A stretch of 64,000 nt of DNA from Podarcis bocagei (taxonomy: Eukaryota), in the NCBI GenBank assembly GCA_964188305.1, contig OZ076886.1, one strand, 5' to 3'. How positions within the stretch are numbered: position 1 is the first letter of the stretch; each line of letters starts with the position of its first letter. The position numbers and the translations under genes were made by a program. Under the pieces are notes generated by a model. That model ran no database searches. It worked only from the letters and a program-made list of their open reading frames with translations, and was not told the origin of the DNA. This document shows positions 1 through 64,000 of the stretch, piece by piece.

Positions 1-3000
1 CAAAAGTGACAACTGGGGTTATTGCTCATGACTTCCCCAAATTGTGATCTGCCCATGGCTTTCTCAGCAGTGGCCTTGTTGCTTTGGAGGTACAGTCTCC
101 AACCCTTGCAAAGTTGAATAGGACTTTTAAGACTACCTCCTTTCAGTGCCTGGGTTTTCAGGTTGCTCTGTTGCCTTATTAATTAGATTATGCAATGATT
201 TTTAATTTTTTAAAAAAATGTAAAAATTTTAGTTACTGTAGAATTTATTTTGTGGAGAATATTTCTCGGGAAGCGGGGTATACATTTATTAAATAAACTT
301 TTCAAATCCGTTGTTCTCAGAATGGACCATTTCCTGCAACAAAGGGGCCTCACAGTGATCCATGAGGAATAAAGGCCTCTCCCACTCACTCAGTCAAAGC
401 ACGTTTGAATCCAAAGATGTTTAAATATGGAAACTAATTTCTTGCAACATACTGGGAAGGACCACCTAACAGCTGCATATATAACTGCTTTAGGGACCAC
501 ATCTGAGCTGTAGGTTGCCAGCTGGCCGTCTCCGAGTTAGAAATGGAGCAGTATTTTTTTTCTACCCCCATCCCTATCAAATATGAATTGAGGTGTGGTG
601 AAAACATGTTGCTCCTAAGGAATGTTTTGGAAAGGGTTGTGTGTGCAAGAAAAGCAAAGCTGACAATCCACATTTTAACATTCAAAGGGCCCTGCCCTGA
701 AGAAAATATCAATGCTCCCCTATAGTGAGGTGCCAGTTCCTCTTTCCTGGTTGTACCTCTGGTCCCTTCTTTTCCCCAACTCCTACCTCTGCTAAGGGCT
801 GTGCTGTGTTGAAGTGACACAACAGGAAATAATGTGTTAGTGTTTAGGAGAAATGAGGACAGCAAATAATGCATTTTAAGGAAGGCAAGGGAAAACTGAA
901 GTCATGAGAAAAACAATACCCTAAATAGTTCCCACAGGAAAAACCACCGTTGCTAAAGGTTAGAGGTTCACAATCGCATTCAGCTGCGTTGCATGTCCTC
1001 ATTTCAAATTGGGCAGCCCAGAGAAAACTTCCAGGAAATGCTAAATTATTATTTGTGTGTTGCAACATTTAAAACAAAAGAAAAAACCTCCACCAACTAT
1101 AATTCTTCTCTTCGTGCTGCATCCAGATGTCTGGAGCATATCCTCCCTGATTCAGCAGGCAACAATATTTCACATCAGTTTTGCCACTAGCAGACTCTAG
1201 AATGAATGTTTGCTATGGGGCAGGAATGGGGAAGCTGCCGCCCTCCATATGGTGTTGGACAACAACTCCACCCCACCCCCCGCCACCCATAGGCCAAGTT
1301 TGCTGGGATTGAAAACTGATTTACCAGAGGAAGAAATAGCTGGAACCAGTGCTCCCCCCCAAAAAAAATGTTTAGGGGGTACTCTCATTTTCCTACTCAT
1401 ATTGAAATACTGCCCCTCAATGAGGCCAAACTTAGATTCACAAAATGTTTAGGGGTATGAGTCCCTCCAGAAAAAAAAGCACCGGGCCTGGAACATAGGT
1501 AAACCAGTGACACTCTTGGAACTTGGGTGTTGCAAAAGTACTTCCAAGGTTGCAGGATACGGCATATCCTTTTAAGTATATGCTAGTCATGCCTTCTGGT
1601 TTCTCTTCCTCCTCACCTGTCTCGAGTTCTGCCATCATCTGTATCAATCTGTAAATATCAGCTCTGATGAGAAAAACTTGGGAGTTATCTTAGCATCTTC
1701 TTATTTGATGAGAGCAAACGAAACATATAATCCTTACAAGATAACGTCATCTTTGCACAGGAGCCGAAACGTAGCAAAGAGCTGCTGGGTAACATATGCA
1801 TTGTTTTGGAATCTTACTACAAGAGTTGTCACCTAGTCATGCCGGGGGTGGGAGGGGGGGTTCAAATGCTATTTCTAAGGTGTTCAAGACACATATCTTG
1901 CCTGTAGGGTTTTACTATGTATGAACCTGCTCACCCTGGCAAATGCATTCCAGCCACTGAATATACCTGCTCAGCCCAGAGGGTTTCATCTTTCATGCCT
2001 TGATGATATCAAGCATCAGATCACAAAGAAGCCAGATTCTGAAGGTGTGCGAGCTGAGCCATATTAGCAAGTTGAATTCGATTAGAAAGAAAGAGATTGT
2101 CAGGAGGCAGCATGTTCTAGCTAATAAGTATTTAGACGGCATGGGGGAGAAGATAGGGCTCCTGTGCCTTTAATGCTTCTGTAGAAGAAATGGGAACTTC
2201 GTCTGGGGTTGCTCCCATGACAAATAGCACTGGCTGAAATTCCCTCTCCTGTACAGCTGTTCAAGGTCCTTCTCCATTCCTTTTACCTGGCCCCTCTAAT
2301 GATGGCTGCTGCATGCACACCCTACATTTAAAGTATTCCTCCAAAGAAGCTTGAGATTTACACCGTAAGGCACAAATAAAAATTATAAAAAATCCTTCTG
2401 AAAATCTACTTTGGATGCTAAAAATGACTTTTAATTTATCTACAGGGTGGTGCAATACCCAAGCCAATAGACTTTTTGTTACATGGATTAATTTAAGAAG
2501 TCCAGAACACACTTTTTTAAAAGAAGAAGATCTGTGTAGGCCCAAACCTTCTTTTCTGGTTAATTTGAATTCTGTCATATCATGAACCACATCCCAAGAT
2601 TCCTAGGTGCATCAGGAAGCACCCATAGAGTCAAAGAATAGTTGAGCTGGAAGAGACCACAAGGATCATCTAGTTCAAACCTCTGCAATGCAGGAATCTT
2701 TCACCCATTTTGCACACAAAACAGGCGTGCTCAATTGTCTTGCCATGCATTGCTTGTGGGTCATCATCTGCAAGCCTTTCAGGCCTATACCATGCAGATT
2801 GATAAACATTTTAATAGGCCCTAAATCAGGGGTGTAGAACCTCCCCACATCCTGTCCTAATAAATACAGTAAAAAGAAGGTGAGATGCAAAGCCAGTGAG
2901 GGATGGGGCCTGGGGACAGAAGACGTGGCTGGGGGAAGTCATGGTGGGCCAAATCTGACCCCCATCCATTAAGTTCCATACCCCTTCCTTAAGTTGAGCA

Positions 3001-4424
3001 TGGGGTGTCCTAATCAGTAACTAATCCTGTGCAATTTAAAAAAACAAAAAGCAGCATGATACTATAGGGAGACATTGCAATAGAGAGCTGGCTTATACTG
3101 AATCAGGCTATTGCTATCTGCTCCAGTTGGCAATAATTCCATGAGATATTTGGCAGATAGATGCCTTGTCCAGTTCTGCTGTCTGAAACACTTTTACCCG
3201 GAAATGTTGAAATGGGGACCATTTCTGCCACCCAGCTATGTCCCCACGATGTCATGATGGCAACATAAGCCACTATGCCTGACTGTGCAAGTATTGAGCG
3301 TTTGGGAGCTGATGAATTTTCTCAAGGCCTATGTTTCTCCAGAAAACATGAGTAAGGTTTCCTGCAGAAATGCCCAAATGGAATGGTTCATCTGTGGTAG
3401 CCATAAGCTTTTGCACAGATGGTTCCTCTCAAGTGGGTCTGGTAGTGATGTTGCCTTTAGTGCTTTAGGTTCTGATTTCCCCATTCTTCTCCTTCCTTGG
3501 ACTTCTAATACTGCTTTCTCCTACCTCAGTGGTACTCTTTTCATTCCCCTGGGCCACTAGACCACTAGACCACCTTCTATAAGTTCACAAGAATCAGTTG
3601 TATTGGGCCTATTCAGAATGCACTCAGGTTAACCCAAGTACATGATTTGCATATCTCTGTGTTCTGGAAATCCCCTTCTCTTGACCAAAACTTCCTCCCT
3701 AGGCTCAGAAGGCGTCATCATTTTGTTTCACTGCTTTCTTTCAGACCAGAGCAACCAAACAGAGCAAACTGAAGGGGTAAACAAAACCCACTCCTGATGT
3801 GAACTGGCAAGCAGTGCAAACAGATTTCTTCTTGACTTTGTGGGTTCAGCCCCTTTTTAGTTACCTAACATCCATCCTGTTGCGCAGAAGACAGCTTTTC
3901 TTTCCAAAATCAAACTGATTACGAAGGATGTTAATGCTTCATTCCATGGTGGTGGTGATAGCATTATGGCAAATTTGTGCCACCTTTCGAGTTCTGAATT
4001 TCTCCCTATATATAATAAAAATGTAAGACTGTCATCACGCAAGCCCCATTGGAGGATTTCTAGTGCCACATCACAATCCTGGAGTTGCATAAAGTCAGGG
4101 CAGGATTGGGGAGCAAATGCGAAGGCAGGTTATACTACAGCAGTGGCCATGGCATGAGATTGAGAAGAGAGAAACACTGAGAGGGGGAAAGTGGTGGTTA
4201 TAAAAGTTTGAGTAAAGTAGGAATGGACAAAACTCAGAAGAAAATGGCAATTGTAAGCAAAGACATAGGTTTGAAATAAAGTACTTTGGAATACATCAGG
4301 GATCTGCATCCTTCATCCTTCACATGAGGCAACTGAGGATGAAAACCTATATTTGTAATGAACTGCACCATTTTGAAGAGAGTAAAATTTTCCTCTTACA
4401 ATCATATATTTTAATCTTATATTT

Positions 4425-4585
4425 TGTGTTTTATTTAATTCATCATTATATCCTGCATTTTCTTCAAGAAACCCAAGGGGGCAGATATGATTCTCCCTGT
4501 CTCCATTTTATCCTTACAACAACGATCCTGTGATGCAGGTTAGGCTAAGAGACAGTGAGCAGCCCTAGGTCACCCAGAAAGCATT
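4425..4585 (-). mobile_element. MIR-like (CORE-SINE-type) fragment
   Basis: Characteristic ...ccattttatccttacaacaac...gtgatgcaggttaggctaagagacagtga...ggtcacccag. Same family as 22255-22490. Confidence 0.65.
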
Positions 4586-4933
4586 GTGCCATTTTATGTT
4601 TCAGCAGTATGCACCACCTTGATAGGTAAGTGGAATGTGGCGGCGTCTTGACATCCATTCACCTGAAGTGCACACATTGCCCTGTTCTTCCTGCCTGCTC
4701 CTTTTACCTCAGAGCTGTTAGGCACAACACTGTCTGACATTGAGAAATAGGAGCCAATGAAAAGGTAAAACAACGTAGCTTTCCCCCACTGCTTTGAGAG
4801 ACAGAGCTAGACACACGCCTCAGTGCTTCCTTATAACCTACCAGGAACAGGCCTCGGTTAATTCTGACAGACCAGATAACTGAGAGCTCTGTGCTGGTTG
4901 CATCAGAGCATTCACCCAATCTGGCCTGCTGTG

Positions 4934-4935
<2 letters not shown>

Positions 4936-4979
<44 letters not shown>
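4936..4979. repeat. (GT)n microsatellite, about 22 units
   Basis: Direct reading. Confidence 0.99.
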
Positions 4980-4982
<3 letters not shown>

Positions 4983-5275
4983 CAACAAGTGGTGTTTCCA
5001 ATCTGCCTCTGGCACCACAGAGAAGTTGCAAGGCTGCATTCAGACTGCACTTTATTCCATTTCCCCATTGTTTCCTTATCCAATAATTTTGTGTTTTATG
5101 TGATCTTTCCCGCAACGTAAAAGCCACTTCTGGGAATCTAGTGGAAGTTTAGTGCTCAGAACTGCTTCCAGAAAAGAAAAGAAAAAGATCTGTTTGCCTG
5201 GAGTTTTGCCCTGTAATTGCCCCAGTTTCCATGGATCATGCCATGTGATGAAAATTGGGGGCTGTATACCGCAGC

Positions 5276-5769
5276 TGTCATGAACTGGTTGGACACAGAG
5301 GAGTGGTGGGTGGAAGCAGCTGGGGAACCACAAAAGAAAGTTCAAGGAGTCCAAGGAGTGGTGATGGGACAACAACGAGAGGGGGGAGACTGGGAAGAGG
5401 AGGTGTCAGAAGCTGAAGGGGTAACAGGGCTCAGTGAATTAAGGAAAGTCTATGACCGAGAGAAGTCCAGAACCAGAGGCAGGGAAGCTGAAGCAGAAGA
5501 GTGGGAGGGGGGAGACCAAGAGGCAGAGATGAGCCAGGCTAGTAAAGAGGCATGGGTGTCTCCACCTCCTCTCGCAACAAAGTCCCCTCCCCCTAATTCC
5601 CAGGAGCAGGAGAGGAATGAAATGAGTGCAGCAAAGATGGGCTGCACACAGGCACAGTCTCCAGTTTCTTGTAAGAAGCCCTGGAGAGGAGGAGACATGT
5701 CCAATGGCATCTGCTGCTGTGCCGTTGGTGGCGAATGAAGCTTAGCAGGACAAGGCAGCGTGTTCATCA
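5276..5769 (+). mobile_element. Putative solo LTR-like repeat
   Basis: Starts TGTCA and ends near ...TCA. Purine-rich with an acidic low-complexity pseudo-ORF, similar in layout to 31016-31623. No TSD found. Confidence 0.4.
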
Positions 5770-6312
5770 AAAAGCCACAATTCCATAATGCGGAATAGAA
5801 GGAATGTTAGCAACCAGGACAGAAGTGCAAGCAATATAACCAGGAAAGCTAATGCAATAATGCCCATGTCTGAATGCAGTCAGAACTGGAAAAATTAAGG
5901 TGTGGGTAGCCAGTGTAGGCCCTCCATATGTTGTAAATCTACATCATCCCTGACCATGCTGGCTGGGGCTGAATTTTAGTTTTCAGCATGGGGGTGGGTG
6001 CCACTGGCTTCATGGTTGTCCCCCTGCCACTCAGGGATACACCAAGGATTCTGCATATGCTGTTTGTCCCAACAATATATTTACACACCACACAATGGAT
6101 TGGTAAAAGGGCTGGGTGTTGTGAGTGGTGTCCTGTAAACATTGCCCTGTACAGACCATTGCCCTGGTAAAGGCATATGTACGGTAAGTAAGGTCAGGCC
6201 TAAGGACAATTTTCTATATGACGCTAAAACCACCTTTAGGTCTCCCTTGTGCTACTTGTGTTCCTGTCTTACCTTTCTTAATCTGGGAGAGAAAGCTGAA
6301 AAAGAAGACAGG

Positions 6313-6916
6313 AGGAGGCACCTTTTATCATATGTGGTGGAAATGTAAGGCAGTAAAAGAATTTTGGGAAATGATATATAATGAGTTGAAAAAATGTTTA
6401 AAATAACATTTCCTAAAAAACCTGAAGCTTTCTTTTTAGGAATTCTAGGTGCCAAAATCCCAAGAGATCATAAAAAACCAGATTGCGCAGATATTATTGG
6501 CCCAGAGATGGAAGGAAGATAAAGTCCCTACCAGAGAAGAATGGCAGATCAAGTTGATGGGTTATGCTGAAATGGCTAAAATGACTGGAAGAATCAGAAA
6601 TCAGGAAGACCAAAATTTTAATAAGGAATGGGGAAAATTTATAACTTATCTTAAAGACCACTGTAAACAGTTAAAATCGTTAGTAGGACTGGAATACCAC
6701 TTGTAGTTTAATGGTGAATTTTGGATACAATGGAGAGATAAAAGATTTGGATTATTATGAAAGATGCCAGAGGAGATGATTACGGTAATAACAGGATGCA
6801 CAAAGGGGAGGAGAAAAGTTCAAGAGATTCCTTGGGATCTTGTTTTAATGTTGTATGTTGGACACATGACTGTAAAATTTAATCTGAAAAACCAAATAAA
6901 CAAATTTTTTAAAAAA
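6313..6916 (+). mobile_element. 5'-truncated L1-clade LINE (ORF2 C-terminus, 3' UTR, A tail)
   Basis: Frameshifted GTFYHMWWKC...FWEMI...LLAQRWK...EEW is typical of L1 ORF2 ends. AATAAA and an A-rich tail follow. Perfect 15-bp TSD GAAAAAGAAGACAGG at 6298-6312 and 6917-6931. Confidence 0.88.
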
Positions 6917-9660
6917 GAAAAAGAAGACAGGCATTTGTGGGTAAATCTGTCCAGCTAATTATTTCTCAGAGGCTGGAAGCATCTGTAGCAATGTGGTATA
7001 CATGCACACGTGTGTGGGGAAACTGACATGCACATAGAAATACCTCTGCAAGAATATGTTCACTACTGAAAAGAAGTTTACTCGGGATTGTGGATATATA
7101 GTGTGGCCTGCTTTGCATTGTCAAAGAAGCACACGTACCCCAAAATGAGGACAAAAATAGACACAAATCTGCACATGCTACTTCATATGTGCACTTACAC
7201 ATTTAGAAATCATTTCCGTAATTTAAATAGAAAAGCGGCCTATCTGCCTTTTCAATTTGCTGTCCAGGTGCTAACCATTGATGAGCATCTTCAAGGCTCC
7301 TGCTCTCCCTTCTTATATGCTTTTAAAAAATAGACTTCAGTAGGCCAGCCCTTCAAACAGAGAATGATTTCAAAGACTGATTTCCTGATAGCCCTTTCAA
7401 AGAAAGCAGTGTCATCTGTAAAGGTTGACACACATGGCCACCCTAGCTATAAAACAATACTGCTGTGTTATCCACCAGCAGACTTTGTGCTGTAAAGCAA
7501 AGAGGTGGAACCTCTTGAAGTTGTTGGACCTGACTATTGGCCACGCTGTCTGGGGAGCTGATGGGAGCTGCAGTCCAACCACATCTGGAGGGTCAAGCTT
7601 CCCCAGATCTGAACATACCTGGGTTGCTGTCTATACTCTACCAGCCCTGCTCCTAAGCTTAATCTTCAGCCACTGACTGCAAAAGGTAGATCCTGGCTAT
7701 TTGGGTTGAATGCCGAGCCAATGTCCCTACTTTTCTCACAGAAAACAAAGACTTTATTTGCTGTGATTTGACAGAGGCCAAAGACTGTAACAGCAGAAAA
7801 ATCATTTAATTATGAGAAGCCTCTTCTAAGACCAGAGATGCAAAGGGGTGGGGGACAAATGGGATTTTTTCCCTTCCTTTTTCCACCCTTCCTAGCACTC
7901 ATTTTTTCTGACCCTTCATTTCATGGATTTCCATTTTTCCCAATTGTCATCTGTCAGCCACATGGAATGACGGCAGAATACAAGTCAGGTGGCAACCCTG
8001 GAGCCTCAGGCCCTCAAATGATTGTGGCTTGGACTCATCTGCGACTGGATCACTGAACTTCTTTTTTAAAGCAGCAACAGGCTTTTGATCAGCGGCCCTG
8101 AGGAAGGGTTTGATCCTTTCTCTTCCTGCCATTTCCATGACATAAATCCTCCCCCTATTTTCTCCACCGGGAGGCTTGATGGCATTATCCCACACTGTCT
8201 AGGGGATTTCCCCATCACTTTCCTTATCACAAAAAGTCTGGTCTTTGGGGGAAGTGGAGCTTTTTTGTGTGTAAGACCCTCCCTATCAGCTGTAACTGAG
8301 AAACCTGGATTTGCTGGTATGTGGTTGAATCTCACCCCTCAAATATTTGCAGTCTGGATGCACCCTCTGTCATGGATCTCCCGTGTCACATTGTAATGTT
8401 AACAAAATGAAAATGGTAGTTATTTCTATATTCCAAAGGATTTGGAATACAGTACCTGGTTACAGAGGCCTATCAATCATGCAGACGTTCCCCAGGAACA
8501 ATAAAACAGCTTTGTGGTTAGAATACGTAGCCCTTTAAGGAATGTGGCATGGAATAATAGTCTTTCCAAAACTGAATCACATTTTTCCTCAGTGAATTAT
8601 TCACTGAATGGTGACGTACTTCAGCATACCCCTCTGGGCTAGAGGGGAGCCCTTTAAATTACTTTTGGATCCTCTTCAAAAACCACCGAAGAAGAGCTGT
8701 CTATGGCCTCCGCTGGGGAATTCCCCATCTCCTAAGCTAAAAGTAAGCTTAGGCGTGCCTTCTTCCTCACATTCGATTAAAGCACCCCGAAAGGATCTTT
8801 TGGACCCCCATCTCTTACTTATCTGAGTGAGTAGTCAAAGAGGACATTTTAACTCCTTATTTTGGACATTGTGGGAGTTTGGGAGGGGGTTACGTAGCTT
8901 GTGGTATATAGCTCAGAATTTGATCACAAGAAGCTGAAATCTCTCTCTACTCCCTGCTGGCTCCCCACTCCCAGCTTGTGAGCTAGAAGAACGTATACTG
9001 TTGGTTCTGTGCCTCTGACCTAGTATAGGAAACACATCATATGAGAGTCCATGTTTATAGAACAGACTATCTGGAAGGTGGTGAAATGTCCTTCATTTGA
9101 GGTTTTAAAGCAAAGGTTGGGTGTCCGTCTCTCATGGATGCTTTAGTTGATATTCCTGCATTGTAGGATGTTGTAGGTGACCATCGGGGTACCTTCCGAC
9201 TCTACAGTTCTGTGATTCTATGAACAAACCAATGTTTATTTGAGCAGCCTTGGTGATGTCAAACTGGCAGCTGGTCAGCTAAAGAGAAGGGGTTTTTTTG
9301 TCTACTTTTCCTATGGCACAAGCATGGGGAATAAAAAGAGAATCTTGATAATCACTGGGTTGGAATAAAAGGAAGAGATGAGAAGAGATTTACTGGTGGG
9401 TCTAAAAAACACTCTTGGCTCTGAGAAGTGCAAGAGGAACTCATTAATTCATGTCTCATGGTTGAAGGCTCCCCAAACAGGAGCTTGACCTACCTGCATA
9501 GCTTCCAGCCCATGCTTTTAAGATCTGCCCTCTTCATGCAGCCATTGGTGGAAGGTAGTCTTTCAAAATCCTACATCAAGCTTCTTGGTAATGTCCCTCA
9601 CCTATAGCACTGTCCTTCCTGACTGAGATTTGGTTGTCTTTTCACATTCGTAATGTTAAC

Positions 9661-9789
9661 GGTGTTCTCGAAGCTACAAACATGAGTCTGACCAAACTGC
9701 GGGAGGCAGTGGAAGACAGGAGTGCCTGGCGTGTTCTGGTCCATGTGGTCACGAAGAGTCGGACACGACTAAACGACTAAACAACAACA
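9661..9789 (+). mobile_element. BovB (RTE) LINE 3' end
   Basis: BovB terminal sequence ...gtcacgaagagtcggacacgactaaacgactaaacaacaacaa. 9-bp TSD AATGTTAAC at 9652-9660 and 9790-9798. Confidence 0.88.
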
Positions 9790-10826
9790 AATGTTAACAT
9801 AAAATATATTCAGCAGTAGTTGCCTACACTTTTCAGTATAATTTATTATCCTCTGAATTGTATTTTAAAGTTTGTTACTGGTCGGAATTTCTGTTACTGT
9901 TTTATGATATTTGTATATCGTTTTAAGATTGCTATGATATGTCCTGCACTCTGGCAAGAAGGGAAGGGTAAAAGAATTGTGCAGGGAACCTACCCACACC
10001 AGCATCAATCCAGCACTGAACATTATTAATGATAAGCAACATCTCCTGCTCTGAGAGGAAAAGAGGATCCAAATGGCAGAGAAGAACTGACAGCAGTTCT
10101 TGGCCAAGAGGACCGACTCCTCTTCCTCCTGCTATTTCCATTGACCAGGTTGTGTATGTATGAGAAAAAGCTGCTTGCTATACAGTTCTAAGGTTGATTT
10201 TCTAATACAAGTACTGTACTGTTTTTCAAAAACCCAACACGAGAACCACACCCCATTTCTCGCCACCATTTTTCATGACTTCTCTCTCATCCATGCATAT
10301 AATTTAGAAGCTGGTGACCAGATGCCATGCAGCAGCAGGGCAGGGCTCCTGCACCTCCAACGGGTTGTGCAAATGAGGAAAGTTCTTTGGACACCACTTT
10401 CCCAATCCCTGCAGCACATGATAAAGCAGCATTGCCTAAATTCCTTCTTCTATGCAACTCTTAAAAGTGCAGAAGCTCCCTTCTCTCTGCAGCCAGGCAC
10501 ATACAGGCAGATTTTTTTTTTAAAAAAGAGACAATGGCCAACAGATCTTCTACCCCCCACCCCCAGCTACATCTGGTTGCAATGCTGCTTTTGGACTGGG
10601 GCTAGTGACAAAGTTGCTCCAAAGATAAAGTGTGTCTGGGACACTGTTTAGCTGACAGCATGGAAAGCCAAGCCTGTGAGAACCAGCTTATTACACCTGT
10701 TATAGGCCTTGCAGCAAGGCTCACCCCACCGCCGAGGGCACCCCCATTTTATTTCATGCTCATTTTAGAAGAGGGATCCTGTGGAATCCGGAAGCTTGCT
10801 TGATTTCATTTTTAGCCACTAGTGTA

Positions 10827-11090
10827 GTATAAACACTGACAACTGGGAAACACTGGCCTGCGAGAACAGTCTTTACCAAAGGTGTCATGGGCTTTGAAGA
10901 CGCTCGAACTCAGGACGCAAGGGAGAAACGTGCTAAGAGCAAGGCACGCTTGGCAAACCCTCACCGTGATCAACTCCCGCCTGGAAACCTATGTCCCCAC
11001 TGTGGAAGGACGTCAGGATCCAGAACTTATGGACTCACTGTTAAAACTGTGTTTATAGCAGCTTACTCGGCAGCTTACTCGGCTACGAGT
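10827..11090 (+). mobile_element. RTE-clade LINE 3' fragment with C-terminal CPHC zinc-finger remnant
   Basis: Translates to ...NWETLACE / FEDARTQDAREKRAKSKAR...LCPHCGR, typical of RTE ORF ends. 12-bp tandem duplication at 11058-11081. Confidence 0.7.
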
Positions 11091-11699
11091 GGTGGCCCTC
11101 TTGATCTGCAATTCCTCTAAAAAAATCGAAGAAAAATCTCAAGGAGACTTCTTTCACTGGGCCAAGGAAAGCTTTGTTTTTAAAAAGGAAACAGACTATT
11201 TTATATAGAAAGCTTCCATCGAATCCCCCGAACACCACCTGGGGGAAGGACAGGCAATTGCACAACTTGCTCATTAATTATTATTATTTATTTCTGCACC
11301 GTTTTATATTTTTAAGGAGGGGGGGAAATCACAAAGCAGTTTACAACCTGCATTAAAACATCCAAAAATCAAAAATTTAAAAAAATCCAGAAGAAAGTCA
11401 AATATAAGAGAAAGCCTGTTCCACTCCTAAGTCAGCAGCCTACGGGATCAGGCTAGAAAGCGACCTGCCTAGCAGTTGCCCTGGTCGGCGATGCCAGCTA
11501 AGATCGCCCGCGCGGGCTTTCCCCTCGCCCCGCCGCTTCCTTTCTTGGGCTGGCGGCTCCCTTCGCTCTCTTGAGGTTTTTCGAGACGCCGTCCTTGCGC
11601 GCGGGGGCGGTTGGGAGGAAGCAGCTCGCTGATTAGCCGCTCGGCTTATCAATCACGCGCCGGGGAAATTCCAGAGGGGCGGTCCTTCTGACTCACGCT

Positions 11700-11842
11700 T
11701 CCTTCCTCAGGAGAGAGAGAGAGAGAGAGAGAGAGGAAGCGGAGCGCGAGTGGGGAGGGCGGGGGGAAAGGGGAGATGCCCGCGGCTCAGAGCCCACTAG
11801 ATCCGGGAGCTGATTGGGTCCCCGTCGCAGGATCTCCCGCAG
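11700..11842 (+). other. TNIP1: Probable TNIP1 exon 1 (5' UTR); start approximate
   Basis: Donor-like CGCAG|GTACGA at 11842/11843 at the 3' edge of the CpG island. The first coding exon starts at an acceptor, so an upstream exon is required. The TSS cannot be seen in the sequence. Confidence 0.55.
11711..11734. repeat. (GA)n microsatellite in the promoter/exon 1 region
   Basis: Direct reading. Confidence 0.97.
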
Positions 11843-12481
11843 GTACGATCGGGGCATCCATTACCCCAAGCCAGCCTCATTTCTCCTTTCCTACGGGGAA
11901 AGAAATGCCCCCCCTTCCTTGTCCCTGTGGGGATAGAAGGGATGCTTTACGCTTAAGGTCGGAGGGGATTGATGCTTAGCAACGGGCTTGTGGTGTTTTC
12001 TTGGGAGGGGGGCGACCAAATGGTGCGCCTCCTCTTCCACAGTTCCTTGTGCCCCAGAACTCCGGTCCTGGAAAAGCAAATAAAAATAAGGTCAGCCCAC
12101 CTTAAAAACGGAGACCCCGCTCCCTAAAGCGGGGAGGTGTCAGGGGTTGAAGTTCTGTAAAAGTTGAGACCCCGTTTCTCCCAGTGCCTGGTGGGTTCTG
12201 TGTTCCGTGAGAGGAGTTGTTTGCAACGTTCACAACAGGACGCAGGCACAAGTGGCTCGTGCAAGGTTTCACAAACGCACCTGTGTGCTGTGTGTATCTC
12301 CTCTGGAGTTATCAACAGGGAACCTGTCACACACTCCATAGTGCTGGATAACAAACGCGATTTTTAGCTGAGGGGTTTATTGCCCCTGTTTTGTTTCTTT
12401 CTTTCAAGGCTCTCTACAGTGGCAGTAACAGAATGCTCAGGTCATGTTCGCAGGGTAGTGATTGTTAAAGGAGGTCAGATC

Positions 12482-13218
12482 CAGGGTCGGATTTAGGTTT
12501 GATGAGGCCCTAAGTTACTGAAGCTAATGGGGCCCTTTAGAAGTCCAGCTGTCTTTTGTCAGCAACAAATTGTCGCTGTTTTTTGTGTTGAATATATGCT
12601 GTATATGGTAATTTATGGACCTAATAGGTATCTAAAGCCATTTGCACATAACAAAATATGTATTTTATTGAAGTAGTTGTTGAACTGAAATACAATTAAG
12701 AAGTAGTATTTTAATAGTGAAATACAATTAAGAAGAAGTATCTTAATAGTGAAATAATTATTAAGCTCTAACTTAAAATGATTTTTTATTCATAACAAAC
12801 AATCATGCAAACACATTGGCATTGGGCAATAACAAAAGTTCCTTTAGAAACACAATTTACAAAGACTCATATTCTAGCCTCTAGAAACTTGCTATAATAT
12901 GAAATAATAGGTGTAAATATATGATGCAAACTACTAATAATTATAAATAGCAGAATGTAGGCACCCTATATATAGAAATGAGCAAACCAGTGATATTTTA
13001 GGGAGCAGGCTAGCAGGCGGGGCCCATTACTTACATCATAGGAGCCTACACAACACAAAACACTGTCGCTGTATGTAGGTTTTATTTTATTTGTTTTTTA
13101 TCTTATATTTAGGATATGTACATCCAGTTTTTTCCCCTTTAAATTTCCTGGGGTGGGGGCCCAAGAGCATGGGGCCCTAAGCTATAGCTTGTTTAGCTTA
13201 TATGCAAATCCGGCGCTG
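12482..13218. mobile_element. Non-autonomous hAT DNA transposon, about 740 bp
   Basis: TIRs CAGGGTCGGATTT / AAATCCGGCGCTG, subterminal GGGCCC motifs and an AT-rich interior. 8-bp TSD GTCAGATC (12474-12481) / GTCATATC (13219-13226). Confidence 0.85.
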
Positions 13219-13546
13219 GTCATATCTTTTGCTTTAATGAGGCTACAATCTTCTATGTGGGAGTAAGCACCATTGAATTCACTTGGATTAACCTCTGAGT
13301 GATCATGCCTTGGGTTGTGCTGAGAAAAACACGTTCGGGTTTAAAGATTGTTCCAGACTGCGATTCCACATAAATAAGTAAAATTATTTACTGATTTGTT
13401 GAGTGTTGCTCGTGGCTGAACATATGCATATGTTATTAACGCATTTTTAGTCTCTCCTTAATGAAGGCATAGGCACATCAATATAAGCACTGAAATACAA
13501 TGCTATGCAACAAAGACCTGTTATTATAAGATTAAAAAATACCACT

Positions 13547-13924
13547 GGATAGCTCATGTGGTTAGAGCATAGTGCTGATAACCAGTGACATGCAGTGACA
13601 TTTTTCATCAGGGCCAGAGGCGCCAGCTTGCGAGGGCGATGGAGGGGGCAGGGTGACGTGTGCATGTGGCCATCACACACACACCCCAAGCTGGGCAAAA
13701 GCTTCCTGGGCTTTGGGAATGAGGCGACAGGCTTTAATATTTTAATTTACTCGGGACATTTAAGGGACTAACCTAGTTCCCCTAGTCCATTGACCGCATG
13801 CTACTGCTGATAACCATGGTTGCAGGTTCAATCCCCACATGGGACAGCTTCATATTCCTGCATTGTAGGGGGTTGGACTAGATGATCCTCAGGATCCCTT
13901 CCATTGTAGAATTGAAATCTATGA
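13547..13924 (+). mobile_element. tRNA-Ile-derived SINE with CR1-like 3' tail, interrupted by a hAT MITE
   Basis: Head GGATAGCTCA..GGTTAGAGCATAGTGCTGATAAC resumes at 13807 with ...GGTTGCAGGTTCAATCCCC. It is followed by a CR1-type tail (gggggttggactagatgatcctcaggatcccttcca). Confidence 0.75.
13583..13806. mobile_element. hAT-type MITE nested in the tRNA-derived SINE
   Basis: TIRs CAGTGACATGCAGTGA / TGACCGCATGCTACTG. Perfect 8-bp TSD CTGATAAC at 13575-13582 and 13807-13814. Confidence 0.8.
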
Positions 13925-13960
13925 ACACGAAGAAAACATGATTAGGACTACAGTACACAT

Positions 13961-14312
13961 GGGACGCAGCTGGTGCTGTGGATTAAACCACAGAGCCTAG
14001 GGCTTGCCGATCAGAAGATTGGCAGTTCGAATCCCCGCGATGGGCTGAGCTCCTATTGCTTGGTCCCAGCTCCTGCCAACCTAGCAGTCTGAAAGCATGT
14101 CAAAGTGCAAGTAGATAAATAGGTACCGCTCTGTCGGGAAGGTAAACAGCATTTCCGTGCGCTGCTCTGGTTCGCCAGAAGTGGCTTAGTCATGCTGGCC
14201 ACAGGACCCGAAAGCCGTACACCGGCTCCCTCGGCCAATAAAGCGAGCTGAGCACCGCAGCCCCAGAGTCGGTCATGACTGGACCTAATGGTCAGGGGTC
14301 CCTTTACCTTTA
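13961..14312 (+). mobile_element. Sauria SINE (Squam1), full length
   Basis: Diagnostic sequence from gggacgc...cagagcctagggcttgccgatcagaag to ...ggtcaggggtccctttaccttta. Confidence 0.92.
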
Positions 14313-14594
14313 CACTGTTGCATTACTCGTATAAACCAAATATGTTCTTCATAGAGTTGACTAGCTGTATTACAACTTAGAAACACCAAGACCCTGATCA
14401 AACAGATATGTTTTCAATTCTCAAAGGTATGGTGCCAACCATACCTCTAAGGGGGGCATTCCAAGGGGGGGGGGTCACCATGGCCACATAACTAATAACA
14501 CCTGATGGGGACACAAGGAAGGACCTCCTTTGAAGATCTCAATGCACGGGGAGATGCTGATTCAAATGTTTAGGTCCCAGGTTATGACACCTAG

Positions 14595-14672
14595 GGCCCA
14601 ATCCTGTTCATGTAGCCTCCGCTGATTGCAGTGGAGCTTACTCCCAAATAAATGTGATTAGGATTGTAGCCT
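14595..14672. mobile_element. Short palindromic MITE (possibly PIF/Harbinger-type); relatives near 13240, 15000, 18510, 18900, 37295 and 62215
   Basis: Recurrent motif of about 80 bp (caatcct...gagtaag...cttactc...aggattg) with inverted ends. Copies are diverged. Confidence 0.5.
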
Positions 14673-17039
14673 TAACTTTATGTATTTATTTCTGTCCTAC
14701 CCTACTCCCCAGGAGCTCTGGCTGATATGCAGAGTGTTGTACAATCTCATCTTCTCAGCACTTCTATGAGGTAGGCTAGACTGAAAGATAGTGGCTACCT
14801 AGTGAGCTTCTTGGGTGAGCAGGGAATTGAAGCCAACACTATAGCTATCACGCTACTCTGGCTTTTTATATCACTTTTGTGTTCTTCAGCTACTTTTCTT
14901 TTTCAAAATAGTGCAAGGAGGTATTATCCATGTTTTGCAGTTGGGGAAAATGAAGCCAAGGTTTAGTGGTTTCACTTTGTACGTGATAGTGACTCTAAAG
15001 CTGCAAGTCTATGCATGCTTATTTGAGTAAATGCTCCTGTGTGACTTATGTCTGGATAAACATGCATGAAATTGGATTGCAACCTTGCAAGCCCAAATAA
15101 TGACAAATGGTTCATTGTCAGTAACTTTAAATGAAACAGGAATTAAAAGAAAAGGAGTGTTGTTAATGTATGCCTGGTTCCAAACAATATCTTTCTACCC
15201 TTGAGAAAGAGTAGGCAGGCCCTTTTAATTTTTTTCACTATGTACTGGCTAGTTGACTGATGAAAAAATAAAGGATAAATAAAGGATAGAAATTATTCTC
15301 ACCAGCTATTTGCCCTAATTCCAATAGCTGATACATGCTGAGGTATTTTGGCCAGCAGAATTTGTAAATGTTAAAAAAGTTAGATGCCCCCATAGTGTCT
15401 ACTCTCCTTTTCTAATTGCTACTGAAATACATCAAAATGGAATAAAGGTATTTCCACTTAAACTTTTCCAATGAGAAATTTGCTGAAGTGGTCTTCCAGC
15501 AGGGCACAAAGCACATTTTGTAAATAACTGCATATTCTGCGCATTGTGAATGGATATTTAGCTGTTTTTTATAGACCATTAAAAACAAACAAACCCATAG
15601 ATCAGTTGTGTACCAACGTGAAGGTGATACAGAATTGCAGTGTGCAGAAAGTAGCAGCTCAGAAAATGCCTTTACAAATGTCTGCTAACATTTTGCTTAT
15701 TAATCTAATATTATTCTGTTTATAAAATAGAAGCTGTTTTTGTGGATGTGTTTGCTTCAGTTCTGGAACATAGAACCAGTTGTTTCTTCCTATAGATCTT
15801 TAGCAATATGAGCAGTCTCGGGGACACACATTCCCCCAAGCTATGTATGTTCTTGGCACATGTTGTACAGATGACCAAATGCTACCACAGTAATAATGGA
15901 ATACTATGTTGAAATTCTGGTGATGGGTAAACAATCCCAATGGTGGCATTATTAGATTACATATGTCAATGTTGTTAGTCTCCTCCAGTGATGCTGTTGG
16001 TTGTGTGAATTACCTAGCCTTCCCAAACTTGAATGGTTTGGTATTCCTGCATTCTTTTCAGGTAATCAGAATGTTACGTGAGTAGTTAACTCTGGTCATG
16101 TAGCAAATGGAATTTTGACTATTGAATTATGTATCTGTACTTTCTTGTAAGGAAAGCTGACTTCATGGTTTCTCCTCTTGCGGATGAAATCATATTGGAA
16201 GGCTTCACTTCAAGGTAGCATTCTGATGGAGATATCCTGAGTTTCTAAGTTGTAGCGTTCATGAAGGTAAAGCCCAGCTTTGTTACATGCAGTCATGTGC
16301 TTAGTGAACCCAAGAGAAGAGGGAAGTCTGTTATTGTTGCTTCTAGGCTCTTGTCAGTAATAGCTATTGTCTTGGAGCCTTTTCCATCAGTTTCTCAATG
16401 AATATATGTGTAGAATATATGTGAAGCTCATGTGATTCTAAGTGATGTATATAATATTTAGTGACTTCAGAAAGTCTAATATGGGGGTGGTAGTGTTTAA
16501 ATGGTTAATTGAAGATTATTTTGCCTGCAGCAAACTTGGAGGATCTATATTGACAATTACCACCAGAATTTGTATATTGCAAGTTGCATAGAGTTGGAGA
16601 GGGGTAAATGTGATGCTTATAAATGTGCAAAGAGAGGTGCTAATTTTAATACCATTATGGTGTGTTTGATAAGTTGATCAGAACTTGTGGTCTTGCTGGC
16701 TGTTTCTATTCTGTTTGACACAAAAAGGATTGGGTACCTGACAGGCTCTTTTTCTTTTCCCCATGTGGTTTTCTGTTTGAAGGTGAAGGTTTAGAGTAGG
16801 CCTGGAGGGAACCTATGCCCCTCCAGATGTTGCTGAACTGCTACTGCCATCTTCACTGACCATTCGCCATGCTTGCTGGGACTGATGTGGGCTATAGTTC
16901 AGGAACATCTGGAGAGCCACAATTTCCGCAGTCTGGTTTAGAATCCATTGCACCGGGACCTAAACTTTGGGAAAGTGCTTAATGCAATTTTGTGTTTCTC
17001 TCTCTGTGACATTTTTCTGAACTTCATATTCTATTAGGG

Positions 17040-17526
17040 ATGTCTGATAAACAAAATTCTAAAGCCAAGAAACTGGGATAGAAAAACTAGGAGCCAAATG
17101 TCTTTTGGGACATGAGTTGTGGGCGCCAAAACAGAATGTCTAGTCGCCATGGAGGGGCAGCAACACTTTTTATTTATTATTTTGATAAGCATTAACTAAT
17201 ACACAATTCACATAAATAACACATTGTTGACACATTGTTAATATCACATCTTAGCAGAAATTGTTAATACATGTTTAATTTGGTGTTTGCATTAAAAACA
17301 TTGGTACCAAACTTTAGTTTTCAAAACACTCTACTCTTTATTGTTAAACTCCTTTACATATTGCCTATCCTTAACATATACTCCGAGGCTTCAAAGCACA
17401 TACATTTCAGTAATCCTTGAGTGTCAGCCAGGCACAAAAAATGGCATCCAGACTTTTTGAGGTGCTCCCAAATGGAGAATATTTAGGGATAAAATGCGCC
17501 TAGCGCCCTGCTAATTTCGAACCCGG
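17040..17526. mobile_element. Probable non-autonomous DNA transposon remnant
   Basis: GCGCC/GGAGCC subterminal motifs at both ends, AT-rich core, right end ...gctaatttcgaacccgg. Left TIR and TSD not resolved. Confidence 0.4.
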
Positions 17527-17555
17527 CAGCCAAGGGAAGCTGCAGTTCCTATTGA

Positions 17556-17603
17556 AAGTTTGTGAATGTGTTTCTCTCTAAGTTTGTGAATGTGTTTCTC
17601 TCT
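17556..17603. repeat. Perfect 24-bp tandem duplication (AAGTTTGTGAATGTGTTTCTCTCT x2)
   Basis: Direct reading. Confidence 0.95.
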
Positions 17604-20600
17604 AATTACAATCTCTTTATAATTGTTCTCTGAATTGCGTTTTGCTCTCTCTCTGTGTAAATAGAAGAATCGCTTTAGTTTTTTATGATCAATTGTTACC
17701 AGATGGAACAGAGATGAGTTGCAAGTTTAATTCTAAAAAGATTTGACAGGTCCTGGCCACATTTGATGCTCTGAAGCACATGGAGTTTTGCTATGCTTGT
17801 GTGCGTAGGCATGTGGGTTTTTCAGTGCAAAGGTCAGTGTATAGTGTGCCTTCTTTCAGGTTGAGCAAGGCATGACTTGTGGGAGGAAGGAAGCATGTTG
17901 CCAACTGCTGCAGTTGCATCCAAATATCAGCATAATAGATCTTTGCCAGCATAAGTCGGAGCAATGTTGATCCATCTTCCATTATTTTTAACACGCACTC
18001 AGCCTCATGCACTTTTTAGCCTCGTCCTGTGTCATATCCTTTCCGCACTCCCTTCATTGACCCTCCTGTGATTTTGTTTTCTATACCGAAGTGTTAGTAT
18101 GAATGTCAGAAAACTGCACCCCTGTCGGACTTGCAAAAAAATTTTTAGACCTGCATTTAAGGTTCTTGTTGTTGTTTTAATTGCGAGCTGCTTTGAAAGT
18201 CTTCAGATGAATAAAGTGTGAAAACAAAATAATCTTCAAAGCAGCCGCGACACATCTTGAATTTAAAGCAAATAGGGTACTAAAATTAAAAAAAATCTGA
18301 AAGAAAATAGTAATAAGACCTGGGCAAATGAAAATACTTAAAGTACATAAGGGTCAACGCTAGGCAAGCCTTATTTGGGAGCGCATTCCACAGCTGAGAT
18401 GTTGTCATAGAAAGCGTATTCTTAATTTTATTAAGCATTTTTAATATCCTGACTTTCCAACAAAATATTGCTGATGGTAACTGAAAAGAAAATTTGTGCT
18501 AGTGCAAGCAATGTTTTCCTATATATGCCTACTCAGGAGTAAGTTCCACAGAGCTTGTTTCCAGGTAAGTAGGTGTAGGATAGCAGTCTAAAACACTCCA
18601 TATAAATTACACACAGAGACAGAGAGAGAGAACTGTACAAATATGTACAATTCTTTAAGTCCCTCTCCTGAAAACCTATTGATTTGATTTTCTACCAGAT
18701 AGTATTTTGTGCATCTTCTTGCCATTCCACAGATGGCAGGTGTCATCACAGAGGAGATGTTTGTCCATATCTTGTACACACAGGTACATAAAAAGTGTTA
18801 CCCCCCCCCCCAAAAAATAGAGAGGTTTAGTTACCACATGCAGATTTTATGAAGATTTGGTTGACTGATCCATTCGCACTCACACATGAATGAATTGACT
18901 AAGGCTGTACACCTGTGCACACATACCTGGGAAAAAGTCTCATTAAACAGAGTAAACATGCATAGGGTTGCATTTCTGTGCGGATTGTGCCCAGAGTTTC
19001 TTTATACCAGTTGAAATGCTGTGTTTCATCTGAGGAGTACTGGTTTGTCAACCAGGATTTATTTGGATTTGTGCACTAACACTTCAATCTTGAGTTTTCT
19101 CTACGCCAGCGTTTTCCAGCCTTTTCAGCTTGGTGATGCATGGGTTCAAATTTACCCATCAACTTATTGTCAGATGAATTTTGGAGCTTAGGTCTCTGGA
19201 AGCCAACAGTTTCATTCATTTTAACTGTAGGTTTGCCTGTTCTTGAGACATCCAAGCAAAAAAATTACTTAACATGGAATTTGTTAAAATATTTATAGTT
19301 ATTTACTATTTTGTTTATAGGAATGTAAGAGTTCCAACCACCAATTTGCAGGATATTGCTTCATAAGCTGTTTTTTAAAAAAATGAATACAGCTGCACAA
19401 GCAGTGTTAGATGTAACAAACTTCAACTCACCCTTGGTTTAACTGTTAATTAACTTGGCGGTAGATTCAGTGATGGCTCACCATGGGATCCTTGTGCAGG
19501 GAGTGTTACAGCTCGCTTCTGGTGCTCAGGTTCCAAAGGCCGTGGTGATCACTCAGGGCTCCTCCTTGTGTGAGCACTTTGTGGTGGGCCATCACTGCTA
19601 GCAGTTCCCAAGTGCTTTTTGAGCTTTTCCATCATTTTGTTACAGGTGTCAAAGCAGCCTTATGATATACCAACCGAGCAAAAGAGTTGTAAGGGGTATT
19701 AATTGTATCAGTTAAGTATTACAAGCCATAGTTATTTTGGGTTTGCTTATAAAGCATGTGACCCATTTGCGCAGGGTTTATGACCTGCAGGTTGGGAAAT
19801 GCTGTTCTAGATTATACTTGTATATCCAGTTCGTTACCAAAACAGATACAATTGTTTCAGCCTTGGGGCCTGTAAACACTTCCAGTGGAACAATCCTGTG
19901 TAATGATGCTAGGCTCCATCTTACGTCAGTGCCAGCCAGCATAGCCAATTGGGGATGGTGAGTGCTAGAGTTCCTGATGTATGCAAGCAACTTTTTTTTT
20001 GCTACTTAAAGCGTATGTGATGGGAATGTAGAACTCTCTGTATGGAGATTTTCTCCATTCTCTAGCACAGCATCAACAAGTTCTTCTGGTCTACAAAAGC
20101 CAGATACTCTCTGTTGCATATGCATGAGTATCACTTACTGGCCCATTCTATGTCAGCATACAACTGACGCCCGAAAAGACAAAGTTCGTGGGAGGACAGA
20201 TTTAGCAACAGTGGAATCTAGAACAAGAAGGTTGGGTGGCAGGAAAGCATTAAGAAGCCCAGCTCATGCTGTAGCAATGTGTGTGTGCTGTCCATTGGGA
20301 ACCTGTTGAAAACCTCTCACTCCTTGGTTCGTCTGTGAGTAATGCAATGACTGCAATAGTTTCTCATGTGTTCAAGGTGTTTCTGCTGTCCACTTCTCAT
20401 ATTCCAAAGATTTTCTGGGATAGCTAATTTAGGATGGAACCTAACCACTAAGAATAAAGACCCCCCCCCCCCAAAAAAACCCCACTTCATTTGTGAACAG
20501 GATGGACATGTGAATGCTGGCTCCATCACAAATCAGCATAGAGATTGTCTGTACCTGCAGACAAGTTTGTTTGTTTTTTTAAAAAAGGGAAATCCCGTTT

Positions 20601-21249
20601 TCTCTCCTGATGTGACTTATTATTAGCCTTCAACAAATTAATCTTGCTCCTGTGGATATTGTGGTCATGGTCATAGCTTATCCTGTCTCCAGAAAGGTAG
20701 ATTAATGATGTAAATTACATTCTTCTTCAAATGTAGTCACCCAAATGGCCAAATACCTAGAATGAAGTTGACCGTCCTTGTGACTGGGATGCTGTGGACT
20801 CTTATTGGTTATTCTGTTTTCTATATTATACTGCCCATTTCCTTGACTAGATTTTCTTTCCTTTATTATTTTAATATAATACGTATAATATATATTAAAG
20901 TGTTTAGAAGGCACTGTTCATCTAAATGAAGTGTGAGTGCAAGGATTACCACTAGCACAAGCGGAGTTTCCCTGTCTTCCCCTCTGTCATCCCCAAATCC
21001 TCTGTGGAAGGTTGGGGGGAAACTCAGAACAGATTTAAGGGGGGATGGGAGGGAGAGGAGGAGAACATTCCACCGTGTAAAGTGAAGTCCTTGCGTTGAT
21101 GGAATGTATGTTGAAAACAACCCATGAGCTTCAAAAACCAATATAAAACAAAATACATAATTCCCAATTATGCAACCAGCAGGGACAAGAATTTATAGGC
21201 ACCCAGTACACCTCACCCCTCCTCAAAAACTGGGCAAAGGGTTCTTTGA

Positions 21250-21410
21250 CAGTGGAATGGACTACCTCAAAAGGTGATGGACTCCCCTTCATTGGAGGTC
21301 TTTAGACAGAGGGTGGCTGGCCATCTGTCAGGGATTCTGTAGCTGTGATTCCTGCAATCAGCAGGTTGTACTAAATGACCCTTGGGTTCCTTCCAACCCT
21401 GCAATTTTGT
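21250..21410 (+). mobile_element. CR1 3'-end remnant (others near 2630-2700, 9060-9222, 32812-32930, 46530-46685, 52760-52852)
   Basis: ...gactccccttcattggaggtctttagacagaggg...ccttccaaccc matches the CR1 tail seen intact at 27833-28532. Confidence 0.7.
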
Positions 21411-22254
21411 TTTTCTTCCGTTACTGAAATAGAAGCAATGGCATGGTGAGGTGTTCCAAAAGTGTAAGGCTGCCACAGAGAGAGCCTCCCTGTGGGGCCC
21501 CAGACTATGATTCTCATGAGGTGTGGAGACCACCAGCAGAATATCTTCTGTAGATCTTAAAATTCAGGTAGGTTGGTATGGGAGGAGGCGTTCCTTCAGT
21601 ATTTTGGGCCTGGGTCTTTTAGGGCCTCAAAAGCCAGCATCAGCACCCTAAATTGGGCCCAGAAGGCAATAAGCAGTCAGAACAATTGTCTGAGAATTGA
21701 CATTGTATGTGAAGACCCCAAGGCAATGCCTAGGGCCCTGCACCAGTTACCAGTTCTGGACTGTTGTCAGGGTCAACCCCATGTGGACTGCTTCTGCCCC
21801 CCCACCCCGAATTGGCTACAACATCCATTCAGATTCGGCAGAGATTAATGTTCCTTGCTACTGGGGGGTGGTGCTTGTGCATTGTGTGATCAGCACGTTC
21901 AGAGACCTACACACACCACTTTTCTCAATCAGCTTCCTGTCAGCTGCTAGTGATTCTCCAGAAATAGGCACTGTACTCATGTGTCACCTGGTGAGCCAGT
22001 GACTCTGTCTCACTGCTTTGATAAGCTTTCTGCTTCATTGTCAGCTGGGCCTGAATTGTCAGGCTTTGACCTTGACCTGCTTTCAGAGTGGGTGCCCGGT
22101 GGATTAAAAGTGCCGAAAAAATATGTCATGTGCCAATGAGATAAATGCAGAGAGGCAAAGAGAGGGGGGGTGTTTCTTGTGCCATTAGTTCTTGCCATTT
22201 CCTAAAGCATTCAAAACTTCTCGAACTGCAGGAGGGTCACCAGCTGCAAGTATT

Positions 22255-22490
22255 TTTATTTATTCCTTTTCTTTGTTACATTTATATCCTACCTTTCCTC
22301 TAAGAAGCTCAAGATGGTGTTCACAGTTCTCCACCTCCACATTTTATGCTCAAAACAACCCAGTGAAGAAGCTTAGGATGAGAGGCAGTGACTGGCCCAA
22401 GGTCATCCTGTGAGCTTCGTGGCACAGTGAGGATTCGAACTCTGGTCTCCCAAGTCCTGGTCTGACACTGTAACCATTACACCACACTGG
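22255..22490 (-). mobile_element. MIR-like (CORE-SINE-type) element, near full length
   Basis: Reverse strand has a tRNA-like head (gccagtgtggtgtaatggttacagtgtcagac...gagttcgaatcctcac), the core and an AAAT-type tail. Other copies near 14680-14860 and 48255-48385. Confidence 0.75.
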
Positions 22491-23546
22491 CTTGCTGACT
22501 AAGGCAAGCATCACAGAGAATTGAATAGGCTTTTCATTTCCAGCCTCTCTTATAAGAGGTTCCCCACCCCTTGGCATTGCTCTACAATATGTTGCCCAAA
22601 TTGCCTGTAGAGTGTTTAATGCACTGCTTCCAGGGAGATGAATTTTTGGGCAAGTTATGAAAGCTACACTTCTTTTAATGAAGTGTAAATCTTCCTGTGG
22701 TTGGTCAAGGCTTAAAACACACACACACCCCAGATACATGCCAGAGCATCTGTGCAGCTGGATGCCAAACACATTTTGCTAACTTCCAAAATAGCTACTT
22801 CTTGACATACTTGCATGTAATTTCTCAGTCTGTATTTATGCATAAGATTTGTGTGAGAGTGGGGGGGGGGCAACAAGAGAGAGTGCACTCCAAGAGAGTG
22901 AAGCACAAAAGTGAAATTTGTGACAAGGCTCCAAAAATGCAATTATGTCTGGCGTGCTCTGGGATTTCTTGTTTTTGAGTTCTTCATCTTTTGCTTTGCT
23001 TATAATTGGTTGTAGCCAACAATAATGTCCCTTTTAGTTTGAGGAATTCGTTTGCGCATTGGAGCTTCCTATCTCTCCCCTTCATATTTGTTCCGGGAGT
23101 TCCCATAATCTTCCAGAGCAGATTTGTGGGGATATGCAGAGAAAGGAGAGGGAGGGGAAGTTCTGTTGTGGAGGTGCAAGTCCTAATGCAGAAGTGAGGA
23201 ACCTTTGTGACCAGATCTTTATATTCTCCATCCCCATGGGAGTAGCTAGGATTTTCTGACTATTTCTATTTTTAGTTAAGTAGAAACTGCTTAGCTAAAC
23301 TACTCCCGCTATGCCCCTGTCCACCCCTATGGGCCAGTGTTGACAGCAGGAGGGGCCACCATGTATCTGCTTGCCCTCCTGCAAACTGTATGGGCTTCAG
23401 TCAAACCTGGACTACCTGTGACCCACTAGGCCAAATGCAGCTGACCAGCCATGTTATGGAGGCTCAATCAACCTGCCGTTGCCCAGGGCTGTAAAAACTG
23501 GAAAGTTGACAATGATGTGGCAAAGCTGGTGGGCTACCTTACTAGA

Positions 23547-23731
23547 AGGGCTGTAGCTCAGTAGTAGAGCATCTGCTTTGCATGCAGTTGGTCCCATGTT
23601 CAATCCTGGGGTGTTGAGGTAGGACTGGGAGAGAGCCCTGCCTGAAACCCTGGAGAACCACTGCTAGTCATGGAGAAAATACTGAGCTAGATGGATCAAT
23701 AATCGGACTTGGGATAAGGCAGTTTCCTGTG
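23547..23731 (+). mobile_element. Squam3-type tRNA-derived SINE (other copies near 35700-35880 +, 37830-37999 -, 43915-44060 +, 45501-45655 +, 52270-52550 +)
   Basis: gggctgtagctcagtagtagagcatctgctttgcatgcag...cctgcctgaaaccctggagaaccactgc...aatactgagctagatgga...aaggcagtttcct. Confidence 0.82.
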
Positions 23732-25626
23732 CCCAGCTTGGTATGTCCCCAGTTATGGGATCCTGGCCTAAAGAGACCTTTGCTCTTTTTCCAAGGACCC
23801 TCGTCGTTCTCTTCCTAGTCGCATGTGTCCTCTTTCCCCACCCCATCAAGCTCTGGGCCACCGCAGAGACAATGGCGCTACATGTGCAAACTAAGGTCAA
23901 ACATAAGGGAAATGTATTGGAAGAAGGATTTTTCTTCTCCTGTTCCAGTTCTCCCCATTCCTCCGAAACATTCCCTTGGAAGTCTTTCTTGTAAAATACG
24001 TGGTGGTTTCCTTCAGGGGAAACTCCCTACATTAATTCATGGCAAATGAGAAGTTTGGAAACCAAAGGCGTTTAACAGCAGCCTGGAGTCATTCAACCCC
24101 TGTGCACTGCCTTAAATCATCATGCGTTCTTGTGGCTTTTGCGTGGGGGGGGGGGACACGTCTGTGTTTTTGTATAGAGGGAAAGAAAGAGATCTTAAAT
24201 ATATCGTTGTGACCATTGCGTGAGGGAAATGCTGTCCCCCGTCCTGGCTTTTGCACAGCTGATAGATAAATATAATTTGTTAATGAGTCGTTGATGTCTG
24301 AAAAAGTGATTTTGGAATTGGAATGTAGCCTACGAAGACAGAAGTCTGAGCAAGGAGAGGGGTGTGTCCCAGGGACATGTTGTCGCTTTTGTGAAAATTG
24401 GGGCATCCCTAAATATGAGTATTGTCTACCCAGGTACTCGTGTGTTTGTAAATCTGCTGATAGCATGAAAAACACCCTCGTCATAAAAAATGGCCCTTAC
24501 AGAAACTACCTCTGAAGTATTTCCTACCACTTAGTGGAAGGATGAGATAATATATTTGCTCAGAGCTTGCGGGGGGGGGGGGTGTCGCATGACCTTGAAC
24601 AGTGCAGGGAGAATGCTTAACAGTTGTTGTGTCTCTGCGTTTTCACGTGCAAGCAATTTTCATTGAACAGAATCTAACAGAAAGAACTGGGACTCGTGCG
24701 CACATGAGTTTAGAGACAGGCGCAACTCAGTTTTGTAACTGGGTGCCCAGATCATAAATAAATAGGAGTTACTCAGTTTTTACTTGGTGTGTCAGGAAAA
24801 CTGTTAGTATCATGAGAAATGGAAACTTCCTTGAAAGAGCCATGCTCAGATGGAAAACATTTATGACAATGTTTTCTCACCTAGCTTTTTAAGAACCTTC
24901 CTTTGTGGGAAGAAAAAACCCCCATGTTCCTAACCATCAGGCATTTAATTGCTGTTCTGGTCCTGAATTATGCCAGGTTTCAACCCTTGGCTGGAAAATC
25001 CCCAGCATTCCTGACAGGCAGGTTATGTAAACTGGGAAACACCTCCAGAGATGAGACCTTGCAGGCTTTTGTTGTGCAGTAGCGGTTGCCTGCTCTGTCG
25101 CCTTCTTGCAGCTGGAGGGTGCCATCTGTCTGTCATTTCTTTGACACAGGTTGTGTGGCAAAGCATTTTCTGCAAGTTGGTTGCCTTTGAAGGACAAAAA
25201 GGATGGTTTTGTGCTAAGAAGACAGACCTATAGTGATTGAGAACTCTAGACCTAAATACTGGCGTGGTGCCTGAGGAGTTGCTGCTGCTGTTATCACCTT
25301 CCCCCCTTCCCCTTTTGCCTCCCTCCCTCCCCCTTTTGCTTTCATCTTCTCTAATTTGGGGTACCTCTGAGACCCCTTCCTGGAGTGAAGCTATGTGACT
25401 GAGCTGGCTATGGAGAAAACCTGCATTACTGCCATGTTTCCTGATTGATGGCAAATCACTCTGATACCTCACTCTGTTTTAAAGGACCCCTTCCTCTGAG
25501 TGAGGACTGGTGGACTGGGACAACCCTGTTAGGAACAACAAGTTAGCTGAATCCTGCCTCTGGAGGTATTGGCAAATTTGAGTTCCTTGAGTCCTGTCAG
25601 GGGAAAAGGCAGGGTATAACTAAATA

Positions 25627-25949
25627 CAGCTGACTCCCCATTTATGTGGGGGTTACGTTCCAGACCTCTGCATGCATCAGTGAAACCGTGTGAAATGGGG
25701 AGTCGCTTGTATCAGCTCAGCTAACGCATGGGGGGAAAGCATGTGCAGAAGTACGGCTTGCACAGCTGAGGTCTGGGGAAGCAGCTGCTGCCATGCCACA
25801 TTCTCTTTGGGCTCCAGGGAGGGTCTCCTTGCATGTCAGGAGGACTCTCCAGGGTGCTCCCTGTTTTTGGGATCCACTTCTGGGTTCCTGGCACCAGGCA
25901 TGTGTGTGGTTGTACACTCAAAGAGGGTGTGTAAATAGGAAGTCGCCTG
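25627..25949. mobile_element. Tc1/mariner (Tigger/pogo-like) MITE, diverged
   Basis: ta-CAGCTGACTCCCCATTTA ... TAAATAGGAAGTCGCCTG inverted ends. Confidence 0.55.
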
Positions 25950-27832
25950 CAACTAAATAACAGTAGTACTGTACTGAATTGTAGTCAACTTTATTGTTCA
26001 CCCCAACTCCGGATAACTTGCAGATAAGTTAGATAGCGCCAGTTTCAAAGTCCTGTGTGGGACCTATCCAATTATTTTTTAACCACTGAATGATCCCTGT
26101 GAAAGCATATCACATTACCCATTTCTGTGAAATCATGAGGAGCTTTTATCAAAAGTTTTTTGGAAGTCCAGATATTGTTCATTGAAGTGATCTGATATCT
26201 AAATATAGTTGTGTTTCAAAGGGTTAAGATGAGTAAACTGATTCTTTCTCAACAAGGCTTATTCTGTTCTGTGTTTTCATTATTCTTGTTTTTAGCAATG
26301 CTTTCTACCAATGCAGCCTCCAGGAGGAGCTAAAGTGGTAGAGAACATTGTTAAAATCAAGAAGAAGAGCAGGGCACAACTCGCTTAAGTCAGAGGTGGA
26401 CCTGCAGTCCTCCAGATTTTTGATTCCAAATTCCACCATTGGCCACACTGGCTAGGGGTAATGATAGTTGTCATTGTGGCCTGCAAGATGGCCTGAAAGG
26501 CCATTGATTAGCCTCCCTCTGCTGCCCTAAATAAGCAAACATATCTTACAGAACTGGTGTTAGTACTTGTAACATGAGGACTGGAAACTTTATTTAAAAA
26601 ACAAACAAACACCAAAATTCTCTGGAATCCAGGACTCATGGCCTGCACCTGCCACAATTGGGTAATTTGATTATTTCCATAGTCAGAATGCACAAAATTG
26701 CTGATATGGGGCAGGGTGACGGGAGTTCTAATGAACTATAGTGTATGGCAGAGGGGTTTATGCAGATCATGAATGGGGGGGGGAATAGTACTTTTATATG
26801 TATATGGAAATGCTTGCGTCATTGAATTTAATGTCATGGGTCTGTGAAATCCCTCAGAGCAGTTAACTCCTGACTCCTCCACCCCCACACATCTGATCAG
26901 TAGTTTGTTCTTTCTTGTTGACTAGGCAACTCACGGCTTATTCATTGGTTCTAATTGTTTGTATTTCACTTTGAAAAATACAAATCAAGCTGGCTTATGA
27001 ATGAAATCAAACTACAGTAATAATGTTGCAATAAGTTAATACTGGAAACTCATCCCTCCCGTGAGGCAGATGGTGTCCATCGCCCCATATTGTGGGAATG
27101 AATTTTGTAAGGTAAGTGTGGCTTATGTGAGGAAGAACTGAACGTTGCTTTCTTCTGAATCTGCTGCCAGCCACATTGGGTGAAACAGGAAAAGAGGAAT
27201 CTCTTCTGCCAGCAGTATCTGATTTGTGGGTGGATGGTCACCAATGGATTTCACCCATGGTGCCATGTGTATTCATCTTTCAAGATAGTATATACACACA
27301 CACATATATTTACACAGTATACTCCATCAGGATACACACGCTGCAAGCATTTTCATTTCTGCACATAGAATTGTAAGGAAACAAACAAAAAACCCCACAA
27401 AGCTAAAGCTGAAGGAGATTTGGGGTCTTCCAATTTTTTTAACTGTGTCAGCTTTCTAGAAGCAACCTATACATATACTGAGATGCAACAGGCTGACACC
27501 TTTGAAATAGTTCAACAAGTTGACTAACCGTTCTAAAGATACTTTGTAACAAGTCCCTACAGAGATAGTATTTATGTTTTTATGCCAATACAGCATCTTT
27601 AAATCGGGACATTCCCAGTGCAAACGATAGCAATCTGCATTCGGGAGGGACTATTACCATTCTCATTTATCTAGAGACTAGAGATGAAGCATACTAATTC
27701 ACCTCAAGTCCATAAGCAGAAATGTGATGATGCTTTTAAATAATGAAATGTAGCCTTGCAAATAAATTACGAAGTCCTGTACAGAACCCAGCTGTCAATC
27801 ACACTATAAAGTCCGTTATTTTGTGAGCTTTT

Positions 27833-28532
27833 CATAGAATCATAGAATCATAGAATCATAGAATCATAGAATCATAGAGTTGGAAGAGACCACAAGGGCC
27901 ATCGAGTCCAACCCCCTGCCAAGCAGGAAACACCATCAGAGCACTCCTGACATATGGTTGTCAAGCCTCTGCTTAAAGACCTCCAAAGTAGGAGACTCCA
28001 CCACACTCCTTGGCAGCAAATTCCACTGTCGAACAGCTCTTACTGTCAGGAAGTTCTTCCGAATGTTTAGGTGGAATCTTCTTTCTTGTAGTTTGAATCC
28101 ATTGCTCCGTGTCCGCTTCTCTTGAGCAGCAGAAAACAACCTTTCTCCCTCCTCTATGTGACATCCTTTTATATATTTGAACATGGCTATCATATCACCC
28201 CTTAACCTCCTCTTCTCCAGGCTAAACATGCCCAGCTCCCTTAGCCGTTCCTCATAAGGCATCGTTTCCAGGCCTTTGACCATTTTGGTTGCCCTCCTCT
28301 GGACACGTTCCAGTTTGTCAGTGTCCTTCTTGAACTGTGGTGCCCAGAACTGGACACAGTACTCCAGGTGAGGTCTGACCAGAGCAGAATACAGTGGCAC
28401 TATTACTTCCCTTGATCTAGATGCTATACTCCTATTGATGCAGCCCAGAATTGCATTGGCTTTTTTAGCTGCCGCGTCACACTGTTGGCTCATGTCAAGT
28501 TTGTGGTCAACCATGTCAAGTTTGTGGTCAAC
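27833..28532 (-). mobile_element. Young 5'-truncated CR1 LINE (RT C-terminal ORF 27936-28553, about 200 aa uninterrupted)
   Basis: Classic CR1 ORF2 end ([15 protein letters not shown]...[20 protein letters not shown]...[11 protein letters not shown]). (ATTCTATG)n tail at 27833-27878. TSD AGCTTTT at 27826-27832 and 28535-28541. Confidence 0.96.
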
Positions 28533-29304
28533 CAAGCTTTTGTTGGGTCTCACAGCAGTATCTTTTTACTCTTTCCCTGAAGCTAAAGAAAAAAAGCTCT
28601 AACCTTGAAGCATTGATTTGCAGGAAAAGCCCTTCTCACTTTTAGGAGGAGAGAAGGCATCTTTCTTGAACTAATTTATTGTGCTGTCAACTTGGACGGT
28701 TTAAAAGGAGATTAGAGAAGTTCATTGAGTTTTTGGTCATCAATGGCTGCTTGTCATGATGGATATATATTTCCTCCCAGGTAGGCTTCCCAGAGGAATC
28801 ATTGGCTGCTATAGGGAACAGGCATCTGGTCTAGCACTGCTCTTATTATGTTCTTGTATCTACATACCCTTGAATGTGTTACTGATGAAGACAGTGGCAG
28901 GCTTGTAACACTCCTATTGAGGACTGTTTCCTGCCTCCACATTGTGTGTTGCTTTAATTTCTACTTCACCTGCTGTGCTCTGTATTCATGGACTGCAGCA
29001 ATCCTATCCTCTGATTTGAAAATCAGGAGGCTCTTTGTTCATTGGGTCAAAACAACACAGGGAAAATATTTTTTTCCCCAACAATGGCTTGTCAAAAGTT
29101 CAAAATATGCCTTGGCATCTGCAGTGCGTAGAAGCTATGCATTCTGAATTGAGAAATGAATCACAGTTGTCCTAGGAGAAGAGATTTCACAGAATCTTAA
29201 TGATGGAAGGGACTTCAGATGTCCTTATCTGTTGCTCTAGCATCTTTGATAGTTGCTCATCCAGCTTCTGCATAAAAACGCCAACAAAAGGGTATGCATT
29301 GCTT

Positions 29305-29365
29305 TCCATGTGGGATGTGATACATCCATGTGGGATGTGATACATTCCATGTGGGATGTGATACA
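29305..29365. repeat. 20-bp minisatellite, 3 copies (TCCATGTGGGATGTGATACA)
   Basis: Direct reading; one extra T between copies 2 and 3. Confidence 0.95.
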
Positions 29366-31015
29366 TAAGTAGCAGTCAAGTACATCATTCCTTGTTTTCC
29401 TAGAGTGAACATGCAGGGGAATGTTTGGTCCAGCCAGTTGAAAACTTCCTGTTTTCTCCTGGCTGGGACATACTTCCTTTGCATGTGACTAGAGGTGGGT
29501 GTGGCCTTACCTGCCCAGGTAACAAAAGAGACAAGGCACACAGCACACTCTCTCTCTTTGACTTCCTCCGCCGTTGGAGCAGCTTTTTAGCTAGCCAACA
29601 GAGGACACTGTGATTATCCCCATATGGGATAGCTCCAAATGTATATACTTTGTAACTAAGCCTGCCTTCAGGGATCCAACTGTGAACAGAATGTGAGTAA
29701 ACTACTATTATATAATTTACACAAGATTGTGATGAGTTCATTCTTTTAAGAGGGATATAAGGGAACTTGCCAGGAACCTAATAGTGAGAGGCTTACACAA
29801 GCCTGCAACCAGCTACCTGCTGTGTGTTTAAAAGGGGAATGGGAAAATCTGCTAAGTAAAGAAACTTGCTAGCACAAGTTAGGAAGGATATTAATAAACA
29901 TTATATCCTCTCCTGCTTCCCTGAACATTCCCACATTCCAGCCATGTCTAACTTGTCTCAGTGCCCATGGGGCATTTCAAGGAGGATAAAATTCTGGGTG
30001 GTAGCCCTATCCATACCTTGAACCAGGGGTAAAGGAGGAGCATGATCACTCAGCAAACTCTAGAAATTCCAGTGACCCTCGGGGATCATAATCCCTGATG
30101 CACTAAGCACTGAGTCATCTCCTTGCTTCCTGAGAGTCTGCAAGACTTAGTGACTTAGTGCATCCATACTGTACATTTAGAGCATTCTTACATGGTTCCC
30201 CCCAAAGAATCCTGGGAACTATAAAGGTGTTGGGCATTGTTAGGAGACCCTCACAGTGCCACAATTCCCTTTAACTATACTTCCCAGGATTCTTTAGGAG
30301 AAGCCATGCCTTTTGAAGTGGCATGAGAGTGCTTTGAATGTATTGTGTGGATGTGACTAGTGTGGCACCAGATGGGGACCCTACATTTCTGGATGAGGAG
30401 TAGGGTGCTGCCTTTCCCTGATTCTGCCTTTATCAGCTTAAAATGATAGTGCATTTGTCAGTGTATTTGTGGATCCTTGAATAGTGTTTTTGTTTTAAGA
30501 AATAGTATTTAAATGTACTTACCCCTCCTTTCTGTTCCCGTACTGATAATTTAATAGATATGTATATTATTCAGCATCAGCAAGCCTGTTCTAGTTTCAG
30601 ACACTTTCACTGGTCTGTTATCTATTTATGACACTTTCTTTCACACGGTTTGAACTGAAGTAAGGTTTGTATCAGCACACTAAATATCCCGGAGCTGTTC
30701 CTGCATCATTCAAGAAGAATGTGTGTGCACTTTTTAATGACGCCTGCTGACCTAGTTCTGTTCTCTGTTGACCCAGATTGCAGTATCCTAGCTGAACTCT
30801 CATTAGTTTGGTGCGTGATGAGCATCGTTAAATGATGCAGGATTAAATTTTGCAGCACAAGATGTGCATAGGGAGTTGAACACTCTGTGCATTAGATCTG
30901 AATGTTCCATCACTTTGGGCCTTTTTGCTCCCCAACCTAGTCAACTTGTGCTAATGGAGTAGATCTATTCATTTGTTTGTTTGTTTGTTTGTTCATTTTT
31001 GCTTGAAAACTGAGA

Positions 31016-31623
31016 TGTATGAACCAGAGTAAAATACTGGGTCGAGTGGGCAGGCATATACACCAAGAATCAGTAAGCAGGGTGCCTCTGAGCACATATT
31101 CAGACTGGGCATTAGTATTGCAGTACCAGAACCAAGTTTATACATTCTCTCTCACAAAAAACCCAGTCCTGGTTTTCTCCCAAATGTTCTTGTCAGGGAA
31201 CTGCCATCGAAGCCAGAGGGAGAGAGAGGGCTCCAGAGGGATTCCGGAGAGCGTCCCGGGAGGGAGAGAAGCAGCACATCTTCTGGGGAAGGAAATCAGC
31301 GTAACACCAGTGGAGAAGGGGGGCAGTTGGGGGAATCGGCGAGGTGGCTCCAAGACTCCTCGCCGGGAACCAGTGGGGAGAGCACGGGTCCTCCGATGCC
31401 CACACCCTCCCTGCGCAGAAGGCTTCCGCGCAGGGAAAGTAGGCGGAGACTAGGTGTCAAAGAGCTTCTTTGCTGGAAGAAGTTCAAGAAACACCCACTA
31501 ACGGATTCTGCCAGCGATTGAGACAGCCACGGGCGCGTGGCTGTCCAGACAGAAAGGGTTCATTCAGGCAACCAGCCAAGGGTGGCGTTGATTTACACAC
31601 AAGCAACCCCTAGAACCATTACA
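31016..31623 (+). mobile_element. Putative solo LTR-like repeat
   Basis: TGT...ACA termini, retained CpGs and a purine-rich interior encoding a low-complexity PTPSLRRRL-type pseudo-ORF. No TSD confirmed. Confidence 0.5.
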
Positions 31624-33461
31624 GTTCTTTATCGGCAACCTAATTTGAAAATAAAGGGCCTTTTAGCTGGTTGTTTCTGTCATTAGAAAAGTTAGAAACC
31701 CTTGAATCTACTGCAAGGCACCCACAGCCTTACTGGTGGATCTCATTTTACCTCTCTGTGTGTGTTTCATAATGGATTGCTACCTCCTATATTCTTCCTT
31801 AACTACACCATCTCATTCAAATAGCGATCTGGTAGTGAATGTGATGACGTCACAAAGCAAATCAGATTTGGCTACATGCCAATGCTGATTATGGCAAACC
31901 AGTTACATTGTTGTCGTTCTAAACCCCCGTCTCACCTGGAGTATCATTTGAGTGTATATCAGAGAGCACGTTTAGGCATGCATCCTTTGGAGAATATAGA
32001 TAGATTATCCACAATCAGGTGAATGGCCTGTGAATAGAAAGGCAGGGGAGCACAACCCTATTGAGTCTTCTTGCTCTCTCAATAGCACTTGATATCATTG
32101 ACCATGATGTTCAACCTGTTTTGGCTGAGACTGCATTCATCCGGAAAGAGTAGGTTTGCAGTTTGGGTGCGCTTTTAGATTCACTTCTGTCTCTACCAGT
32201 CCAGATGATTTTGCTGCCACTGTGCCATTCCTCAACAGGCATAGTCTGGTTACAGTGTTCCATAGTCTGGTAATACTTGGGGCTGCCCTTGAAGATTACT
32301 CAGAAGTTCAATTAGTTCAGAATTTGGCTGCCAGAATTTTAACTGGTTGTTGTTGTTGTTGTTGTTCCCAAATACTTGCAAGAATGCTTCTTCCACCATA
32401 CCAGCCTGTGTTGAGATCTTCAACAGGAGTTCATCTTTAAGTGGTAGTGTGCTCTGTAATAAGAAATGAGAGGTATTTGAATGCCTTCCCATAAAAGGTA
32501 CGCCTGGCTCCTACTTTGCAATCTTTTCAGCGCTAGGTTAAGACATTTGTATTTACCATGGCGTTTTAATTTGTATACTCACTCAGCTTGCTTTTGTCCT
32601 TTTTATCTGCTGCTTAAAAAAAATGTTATGGCTGCACATTGTTAGTGGTTTTTTTATTTGGTTTTAATTTTAGTACTCTGGTTTGTTGTACAATGCCCTG
32701 AAATCTGTTTTAATTAAGGATGGTACAGTATAGAAATATGTTAATTAAATTGTATATCCCAGCTCTTTTTTATTTCCCCCCTTTTTCTTTTTGCTGTGGT
32801 GTTTCCATAAAATCACAGACTCTTAGAGTTGGAAGGGACCCCAGGGGTCATCTAGTCTGACCCCCTGCAATGCAGGAATCCTAGCTAAAGCATCCATGAG
32901 AGATGGCCATCAAACCTCTGCTTAAAAACCTTTTGTTTTGCAGAAATGGAGAAATTTGCTCTGGCAATCAGGGTGCCGGTCCTTTCTCTACAAACACAAG
33001 CATAATGAAAGAACAGTGCTCAGCAGAGTATCATAAGGATCATATTTTGCTGTCATCTTATGCATATAGACCACTCCCAATATTTCAAGTCTTGGCTAAG
33101 ATTGATGTCTCCGTTAGGACTAATTATTGGTTAAAGCCAGTTCAGTTCAGGAAGAGCAAGGGAACTGGGGCAAAGGAAGGCAAGAGGATATACACTTGCA
33201 CCACCTGATCATAATCCCTTAACCAAGGTTAAAAATAATGGGAGCGTTTTATCAGTCATGAAAGTTGTAGCCTCTGACCAAGGCCATCCTATCTGGAAAA
33301 CCCCTGAAGTCCCAGTAACAGATGAACACTATTATCTCCCCCTTCTGTTAAATCCCTCTGGTTGTTCTAGCGTTCTTAAAGGATTTACACTGGGGATGCT
33401 AACCACCTGTTCCATTGTTTCAGGCACAGCTACCAGGAAACTGGAGTATTAAGCTGCACCC

Positions 33462-33594
33462 ATGGAAGGAAAGGGGCCTTATCGTATCTATGACCCGGGT
33501 GGGGGAACGGAAAAGGGAGCATCTGCTGCCTTTGAACGGCTGATGGAGGAAAATACCCGGCTGAAGGAGAAGATGCAGGGAATTAAGTCTCTAG
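33462..33594 (+). CDS. TNIP1: TNIP1 exon 2, first coding exon (MEGKGPYRIYDPGGG...GIKSL-G); exon begins at 33424
   Basis: Near-identical to the vertebrate TNIP1 N-terminus (MEGRGPYRIYDPGG...ENSRLKEKMQGIKMLG). Acceptor tttcag at 33423, donor G|GTAACG, phase 1. Confidence 0.97.
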
Positions 33595-34821
33595 GTAACG
33601 GTGAGGATGACATGGAAGCGGAAAAGCAAAAGTTACTCATTGTTGCTGTTTCCAGAATGCCCAGGTCTGCGACAAACTTCAAAGAAGCCGCTTTCTTGTG
33701 TACTTAGCAGGAAACCTCTAAAACCTCTGTGGCACCATAAAGGCATAGTTGTAGCAGCACGTGAGCTTCCACTGGGGATAGCCTACTAGTTTCACTGGTG
33801 GTGAGCATTAAAGGCCATGTCTGTGATTTGGACTTGCTGCCCCTTGTGTGCTAAAGTCTTTCTGGGGGTGCTCTCTGTGTTACTGCTGTTGCTCAAAAGG
33901 CCTTTGCCTCGTGTCTGCACGTTGTTCAAGAGACGTCCCAGGTGATGACTTACCGGCATTGCTCACACGTGGGCTGTGTGTGGGATATGGACCTTTTAAA
34001 ATATTGTGACAGCCAGTGGAAGATCTTAAGGGTTTTCAGTAACGCTGAACATCGTAAGTGTGAAAATTGTACACAGGTCCCGGATGTATGTAGTAGCATC
34101 ACATGAAGAATCTTTTACTGAACATAATCGTTTTCAGAGGCTGAGAAACAGTCCTGAATAGGTCAATGGGTTCCAACTCATCAGCGTTTCATTCCACAGA
34201 TGCACCTCTCTGTAGATAGGGTTTTGAATTGGAGGTATATATTAGGAATTTCTTTACTTCTATTAAAGTTTTTAGTTTTTTTAAAGGGGTAGTTCATATT
34301 ACCTAGCCTAAAGGAGAATTTTTTGTGCCTCCAAAAGCTTTCACCAATGCATATTAAACACCCATTGCTCTTTATTTCAAAGCCTTTTAAAATGAGATCT
34401 TGATAGCGATACATTTCTTAGCAAGCCCCAAATACTGGCATAAAATTTGAGCTTTGCACATGTGTGGCTGAGGTGCTCGCCAATAAGTAGACAAGGCAAA
34501 ACATTGCAGTTCAGCTGACTACTTTTTCCTACAGTTGGGAATATATCCATGCTTGTGCCTGCTCCCTAATCTATGCAAAAATTTATGTGGCTGCTATATA
34601 CATCATTCACAGTTCCATCCCCTGCCCCCCATGGCACAGAGATCTTCTCTGTGTAGTAAAAGTACTGTGTATAAAGCAGTCATTTGAACTGAAATGCAGT
34701 GGAGTTAGGCTAGAATTGCTAGAGTTTGGCTAGTTCTGATAACTATGCTGAACGTGCTGCTGTAAAGAAAGAACCTGCAAATACAAAGGAGTGTTAAATC
34801 GTGCCCTTGTTGTTTTGCCAG

Positions 34822-34944
34822 GGGATCTATTGGAAGAGTCTCAGTTAGAAGCCTCCAGGCTGCGTCAGAAAGTGGAGGACCTAGTGAAGGACAACGAAAT
34901 GCTAAGGTCCACCTCCTCTATTGACAAGCTTGCGGAAATGGCAG
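34822..34944 (+). CDS. TNIP1: TNIP1 exon 3 (DLLEESQLEASRLRQKVEDLVKDNEMLRSTSSIDKLAEMA)
   Basis: Matches human ELLEESQMEATRLRQKAEELVKDNELL. Boundaries ttgccag| and |gtatga, 123 nt, phase 1-1. Confidence 0.96.
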
Positions 34945-37106
34945 GTATGAGCATCAAAGGACCAACTGTTTAGCATGTCCCAGTAACTCGTTCTTTGGCA
35001 GACCTAGATTTTCACTGCGTGTGTGTGTGTTGCATTTAAGTGAATTACAAGTTGGAAGGAAGAGTAATAAGCCTCCAGTGCTGCTGTCGGCTGTCTTGCG
35101 TTAAGTGTAAAAATCCCTTTCAAAAAATATACATGCTGATATCACTGGGCCATCTATGCAGCCAACCTGCGTCTTCAGGTCTGCAGCCTGAATCTGTGTC
35201 ACTTCAGTTCCTAGGGGTGTTCAGCTCGTGCAACAGACTTCACAGTAGAACTTGCACCTCTCCTCTCCCCTGCAGCCCCCGTGCACATTCAAAATCTTCT
35301 GCAGCGGGTTGTGGAACCCTCCAGAGCAGATTCTGTGGATGCTTGGCGAGAGGAGAGGAAGGGGAGGTTCCATTGTGTGGGTAGAACTCCATTTGCATGG
35401 TTTTAGCTACAGCCCAGCCTCCTTGGATTGAATCAGTCCTGTCTTGTTGCATGCTACTTTCTGGGCAGGTTGTGCATATGCAAAAATAAATCAAACAGCC
35501 TTTAGACGGTGGAACTTGAGGGAAGTTTTGGCCGTGCTTTTTGCTCATGTTCACTGCTGCTCCCCTCCCTGAGAAAAACATGAAATCAAATGACCAGTAA
35601 CCAAAGGTTTTGAATACATTTTTGCTTCTGCAGCAAAACTCTTCCTTCCACACCCCTGCCCTGAAACACTTTATTCTTCTTTGAAGGTTGTGTGGTTTAG
35701 GGGGCAGCTCACTCCCTACACTTTTGCACGCAGAAGGTCCCAGGAATAATCCTTTCCATCTTCAGGCAGGTGATGGGGCAGGACCTCATTCTGTCTGAGA
35801 CCCTGGAGAAGTGCTGCCAGTCAGAATAGACAGTAGAGGGCTAGGTAGACACATATGCCTTGGTTTGAGCCAGCTTCCTAGACACCCCCCTGTCCCGGTG
35901 TGTTTTCTTTTTGGGTCTCAAAAAATCATGATTGCTTCCAGGTGACTGATTTTATCGAGCATTCATTCCTGTTTGTTGGTAGGGAGATCCATCTTCTGGG
36001 GGAGAGTGGGTTTGTTGTGCAAAACCTCCCCTCCAACTGTAATTGCACAACCTGGGTTTACTGGTCTGCGATTGAGTCCCACCTGATACTAGCAAAGTCC
36101 GGGTGTAAATATGTGCATGCCACACACATTGCACACATATCCCCAATTCAGGGCGAGGTCAGCTGACTTGGGTGGTAGAATTTTTCATACCAAAGAGCAG
36201 CCAATGGTCAATTACTTGATTTATTTGTTTAGACCACTATTGGGGGTGCTACTTAGAGGGAGCTTACTGGTCTTGGACTTAGTGGGAGTCTTGCAGTGTA
36301 CCTGGGATCACACATTTGATAGATCTGAGTGTGAAAGCCCTGAGAGCAGCTTCCTTTAACCTTAGAAAAGGTGACTGTCTTTCTGATATGCACCATATCA
36401 TTCTAATATGGCACATTCTCACCTTCATCAACCTGTTGCTGCCTGGAGCTAATGAAGCTTGTAGTCCAAAACATCTGCAGTGTGCCAGGTTGGCAAAGGC
36501 TGATGCAGTGCACTTTTAAAAAAGGTGACTGTTCTGTTCTCCCACCTACCACCCCTCTTGAGAACTAGATGGGCTTCAAATGGAAAAGCTGAGGGGTGAT
36601 TTTTGATCTTTCAGTATTACCGTATGCTGAGCCCAGGAGGAAAGAGGGAAATTCCAGCTGACACTCATCAAAGGCCATTTATACACATTTGCATCGCACA
36701 CCAAACATTGCCGCCTCTATGCCCCCAGAGACCAGCTACTGGTTCTTGCACGGGGAAGGTGGGGCTTGACGTGGGGGGAGTGTGCGTGTAATTTATACAT
36801 GGGGACTTAAAACAAGATGGAAAAGGGCAAGTACTGTTCCTTGTAGACTCTCTGGTGTGTGTTTTAAAATTTGTCATAAAATGGATTTGTTTTAGGCAGG
36901 TAATAGCTGCTACCAGCCCTCCTGCTCTTGAACCTGTTTCCTGTTAATGCAGAATGGGAGATCTCTATCCTGCCTAGCAACCTGTTTTCTCCTTTCCCCA
37001 ACTTTCCCTTTTCTTCTTTGTACTTTTGCTGCTGTTGTTTCTGTTGGCAGAGTTGGATCTCTGAGGTGAGAAATGTTCACGTGCTTCTTTTCTCTTTTCC
37101 CCCCAG

Positions 37107-37195
37107 GAGGAATCCCAGATCTTTGCTCTTCCTCAGAGGTTCCAGGTGAAGATCAGAAGGAGATGGAAAAACCCACACAGAAGCCACCCAGCAGT
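37107..37195 (+). CDS. TNIP1: TNIP1 exon 4 (GGIPDLCSSSEVPGEDQKEMEKPTQKPPSS)
   Basis: Strong pyrimidine tract and cag acceptor, |gtaaga donor. Ends in conserved QKPPSS. 89 nt, phase 1-0. Confidence 0.92.
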
Positions 37196-37227
37196 GTAAG
37201 AAATCAGACTTTAAATAGCCAAGGCTA

Positions 37228-37243
37228 AATAATAATAATAATA

Positions 37244-37288
<45 letters not shown>
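37228..37288. repeat. (AAT)n microsatellite just downstream of exon 4
   Basis: Direct reading. Confidence 0.97.
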
Positions 37289-37290
<2 letters not shown>

Positions 37291-38931
37291 TTAAAGCTGC
37301 AAGCCCTGCTAGACAGACACAGGAGTAAGTCCCAATGAATTCAGCGGCAAGTATTTCCGAGTATGTATAGAACTAGGCTGCGAGAATGGTAAACACATTG
37401 TAAATGCAGTGAGGGTAATGATATCAGAATGACTTTTTCTTCCAGTCAACTACTCAGGTTTGAGGACTCTGGCATTTTTAGTCTGTCCATGTAACTGGAA
37501 GGAGGTTTCTGAACTAGAAGAATGCTGCATAGCACTTTTAATGAGCCACATGCTCTACAGTAAAGTTGATCATCCCAACTACTTTGGGAGGTGCTTTCTA
37601 TTTTGAAGAACTGGAGCTGAAAGAGCACTCTTCTTTTAAACCGCCCTGTGATAGTCATTGAGGTCCAAGGCTGGTGCTTTTATTCCTGACCCAAGATACA
37701 ACTATTTAAGTATTGTGAGGCTGCGGGGAGAGTCCATTCCATGGTTCAGTGTCTGATCCCAAACTGCCTGGCTTTGTTGAGTGCCACTTAACTACAAAGA
37801 GATGTCTCTTAGATTGTTTCTGAGAGGTAGCTGCCTTATGCCGTTGGCATATCTTATTCACCATGGCCTACACTGATGCCAGCAGCTCTCCAGGGCTTCA
37901 GGAAACAACTTTTCTGAGCCCTTCCTGCAGACACCAGGGATTGAACCTGGGATCTTTTGCATGTGAGGCAAATCCTCTGCTGCCAAGCTCCAGCCCTTCA
38001 CATAAAACTGTTGTAGTTTTGAAGACTGTATTATTTGAGAAAACATGTAGCCCTGTTTCATTCTGTATCACGGACAGTTACAGATTGCTGTAGTTTCTAA
38101 TAGTTATTAGGTAGATTTTGATCTCGCTACGCCTCCAGTTTGGTGTGTAAGATGCTATCTTCCTTTCCCACATGACCTTTTTAGATCAAAGAAATAAGCA
38201 ACATTTGGAAACAGCTCCATCCAGTGAAAGATGCAGTCCCACTCCCCTCTGACTTTGAATGCATTGCCTCTTGCTAACGGAATTGGAGCCCACAGAGGGT
38301 CCCTGAGAAACATTAGAGAGTTATTGGTGCACTCAGAGAAGCACAGAGATTTGCAGAACCACAAACAAAATAAAAAAGCAAACAAAACTGCAAAGGAGCC
38401 CAGCAAAGACTAGATTGACCTCCAGGAGCTCAGGAAAGTTGAGGATTAGGTGGGAAAGACTTAACAGAAAAGCAAAGACCTGCTTGAACCCTTGACAGCC
38501 TATATTATCATGGAGGAAGGCATAATTGGAACAGTGTATATAAAGGTATATTCAACCTTACCAGACCCAGGACCCACTTTTGACCCAAACATGCATTTGG
38601 GGACCCATTTCTTAATCTTTTATTGCATATTTGCATAGTGGTGGTGCTTCCTGTTGCGACTTATCTTGGATCAGGCAGCAACCCACCTTTTGAATATCAG
38701 TATGCTGGGAGGTGAGGATTTATGGCAATATTTTGTTGCAGGTTTTTTGCTTTTTTATCCTGTTTCTAAGTAAGCAGGACACCATATATTTGTTTGTTTG
38801 TTTTTTAAACACATTCAGTAGACAGCGGGGAAACCCAAATTACTCATTTAATCCCTACTCTGTTTTTTTCCTGTAAGGGGCCCATTGGAATTTGGGGTAT
38901 ATAACTCTACATTCATTCATTTTCTCTACAG

Positions 38932-39003
38932 GGATCTTCATCTGAGTTTGAAATCGTTGGAGCTGAAGAGAAAAGGTCTTCCCAAGGAAGCACCGGGAAA
39001 TCG
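38932..39003 (+). CDS. TNIP1: TNIP1 exon 5 (GSSSEFEIVGAEEKRSSQGSTGKS), contains the LIR/FIR motif FEIV
   Basis: Matches human GTSSEFEVV. Boundaries ctacag| and |gtatgt, 72 nt, phase 0-0. Confidence 0.93.
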
Positions 39004-39722
39004 GTATGTTAATCCAAACAGCTTGTTTAGATTGAGACGCAAAAGGGGGGGGGGGATGTTTTATGGGTCGTGTCGTCTTGGAAGTTCCTTTGTTACCTTT
39101 TTGTGTGTGCGTTTAGTTCTGATGTATTTTTTTCATACAATCTCCTTGTGCGGTTTGATAGCTCAGAGACAGGGAAATATAGAGGTCTCCAGAAGATGAA
39201 AGCTAAACTAGTCAGCAGGTTTTATTGAGCAGTTGAACTATTTTATATTGCATTTCACAGAGTAATTTAAGCAAAAGAAAAGAAACAACAAAGGTATCTG
39301 CCTTGAGCTACTCGCAGTCTTCTTTTTTTCACATGGAGAAAACATCAGGAGAAAGAAAGAGATGTGCTGAGGAAGAAACGACAAGGGGTGCTCAGTCACT
39401 GGAATATTTCCCCTCCCCATGTCGTGGTCTTGAACTGGAAGCAGCAATGAGTTGCTGTAATCTGTAGCCACGGATCTTGTGGCGCAAAAGGGGTGCTCAG
39501 TCCTTTGCTGTGGACCTTTCCTTTCACAAAACCCTCAGTTTCCTTATGCCCCAGTATGATTATATCCATACCCCTCTTTTTTCCTCCTTCATAGAGCTAA
39601 AATCAGCTGGGAAGTTATTGATGCTGGGGAAATTGGTACTGGAAAGAAAGAGAGAGTTGCTCCCTCTTTGTAGAACTTTCTGCTCCAGGTTGCTGCTTCT
39701 GCAACCAAGTGCAGTATGTGTA

Positions 39723-40075
39723 AAAAAGGTAAAGGGACCCCGGACCATTAGGTCCAGTCGTGGCCGACTCTGGGGTTGCGGTGCTCATCTCGCTTTATTG
39801 GCCAAGGGAGCCAGCATACAGCTTCCGGGTCATGTGGCCAGCATGACTAAGCCACTTCTGGCGAACCAGAGCAGCACACAGAAACGCCGTTTACCTTCCC
39901 ACCGGAGCAGTACCTATTTATCTACTTGCACTTTGACGTGCTTTCGAACTGCTAGGTTGGCAGGAGCAGGGACCGAGCAACGGGAGCTCACCCCATTGTG
40001 GGGATGCAAACCACTGACCTTCTGACTGGGAAGTGCTAGGCTCTGTGGCTTAACCCACAGCGCCACCCGCATCCC
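39723..40075 (-). mobile_element. Sauria SINE (Squam1), full length
   Basis: Reverse complement of the 13961 copy. TSD GCAGTATGTGTA (39711-39722) / GCAGTCTGTGTA (40076-40087). Confidence 0.93.
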
Positions 40076-40724
40076 GCAGTCTGTGTAGTTTGCCCCTAAA
40101 TAGGTGATTGTTTCAGGACCTGACTTGGGCCACCAGCTGAGTTTCCTTGCACTGGTGCGCTGCCACTCACAGAGGCTGTAACCGCACAAACTAGGCACGT
40201 GCCGCAGTTTTTTCATTTGGCCTCTTTCCCAGAACAAGCTGATGGGAACTCTCCTACTGAGAAGTGAGAAGCGTAATCTGAAAGTGCTGCTGTCAAGAGG
40301 CTTCTCTCTCTCCCCCCCCCCCCCTTTCTTGCTCACATATGCAAAGCTGTGTGGTGGCCAGCTACTTCCTTCTCCTCAGTGAGATGTGCATGCTCACAGG
40401 CTTGGGCAGCCAGCCAACAGGATGGCAGAGAACTCCGCTTATATCCAGACAGCACTTCTCAGGAAAGGGGCTGGGAAAAAACCCAAGTGATGAAATGAAA
40501 CTGACTGGAGCAATCTAGCGAATCCTTCTAGATCACGTGAACCAGTGTAATGTCGGCAGTGGTTTTAGTACCTGCTTTAAATAGCACCCCTGCCTCTCTG
40601 AAAGTTTTACAATCTTTTAATGCAGTGAATGAGAGCTCTCACTTCACCTTCATAAGCGAGGAGCTCTGGAGATCTGACAGATATCTCTGGATTTGGCTAT
40701 CTGTTCGCTTCTCAAGCCTATCTT

Positions 40725-40991
40725 CTTAAATAGGAATGCTCTCCCGAGGGAAGTTCGCCTGGTGCCTTTATTATACACCTTTAGGCGCCAGGCGAAAACG
40801 TTCCTTTTTAACCAGACTTTGGTTGATTCGATTGACATCCTATGCCCTTTTAAAATGGGGTTGGGGGTTGGGGTGGTGGGTTTTTTTTATCTTGATTATA
40901 TATATTGTGGTTTTATATTTTGGTTATGTTCTGTGAACCACTCTAAGACCTCCAGGTATAGGGCGGTATATAAATTCAATAAATAAATAAA
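40725..40991 (+). mobile_element. L2 LINE 3' remnant (others near 14420-14580, 21430-21700, 32230-32740)
   Basis: WNALPREVR...FRRQAKTFLF motif, then gggcggtatataaattc and an (AAAT)n tail. Confidence 0.7.
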
Positions 40992-42223
40992 TCGATACAT
41001 GAAAATATTCTGTTAAAACATTAGCCCGCAAACAATTTGCCTTGTTCATTTGTGGTGGTGAGTTGTCCCCATCCTGTCACATCAACCCAGCTTGAAATTG
41101 GATCTGGTCAGTGGCAGAACAAGGTATACATTGCTGTCCAAACCAGTGCTAACCATGAGGGAGAAAAGAGACTCTTCCTCCAGAGAAATACTTTTAAATA
41201 GCTGTTTCTTAGCAAGAATCAGACCCTCTTTCCCTAGCCAGTTACTTCTGTTCCCGAGCCAAGTGCCTCCTCCTCGATCTTGCCCATGACTTTCCTAGGG
41301 CTATTACGCAGAGCGAAGGGGGAATCCTAACTCAATTATTTTAAAGCTGTCACAGAACAAGTCCCTTCGTGTGTTGCTCTTGAGCCAGCATGGGCGAGGC
41401 ACAAGAAACAGAAGGTTAAAAGAAACAACTCTTACATAAAAAGTATGTCCTTAAAAAAAAAAAAAAGATTTGGAGAAGGTGTGGAACAGGCCCAGCACCA
41501 GTGCTTGAGGAACTAGGTGGGGCAAACAGCCATGCATATTTAAGGCACACACAATGGGGGTTGTTGTTGTAATGTCAACAGCTTGGCTTGCTGTTAGTTG
41601 CCTGTAGTAACTGCTTCCCAGGGTTTGCAGTAAGTTAAAGAGCCTTTCCCCCAGATAAGTTGGCATCGTGTCAGCCAATGTGGCTCCTGCCACATCTCCA
41701 GGCTGGTGTGGTTAGGCGGCTGTGAGCGGCTCTCTTTCAAGAGGCAGCCATGCTTGGCTGCTGGCAGAAACAGCAGCTGGTGAACTCTGGTACATCACAA
41801 AGCTTTATGAATTCTTCTGACAACCGGTAAAAGTTGTGATGCCCCAAAAGGTGCACCGTCTGCCTTAGGCTCGCAGTTCTGTGCCACTTGTGATGTTATT
41901 ACATTGGATCTATAATGTTTAATCTGAGCATAAATTGTGTTATGAATGTCCATTGGACGTTCTCAGGATCTGAATGTCCCAAGGTAAAAGGTATCCCAGG
42001 TTTTGTGAGCGGGAAGCACAAGCAGAAACCAGTGCATACAACCGGAAGAGCTGTGACTGCAAAAATGGCACCAAGCTTGTCGTGCAATATGGTATTACTG
42101 AAATGAATTCATGGGGAGGTGTAGAAGCAATTGATGGGAAGTATAGAAACTTTAGAGAACTTAAGGGGAAAGCGTCTAGACCTTGAGCAGTCTGGGAGAT
42201 TGATTCACAAGCAGTTTCTACTA

Positions 42224-42438
42224 CAGTCCAACCTCGGTTCCCGAATGGCTCCGTTTTTTAACATTTCGGCTCCCGAACACCGAAAACCCAGAAGTAAATG
42301 CTCCGGTTTTCGACACGGCTTTTGCTTGAGAGCAGGAAGCTCTTGCAGCCAATCGGAAGCTGCATCTCGGTTGTCGAACGTTTCGGAAGTCAAACGGGCT
42401 TCTGGAACGGATTATGTTCAACAACCAAGGTTTGACAG
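42224..42438. mobile_element. Tc1/mariner (Tigger/pogo-like) MITE
   Basis: TIRs CAGTCCAACCTCGGTT / AACCAAGGTTTGACAG flanked by TA on both sides. CpGs retained. Confidence 0.8.
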
Positions 42439-43444
42439 TACTGCTACTGCTCCCAAATGAGACTGAAGCTTTAATATTAACTAGGATACTACAAGTAGCA
42501 TCTGAAACATTTTCCTAGATATTTGGGATAGCTGTTGCCATCAGAGTAAGATAGTGCAAGGTCTTTTGCTTCTTGAAAAAGGCTTTTGCCAGTTCACCCA
42601 ATGGGCAGGGACGACTGGCCGTGGTGTAGTCAGAGAGCCGTAGTCCAGCAACACCTGCAGGGCTCTGGTTTTCCCCATCCCTGCTTTGGGAGACTGGTTG
42701 GAACCTGCCCAGAGTACAGTTGTCTTCCTTGGTGTAACTTCTATTGAACTAGAAACAGATGAGGCAATAAAGATCTGGCACCAAAGACACACTATGATTC
42801 CTGTGTGTATTTCCCTTATGAGTCAGCAGCAACAGAGATGGACAAAGTCTCTTGCAAGACTGGGGTTTTTCATTTTGTGGACCAAGTTCATAGGGGCATG
42901 TTCACGGAGAGGCGGAGAGGATGAGTCAGCTCATGAGTCCTGGGTGAAAGCTGCTCTTTCCCTGCCTTTTACCTTCAAGGATTCCTTTCTGATGGGCTGC
43001 CTGCAAGGTGACTCTTTGAGCTGGCATGCAGCCTGATCTGGCCATGCTTGCTACATCTACGCAGGGTGACATCCCTTTCCTGACCTGGATTGCTTGGCTG
43101 TGAATGGTGGCTTTCGTCTCCGAGGCAACCGAGTAACTAATCAGCCATAACAACCCAGACCAGGTTAGTGCTCCACTATGCCCGGCTCAACCACGTCAGG
43201 GAGGAGGGTGTGGCTCAGCAGCTGCCTGTCAAGGGCAGTTGTGCCATAAACCCAGGACCTCGTATAAAGCGGGTGCATTTCAGTTGTAGAGCTTCTGACA
43301 GAGGGACGCATGTGCCGCCAGCACTTTGGAATTGAAACCAATTGGAACTGAACAGCAAGAGGTAGGAGTGAGAGAGGTGGGGAAAGGGGGGCGAAGTTAA
43401 GGTGGAAGTGGTGGTCCAAGTTGCAGGAGTGTTTTTCTTCATTA

Positions 43445-43767
43445 AAGGTAAAGGGACCCCTGACCATTAGGTCCAGTTGTAGCCAACTCTGGGGTTGCGG
43501 CGCTCATCTTGCTTTATTGGCTGAGGGAGCCGGCATACAGCTTCCGGGTCCTGTGGCCAGCATGACTAAGCCACTTCTGGCGAACCAGAGCAGTGCACGG
43601 AAACGCCGTTTACCTTCCTATTTATCTACTTTCACTTTGACATGCTTTCGAACTGCTAGGTTGGCAGGAGAAGAGACCGAGCAACGGGAGCTCACCCCGT
43701 CGCAGGGATTCGAACCGCCGACCTTCTGATCAGCAAGTCCTAGGCTCTGTGGTGCCACCCGCGTCCC
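43445..43767 (-). mobile_element. Sauria SINE (Squam1) with small internal deletions
   Basis: Same family as 39723. 13-bp TSD TTTTTCTTCATTA at 43432-43444 and 43770-43782. Confidence 0.92.
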
Positions 43768-46069
43768 TCTTTTTCTTCATTAGCAGTGTGGAAATTACAG
43801 AGAATGGAATGAATAGAATCCTTATTCAGAGGCACTTGCTAGAGAGTAAAGAGTTGTGCTCAGCTTTTTGTTGTTATTCATTGGTTGTCAGGTTTTTGCC
43901 TGCGCTTCTGGAAGGGCCAGAGCATCTGCTTTGCATGCAGAAGGTTCAACCCCTGGCATCTCTGGGTAGGACTGGAAGAGAACCCTGCCTAAAATCCTCA
44001 GTCGGTCTGTGAGGGCAATGCTCAAGTAAAGGGACCAATGATTTGACTTGGTATAAGGCAGGTCTGATGAGTTGGTTCCTAGGAGTGTCTCTGTTTCCAG
44101 TCTCCTTGTGGGAGACAGAACATTTCTGAATGCCAGTTGCTGGAATCCTTAAGAGGGGAGAGTACTCTTTTGCTCAGGCTTCCCACGGGCACCTGGTTGG
44201 CTACTGTGAGAGCAGGACGCTGGACTAGATGGGCCATTGGCTTGATTCAGCCTCTTCTTATGTAAGCTACCACACTGTCTTCCCAGGAAGCCACATGCCA
44301 TAATTCCAAGTATACAGACCAAAGACATGCTGCCTTGCTCAGTGGTGAAGGAAAGACACCAAGTACACCATCAGAGACACTTTATTTATCATTCATTCAT
44401 TCGTCCTTCGTATATTTAGTATGGAAAATGAGCTCTGAAACTGAGTGCTGGGGAGCCCAGCCACAAATCAAGCTCAGAAGATATGCCAGAGTCTCCTGTC
44501 CTTAAAGTGCATGGTAGGGCGGGGGGTAGACTTCTGCTGCAGAGTTCAAGCACCCCTGGAGTTCTCCTACATTACATGCTGGCTGTTTTCTGTGTTGAAG
44601 TGTCAAAGGAATTTTTCAGCGCTCCCAAAACGGCTGTCAGGAACTTGGTCCAAATTGGTTTAAAGTCCTTTAGAAGTTCAATTAGTTGCAACTGGAAAAA
44701 ACTGAGAGGGGATTATTTTTAGGCACTACTTTTAGGTGGCATTAGAAGCTTGGAAGCAAACTAGTTCTGGCAATCCCTTTTTTTTTTTTTACTGGCAAGG
44801 TCACCTTAAAATATTTAGCAGTCTGAGGTGAAGGGAAAATGGCACATACACAACTGGACTAGCAGTTGAATTTTTCTTCAGTGCCAGCAATGAGGGGGTG
44901 TCCTACTCTGCGCCTAAGGGTAGCAGGCAATAAACTGTTAAGTGAGACACACAGCTCTGTCCTTCAAAGAGAAGAACAGCCAGGGGGGGTCATCCACTTC
45001 TGTTCTTAGCATCTGCCGCCTGAGGCAGTAATCTTACTTTGCCTTAATAGGAGGGCGGGCTCCATTTGCTGCTTCCAGCTAAGGTGCCTTCAGGTGGAAT
45101 TTTCAGCAATAATAGAGACAGGGCAAAGGTGAAAGGGGCATGGGTAATGCAATGAGTTCTTCTGGAAGTGCAGAATACCACAGACAAGGGCAAGTGCCTG
45201 AAAGACACTGAATCTCTCTAGAATCATCTCTCATGCAGGGCCTCAAGGACTAAACACTGGCCTTGGTGTTTTAGCCCAACTTATGTTCCTTTTGAGGAAC
45301 CGGAGTTGGACGTTAAATTATGCTTAGAGTGCTGTTGAACATTTAGACCATAAAATGAGAGCAGTTTTGTACTGTTCACACTCCTGGTCAACCCACCTTA
45401 AAAAAAGAGAGGGGAATTTATTATTATTTTGTAAGTGGAAGAGCTGCATACAACGGCAACCCAAAAGACCAAGGGATTGGAGAAGCTGAAGTGTTTGGGG
45501 AAGGGCTGTGGCTCAGTGGCAAAGCATTTGGCTTCCATCCAAAAAGTCCCAGGTTCATTCCTGGCATCTTCCAAGTAGGGTTGACAGAGACTCCTGCCTG
45601 AACTCATGGAGAGCCACAGCCAGGGGGCTGACTTGGTATAAGGCAGCTTTCTATGTTTTTTGTTTTAGGAAAAAAAAACACCACTCAAGGTTGCCAGGGC
45701 AGTTGAGTGGGACTGTGAGGAGGGGAAGTCTCCTCTTCCCTCCCATGCCATCTTGTCCACCCCCCACTCTGCCATTGAAGCATAGGGGCAGCTTCAGGGT
45801 GAGATTTTCAGAGGGAAAATACCTTATCCAGGAGAAGCAAACCGTGCCAACCCCAACACGGGGACTCTATTCAGCCTGCTTACTTTGTAGCTGGTATTTC
45901 TTTAAATAAGTCCAGAGTAACTCATCTGGAGACAAAAGTGTTGCCAACTCTAGGCCTCGGATGAAGGAAGGAAAAGATGGCAAGCTGCTTCTCTAAGCCT
46001 GCCTAAACTTAGCCCTTATTTGCCCTCCTCCCAGATTACAATGTTTCTGCGCCTCCGTGTCTTTTGCAG

Positions 46070-46261
46070 GACATTGAGCCACTTCAGAACGAGGACGGCA
46101 ACCTGATGCTGCACCTCCAGCGCTTGGAGAACACGCTGAGTCTCTTTGCTGAGGAGTCGGACAAAACGCAGCTCTTTGCCCACCTGGGGCGCATGGCTCT
46201 GGAGTTCAACCGGCTGGCCTCCAAGGTGCACAAGAACGAGCAGAGAACATCCATCCTTCAG
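46070..46261 (+). CDS. TNIP1: TNIP1 exon 6 (DIEPLQNEDGNLMLHLQRLE...KVHKNEQRTSILQ)
   Basis: Highly conserved EDGNLMLHLQRLE and LGRMALEFNRLASKVHKNEQRTSILQ. Boundaries ttgcag| and |gttcga, 192 nt. Confidence 0.97.
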
Positions 46262-46805
46262 GTTCGAAGGCTGCTGGTAGATGTGCATAGTTCATTTTGC
46301 TTTTCGGTTTTCATGAACAACTGTCTTGGCTTCCTCTCTTCTCTCCCCCCACCCCACCCCAGATCCCAATGAGTGGCCAAAACACATGCGCCTGGCCTTT
46401 CTCCCGTGTAAACATTACACTTCCATGTGCCCCATCACTACCTAAATGCACTTACTGTGGCAGGGGGCAGGAATGTGATGCACCTACCCACAACACTTTC
46501 CTCCCCCAAAAATAATTTTTATTTCTGACAGTACGAGCTGTTTGACTCCCTTGGAAGATGGTGAACTGTCCTTCATTGGAGGTTTTAAAGCAGAGGTTGA
46601 ATGGCATCTCTCAGGGATTCTTTAGCTATCATTCCGCAATTGCAGGGAGTCCCTTCCAACTCTACAATTCTGTGATTCTATTCCATACAATGTACTGCTC
46701 CTGGAGCAATACAAGGCACCAGAGATGCCCACGCCTGCCACCCATTACACCCATCCATTACAACAAAAGTGCAACTCAGTACAAGTAAGCTCAACATACA
46801 TTTCA

Positions 46806-46807
<2 letters not shown>

Positions 46808-46845
<38 letters not shown>

Positions 46846-46888
46846 TTTATTATTTATACCCTGCCCGTCTGGCTGGGTTTCCCCAGCA
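46808..46888 (-). mobile_element. L2 extreme 3' end with (ATT)n tail
   Basis: Reverse complement of the end of the 57183 L2 (gctggggaaacccagccagacgggcagggtataaataataaaa) plus (AAT)n. Confidence 0.75.
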
Positions 46889-48622
46889 GATAAAAGCAAA
46901 ACAGGAGATCAGGATACAAGTAAGCAGAAGAAAGAACTTAAGATCAGCTATTGCACCAACCAAGAAATATTACAAGCCACATAGCTGTTTTGGCCCTGTC
47001 ATTTTGTCACATTTTAATTTCTCCTTCCAGGGCTATTTCTTTGCCTTCCTTTTCACTCACTCCCCCCTTTAAAAACAACAACAACATGTGGCCAGCATTA
47101 TCACTCCCATGTGATGGATGTTGAACCACGCCTGGGAAATAGCAGCAGCTGTGCAGTGTGTTTGCAGCTGAGCTGAGTCTTTAACTGGGAACTTCTAGAT
47201 CACAGTTCCACCTTTAACCACTACTGTACTGATAGCAACAATTAAGCCCCATTGAATATGTGTGTTTCCAGTCACATTGCCACCAGACTTTGCGTTCAAG
47301 TACTCTCTAAAGCCACCTGTCCTCTGGCACACTGTTGACCTCATAAAGGTTCCTGACCACCGTTCGCAATGTTGTCGATGGGGGAAACACTGGCATTTCT
47401 GAATGAAGCTTCGCTTTAGTTTTTCTTCCGTCATCTCTTCTTCCCTTTCCAACTAGGAAGGGAAACTTTGAGGATATGACACACCCTTAGTAAGGCATCA
47501 GACACCCCCCACAACCTTTCAGGTCATAAACTCACCACTAAAAGACTTTTCCCTGGGGCAAGCCATTGTGCAATTGGCCATTTAAAGGGTGATTTATACT
47601 TTGTGTCAGTAAATTAAACGAGGGAAGTCCTCAAGAGGAAGGAGAATTGCGTTATTTTTTTTTATTATTCCCTGGCAGTGATGCCCAGAAGTGCATCCTT
47701 CTATGGGCCAAACTGAACAGGATGTTATTCCGTGTCATTTGGCATTGCACAGTTTACAAAACACCATGACAAATAACCAGCATGCTGGGGCGGCGGCGGG
47801 GGGGGGGGGGCGGAGAGACTGTCATATGGGGATCTGGAGGACTTTAACCCTTTTGTCCCAGTCAGTCCCAAAGAGGTGCAAATACAGGCTGCCTCTAATC
47901 CTGACTAAAGTGGCTGATATTCTTTGCACCTACCGTTTGCGACTTTCACCCCATTGCGAATAGCAGGTGTGGAGGGCAGGGCAACAGGGGCTGCCTCTGA
48001 TCAGAACCGTGATGGGGCAGAGGTTTAAAGTCTCCTGTGATCCCAATCCATCTCCCCATACCCGTAGTAACTATTAGTTTCCCCCCCAAAAAAGTCATGT
48101 AAGGTCCACGTGAATAATATCCTGTTTACTTTGGCCCTGCAGTTTTAATAGGCAGATATAATTCCTGCTTTCTTATTCCCATCTTTCCTCAACATTAGAG
48201 AGAACCAGAATAGTTACAGTGTCATACCAAGGCTATGTAAGTGCAAAATTTCCGCACTGGATGAGCTTGAACCAGGGGCCATCTCTCAACCTAACCTGGC
48301 TCCCAAGGTTGTTGTGAGGATAAAATGGTGGGGGAGACCAAGTCTCTGTCCTGAGTTCCTTAAAGGAAAGGTGGGATATAAATAGCAAGGAAGACGGGGT
48401 GGAATATAGCTTTGGCATTCAGGTCAAAATCTGAGAAAAGGGTTCATGGGATTGAGGACTAGGAAATTCAAATTTCCGCATCGACAGCTAGCTAAGAGCA
48501 GGTGGCCAATTGCCAGAAGCTCTTTAGTGAATTTATGACCAAGAAAATTGCCCTTGGCTAATAAGATATAACTCTTTCCACTGCTGATGCTTCTTGTACC
48601 CCTCCCCCATTTTTTTATACAG

Positions 48623-48717
48623 GCCTTGTGTGAGGAGCTGCGGAACGAGAATGAGGAGCTGAGGGCAAAGTTGGAGAAGGAACTAGAGCAAAGGAACCAG
48701 GTTTCAGAGAAGCTGAG
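48623..48717 (+). CDS. TNIP1: TNIP1 exon 7 (ALCEELRNENEELRAKLEKELEQRNQVSEKL-R)
   Basis: Matches human TLCEQLRKENEALKAKLDKGLEQRDQAAERLR. Boundaries atacag| and |gtgagg, 95 nt, phase 0-2. Confidence 0.95.
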
Positions 48718-51252
48718 GTGAGGGCATGTCAGGTGGGAAAGGAGAATACAGTCATGCTGGGCAGAGCAGTGATCTAGGCGTTTTCATTGTGTGTCTGTGT
48801 GTGATGACACTGAAGTTAATATTGGAAGCCTGAAGCTGGTGGAAACTGCCCCCTGTCCCTTGCCCTGCTCTGCTCCTAGGGAGTTTTCTTAAGGCCCATC
48901 AAACTGTACAGCCACCCTGTGCAAGCATTAAAGAACCCAAAAGAAACTTCCAGTCCTGGATTTGAGAGGGGAGTGCAGTTATGGCAGAGAACACCGGTGC
49001 TTAGAAAGTTCATTTTAGAAAAGGAATTAATTCTAGTTCATCCCTTGCAAAAAAACCTAATTCCATTCCAGTTCATTTCACAGTTCACTTGTGATGGTGC
49101 TTGGCAGATATTTTTCAGCCTTCAGAATTTTGCAAGCTGTCCTGCTAAAGTATAAAATACTCTGCAAGAACAACAGAACATGCAAGCATTTTATTTTTTC
49201 CAACAGTTCTGATCTTTAAGCTTTAAACAGCAGCATCACTTTTCAGATAGGTAAAAATGGCAAATGTAGTGGCCACGATTACGGAGTTATGTGCAGTGAA
49301 ACACATGTGCACACACACATATATAATTAAAATGATTTTAAAACCTCCCAAATTTCACTGCAAAGGAAATTTAATTCATGTTCAGTTGACCCAGAACTAC
49401 TTTCAGGTGTAATTTGGAGATTTATTTTTTAAAAAAATAATTTGGTAAATTAGTTAATCTGAATAGTTCATTCCAAGCACTGGGAGTCCAACCCACCTTG
49501 CAGCAAGGAACAGAAGGAGTGGAGCCACTCCCTGAAAAGTAACAACAATGGTGGGAAATCCCAGAGAAGGATAAGGGGAATTTCCTTGCATTGGGTGGCA
49601 CAGGGTAAACCTTGGAAAAGAGACCCTAATACCTTGGTGCTGCCCTTTTTTTTCCAATAAGTAATCCCCAAAAACACTCTGCAAGTGTTTGTCTGAGCAA
49701 GCCCCATCCTCAAGTTGCCATGTAGTGCAACCGTCTGAAGTGCATTGGACGGAATGTACTTAGAAGCATTTACATGACTGAGATTCCTGATACAGTCTGG
49801 TTCTCTATTTGCACAGAGGCCTCTAAGTGCCTTCAGTCAAACCTGCATAGCAGCCTCCTTCAAGCCATGAACGTCTAAAAGGAGCAAGTGGACTTGGGAA
49901 CATGGATGCAGCAGGATTTGCATGCATGCCCCTGCCCCTCCACACACTTTGAACACCCCTGGGCTCAGGCAAACACCTGCAGAGGGCTAAAGATTCAGCC
50001 TTTCCCTAGCCTGAAGATCATGAAGTCCTTTGGCCTTTTAAGACCCAACCAGCAGTTCCCTAGAGACAGCAGACACTGGTGTCCTGATTGCTTTGGCTGG
50101 GGAAGACCCAAGCTTCTCTGAATAGCTCGGCTTTCACCTTCTTGATATTTCCAGTCAAAAGAGCTCTTTAAAAGTTGTCCCTTGGTCTTCGTAGATGAGA
50201 TGCTGCCCTCTAGAGGACCTGCCTGATTGTGACTTCCATGCGCTCTGAGCTGTTCTCCATCATGGTCTATAACAGCAGAGCTGGCCCTCAGGAAAGAAAT
50301 CTTGCCCTGAAGTCTTGTTCTGCATCACAGTCTGTTGCTGAGGGGGTGCAAGCTTTAGAATGTAAAAGACTTTGACGCCAGGAAAACCTCCCCGTAAAAT
50401 CTAGCCACCATACCAAGCAAAAATTCAGAACAAACATAGAAGTCTTGCATTTCAAACTTCAGGGGCAACTGTCCTCTTTTTAATTTACTTGCAGATCTTA
50501 TTAAAGAAGAAACTTTACCAGATTCCATGGGGATGTAGACGCTGTATTGATTTGAACACTGCCATTGTTAACATAAAAGTGAACTAAGAGGCTCATTTTT
50601 TTTCCTTCAGAGGTTATGTTACTTTAGAGTAATGAGATCCTCATTGGCACTGAAAGACCCTTAACTGGCAGTATGTAACCAGGATCTGCCTCGCAAGCCA
50701 AACAGGACAGGTGGCTGGGGCTGCCCACCTGTCAATCACATGCCATCCTTATGACATCACATGGTTGACAAGTGGGCCTGGCCTTGTGCTCTGATCTCAG
50801 AGGCTTAAAAGGGAAGTGGGTGGAGACTCAGAAAGCCTTTTCCAAGTCTCCTCCTGCTTCCCTTTGCAGTCCCTAGAGTTTTTAAGGCAGGCCTATCATA
50901 AGTAACACTGAGCCACTTGTCTCGGGTGGCAGAGGGGCAGCCGAGCAAGCAGCCCCCTGCACATACTCCTGCCAGTGTGTCAGAACAAGTGAGCCCTTTT
51001 GCCAGACCCTCTCATGCCATTTGAGGTTCAGTTGCTGGCAGCTGCATGGCTGGGCACTGTGGCGAACCTTTCCCAGACTTGGGAGCAGCTTCACCGTGGC
51101 GTTTACAGTAAGTGGCAGCCCTGGCACACACCATGGGGCAGAGGGGCTCTGCCATGCCTCAGCTGGCAAAATGTCTTTGGTCAGCTCCAGCCAGATGAAT
51201 GATTTCTCGTCCCTGGTGCTCGTTTTGCTAATATTATTCCTTCCCAATGTAG

Positions 51253-51343
51253 GTGTGAGAATCTGGAGCTCAGGAAGATGGTGATGATGGGCAGCAAAGA
51301 AGGAGTCAAGGCGGAAGGCGTAGAATGTGCTGGACTGCAACAG
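51253..51343 (+). CDS. TNIP1: TNIP1 exon 8 (CENLELRKMVMMGSKEGVKAEGVECAGLQQ)
   Basis: Matches human EENLELKKLLMSNGNKEG...AGQQQ but shorter. Boundaries atgtag| and |gtgaga, 91 nt, phase 2-0. Confidence 0.92.
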
Positions 51344-51878
51344 GTGAGAGGCTTTTCCCTATGAAGCAGAGATGGAGAATCTGAGGCCCTCCAGAAGTTG
51401 TTGAATTGCAGCTGCCATCATCCCTGACCCTTGGCATTTTGCCTGGGGATGAGGAGAATTGGAGTCCAACCACATCTGGAGATTCCCCAGCCCTGCTATA
51501 AAACCAGATAGTCTGTTCATCTTGCCCCGCTACCCTGGGCCTGATCTTGCAGGATAACTGTTCAAGAGCGCAGAACTGGAGTGGAGTGGCTGTTGGGCTT
51601 CCTGCTCCAGCCACTTGAAGGCTTAAGAACTGCCTCTCCCCCACCCGCCACCCCCGTATGCATGCATTAAACATGACAATAAAACCACCCTGGTTGTTAT
51701 TTGCCTTTCCAATGCATATTGGATCATGGTTGTTGTGGGAGAAAATAGGCCTTACTGTTCAGTGCTTTGGATGCTGGCTTTGGGAGGGAGAAGCATGGGT
51801 GCTGCTCTTGAATCGCGAGCTGCTTGCTATGATTGGCTTAGCTGCTTCTCAGGACCTTTTTGTGTGTCAACATTTCAG

Positions 51879-51968
51879 AAGGGGGTCGCAGAGGAGAAAG
51901 CCACGGGGAAAAGCATGTTGGGGTCAAGTGAGAAGAAAGTGAAGATCCTTGAGCACCAACGCAATGAG
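51879..51968 (+). CDS. TNIP1: TNIP1 exon 9 (KGVAEEKATGKSMLGSSEKKVKILEHQRNE)
   Basis: Matches human LGAAEKKVKMLEQQRSE. Tandem CAG-AAG acceptor, |gtaagc donor, 90 nt. Confidence 0.92.
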
Positions 51969-52371
51969 GTAAGCCGGACATCTGCCCCAAATGACCTAAG
52001 GCCAGAGGAGAGCTCAGCACATTTATTATTTTAAGTGTTGCATCTCCTGCCCCTTAATTGCACAGTTTCCTGAGGCAACTCACAACTGTAACCAGACGAA
52101 GTCACAATACTGCCCCAGCAAGCGGAGAACCCACAAACCACAAGGCAGGGCAGTGTCGGATCACGTTGAAAGTCAGAGCAAAGAGCAGTGCTTTCATTCC
52201 CACCCCCCAGGGAAGCCTGGGGAATGAACCAGGGAAGGGCATTCCAAAGGCAAGGCTCTCTAGGGAAGAGCCACAGAGGTGGATCATCTTGCAGGGTTCA
52301 AGCCCTGGCATCTCTAGGTAGGGCAAGGAGAGACCCCTGTCTGAAAGCATGGCGGACCAGTCAGTGTAGAC

Positions 52372-52502
52372 CAGGCATAGGCAAACTCGGCCCTCCAGAT
52401 GTTTTGGGACTACAACTCATCCCTAGCTAACAGGACCAGTGGTCAGGGATGATGGGAGTTGTAGTCCCAAAACAGCTGGAGGGCCGAGTTTGCCTATGCC
52501 TG
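52372..52502. mobile_element. Palindromic hAT (Charlie-type) MITE nested in a Squam3-type SINE; older relatives near 1210, 5900, 7500, 16800, 26390, 36430, 51365, 54430, 54715 and 56401-56533
   Basis: Near-perfect inverted arms of about 45 bp (CAGGCATAGGCAAACTCGGCCCTCCAG...CTGGAGGGCCGAGTTTGCCTATGCCTG). Perfect 8-bp TSD GTGTAGAC at 52364-52371 and 52503-52510. Confidence 0.92.
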
Positions 52503-53437
52503 GTGTAGACTATACTGAGCTCCATGAACCATTGGTCTGGCTTCCTACATTCTGCCACAACCCAAAAGGCCCTGTTGCCAGTTACTTGCCTTACTTGAGA
52601 AGATAGGGATAGCCTGATGAGGACCTCTGAAGACGGTCTTAAATGTCAGGCCAATTCATGTTGGGAATATACAGTGCTTCCCATATCTCCAGGAACCTGA
52701 CATCTGCCCCCCCTCCCACTTTCCTTGGAAACATCGAGATCTGATTCATACCCTCGACATATTGAGTGAGCTGCTGATCCGTAATTGTTTCCTGCTTGGC
52801 AGGGGGTTGGACTCAATGGCCCTTGTGGTCTCTTCCAACTCTATGATTCTATGGTGTCATGTGGCCTAAGCTGTGATCCCACAATGGTAGCCTGCATTAG
52901 CAGCAGGGTCGGGTGCCTTTTTTCTGTTCAGCCCAGGATTGTCTGCTGACAATGGCTCTCTGGGGTCTCCTGCTGAGATCTTCCCTTTTCACATTGCATC
53001 ACCTTTTTTAACTGGAGGTGCCAGGTGGGGTGGAGCTGCAACAGTAGCATCCTGGCAGCAGCATCACTGCCATGTGTCCAGAAGAGGTGGCTAGGTTGGG
53101 GCTGCATTGGTGCAGCAATGGAGCCAGTCCAGTGCCGCTGCTGCTCAGCTCCAAATCTACCACTGTCACTCCACTTCTCCTGCCTCCGATAAGCAGCAGC
53201 AGGTCTGCTGCTAGGCATTTATTGTTGCAGGAAAGCTGCTCCTGCTGTTCAAGAGAGGCCCAAGGTCAACCAGCTTTGGGTGCTATCAGGTTTGGCAATC
53301 TATGCAGAGCCTGAAGGAGGCTATTCCTGTAAGAGAGTTGCTAGACAGACTAGAAAGCGCTGGCAAGATAGTGCTTTGGCTACATCAGTAGGGAATTGAG
53401 ATTCTGTCCTTTGATAACTCTGTGCCTTTCCTTCTAG

Positions 53438-53503
53438 CTGCTGGAGGTAAATAAGCAGTGGGATCATCATTTCCGGTCCATGAAGCAGCAGTACGAGCAG
53501 AAG
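53438..53503 (+). CDS. TNIP1: TNIP1 exon 10 (LLEVNKQWDHHFRSMKQQYEQK)
   Basis: Near-invariant ABIN-homology segment. Boundaries ttctag| and |gtaata, 66 nt. Confidence 0.97.
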
Positions 53504-54262
53504 GTAATAGCAGGGTACCAAATGCCTTGCACAAATGAAGTTTTATAGGTGACAGTTATTTCACATAATACGACACCCAGAGAACTTTGCGTTTCTCTCA
53601 TATGCCTTGTCGGAGGGGAAGAATGTTAACAGGCATGTTGCTAGAGGGAAAGCTAGGGGTCTCTATGGCACTGACTTTTTCTCTCTGGCTTTAATGCTTT
53701 TTATGATAAATGTTTGTCTGCCATCTTACTGGCCTGCATCGATGCACCAAACTCAACATACGGTTAACTGCCAGAACAATCAGATTGTTGTCTGCCAACT
53801 CTTAATCTCATTACTTCGGTTAGCTTGGCTTGTGCTATATGCCAGATTTTATTTACCCATTCCTTACGTGTTGTGATCCTAGAACTTTTCCCATTTTTAG
53901 CTATAACAATCTGAGCAGCTGTTAATAAACCAAAGATCATTACCTATTGAGTGGGCATGTTTTCATGATAGATTTCCAGTTGAACTGGTTTTAATTCCAA
54001 TAAAAGTTCATAACCAGTTGTCCTCTCAATATCTCTTTTAATCTGACTTCAAAACATTGGAATACCAGGGCAAGGCCTCTAGAGGGTGTGTGTGTGTGTT
54101 TTGTCTGAGATGTCCCATTTTATCAGCATTTTTATTCTCATTGCTCTATAGTATTCTCATACAGTCAGACAAGAGATACTGCATATTTTTAAATGTTTGC
54201 AGTATTTCTAGCTGTGTTCTGCGGTTTGTTTCATGTTTCATGTCATCTTCCCCTCCTGGCAG

Positions 54263-54394
54263 ATAACAGATCTGCGGCAGAAGCTTGCTGACTCCCAGAA
54301 AGCCCTGGGGGAGCTGGAGGCAGAACGAGAGCAGAAGCAGAGGGATTTTGACCGTAAGCTCCTGCTGGCTAAATCCAAGATTGAAGAGGAGGAG
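54263..54394 (+). CDS. TNIP1: TNIP1 exon 11 (ITDLRQKLADSQK...DFDRKLLLAKSKIEEEE)
   Basis: Matches human ITELRQKLAD...EREQKQRDFDRKLLLAKSKIE. Boundaries tggcag| and |gtgagt, 132 nt. Confidence 0.97.
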
Positions 54395-55041
54395 GTGAGT
54401 CTGATAAGAGGTCCGACACTCCCTGGAAATGCATCAGCACCCACCATGGCCAATAGTCAGGGATGATGGGAGTTGTAGTCCCACTCACAAGTTCTGCATC
54501 CCTGTTATAAAAGATGAGACCAAAGATACTGAGCATGGGATACTGAGCCTGTCTAGTGTGAAGGTAGATGAGCTAGATAGTATATTTGACCAGAGAGGAT
54601 AGGACATGGGTTAGAGGGATGGACAGGCAATTTGAATTATGATGGCAAAGCTATAGCCACTTGCATTTGTTGAGATTTCAGCAGGCTACCCAGTTATAGA
54701 CAATTAGTCAGTGGCAGGTGTGGGGAACTTTTTGCCCTCCAGATGTTGCCGAACTACAACGCCCATAATCCCTTGGCCATTGACCATGCTTTCTGGGGCT
54801 GATGGGAGTTGTAGTACAGCAACACCTGGTCTGTGACAGTATGTTCTCAAGAAGGTAAAGGAATCTGCAAGGCAGGAGCCTGAAATTTATTTTTAAAATC
54901 TTCTCCCAATTCTCATTCATTTCATTTCATTTCCAGTTCTTCTACTTCTGGTTTTGAGGCAGGGAGGGAGGGTGGTAGAATGAGGATCTGTGGTCCTAAG
55001 GTATACGGCTGTCTTGACTTTTATGACTTTATCTTTCTCAG

Positions 55042-55170
55042 GCAGAAAAGGAGAGACTTGCCGGTGAGGTGAAAGACCTAAAACAGAGGGTGAAATTCCT
55101 TCAGGATCAGTTGGCTCCAGTCACCAGGCAAAGGGAGTACCAGGAGAAGGAGATTTTACGGCTTAATAAG
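55042..55170 (+). CDS. TNIP1: TNIP1 exon 12 (AEKERLAGEVKDLKQRVKFLQDQLAPVTRQREYQEKEILRLNK)
   Basis: Conserved LQDQL.P.TRQREYQEKEI.RLNK. Boundaries tctcag| and |gtgggc, 129 nt. Confidence 0.97.
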
Positions 55171-55356
55171 GTGGGCAATATACTTCTGCTTCTCTGTAGC
55201 CATGCCAGTTTTTCCTACCCCAGGTTATGAGCTTTCCTGGACAGTAAAATAGCCTTAAATCTCTTACAATATCTGCAAACATATTGTTTACTGATGCTAA
55301 GCTGCTGTGGAGAAAAGACCATTTTAACTGTCCTCTCTGTTCCTGACTCCTCTCAG

Positions 55357-55485
55357 GCCTTAGAAGAGGCCCTGAACGTTCAAGCCTCTGCTCCTTCCCC
55401 TTCGGCCTTCAACAGCCCCATTGAACCTGGAGCATCGGTCCGGCATCAGGAGGTGGTGACCCAGAATGAGCTCCTAAAGCAACAG
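55357..55485 (+). CDS. TNIP1: TNIP1 exon 13 (ALEEALNVQASAPSPSAFNSP...QEVVTQNELLKQQ), N-terminal part of UBAN
   Basis: Conserved ALEEAL and VTQNELLKQQ. Boundaries tctcag| and |gtatgg, 129 nt. Confidence 0.97.
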
Positions 55486-55599
55486 GTATGGCAGGCTTCC
55501 ATGAAACTAGGACTCCCCTTGGCTTGACACCATTTGTGAACACAAAAGTTATTTCCAGAAAACACAGTGTTCCTTTTGCCTCCTAAGCTTGTGCCTCTC

Positions 55600-55678
55600 A
55601 AGCTGGGGCAACCCAGTCAGATGGGCAGGGTACAATGTTGTTGTTGTTGTTGTTGTTGCTGCTGCTGCTGTTGTTGTT
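55600..55678 (+). repeat. L2 3' terminus with (GTT)n(GCT)n microsatellite tail
   Basis: gctggggcaacccagtcagatgggcagggtaca followed by the triplet array. Confidence 0.7.
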
Positions 55679-55819
55679 AACGTCTTTGAAGTTGGGCTCA
55701 AAACACGGTTGTGCCCATTGCCTTTTCCTGACATCAGTGTTGGGACACTTGGCGCTTGCCTTACATTGGGATTGTATCTCTGTGAACCAAGGACTTCACT
55801 GCCTCTTGTTCCCTGCCAG

Positions 55820-55945
55820 GTGAAGATTTTTGAGGAGGACTTTCAGCGGGAGCGGAGCGACAGAGAAAGGATGAACGAGGAGAAGGAGGAGCTGAAGCAG
55901 CAGCTGGATAAGCTTCAGAAGCAGTTGGTGCTCACCAACAGCCAG
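55820..55945 (+). CDS. TNIP1: TNIP1 exon 14, UBAN core (VKIFEEDFQRERSDRERMNEEKEELKQQLDKLQKQLVLTNSQ)
   Basis: Canonical UBAN DFxxER motif, with the ubiquitin-binding Asp codon at 55838-55840. Boundaries tgccag| and |gtagga, 126 nt. Confidence 0.98.
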
Positions 55946-57009
55946 GTAGGAACCCAGAAAGCACATTCTGGTTTCAAAAAGGAAGCTGTGCAATGAAGGG
56001 GATGACAATTAGGCCACTCTGAAATCCCAGTCTGCTGACTGATCCAGCTGCCCTGTGCTTTCCAAAATCCAAAAGACTGCTACATAGCCTTTCTATCCAC
56101 CATTAGTTTCATCTCCCATGTTCCCTCCCCCCACATCAGTGTCCTTTTTGGGCACTTCCACTTCTCTCTCCCCCCTGTCTTTATCAGCCTGCTTCCCGTT
56201 GCCTTCTCCTAGGCCTAGCCGTGATCTTCAGGGGATCTCTTCTATATCCTGCATTGCTGCACTAAGACTGTCCGCCTTCTCCCAGAGGGTAGCCAGGAGA
56301 ACAAAGAGGCAAAATCTCACAAAGCGAAGGCATCTTCTGGAAGTTCTTCAGAATCGGGATGCAGTTCACAAGCCACAGTTCAGTCACTTCACTCCTATAT
56401 CAGGGCTGGGGAACCTGTGGCCCTCCAGGTGTTGCTGAGCCACAGCACCCATCATCCCTACCCATTGATCATGCTGGCAGGGGCTGATGGGAGTCCAGCG
56501 GTGTCATGGAGAGCCACAGGTTCCCCATCCCTGCTCCACAGGTTGCTCACATCTGCTGCCTGTTTTATCCTTAAGGGAAAAGAGATAATTGTGTCATTTG
56601 TTTTGGAAGGAGAGGGGGAAGAGGCATACCAGTAAGCAAAGACAAGGTGTGTTCAAGTAAGATTGGGTAGTTGCTCCCTCAGCCAGAAGTGGTTCTTGCT
56701 GTCTAGCATGTCCGTCGAAATCTAGTATGGCCTCTTACTTCCCTCAGTCATGTGACCTCACTGGACCTTTGTAAGAGTAAGCTGGGGCAACCTCTCCTTA
56801 TATCCACGCAGAGGCTTAGAGCCAAAGAACTGTGTTATGTGCTGCCTTTTGTGCTTCACGAGGGCACCCAGATTTGGAGGGAGCTCAGCAGCTCTAGCAG
56901 ATTTGAGCAGAATGTTTGCATTTAATTTGCCTGGCCTCCTTCCCAACGTGCAGTTGACAGGGAATCCTTTAGCTCCCCGCTTACCTGTGGCCTTCTCTCT
57001 CCCTGCCAG

Positions 57010-57090
57010 ATGCAGATTTTTAAAGAGGACTATCGTAAAGAGAAGGAAGAGAAGGACAAGTTCAAGAAGCTGCTGAAGCAGCACAAACAG
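57010..57090 (+). CDS. TNIP1: TNIP1 exon 15 (MQIFKEDYRKEKEEKDKFKKLLKQHKQ)
   Basis: Strong pyrimidine tract plus ccctgccag|, donor CAG|GTACAG, 81 nt, phase 0-0. Occupies the position of the short charged exon that follows UBAN in human. Confidence 0.9.
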
Positions 57091-57182
57091 GTACAGAATG
57101 CCATGCTAGGAAAAGCACTGTGCTGAAAGATATGACTACTCAGGCAATACCAAATTTAGGTCACAGCCAGTTGAACTGCTAG

Positions 57183-58337
57183 GTGGACTGTTCAGAGGAG
57201 CTGGGAGCTGGGGGCACTGTTATACAGTGGTTCTACTCCTTTCTCCTGGGCTGTGTTCAGAAAGTGGTGTTGGGGGATGAGTGTTCAGACCCCTGGGCTC
57301 TCACTTGTGGGGTGCCTCAGGGTTCCGTCCTCTCCCCCATGCTTTTTAATATCTATATGAAGCCGCTAGAAGAGATCATTGGGGTTTGGGCTGGTGTTCA
57401 TCAGTATGCGGATAATACCCAGCTCTACCTCTCTTTTAAATTAGAACCAGTGCAGGCGGTGAATGTCCTGTGTGAGTGCCTGGAGGTGGTTGGAGGATGG
57501 ATGGTGGCTAACAGATTGTGGTTGAATCCTGAAAAGACAGAAGTACTGTTTTGGGGGGACAGGGGGCGGGCGGGTGTGGGGGACTCCCTGGTCTTGAATG
57601 GGGTAACTGTGCCCCTGAAGGACCAGGTGCGTAGCCTGGGAGTCATTTTGGACTCACAGGTGTCCATGGAGGCACAGGTTAATTCTGTGTCCAGGGCGGC
57701 TGTCTACCAGCTCCATCTGGTACGCAGGCTGAGACTCTACCTGCCCACAGACTGTCTCATCAGAGTGGTGCATGCTCTAGTTATCTCCCGCTTGAACTAC
57801 TGCAATTCGCTCTACGTGGGGCTACCTTTGAAGGTGACCCGGAAACTGCAATTAATCCAGAATGCGGCAGCTAGACTGGTGACTGGGAGTGGTCGCCGGG
57901 ACCATTTAACACCGGTCCTGAGAGATCTGCATTGGCTCCCAGTACGTTTCCGAGCACAATTCAAAGGGTTGATGCTGACCTTTAAAGTCCTAAATGGCCT
58001 CGGTCCTGTATACCTGAAGGAGCATCTCCACCCCCATTGTTCAGCCCGGACACTGAGATCCAGCGCCAAGGGCCTTCTGGCGGTTCCCTCATTGCAAGAA
58101 GTGAGGTTACAGGGAACCAGACAGAGGGCCTGTCAGTAGTTGTGCCCGCCCTGTGGAACACCCTCCCATCAGATGTCAAGGAAATATGCAGCTATCCTAT
58201 TTTTAAAAGACATATGAAGGCAGCCCTGTTTAGGGAAGTTTTTAATATTTAATGCTGAATTGTTTTTAACACTCGATTGGGAGCTGCCCAGAGTGGCTGG
58301 GGAAACTCAGCCAGATGGGCGGGGTATAAATAATAAA
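57183..58337 (+). mobile_element. 5'-truncated L2 LINE (RT domain and C-terminus), sense orientation in intron 15
   Basis: GVPQGSVLSPMLFNIYM, YADN (catalytic YADD mutated), LNPEKTE, SRLNYCNSL...LQLIQNAAARL and LHWLPV are L2-clade hallmarks. Frameshift near 58130. Confidence 0.95.
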
Positions 58338-58415
58338 TTCTTCTTCTTCTTCTTCTTCTTCTTCTTCTTCTTCTTCTTCTTCTTCTTCTTCTTCTTCTTC
58401 TTCTTCTTCTTCTTC
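58338..58415. repeat. (TTC)26 microsatellite forming the L2 tail
   Basis: Direct reading. Confidence 0.98.
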
Positions 58416-59028
58416 ACCCCACTTTGACATGTGGCTCAGATTCCAATCACTTGTATAATTTTTTGGTAGCTTCCTTAGGGCCAGTTCGTACTAGGGATCA
58501 ATGAATGAATCGGGTCACTTTTGCATGTGTTCACCTACAAGTCCATTCTGTCCCAAATTAATCTGAATAACCAACTTGGATGACCTAAAAAGAGAATTAG
58601 ACAAATTCATGGAGAGCAAAGCTTTCAGTGGCTACCAGCCACAATGGCTATGCTCTGCTTTCATGGTTGGAAGCAGTAATGTTTCCAGTTTCTGGGAACT
58701 GCCAGAGGGGAGACCGCTCTTGTGTTGGGGTCCTGCTCACTGGTTTCCAACAAGCATTGGGTTGGCCACTGTGAGAGCAGGATGCTGGACCAGATGGCCA
58801 AGTGGCCTCTTCTTATGATATTCTCTTTGCCATGACGCACCCATAAATTATTTCCATACATTGTGGATGTTTTCCAGTCAAATTGAACCCTAATTGGGCG
58901 AAAGGTGTGAAACTTCTAGCCCCAAACTGGATATTACCTATTTTTTTACATAATAATGTGTTTTTCTTTCAGGGAAAGCAACCAATTACCAATGCCATTG
59001 TGGCTGATAATTTTACCAGGGTCCTACG

Positions 59029-59103
59029 TCTCTCTCTCTCTCACACACACACACAGAGAGAGGGAGGGAGGGAGGGAGGGAGGGAGGAGGGGAGGGAGAG
59101 AGA
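59029..59103. repeat. Compound (CT)n(CA)n(GA)n(GGGA)n microsatellite
   Basis: Direct reading. Confidence 0.9.
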
Positions 59104-59562
59104 TCTATCTCTTTAATCCACCCCAGCTGGTAAGGACTGGTTCTGCCCCACAGACTATAGGGCATGATATCCCATTAAATTGACAGTGTCAAAGTTGTCT
59201 GTAGGTGGCTTTCTGTTTACCTATCCAGGGAGATCAAAACTGCTTCTACATGTAGATCCAGATTAGATCTGAGTCATTTTTCTCTTACTAGCCACTGCTT
59301 TTATTTAAAAGGTAACTCCTTTTTCTCAGCCTACGCTTACTTTTTCCTCCTGGCAACAGTGAGATCAAAATACAGTGAAGGGGGCATAGTGTTCCTTCAG
59401 TCAGCCCAGGATGAAATGTCCCTGGATGAAAAGTACAGGATAACCAAAAACAATAATGCTTCCTCCTATTGATGCCCAAATATTCCAGTAGTAAATCATT
59501 AGCCTTGTGTATGGCTTATCTGTGTTTGCATCATTCTCAGCCTCCTGCTTTCTCACTTACAG

Positions 59563-59760
59563 CATTCTGGTGACAGGCTTCATCCAGAGCCACAGCCAGG
59601 ACCGGGGGCCCCAGTCTGCCCCATGTACCAGTTCCAGTGCCCCACTCCAGTCCAGCCCCACATGTATCTTGGTTATGAGGAGTGGCAGCAGATCCGTTAC
59701 CCACCAGCGGCAATGCCAAATGAGCGTCCTCCGGTTCAGAACTACCACCGATTCCCTCCT
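59563..59760 (+). CDS. TNIP1: TNIP1 exon 16, proline-rich (HSGDRLHPEPQP...YEEWQQIRYPPAAMPNERPP...RFPP)
   Basis: Matches human SGERYHVEPHP...FEDWSQIRYPPPPM. Boundaries ttacag| and |gtgagt, 198 nt. Confidence 0.94.
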
Positions 59761-60240
59761 GTGAGTTAACTAAATCAGAAGGCATCAGGGCTGTGAAAAA
59801 GGGCAGCTGGGAACTGGAGGCTATAAGTATAAAGCCATCCATTGCCTCGTTAAAAAATAAATGAAGATCAGAGTCTCAGGATTGTGCCAGATTCTGTGCA
59901 AAACTCCAGGTGTAAGCGAATGCCCAGAACGAGCAGCTCTGCTTCTCCTGTTTTCCAAAATCTGAAATTGTTGGCTTTGCCTACCAGAATCTGTGCTCAA
60001 AATTTTGTTGCATGGCCTGATTCTTTCTTTAGTTATAGAATTCATATTAAGTTCTTCCTCTCGAAGGAATCCAGGGCATGTTCACCCCAGAATGAACGGT
60101 TCTGCTTAGCCTATTGCCAGTGCCTCCTCCTACTTGCACAGTGGGGCCATTCAGTTTGGAGAAGCAAAGTTTCCATTTTGAAGCACGCATTAGCTGTGTG
60201 CCATGTTTATGCTTGTTTATTTATGTCTTGCTCACTTTAG

Positions 60241-60331
60241 CCTGAATATACCTGGTATCCACCATGTGTTATTTCACAAAGTCAGAACGCACAAGCGCCA
60301 GATGGTGGGAAACAACTCCCCAAGGAATCAG
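60241..60331 (+). CDS. TNIP1: TNIP1 exon 17 (PEYTWYPPCVISQSQNAQAPDGGKQLPKES)
   Basis: Matches human PEYTWRLPC. Boundaries ctttag| and G|gtaaga, 91 nt, phase 0-1. Confidence 0.92.
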
Positions 60332-61146
60332 GTAAGAAAGAGCTTCAAACTTCTTTGGTGAAATTCCCGAGAGCTATTGTGAATGCTGCTTTTCCTCCTC
60401 TCCTCGAAGGGTCTTCTTATCTGCTATGATAACAGTTCAGAAACGTTTGGCTGCTCCACATGGTAGATCATTTCCATTGCATGGGGCGCCTTCATGCCAT
60501 CACTAGCACCTGACATAGGTGGCTTTGTGGTGACATGCCAATTTGCCACACAAAACTGGGGAGGTTCACTCTACGGCAGCCACACCCTGTGTGCTGTGAG
60601 GGCACTGTTTCAAGCTGCCTTCGCCTGCCTATCCTAACACACAAACGGGCCCTGAACAAATAGGAGGAAAGGAGGTGCAAATCTTTGCTTGAAGGTGCAA
60701 ATCTTTTTCATGCCTGAAAGGTCACATGAGTTTCTGATGTATGCAATTCACAGAGATCTAACTGGTCTTCAAGTTCATGGAAAACTTGCGCCTCAGTGTT
60801 TCAAGGAGCCAGAGGTGTGTGTCTTTGTGCCTCCCTAGCTCTCCCTTCACCTAGCCCTCAACATTTTGTAACTGTGCTGATGACCCGCCAAAAACTGGTG
60901 GCCCCTGTACTAAACCACAGTTTAGTGTGTTGTGCAGATGCGGCTGAAATATACTAAATGTCATCGGCCAGATTTTAAATATCCACCGGGCATTTGGCTA
61001 TGGAGTTCTCAGCAGTTGCTGTTGGTGAGGATTGGGATGGTGGATTCAGTTCAGCTCAAATCTCTGTGAGCTGAACATAATAGTATATTGTTGACCAAAG
61101 ACCTGTCTGCCACTTTTTGTAATATTTGTGTGTTTTTGTCTTTCAG

Positions 61147-61190
61147 ACCCTACAGGCCTTGGGTTACCTAAAAACCAAAGGCCCGCCTAA
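61147..61190 (+). CDS. TNIP1: TNIP1 terminal coding exon 18 (DPTGLGLPKNQRPA*)
   Basis: Strong acceptor tttttgtctttcag|. The phase-1 frame closes at TAA 61188-61190 and gives 626 aa, close to the vertebrate TNIP1 length. PKN resembles the human C-terminal SPKNDREGPQ. Confidence 0.8.
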
Positions 61191-64000
61191 CTCTATGGCC
61201 ATGTGCAAGAGCATAAGAAATGGAGTTGTGATATACGCATGTGAGTCTGCATGTACAGATAAAAGCCTCCTTGTGCTCCTGGACACTATTCACATTTATC
61301 TGTGTACATGGAATACATGTACACTTGGATGCTTGAGCTGACAGCAGCTTTAGCAGGAATTTCTGAAGACGTATGGAAGATACTGCCAAGGAGTGACAGT
61401 GGCCCAGTGTTACGGGGGAAACCACTGGAAATAACTACCTGGGTCTCCCTTTCACTCACACTCAGCATTTGGATGAATAACTCTTTCTGACCTCAAGGAT
61501 TCAACAGCCATGGATCTGCTATCAGATTCCAGTGGCAAACACTGGCAGCCCTGTGTCAACAGAACCTATATCTAGCTGATTCCCCCTGTCATGTGACAGC
61601 TTTACATTTACGGCAACTGAATTTGGTGGCAGCGGAAACATTCTATGTGCAAAAAGGCTTTTGCAGAGCAGCTGTTGTGGCCAATGCCTCGACAGGTTAC
61701 AGACACTGATTTTTTGCAAGGGGGTAGGGAGAAGGAGAAATCCAATCCCTGTATAGTGTATAGGAAGTAAAATATACTTTCCCCATCCTGAATATATATT
61801 TTTTAATTTGCGTGTCGAGTCCAGTGGTTTAGCCCAAGGAAACATTATGCTTCCACTGAGTTGTGCTGTTCAGCGTGGTTAAAACTAGTATTTGTTTGTG
61901 TATTGCGCCACATACCCAGTTTATACATATACCTTAACTTACCCTCCTCTTAGTATCGGCAGCTTCCTGCATTGTTTTCCTGAGCCTGAAACTCTGTTCC
62001 TGTCTCTTTTCGATCTCACAGTATGAAATCGAACCCATTAGTCTCAATGTAAATGTGGTCTGCAAACAGGCTAGCAGGTGTTGCTGCACAACTCTCTCTC
62101 TCAACCCTTCAAGACAGCTTGCTGGACTAGATGGACTTCCAGTCTGATCTAGCAAGGCAGTTTTTAAATGATTCCTGATGGACTGTATGTGCTAACGAGA
62201 ATAGCTAATCTTTGGTTGCAATCCACTTTCCTTGGCGTAAGTCCACTTGAGGCCAGTGGGATTCACTCCAGAATAAGGTTGTGCTGTAAATGTGGTAGTT
62301 TAGTGGAAAAAAACAACGAAGAAGGGTTGCACTCCTGGTGCAGGGCAGTAGTGACCAGCAAAGGCTTTTGAGGAATATGTGTTGCATAAAATCAAAGTTT
62401 AAAAACTCTGCTATAAGTGGTACTGCTGATGTTACCACTGTTTTACATGAGTCGGAAGGAATCACAGCTGTGTGACCACCGATTGCATGTGTTGTGGTCA
62501 GCTGTGTTACTCTTAAAAGAGCATTGATGGTATAATGAAACAGCTTGGATGCAATTGGGGTTCAGCTTTCTATAGGCATTCTGCACACTGGCTCGATAAT
62601 ACTGTTTCTTCCCCAATCTCCTCCTCGCACAGAGGCTGGTTTCTCCAACAAAGCAGCAGCATGCTGGAAGTGGAAGTGGAGAGGCTTCATTTTAAGATGG
62701 GAGGGACCTTAGAATGTGCATGAATGAAAGATGAAATACAGGGAAGTGATGGCTGTTGCTTTTTAAGAGACAAATTAATTATGAGGGTGCACCATACGGT
62801 GAATAGGTAGGATGAAAAAGAAAATAAGTGCATATAGAAAGTGGCTGAGTCAGAGTCTGCAAAGACTTTGGTCAGTAAGGTTTCCACTGTTCACTGTTCC
62901 TCAGCATGATAATCCCTAAGGAAACAAAGGTGCCCTTTATTTTGACATTTCTGTAAAACCTACACTTGTTTCAACCACAGATTGCTTTAAAAAAAACTGT
63001 TTTGAAATGCTAATCCAGCTAACCTAATTGTCATAAACATTTCTTTCAAAGTGTGCTATGCAAGAGGTGGTACAAATGGCTTGTTACATGCTGCTGTAAT
63101 AACTGGAATACTCCAATGTAGGGGTGTACCAGGGGTTGGCCAGGTTGGCTCTCGCCAAGGGTGCCGGCCCAGGGTGGCACCAAAATCGTGCCCCTCCACT
63201 CTGGCTCTCTGCCCATCGGCACGCTCCCTGGGCCGCCACTCCACTGCTTTGGGTGGCTGGACAAGGTGCACAGACTGCTCTGGGCACCTCGGCAGGCCCC
63301 CGGTATGAGCTTAGAGGGAAGAAAGACATGAATTGCAAGAGGAGCGAAAAGGAAGGAAGCAGAAGAGGAAGCAGTGAGTGGAGGGTGGAAAAAAGGCAGG
63401 TAGGCAAAGAGAGAGATCAGTGGAGGAGGTGGTGGTAGGGAGGCTGAGCAAAGCGGACTCGACCCTGATGGCCGCAAAGGAAGTCAATAGTGGAGCGTGA
63501 AAGGCAAACCCTTTGAGTTTCTGATCCATGGTATCTCCTGGCTTCAGAGGTGCCAATAGAGTTCCTTGCCAAGGGCGTCTGGGAACTTATGTATGCCTCT
63601 GCTCAAATGGTTAATGCCTGGGCTCATTTGAAACTAGAATTGGATGTTTACAAATATTCAGCCATCAAACTCTACAGGGAAAACTCTTTCCTTGGGAAGT
63701 AACCATAAAGGGTGGTCCTTTTTTCTTGTCCTCACAGAGGGAAAGAATAACAATTTACAAAATGTTACATTACAAGATCAATGCCTACCACCCCAAACAT
63801 AGATGTTATGGCGGGGGCACTTGTAACCCCCCTTTTCTTTCTGTCATAGGAAAGAAAAAGGTGAAGGAAAGCCTGATTAGAATTTACTGTACACATCACT
63901 CTAAATAGTAACACCTAGTATTTTTGCTTGCCGATCTTCCTATTGTATAAATGTTAGAGACATTTTGTTTTGGCAAAATGATATTAATTATATATATTAA
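61191..64000 (+). other. TNIP1: Probable TNIP1 3' UTR and downstream flank (3' end not determined)
   Basis: Follows the stop codon. No canonical + strand AATAAA seen; variant TATAAA near 63945 and the window ends in ATTAA. Confidence 0.45.
63120..63600. mobile_element. GC-rich non-autonomous DNA transposon remnant
   Basis: Imperfect TIRs AGGGGTGTAC / GTATGCCTCT (CpG-decayed) and subterminal GCCAAGGG repeats near both ends. Confidence 0.5.

Follow-up and report, generated by a model that had tools for sequence, protein, structure and literature searches.

The 64-kb stretch of wall lizard (Podarcis) DNA analysed in the current study, below called the window, contains TNIP1 (ABIN-1), whose exons were located collinearly from position 33462 to 60327 on the + strand by tblastn with four TNIP1 proteins. 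The full TNIP1 architecture is encoded in collinear order, i.e. an N-terminal TNIP1_N domain, coiled coils, AHD1, the UBAN and a proline-rich tail, and TNIP1 orthologues carry the Pfam families PF27887 (TNIP1_N) and PF16516 (CC2-LZ, the profile used here for the UBAN family). In NF-kB and cell-death signalling, ABIN-1 serves as a central brake, and mutation of a single Asp of its UBAN suffices to cause lupus-like disease in mice.

The region of interest encompasses two exons, designated 14 and 15 (and preceded by exon 13) according to the numbering of a first-pass annotation of this DNA; all features given below are located on the + strand. Exon 13 (55357-55485), whose product ends in ...NELLKQQ, is delimited by RNA-seq joints at 55170|55357 and 55485|55820 and supported by tblastn to TNIP1 orthologues. 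Exon 14 (55820-55945) consists of 126 nt, being exactly 42 codons or six heptads, has phase 0-0 and specifies the canonical UBAN (VKIFEEDFQRERSDRERMNEEKEELKQQLDKLQKQLVLTNSQ), which is matched by the PDB TNIP1 UBAN chains 6n6r, 6n5m, 7eao and 7eal with E-values of 5e-16 to 8e-15 and which scores 38.6 bits against CC2-LZ, above the gathering threshold of 35.3 bits. It is separated by a GT..AG intron of 1064 nt (55946-57009), corresponding to a 1064-nt joint in all four RNA-seq runs, from exon 15 (57010-57090; 81 nt, 27 codons, phase 0-0; MQIFKEDYRKEKEEKDKFKKLLKQHKQ). The next exon (59563-59760), starting with HSGDRLHPEP... and belonging to the proline-rich tail, is delimited by joints at 57090|59563 and 59760|60241. 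The RNA-seq data, representing four runs from a close relative, support the splice sites 55485|55820, 55945|57010 and 57090|59563 and contain no 14->16 joint that skips exon 15, which is thus constitutive in the runs examined. In Tiliqua, Rhineura and Pristis, annotated isoforms that skip this exon do exist. The peptides of exons 14 and 15 are the same as in the annotated TNIP1 of Podarcis muralis, P. raffonei and P. lilfordi, and a Q codon directly precedes both exons.

At the nucleotide level, the introns before exon 14 and before exon 15 end in one and the same 10-mer, TCCCTGCCAG (55810-55819 and 57000-57009; 10/10), which has no further copy on either strand of the window. The exons themselves agree at 20 of their first 25 bases and share their codons for I, F, E and D; an independent repeat search returned a 35-nt pair at 55810-55844 and 57000-57034 with 86% identity. 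The first-pass annotation had pointed to the shared intron and exon bases, to the 42-codon length of exon 14 and to the common register of the two exons, and was correct in every detail of these observations. Its proposal of an old exon duplication or conversion is supported in so far as an old duplication gave rise to the degenerate in-register motif, which mammals do not have, but not with respect to the shared intron bases as evidence for duplication or conversion. When the loci of seven other species were compared, the two acceptors were found to agree at 10/10 positions only in Podarcis and Lacerta, as opposed to 7/10 in Rhineura, 5/10 in Tiliqua and in Candoia, 2/10 in Anolis, 8/10 in Terrapene and 6/10 in a shark. 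The 10-mer before exon 14 is near-identical in Lacerta, Rhineura and Terrapene, whereas the lacertid acceptor of exon 15 differs from that of other squamates at two positions only, both being changes toward C inside the pyrimidine tract.

Identity between the first 25 bases of exons 14 and 15 amounts to 16-20 bases in every compared species, shark included, and no similarity was detected between the two introns upstream of the last 10 nt or downstream of the exons. Similarity of flanking introns, which is expected only for a recent duplication, is therefore limited to the last 10 nt and to lacertids, and its lack beyond these bases fits an ancient event. That the exon was duplicated recently, or underwent gene conversion, within the lizard lineage, as the matching bases and their uniqueness in the window might suggest, has next to no chance of being correct: this was rejected for the intron bases upon the comparison of the seven loci, and as origin of the whole motif it is refuted by the presence of the motif in sharks. 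Judged from these alignments, the shared 10/10 intron bases are a coincidence confined to lacertids, and neither a relic nor the product of gene conversion; a short conversion tract of about 12 nt, restricted to lacertids, is a remote possibility.

At the protein level, exon 15 aligns over its first 17-18 residues in exact register with the UBAN core of exon 14. Repeat unit 1 (55820-55873; 18 codons; VKIFEEDFQRERSDRERM), which is invariant across 65 unique orthologue sequences, is followed exactly 42 residues further on by repeat unit 2 (57010-57063; 18 codons; MQIFKEDYRKEKEEKDKF), here named motif 2, such that V-K-I-F-E-E-D-F-Q-R-E-R-S-D-R-E-R-M is aligned with L/M-R/Q-I-F/Y-K/Q-E-D-Y/F-Q-K-E-K-E-E-K-D/E-K-L/F. 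The BLOSUM62 score of 45 between the Podarcis units was reached by none of 20,000 composition-preserving shuffles, and the ungapped scores of 35-53 obtained in sharks, sauropsids and amphibians were equalled neither by any other window of the protein (about 580 per protein) nor by any of 20,000 shuffles. Profile-profile comparison with hhalign paired columns 1-18 with columns 1-18 at a score of 28.8, a value not attained in any of 200 column shuffles (mean 9.4, sd 2.1, maximum 16.2). Beyond residue 12 of exon 15, ungapped alignments and alignments with a gap of one heptad tie in score, so that the correspondence of the second basic-acidic pair (K-D) to R-E is uncertain, and the two alignments of residues 13-27 are indistinguishable.

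It is very improbable that this represents a chance or convergent likeness of two E/K/R-rich coiled-coil segments of separate origins. In favour of such a likeness, both exons are of biased composition, and the database-wide E-values of single sequences (1.3-9) are not significant. Moreover, a narrow HMM built from exon 14 of TNIP sequences only gave comparable weak matches elsewhere in the coiled coil, and its second-best match fell less often at +42 than at +35 (mainly in birds, in the E/K-rich part) or 98 residues upstream; being too narrow, this HMM was dropped as support and is retained here as a caveat. The shuffle and window controls nevertheless largely refute a chance resemblance, as does the observation that, in two paralogues, the match begins precisely where each of the two exons begins, the exons being adjacent and of equal phase. 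As is characteristic of a tandem exon duplication, the two exons are adjacent, share phase 0-0 and exhibit a similarity which starts at the exon boundary and which exceeds chance; on these comparisons, exon 15 contains a protein-level repeat of the UBAN core.

Compared to the UBAN signature used in this work, [IV]-[FY]-x-x-D-F-x-x-E-R-x-x-R-E, motif 2 of Podarcis reads I-F-K-E-D-Y-R-K-E-K-E-E-K-D, in which D and E are unchanged, while Y stands for F, K for R (twice) and D for E, the alignment of the last K-D being uncertain. After removal of the UBAN core from the protein, motif 2 was aligned by CC2-LZ to profile positions of about 62-80, which represent the UBAN core, with 12.2 bits in Podarcis (E 0.26), 17.0 in Salvator, 22.2 in shark TNIP1 (E 2e-4) and 20.5 in chimaera TNIP3, and CC2-LZ was the top family for the latter three; no match to motif 2 was obtained in Pelusios (a turtle), Gallus and one mammal. 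The profile comparison suggested by the first-pass annotation thus has a divided outcome, with motif 2 scoring above ten natural coiled-coil control segments, none of which was matched, but below the Pfam gathering threshold in all sequences scored. Exon 15 alone retrieved no UBAN match from Pfam or PDB. PDB searches with motif 2 alone returned only four matches each, three to four of which were TNIP1 UBAN chains in register (E 1.3-9, not significant); both kinds of query are too short to be decisive.

The first-pass annotation had presented the motif as retained in lizards, but a special status of lizards is not supported by its distribution, since it is preserved equally well or better in sharks, rays, tuatara and turtles. 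Motif 2 is present in TNIP1 of sharks and rays (LRIYQEDYQKEK), of squamates, and of tuatara and turtles, whose versions are similar to that of sharks and rays. Conservation of IFxEDYxxEK in other sauropsids, another check that had been proposed, is borne out by turtles and tuatara but not by birds and crocodilians, and the motif is likewise eroded in amphibians and ray-finned fishes. A clearer copy, LKTYEEDFIKERKEKD, occupies its own phase-0 exon in a TNIP3-like paralogue of sharks; in chondrichthyans, the motif of this paralogue reads LKTYEEDF[IL]KERKEKD and the gene layout is like that of TNIP1 (a 126-nt exon, a 122-nt intron and a 75-nt phase-0 exon). When motif 2 was left out of tree building, the TNIP3-like paralogue fell outside the TNIP1 clade that includes shark TNIP1. 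As a copy is carried by both TNIP1 and the shark TNIP3-like paralogue, the duplication would be older than the TNIP1/TNIP3 split, and by this distribution of sequences motif 2 was already present in the common ancestor of sharks and lizards, if not before. A tandem duplication within the gene, most likely of an exon, would have given rise to it before the separation of TNIP1 and TNIP3, in the gnathostome ancestor or earlier. Since motif 2 looks most intact in the TNIP1 and TNIP3-like proteins of cartilaginous fishes, it is most likely to be functional there.

Residue variation was assessed in 60 unique exon-15 sequences, drawn from every vertebrate group that was sampled and pre-filtered for E-[KR] at positions 11-12. 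The most variable positions are 3, 4 and 8, the counterparts of the invariant I-F...F of the first UBAN. At position 8, 57 of the 60 sequences have C, Y, F or L and two of the remainder N, with no charged residue among its five commonest, and this position toggles between Tyr and Cys among close relatives (Zootoca versus Lacerta, Vipera versus Candoia, Terrapene versus Platysternon). At position 4, several lizards and snakes have Leu, Ile or Val. Every Arg of the UBAN ERxxRE is Lys in motif 2, although an exact D-F is found in Salvator, Pogona, Mobula and the shark TNIP3-like protein, the last of which has the exact E-R as well. The best-conserved stretch of exon 15 is not that of the aromatic positions but the charged and Leu-rich E11-K12-E-E-K-D-K-[LF]-KKLLKQHKQ.

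Mammals, birds and teleosts keep an exon at this place without the motif. Mammalian representatives read LKAFKDEEKAKEALKQQKRKAK, in agreement with the statement in the first-pass annotation that the pattern is lacking from the human exon. The post-UBAN exon of mammalian TNIP1, LKAFKDEEKAREALRQQKRKAK, which is part of the region called the NEMO-binding domain, corresponds to the orthologous exon by its place, its phase and its start L-K/R-x-F-K-D/E, but has no D-[YF]-x-x-E-[KR] core. The MAFFT alignment places an 8-residue gap in the mammalian exon exactly at this core, and when compared with the UBAN core this exon scores at background level; mammals appear to have removed the core of motif 2 by an 8-residue deletion.

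An AF2 monomer model predicts one unbroken helix (residues 436-527 of protein P0202, pLDDT 96-98), which passes through the UBAN and exon 15, stops four residues past exon 15 and is already over in the proline-rich tail. If this helix forms a parallel coiled-coil dimer, motif 2 would lie on the same face as the UBAN and, by standard coiled-coil geometry, would be located about 62 A C-terminal of it. The UBAN hallmark is the binding of M1- or K63-linked di-ubiquitin, which is abolished by an Asp-to-Asn substitution (PMC11940065, PMC3173241, 10.1101/521815), and the residues named as key ubiquitin contacts are the Asp together with the acidic residue ahead of it, and the Glu of DFxxER (bioRxiv 10.1101/521815; PMC11940065). 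All of these published contact residues are retained in motif 2, as E/D-D and E, and the acidic-Asp-aromatic-x-x-Glu-basic skeleton of the contact patch would be preserved with them.

Exon 15 is, in our assessment, probably an ancient duplicated UBAN core which now acts as a conserved charged extension of the coiled coil and which has at most a weak auxiliary capacity for ubiquitin binding. In lizards it would mainly constitute a highly charged, conserved extension of the UBAN coiled coil, in which motif 2 could, to judge from its residues, weakly bind one more pair of ubiquitins in a long M1-linked chain and so contribute avidity; its Arg to Lys and Phe to Tyr replacements, and the loose constraint on its exposed aromatic positions, suggest that it is not a second full UBAN. 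That the exon is a pure vestige, kept for extension of the coiled coil or for another partner, is plausible yet falls short of being probable: the conservation peak in the charged and Leu-rich stretch, the retention of the exon without the motif in mammals, birds and teleosts, and the location of the mammalian stretch in the NEMO-binding domain region (this domain being placed after the UBAN in reviews, PMC11854354) all agree with it, but the strict E/D-D and the hydrophobic position 8 in many lineages, as well as the near-perfect EEDFxKER of the shark TNIP3-like protein, are left unexplained.

We regard it as rather unlikely that motif 2 is a genuine second ubiquitin-binding site in lizards, sharks and turtles, one that would permit the dimer to read at least four linked ubiquitins and would affect chain-length selectivity. 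In its favour, each of the six signature positions retains the same kind of residue (D, aromatic, E, basic, basic, acidic), the register is exact, the helix is predicted to be continuous, the motif has been maintained for >400 My in sharks, lepidosaurs and turtles, position 8 is restricted as described, and some species have the exact D-F; set against this are the sub-threshold profile scores, the Tyr<->Cys and Phe->Leu/Val/Ile exchanges among close relatives, the replacement of all Arg by Lys, and crystals of ABIN-1 with the mammalian exon 15, in which ubiquitin is seen at the first UBAN only (10.1101/521815), mammals being without the core. An extended version, unlikely on present sequence comparisons, would have ancestral jawed-vertebrate ABINs as bivalent proteins with two UBAN cores six heptads apart, whose dimer clamps at least four M1-linked ubiquitins, the second site being still used in sharks (TNIP1 and TNIP3-like), lepidosaurs and turtles, deleted in mammals, and amenable to being switched off by splicing of the 81-nt cassette.

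No published second, tandem or UBAN-like ABIN motif, or TNIP1 exon duplication, was found in the full-text literature of limited coverage that was searched. To our knowledge, all structural and biochemical studies of ABIN-1 have used the mammalian protein, which is without the second core. If a second in-register ubiquitin patch exists in ancestral and non-mammalian proteins, it would provide a natural experiment on how UBAN valency sets the reading of chain length and linkage, and would reveal where the poorly understood stretch after the UBAN in mammalian ABIN-1 comes from; if reading is bivalent, the chain-length selectivity of ABIN-1, and hence the tuning of NF-kB and cell-death signalling, would differ between mammals and other vertebrates. 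If motif 2 is only a fossil, its distribution would document growth of the UBAN coiled coil by internal duplication, and provide a dated case of an exon duplicate whose decay took place separately in several lineages.

Relative to the UBAN domain of ABIN-1/2/3, NEMO and optineurin, motif 2 is alike in being a predicted helical coiled-coil segment with a hydrophobic-aromatic-x-acidic-Asp-aromatic-x-x-Glu-basic pattern in the same heptad register, and unlike in its sub-threshold score, in having Tyr for Phe and Lys for each Arg, in aromatics that vary between close species, and in that only about 18 of the roughly 40 residues of a UBAN/LZ unit are recognisable. Multivalent ubiquitin reading built on UBAN-type coiled coils has parallels in CEP55, which combines the ubiquitin-binding modules NOA and ZF (PMC6817665), and in NEMO and OPTN (UBAN and UBZ), while an invertebrate-like protein (P0077) carries three UBAN-like repeats and a UBZ, indicating that tandem multiplication of the UBAN core occurs elsewhere. 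In CEP55, NEMO, OPTN and P0077, the modules are of different type or irregularly spaced, whereas TNIP1 presents cores of the same type exactly six heptads apart in one predicted continuous helix.

Exon 14 (55820-55945 on the + strand, 42 codons, translation VKIFEEDFQRERSDRERMNEEKEELKQQLDKLQKQLVLTNSQ) and exon 15 (57010-57090 on the + strand, 27 codons, translation MQIFKEDYRKEKEEKDKFKKLLKQHKQ) are both of phase 0-0 and preceded by a Q codon. The exon 14 peptide matches the solved TNIP1 UBAN chains (E 5e-16) and, at E ~1e-3, the UBANs of NEMO and optineurin, and passes the Pfam UBAN profile CC2-LZ (PF16516; 38.6 bits, cut-off 35.3). The peptides of both exons agree residue for residue with the annotated TNIP1 proteins of Podarcis muralis, P. 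raffonei and P. lilfordi, which marks the window as wall-lizard DNA. With four orthologues, tblastn places collinear TNIP1 exons from ~33.4 kb to 60.3 kb; by these matches, TNIP1 (ABIN-1) is encoded on the + strand of the window.

Splicing was assessed over 5,501 bases from reads and contigs of four RNA-seq runs of a closely related organism (organism A). The joints 55485/55820 (42-62 reads in the two raw-read runs), 55945/57010 (63-78 reads) and 57090/59563 (91-92 reads) were recovered, and no joint skipping from exon 14 to exon 16 was found in the four runs, which indicates that exon 15 is real, in frame and constitutive in those samples. The sole RNA-versus-window difference inside the two exons is a synonymous G>C at 57075 (CTG>CTC). 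Further single-base differences, fixed in all organism A reads, occur at 55416, 55437, 59592, 59606, 59669 and 60281, and the fixed differences fit an RNA source other than the assembled individual, namely a sister species or population. Annotated isoforms that join the UBAN exon directly to the exon following exon 15 are present among the compared proteins (P0211, Tiliqua X4; P0221, Rhineura X5; P0128, Pristis X2; P0107); in some squamates and rays the 81-nt phase-0 exon thus behaves as a cassette.

Exon 15 begins with a UBAN-like core, here named motif 2, positioned 42 residues after the UBAN core of exon 14 (UBAN1), and by sequence comparison the likeness of the two peptides exceeds E/K-rich coiled-coil noise. 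When the first 17 residues of exon 15 are compared with the first 17 of exon 14 (ungapped BLOSUM62), the score is 45 in the window's lizard and 35-53 in sharks, other sauropsids and amphibians, a value equalled by no other window of the protein (~580 per protein, best others 13-32) and by 0 of 20,000 composition-preserving shuffles. Profile-profile comparison (hhalign) of 60 unique exon-15 with 65 unique exon-14 sequences aligns columns 1-18 onto columns 1-18 with a score of 28.8 and a probability of 93%, the 200 column-shuffled controls having a mean of 9.4 (sd 2.1, maximum 16.2). Scoring against a UBAN profile HMM, proposed in the first-pass annotation as a check on its second UBAN-like motif, bore out that motif in part. 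On 67-residue segments beginning after the UBAN core, CC2-LZ aligns exon 15 at profile positions ~62-80, which is where exon 14 itself aligns, and is the top-scoring family for motif 2 of shark TNIP1 (22.2 bits, E 2e-4; 21.4 bits), chimaera TNIP3 (20.5 bits) and the tegu Salvator (17.0 bits), being weaker on shark TNIP3-like (15.6 bits) and Podarcis (12.2 bits, E 0.26). The corresponding segments of one turtle, chicken and one mammal gave no match, and neither did any of ten natural coiled-coil control segments from the same proteins. PDB-wide phmmer searches using the isolated motif 2 of three lineages returned only four sequences each, 3-4 of these being TNIP1 UBAN chains in register, at E-values of 1.3-9.4, none of which is significant alone. 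All CC2-LZ scores of motif 2 lie below the Pfam threshold, by which motif 2, while apparently UBAN-derived, is not a UBAN domain.

The distribution of motif 2 was drawn from named orthologues, mammals being covered by mammal-like protein representatives. In TNIP1, the exon after the UBAN exon reads LRIYQEDYQKEKLEKEKIQRLLKHQKQ in sharks, ..VYQEDFQKEK.. in the ray Mobula, LRIFKEDY[QHR]KEKEEKDK[FL]KKLLKQHKQ in squamates (with D-F in Salvator and Pogona), LRVFKDDYQKEK.. in tuatara, LR[LI][FS]KDD[YC]QREK.. in turtles, LRLCKDDCQREK.. in crocodilians, LR[AVI]SKDDCQREK.. in birds, LRACKEDNQREK.. in caecilians, LRAFMEDLRHEK.. in axolotl, LHQTQSECQRERAER.. in ray-finned fishes and LKAFKDEEKAKEALKQQKRKAK in mammals. 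The TNIP3-like counterpart of sharks and rays, LKTYEEDF[IL]KERKEKDLLGKKLKKQ, has a motif that is nearly invariant among 15 species, and the exon is a short degenerate remnant in tetrapod TNIP3 (e.g. IKSCQMEKEKLEKQLKQ) and absent in many Neoaves. In the tetrapod TNIP3 sequences P0378-P0385 and P0327-P0375 the remnant comprises 17-18 residues (IKSCQMEKEKLEKQLKQ in mammals, VKDCQEERELLEKKVKQQ in Zootoca), and it is missing altogether from several neoavian models. In the MAFFT alignment (A1, columns ~127-134, rows P0038 and P0039), mammalian exon 15 carries an 8-residue gap whose position coincides exactly with D-[YF]-x-x-E-[KR]-x-x of the sauropsid/shark motif, suggesting that the mammalian lineage lost the second core through an in-frame deletion. 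The repeat tests, the shark and sauropsid distribution and this gap support the proposal of the first-pass annotation that exon 15 holds an old duplicate of the UBAN core which mammals lack; its restriction to lizards does not hold, since the motif also occurs in sharks, rays, tuatara and turtles.

In the TNIP3-like gene of the shark Hemiscyllium, the UBAN lies in a 126-nt phase-0 exon followed by a 122-nt intron, and the next exon (75 nt, phase 0) opens with motif 2 from its very first codon, a layout equal to that of TNIP1 in lizard, turtle and shark. A maximum-likelihood tree of the region up to and including UBAN1, motif 2 being left out, unites all TNIP1, shark TNIP1 included, in one clade (support 80/93) and places shark TNIP3-like outside it beside tetrapod TNIP3, the basal branching being unresolved. 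The common layout and this tree position argue that motif 2 and its exon boundary predate the TNIP1/TNIP3 split. As the two exons are adjacent and of the same phase, with a likeness starting at the exon boundary, tandem exon duplication would be the most economical origin, and we regard an origin by duplication as quite probable. A weaker nucleotide match of 71% links 55865-55902 with 57046-57083, offset by 9 nt from the stronger match between the exons (the 35-nt pair below); together with tblastn alignments carrying a 7-residue gap, it suggests that exon 15 in its entirety may go back to exon 14 minus approximately one heptad, although low-complexity similarity would look the same. P0077, an invertebrate-like protein of 344 aa, contains three UBAN-like repeats (..NDFKQERSDRE.., ..NDFKQGNVETE.. 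and ..EEDFKQERCDRER..) followed by a UBZ-type zinc finger, indicating tandem multiplication of the UBAN core also outside vertebrate ABINs.

At the nucleotide level, the last 10 intron bases before the two exons are identical, as are 20 of the first 25 exon bases; TCCCTGCCAG is found only at these two sites in the 64 kb (both strands), and a repeat search of the window independently recovered the 35-nt pair (86% identity), with no similarity farther upstream or downstream. All numbers of the first-pass annotation, the 42 codons of exon 14 and both identities among them, proved right on re-reading. Its use of the intronic identity as a trace of the duplication was not sustained: intron and exon identities are 10/10 and 20/25 in both Podarcis and Lacerta, and 7/10 and 18/25 in Rhineura, 5/10 and 16/25 in Tiliqua and in Candoia, 2/10 and 19/25 in Anolis, 8/10 and 16/25 in Terrapene and 6/10 and 17/25 in the shark Chiloscyllium. 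The exonic identity of 16-20/25 in all eight species is expected from the shared I-F-x-E-D codons. A relic in the intron is ruled out both by the age of the duplication and by the 2-8/10 outside lacertids. The exon-15 acceptor of lacertids differs from that of Rhineura by two changes to C within the pyrimidine tract, and the intronic 10/10 is best read as a coincidence of splice-site consensus and these two lacertid substitutions; conversion over roughly a dozen bases is an improbable alternative that need not be invoked.

An AlphaFold2 monomer model (P0202, residues 385-533, 36-sequence alignment) predicts a single unbroken helix over residues 436-527, with a pLDDT of 96-98 across UBAN and exon 15, stopping four residues past exon 15. 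The Ile44 surface of ubiquitin would be met by the Phe of the UBAN D-F pair, as in NEMO. Motif 2 resembles UBAN in retaining E/D-D, an aromatic or hydrophobic residue and E-[KR]. The solved UBANs of ABIN-1, NEMO and OPTN form a parallel coiled coil (10.1101/521815); given such a coil, the 42-residue spacing, being six heptads, would put motif 2 on the same face as UBAN, ~62 A beyond it by standard geometry (~1.48 A per residue), which would be roughly the span of a further ubiquitin pair. The published contacts are the UBAN Asp (mutants D485N in mouse, D472N in human), the acidic residue preceding it (E484) and the Glu of DFxxER, for Arg72, Arg74 and Arg42 of the distal ubiquitin, and distal ubiquitin binds UBAN via its hydrophobic Ile44 surface (10.1101/521815; PMC11940065; PMC3173241).

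Several features of motif 2 argue that it is not a fully functional second UBAN. Among 60 unique exon-15 sequences from all vertebrate groups sampled, pre-filtered for E-[KR] at positions 11-12, the most variable positions are 3, 4 and 8, unlike the matching I, F and F of UBAN1, which are invariant; the C-terminal charged, Leu-rich half is most conserved. Position 8 is C/Y/F/L in 57 of the 60 and N in two others, and its five commonest residues are all uncharged, suggesting some residual constraint. Tyr8 is replaced by Cys between relatives (Zootoca versus Lacerta and Podarcis; Vipera versus Candoia and Liasis; Terrapene and Chelonia versus Platysternon and Pelusios) and in Rhineura, and Phe4 by Leu, Ile or Val in Elgaria, Pogona, Phrynosoma and Vipera. 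Motif 2 also differs from canonical UBAN in having Lys in place of every Arg, and past residue 12 an ungapped alignment scores the same as one with a one-heptad gap, so that it is uncertain whether K15-D16 corresponds to the R-E pair of the UBAN. Exon 15 is best explained as starting with an ancient duplicate of the UBAN core that has become a conserved, charged prolongation of the coiled coil and that, in lizards, would bind ubiquitin at most weakly and in an auxiliary role. Real ubiquitin binding by motif 2 appears rather unlikely in lizards and likelier in sharks; motif 2 is nearly invariant in both paralogues of cartilaginous fishes, where a working second site would be most plausible. The full-text literature searched, coverage of which was incomplete, yielded no account of ABINs carrying a second UBAN-like motif.

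Within the intron after exon 15, an interspersed repeat at 57200-58500, which looks like a transposable-element fragment, has very deep RNA read and contig cover on both strands with many variant positions, and one part of it, 57957-58109, translates to a peptide that a mis-predicted TNIP1 model of a reptile (P0025) also carries as a fusion. Intronic microsatellites comprise a perfect (TTC)26 at 58338-58415, a (TGT)14 run grading into GCT at 55636-55678 and (GAGG)12 at 59056-59102. The intron between exons 14 and 15 contains a 27-nt inverted repeat (56401-56427 and 56507-56533, 93% complementary, 79 nt apart), probably a repeat-element hairpin, at which a few RNA reads carry strand-switch joints.
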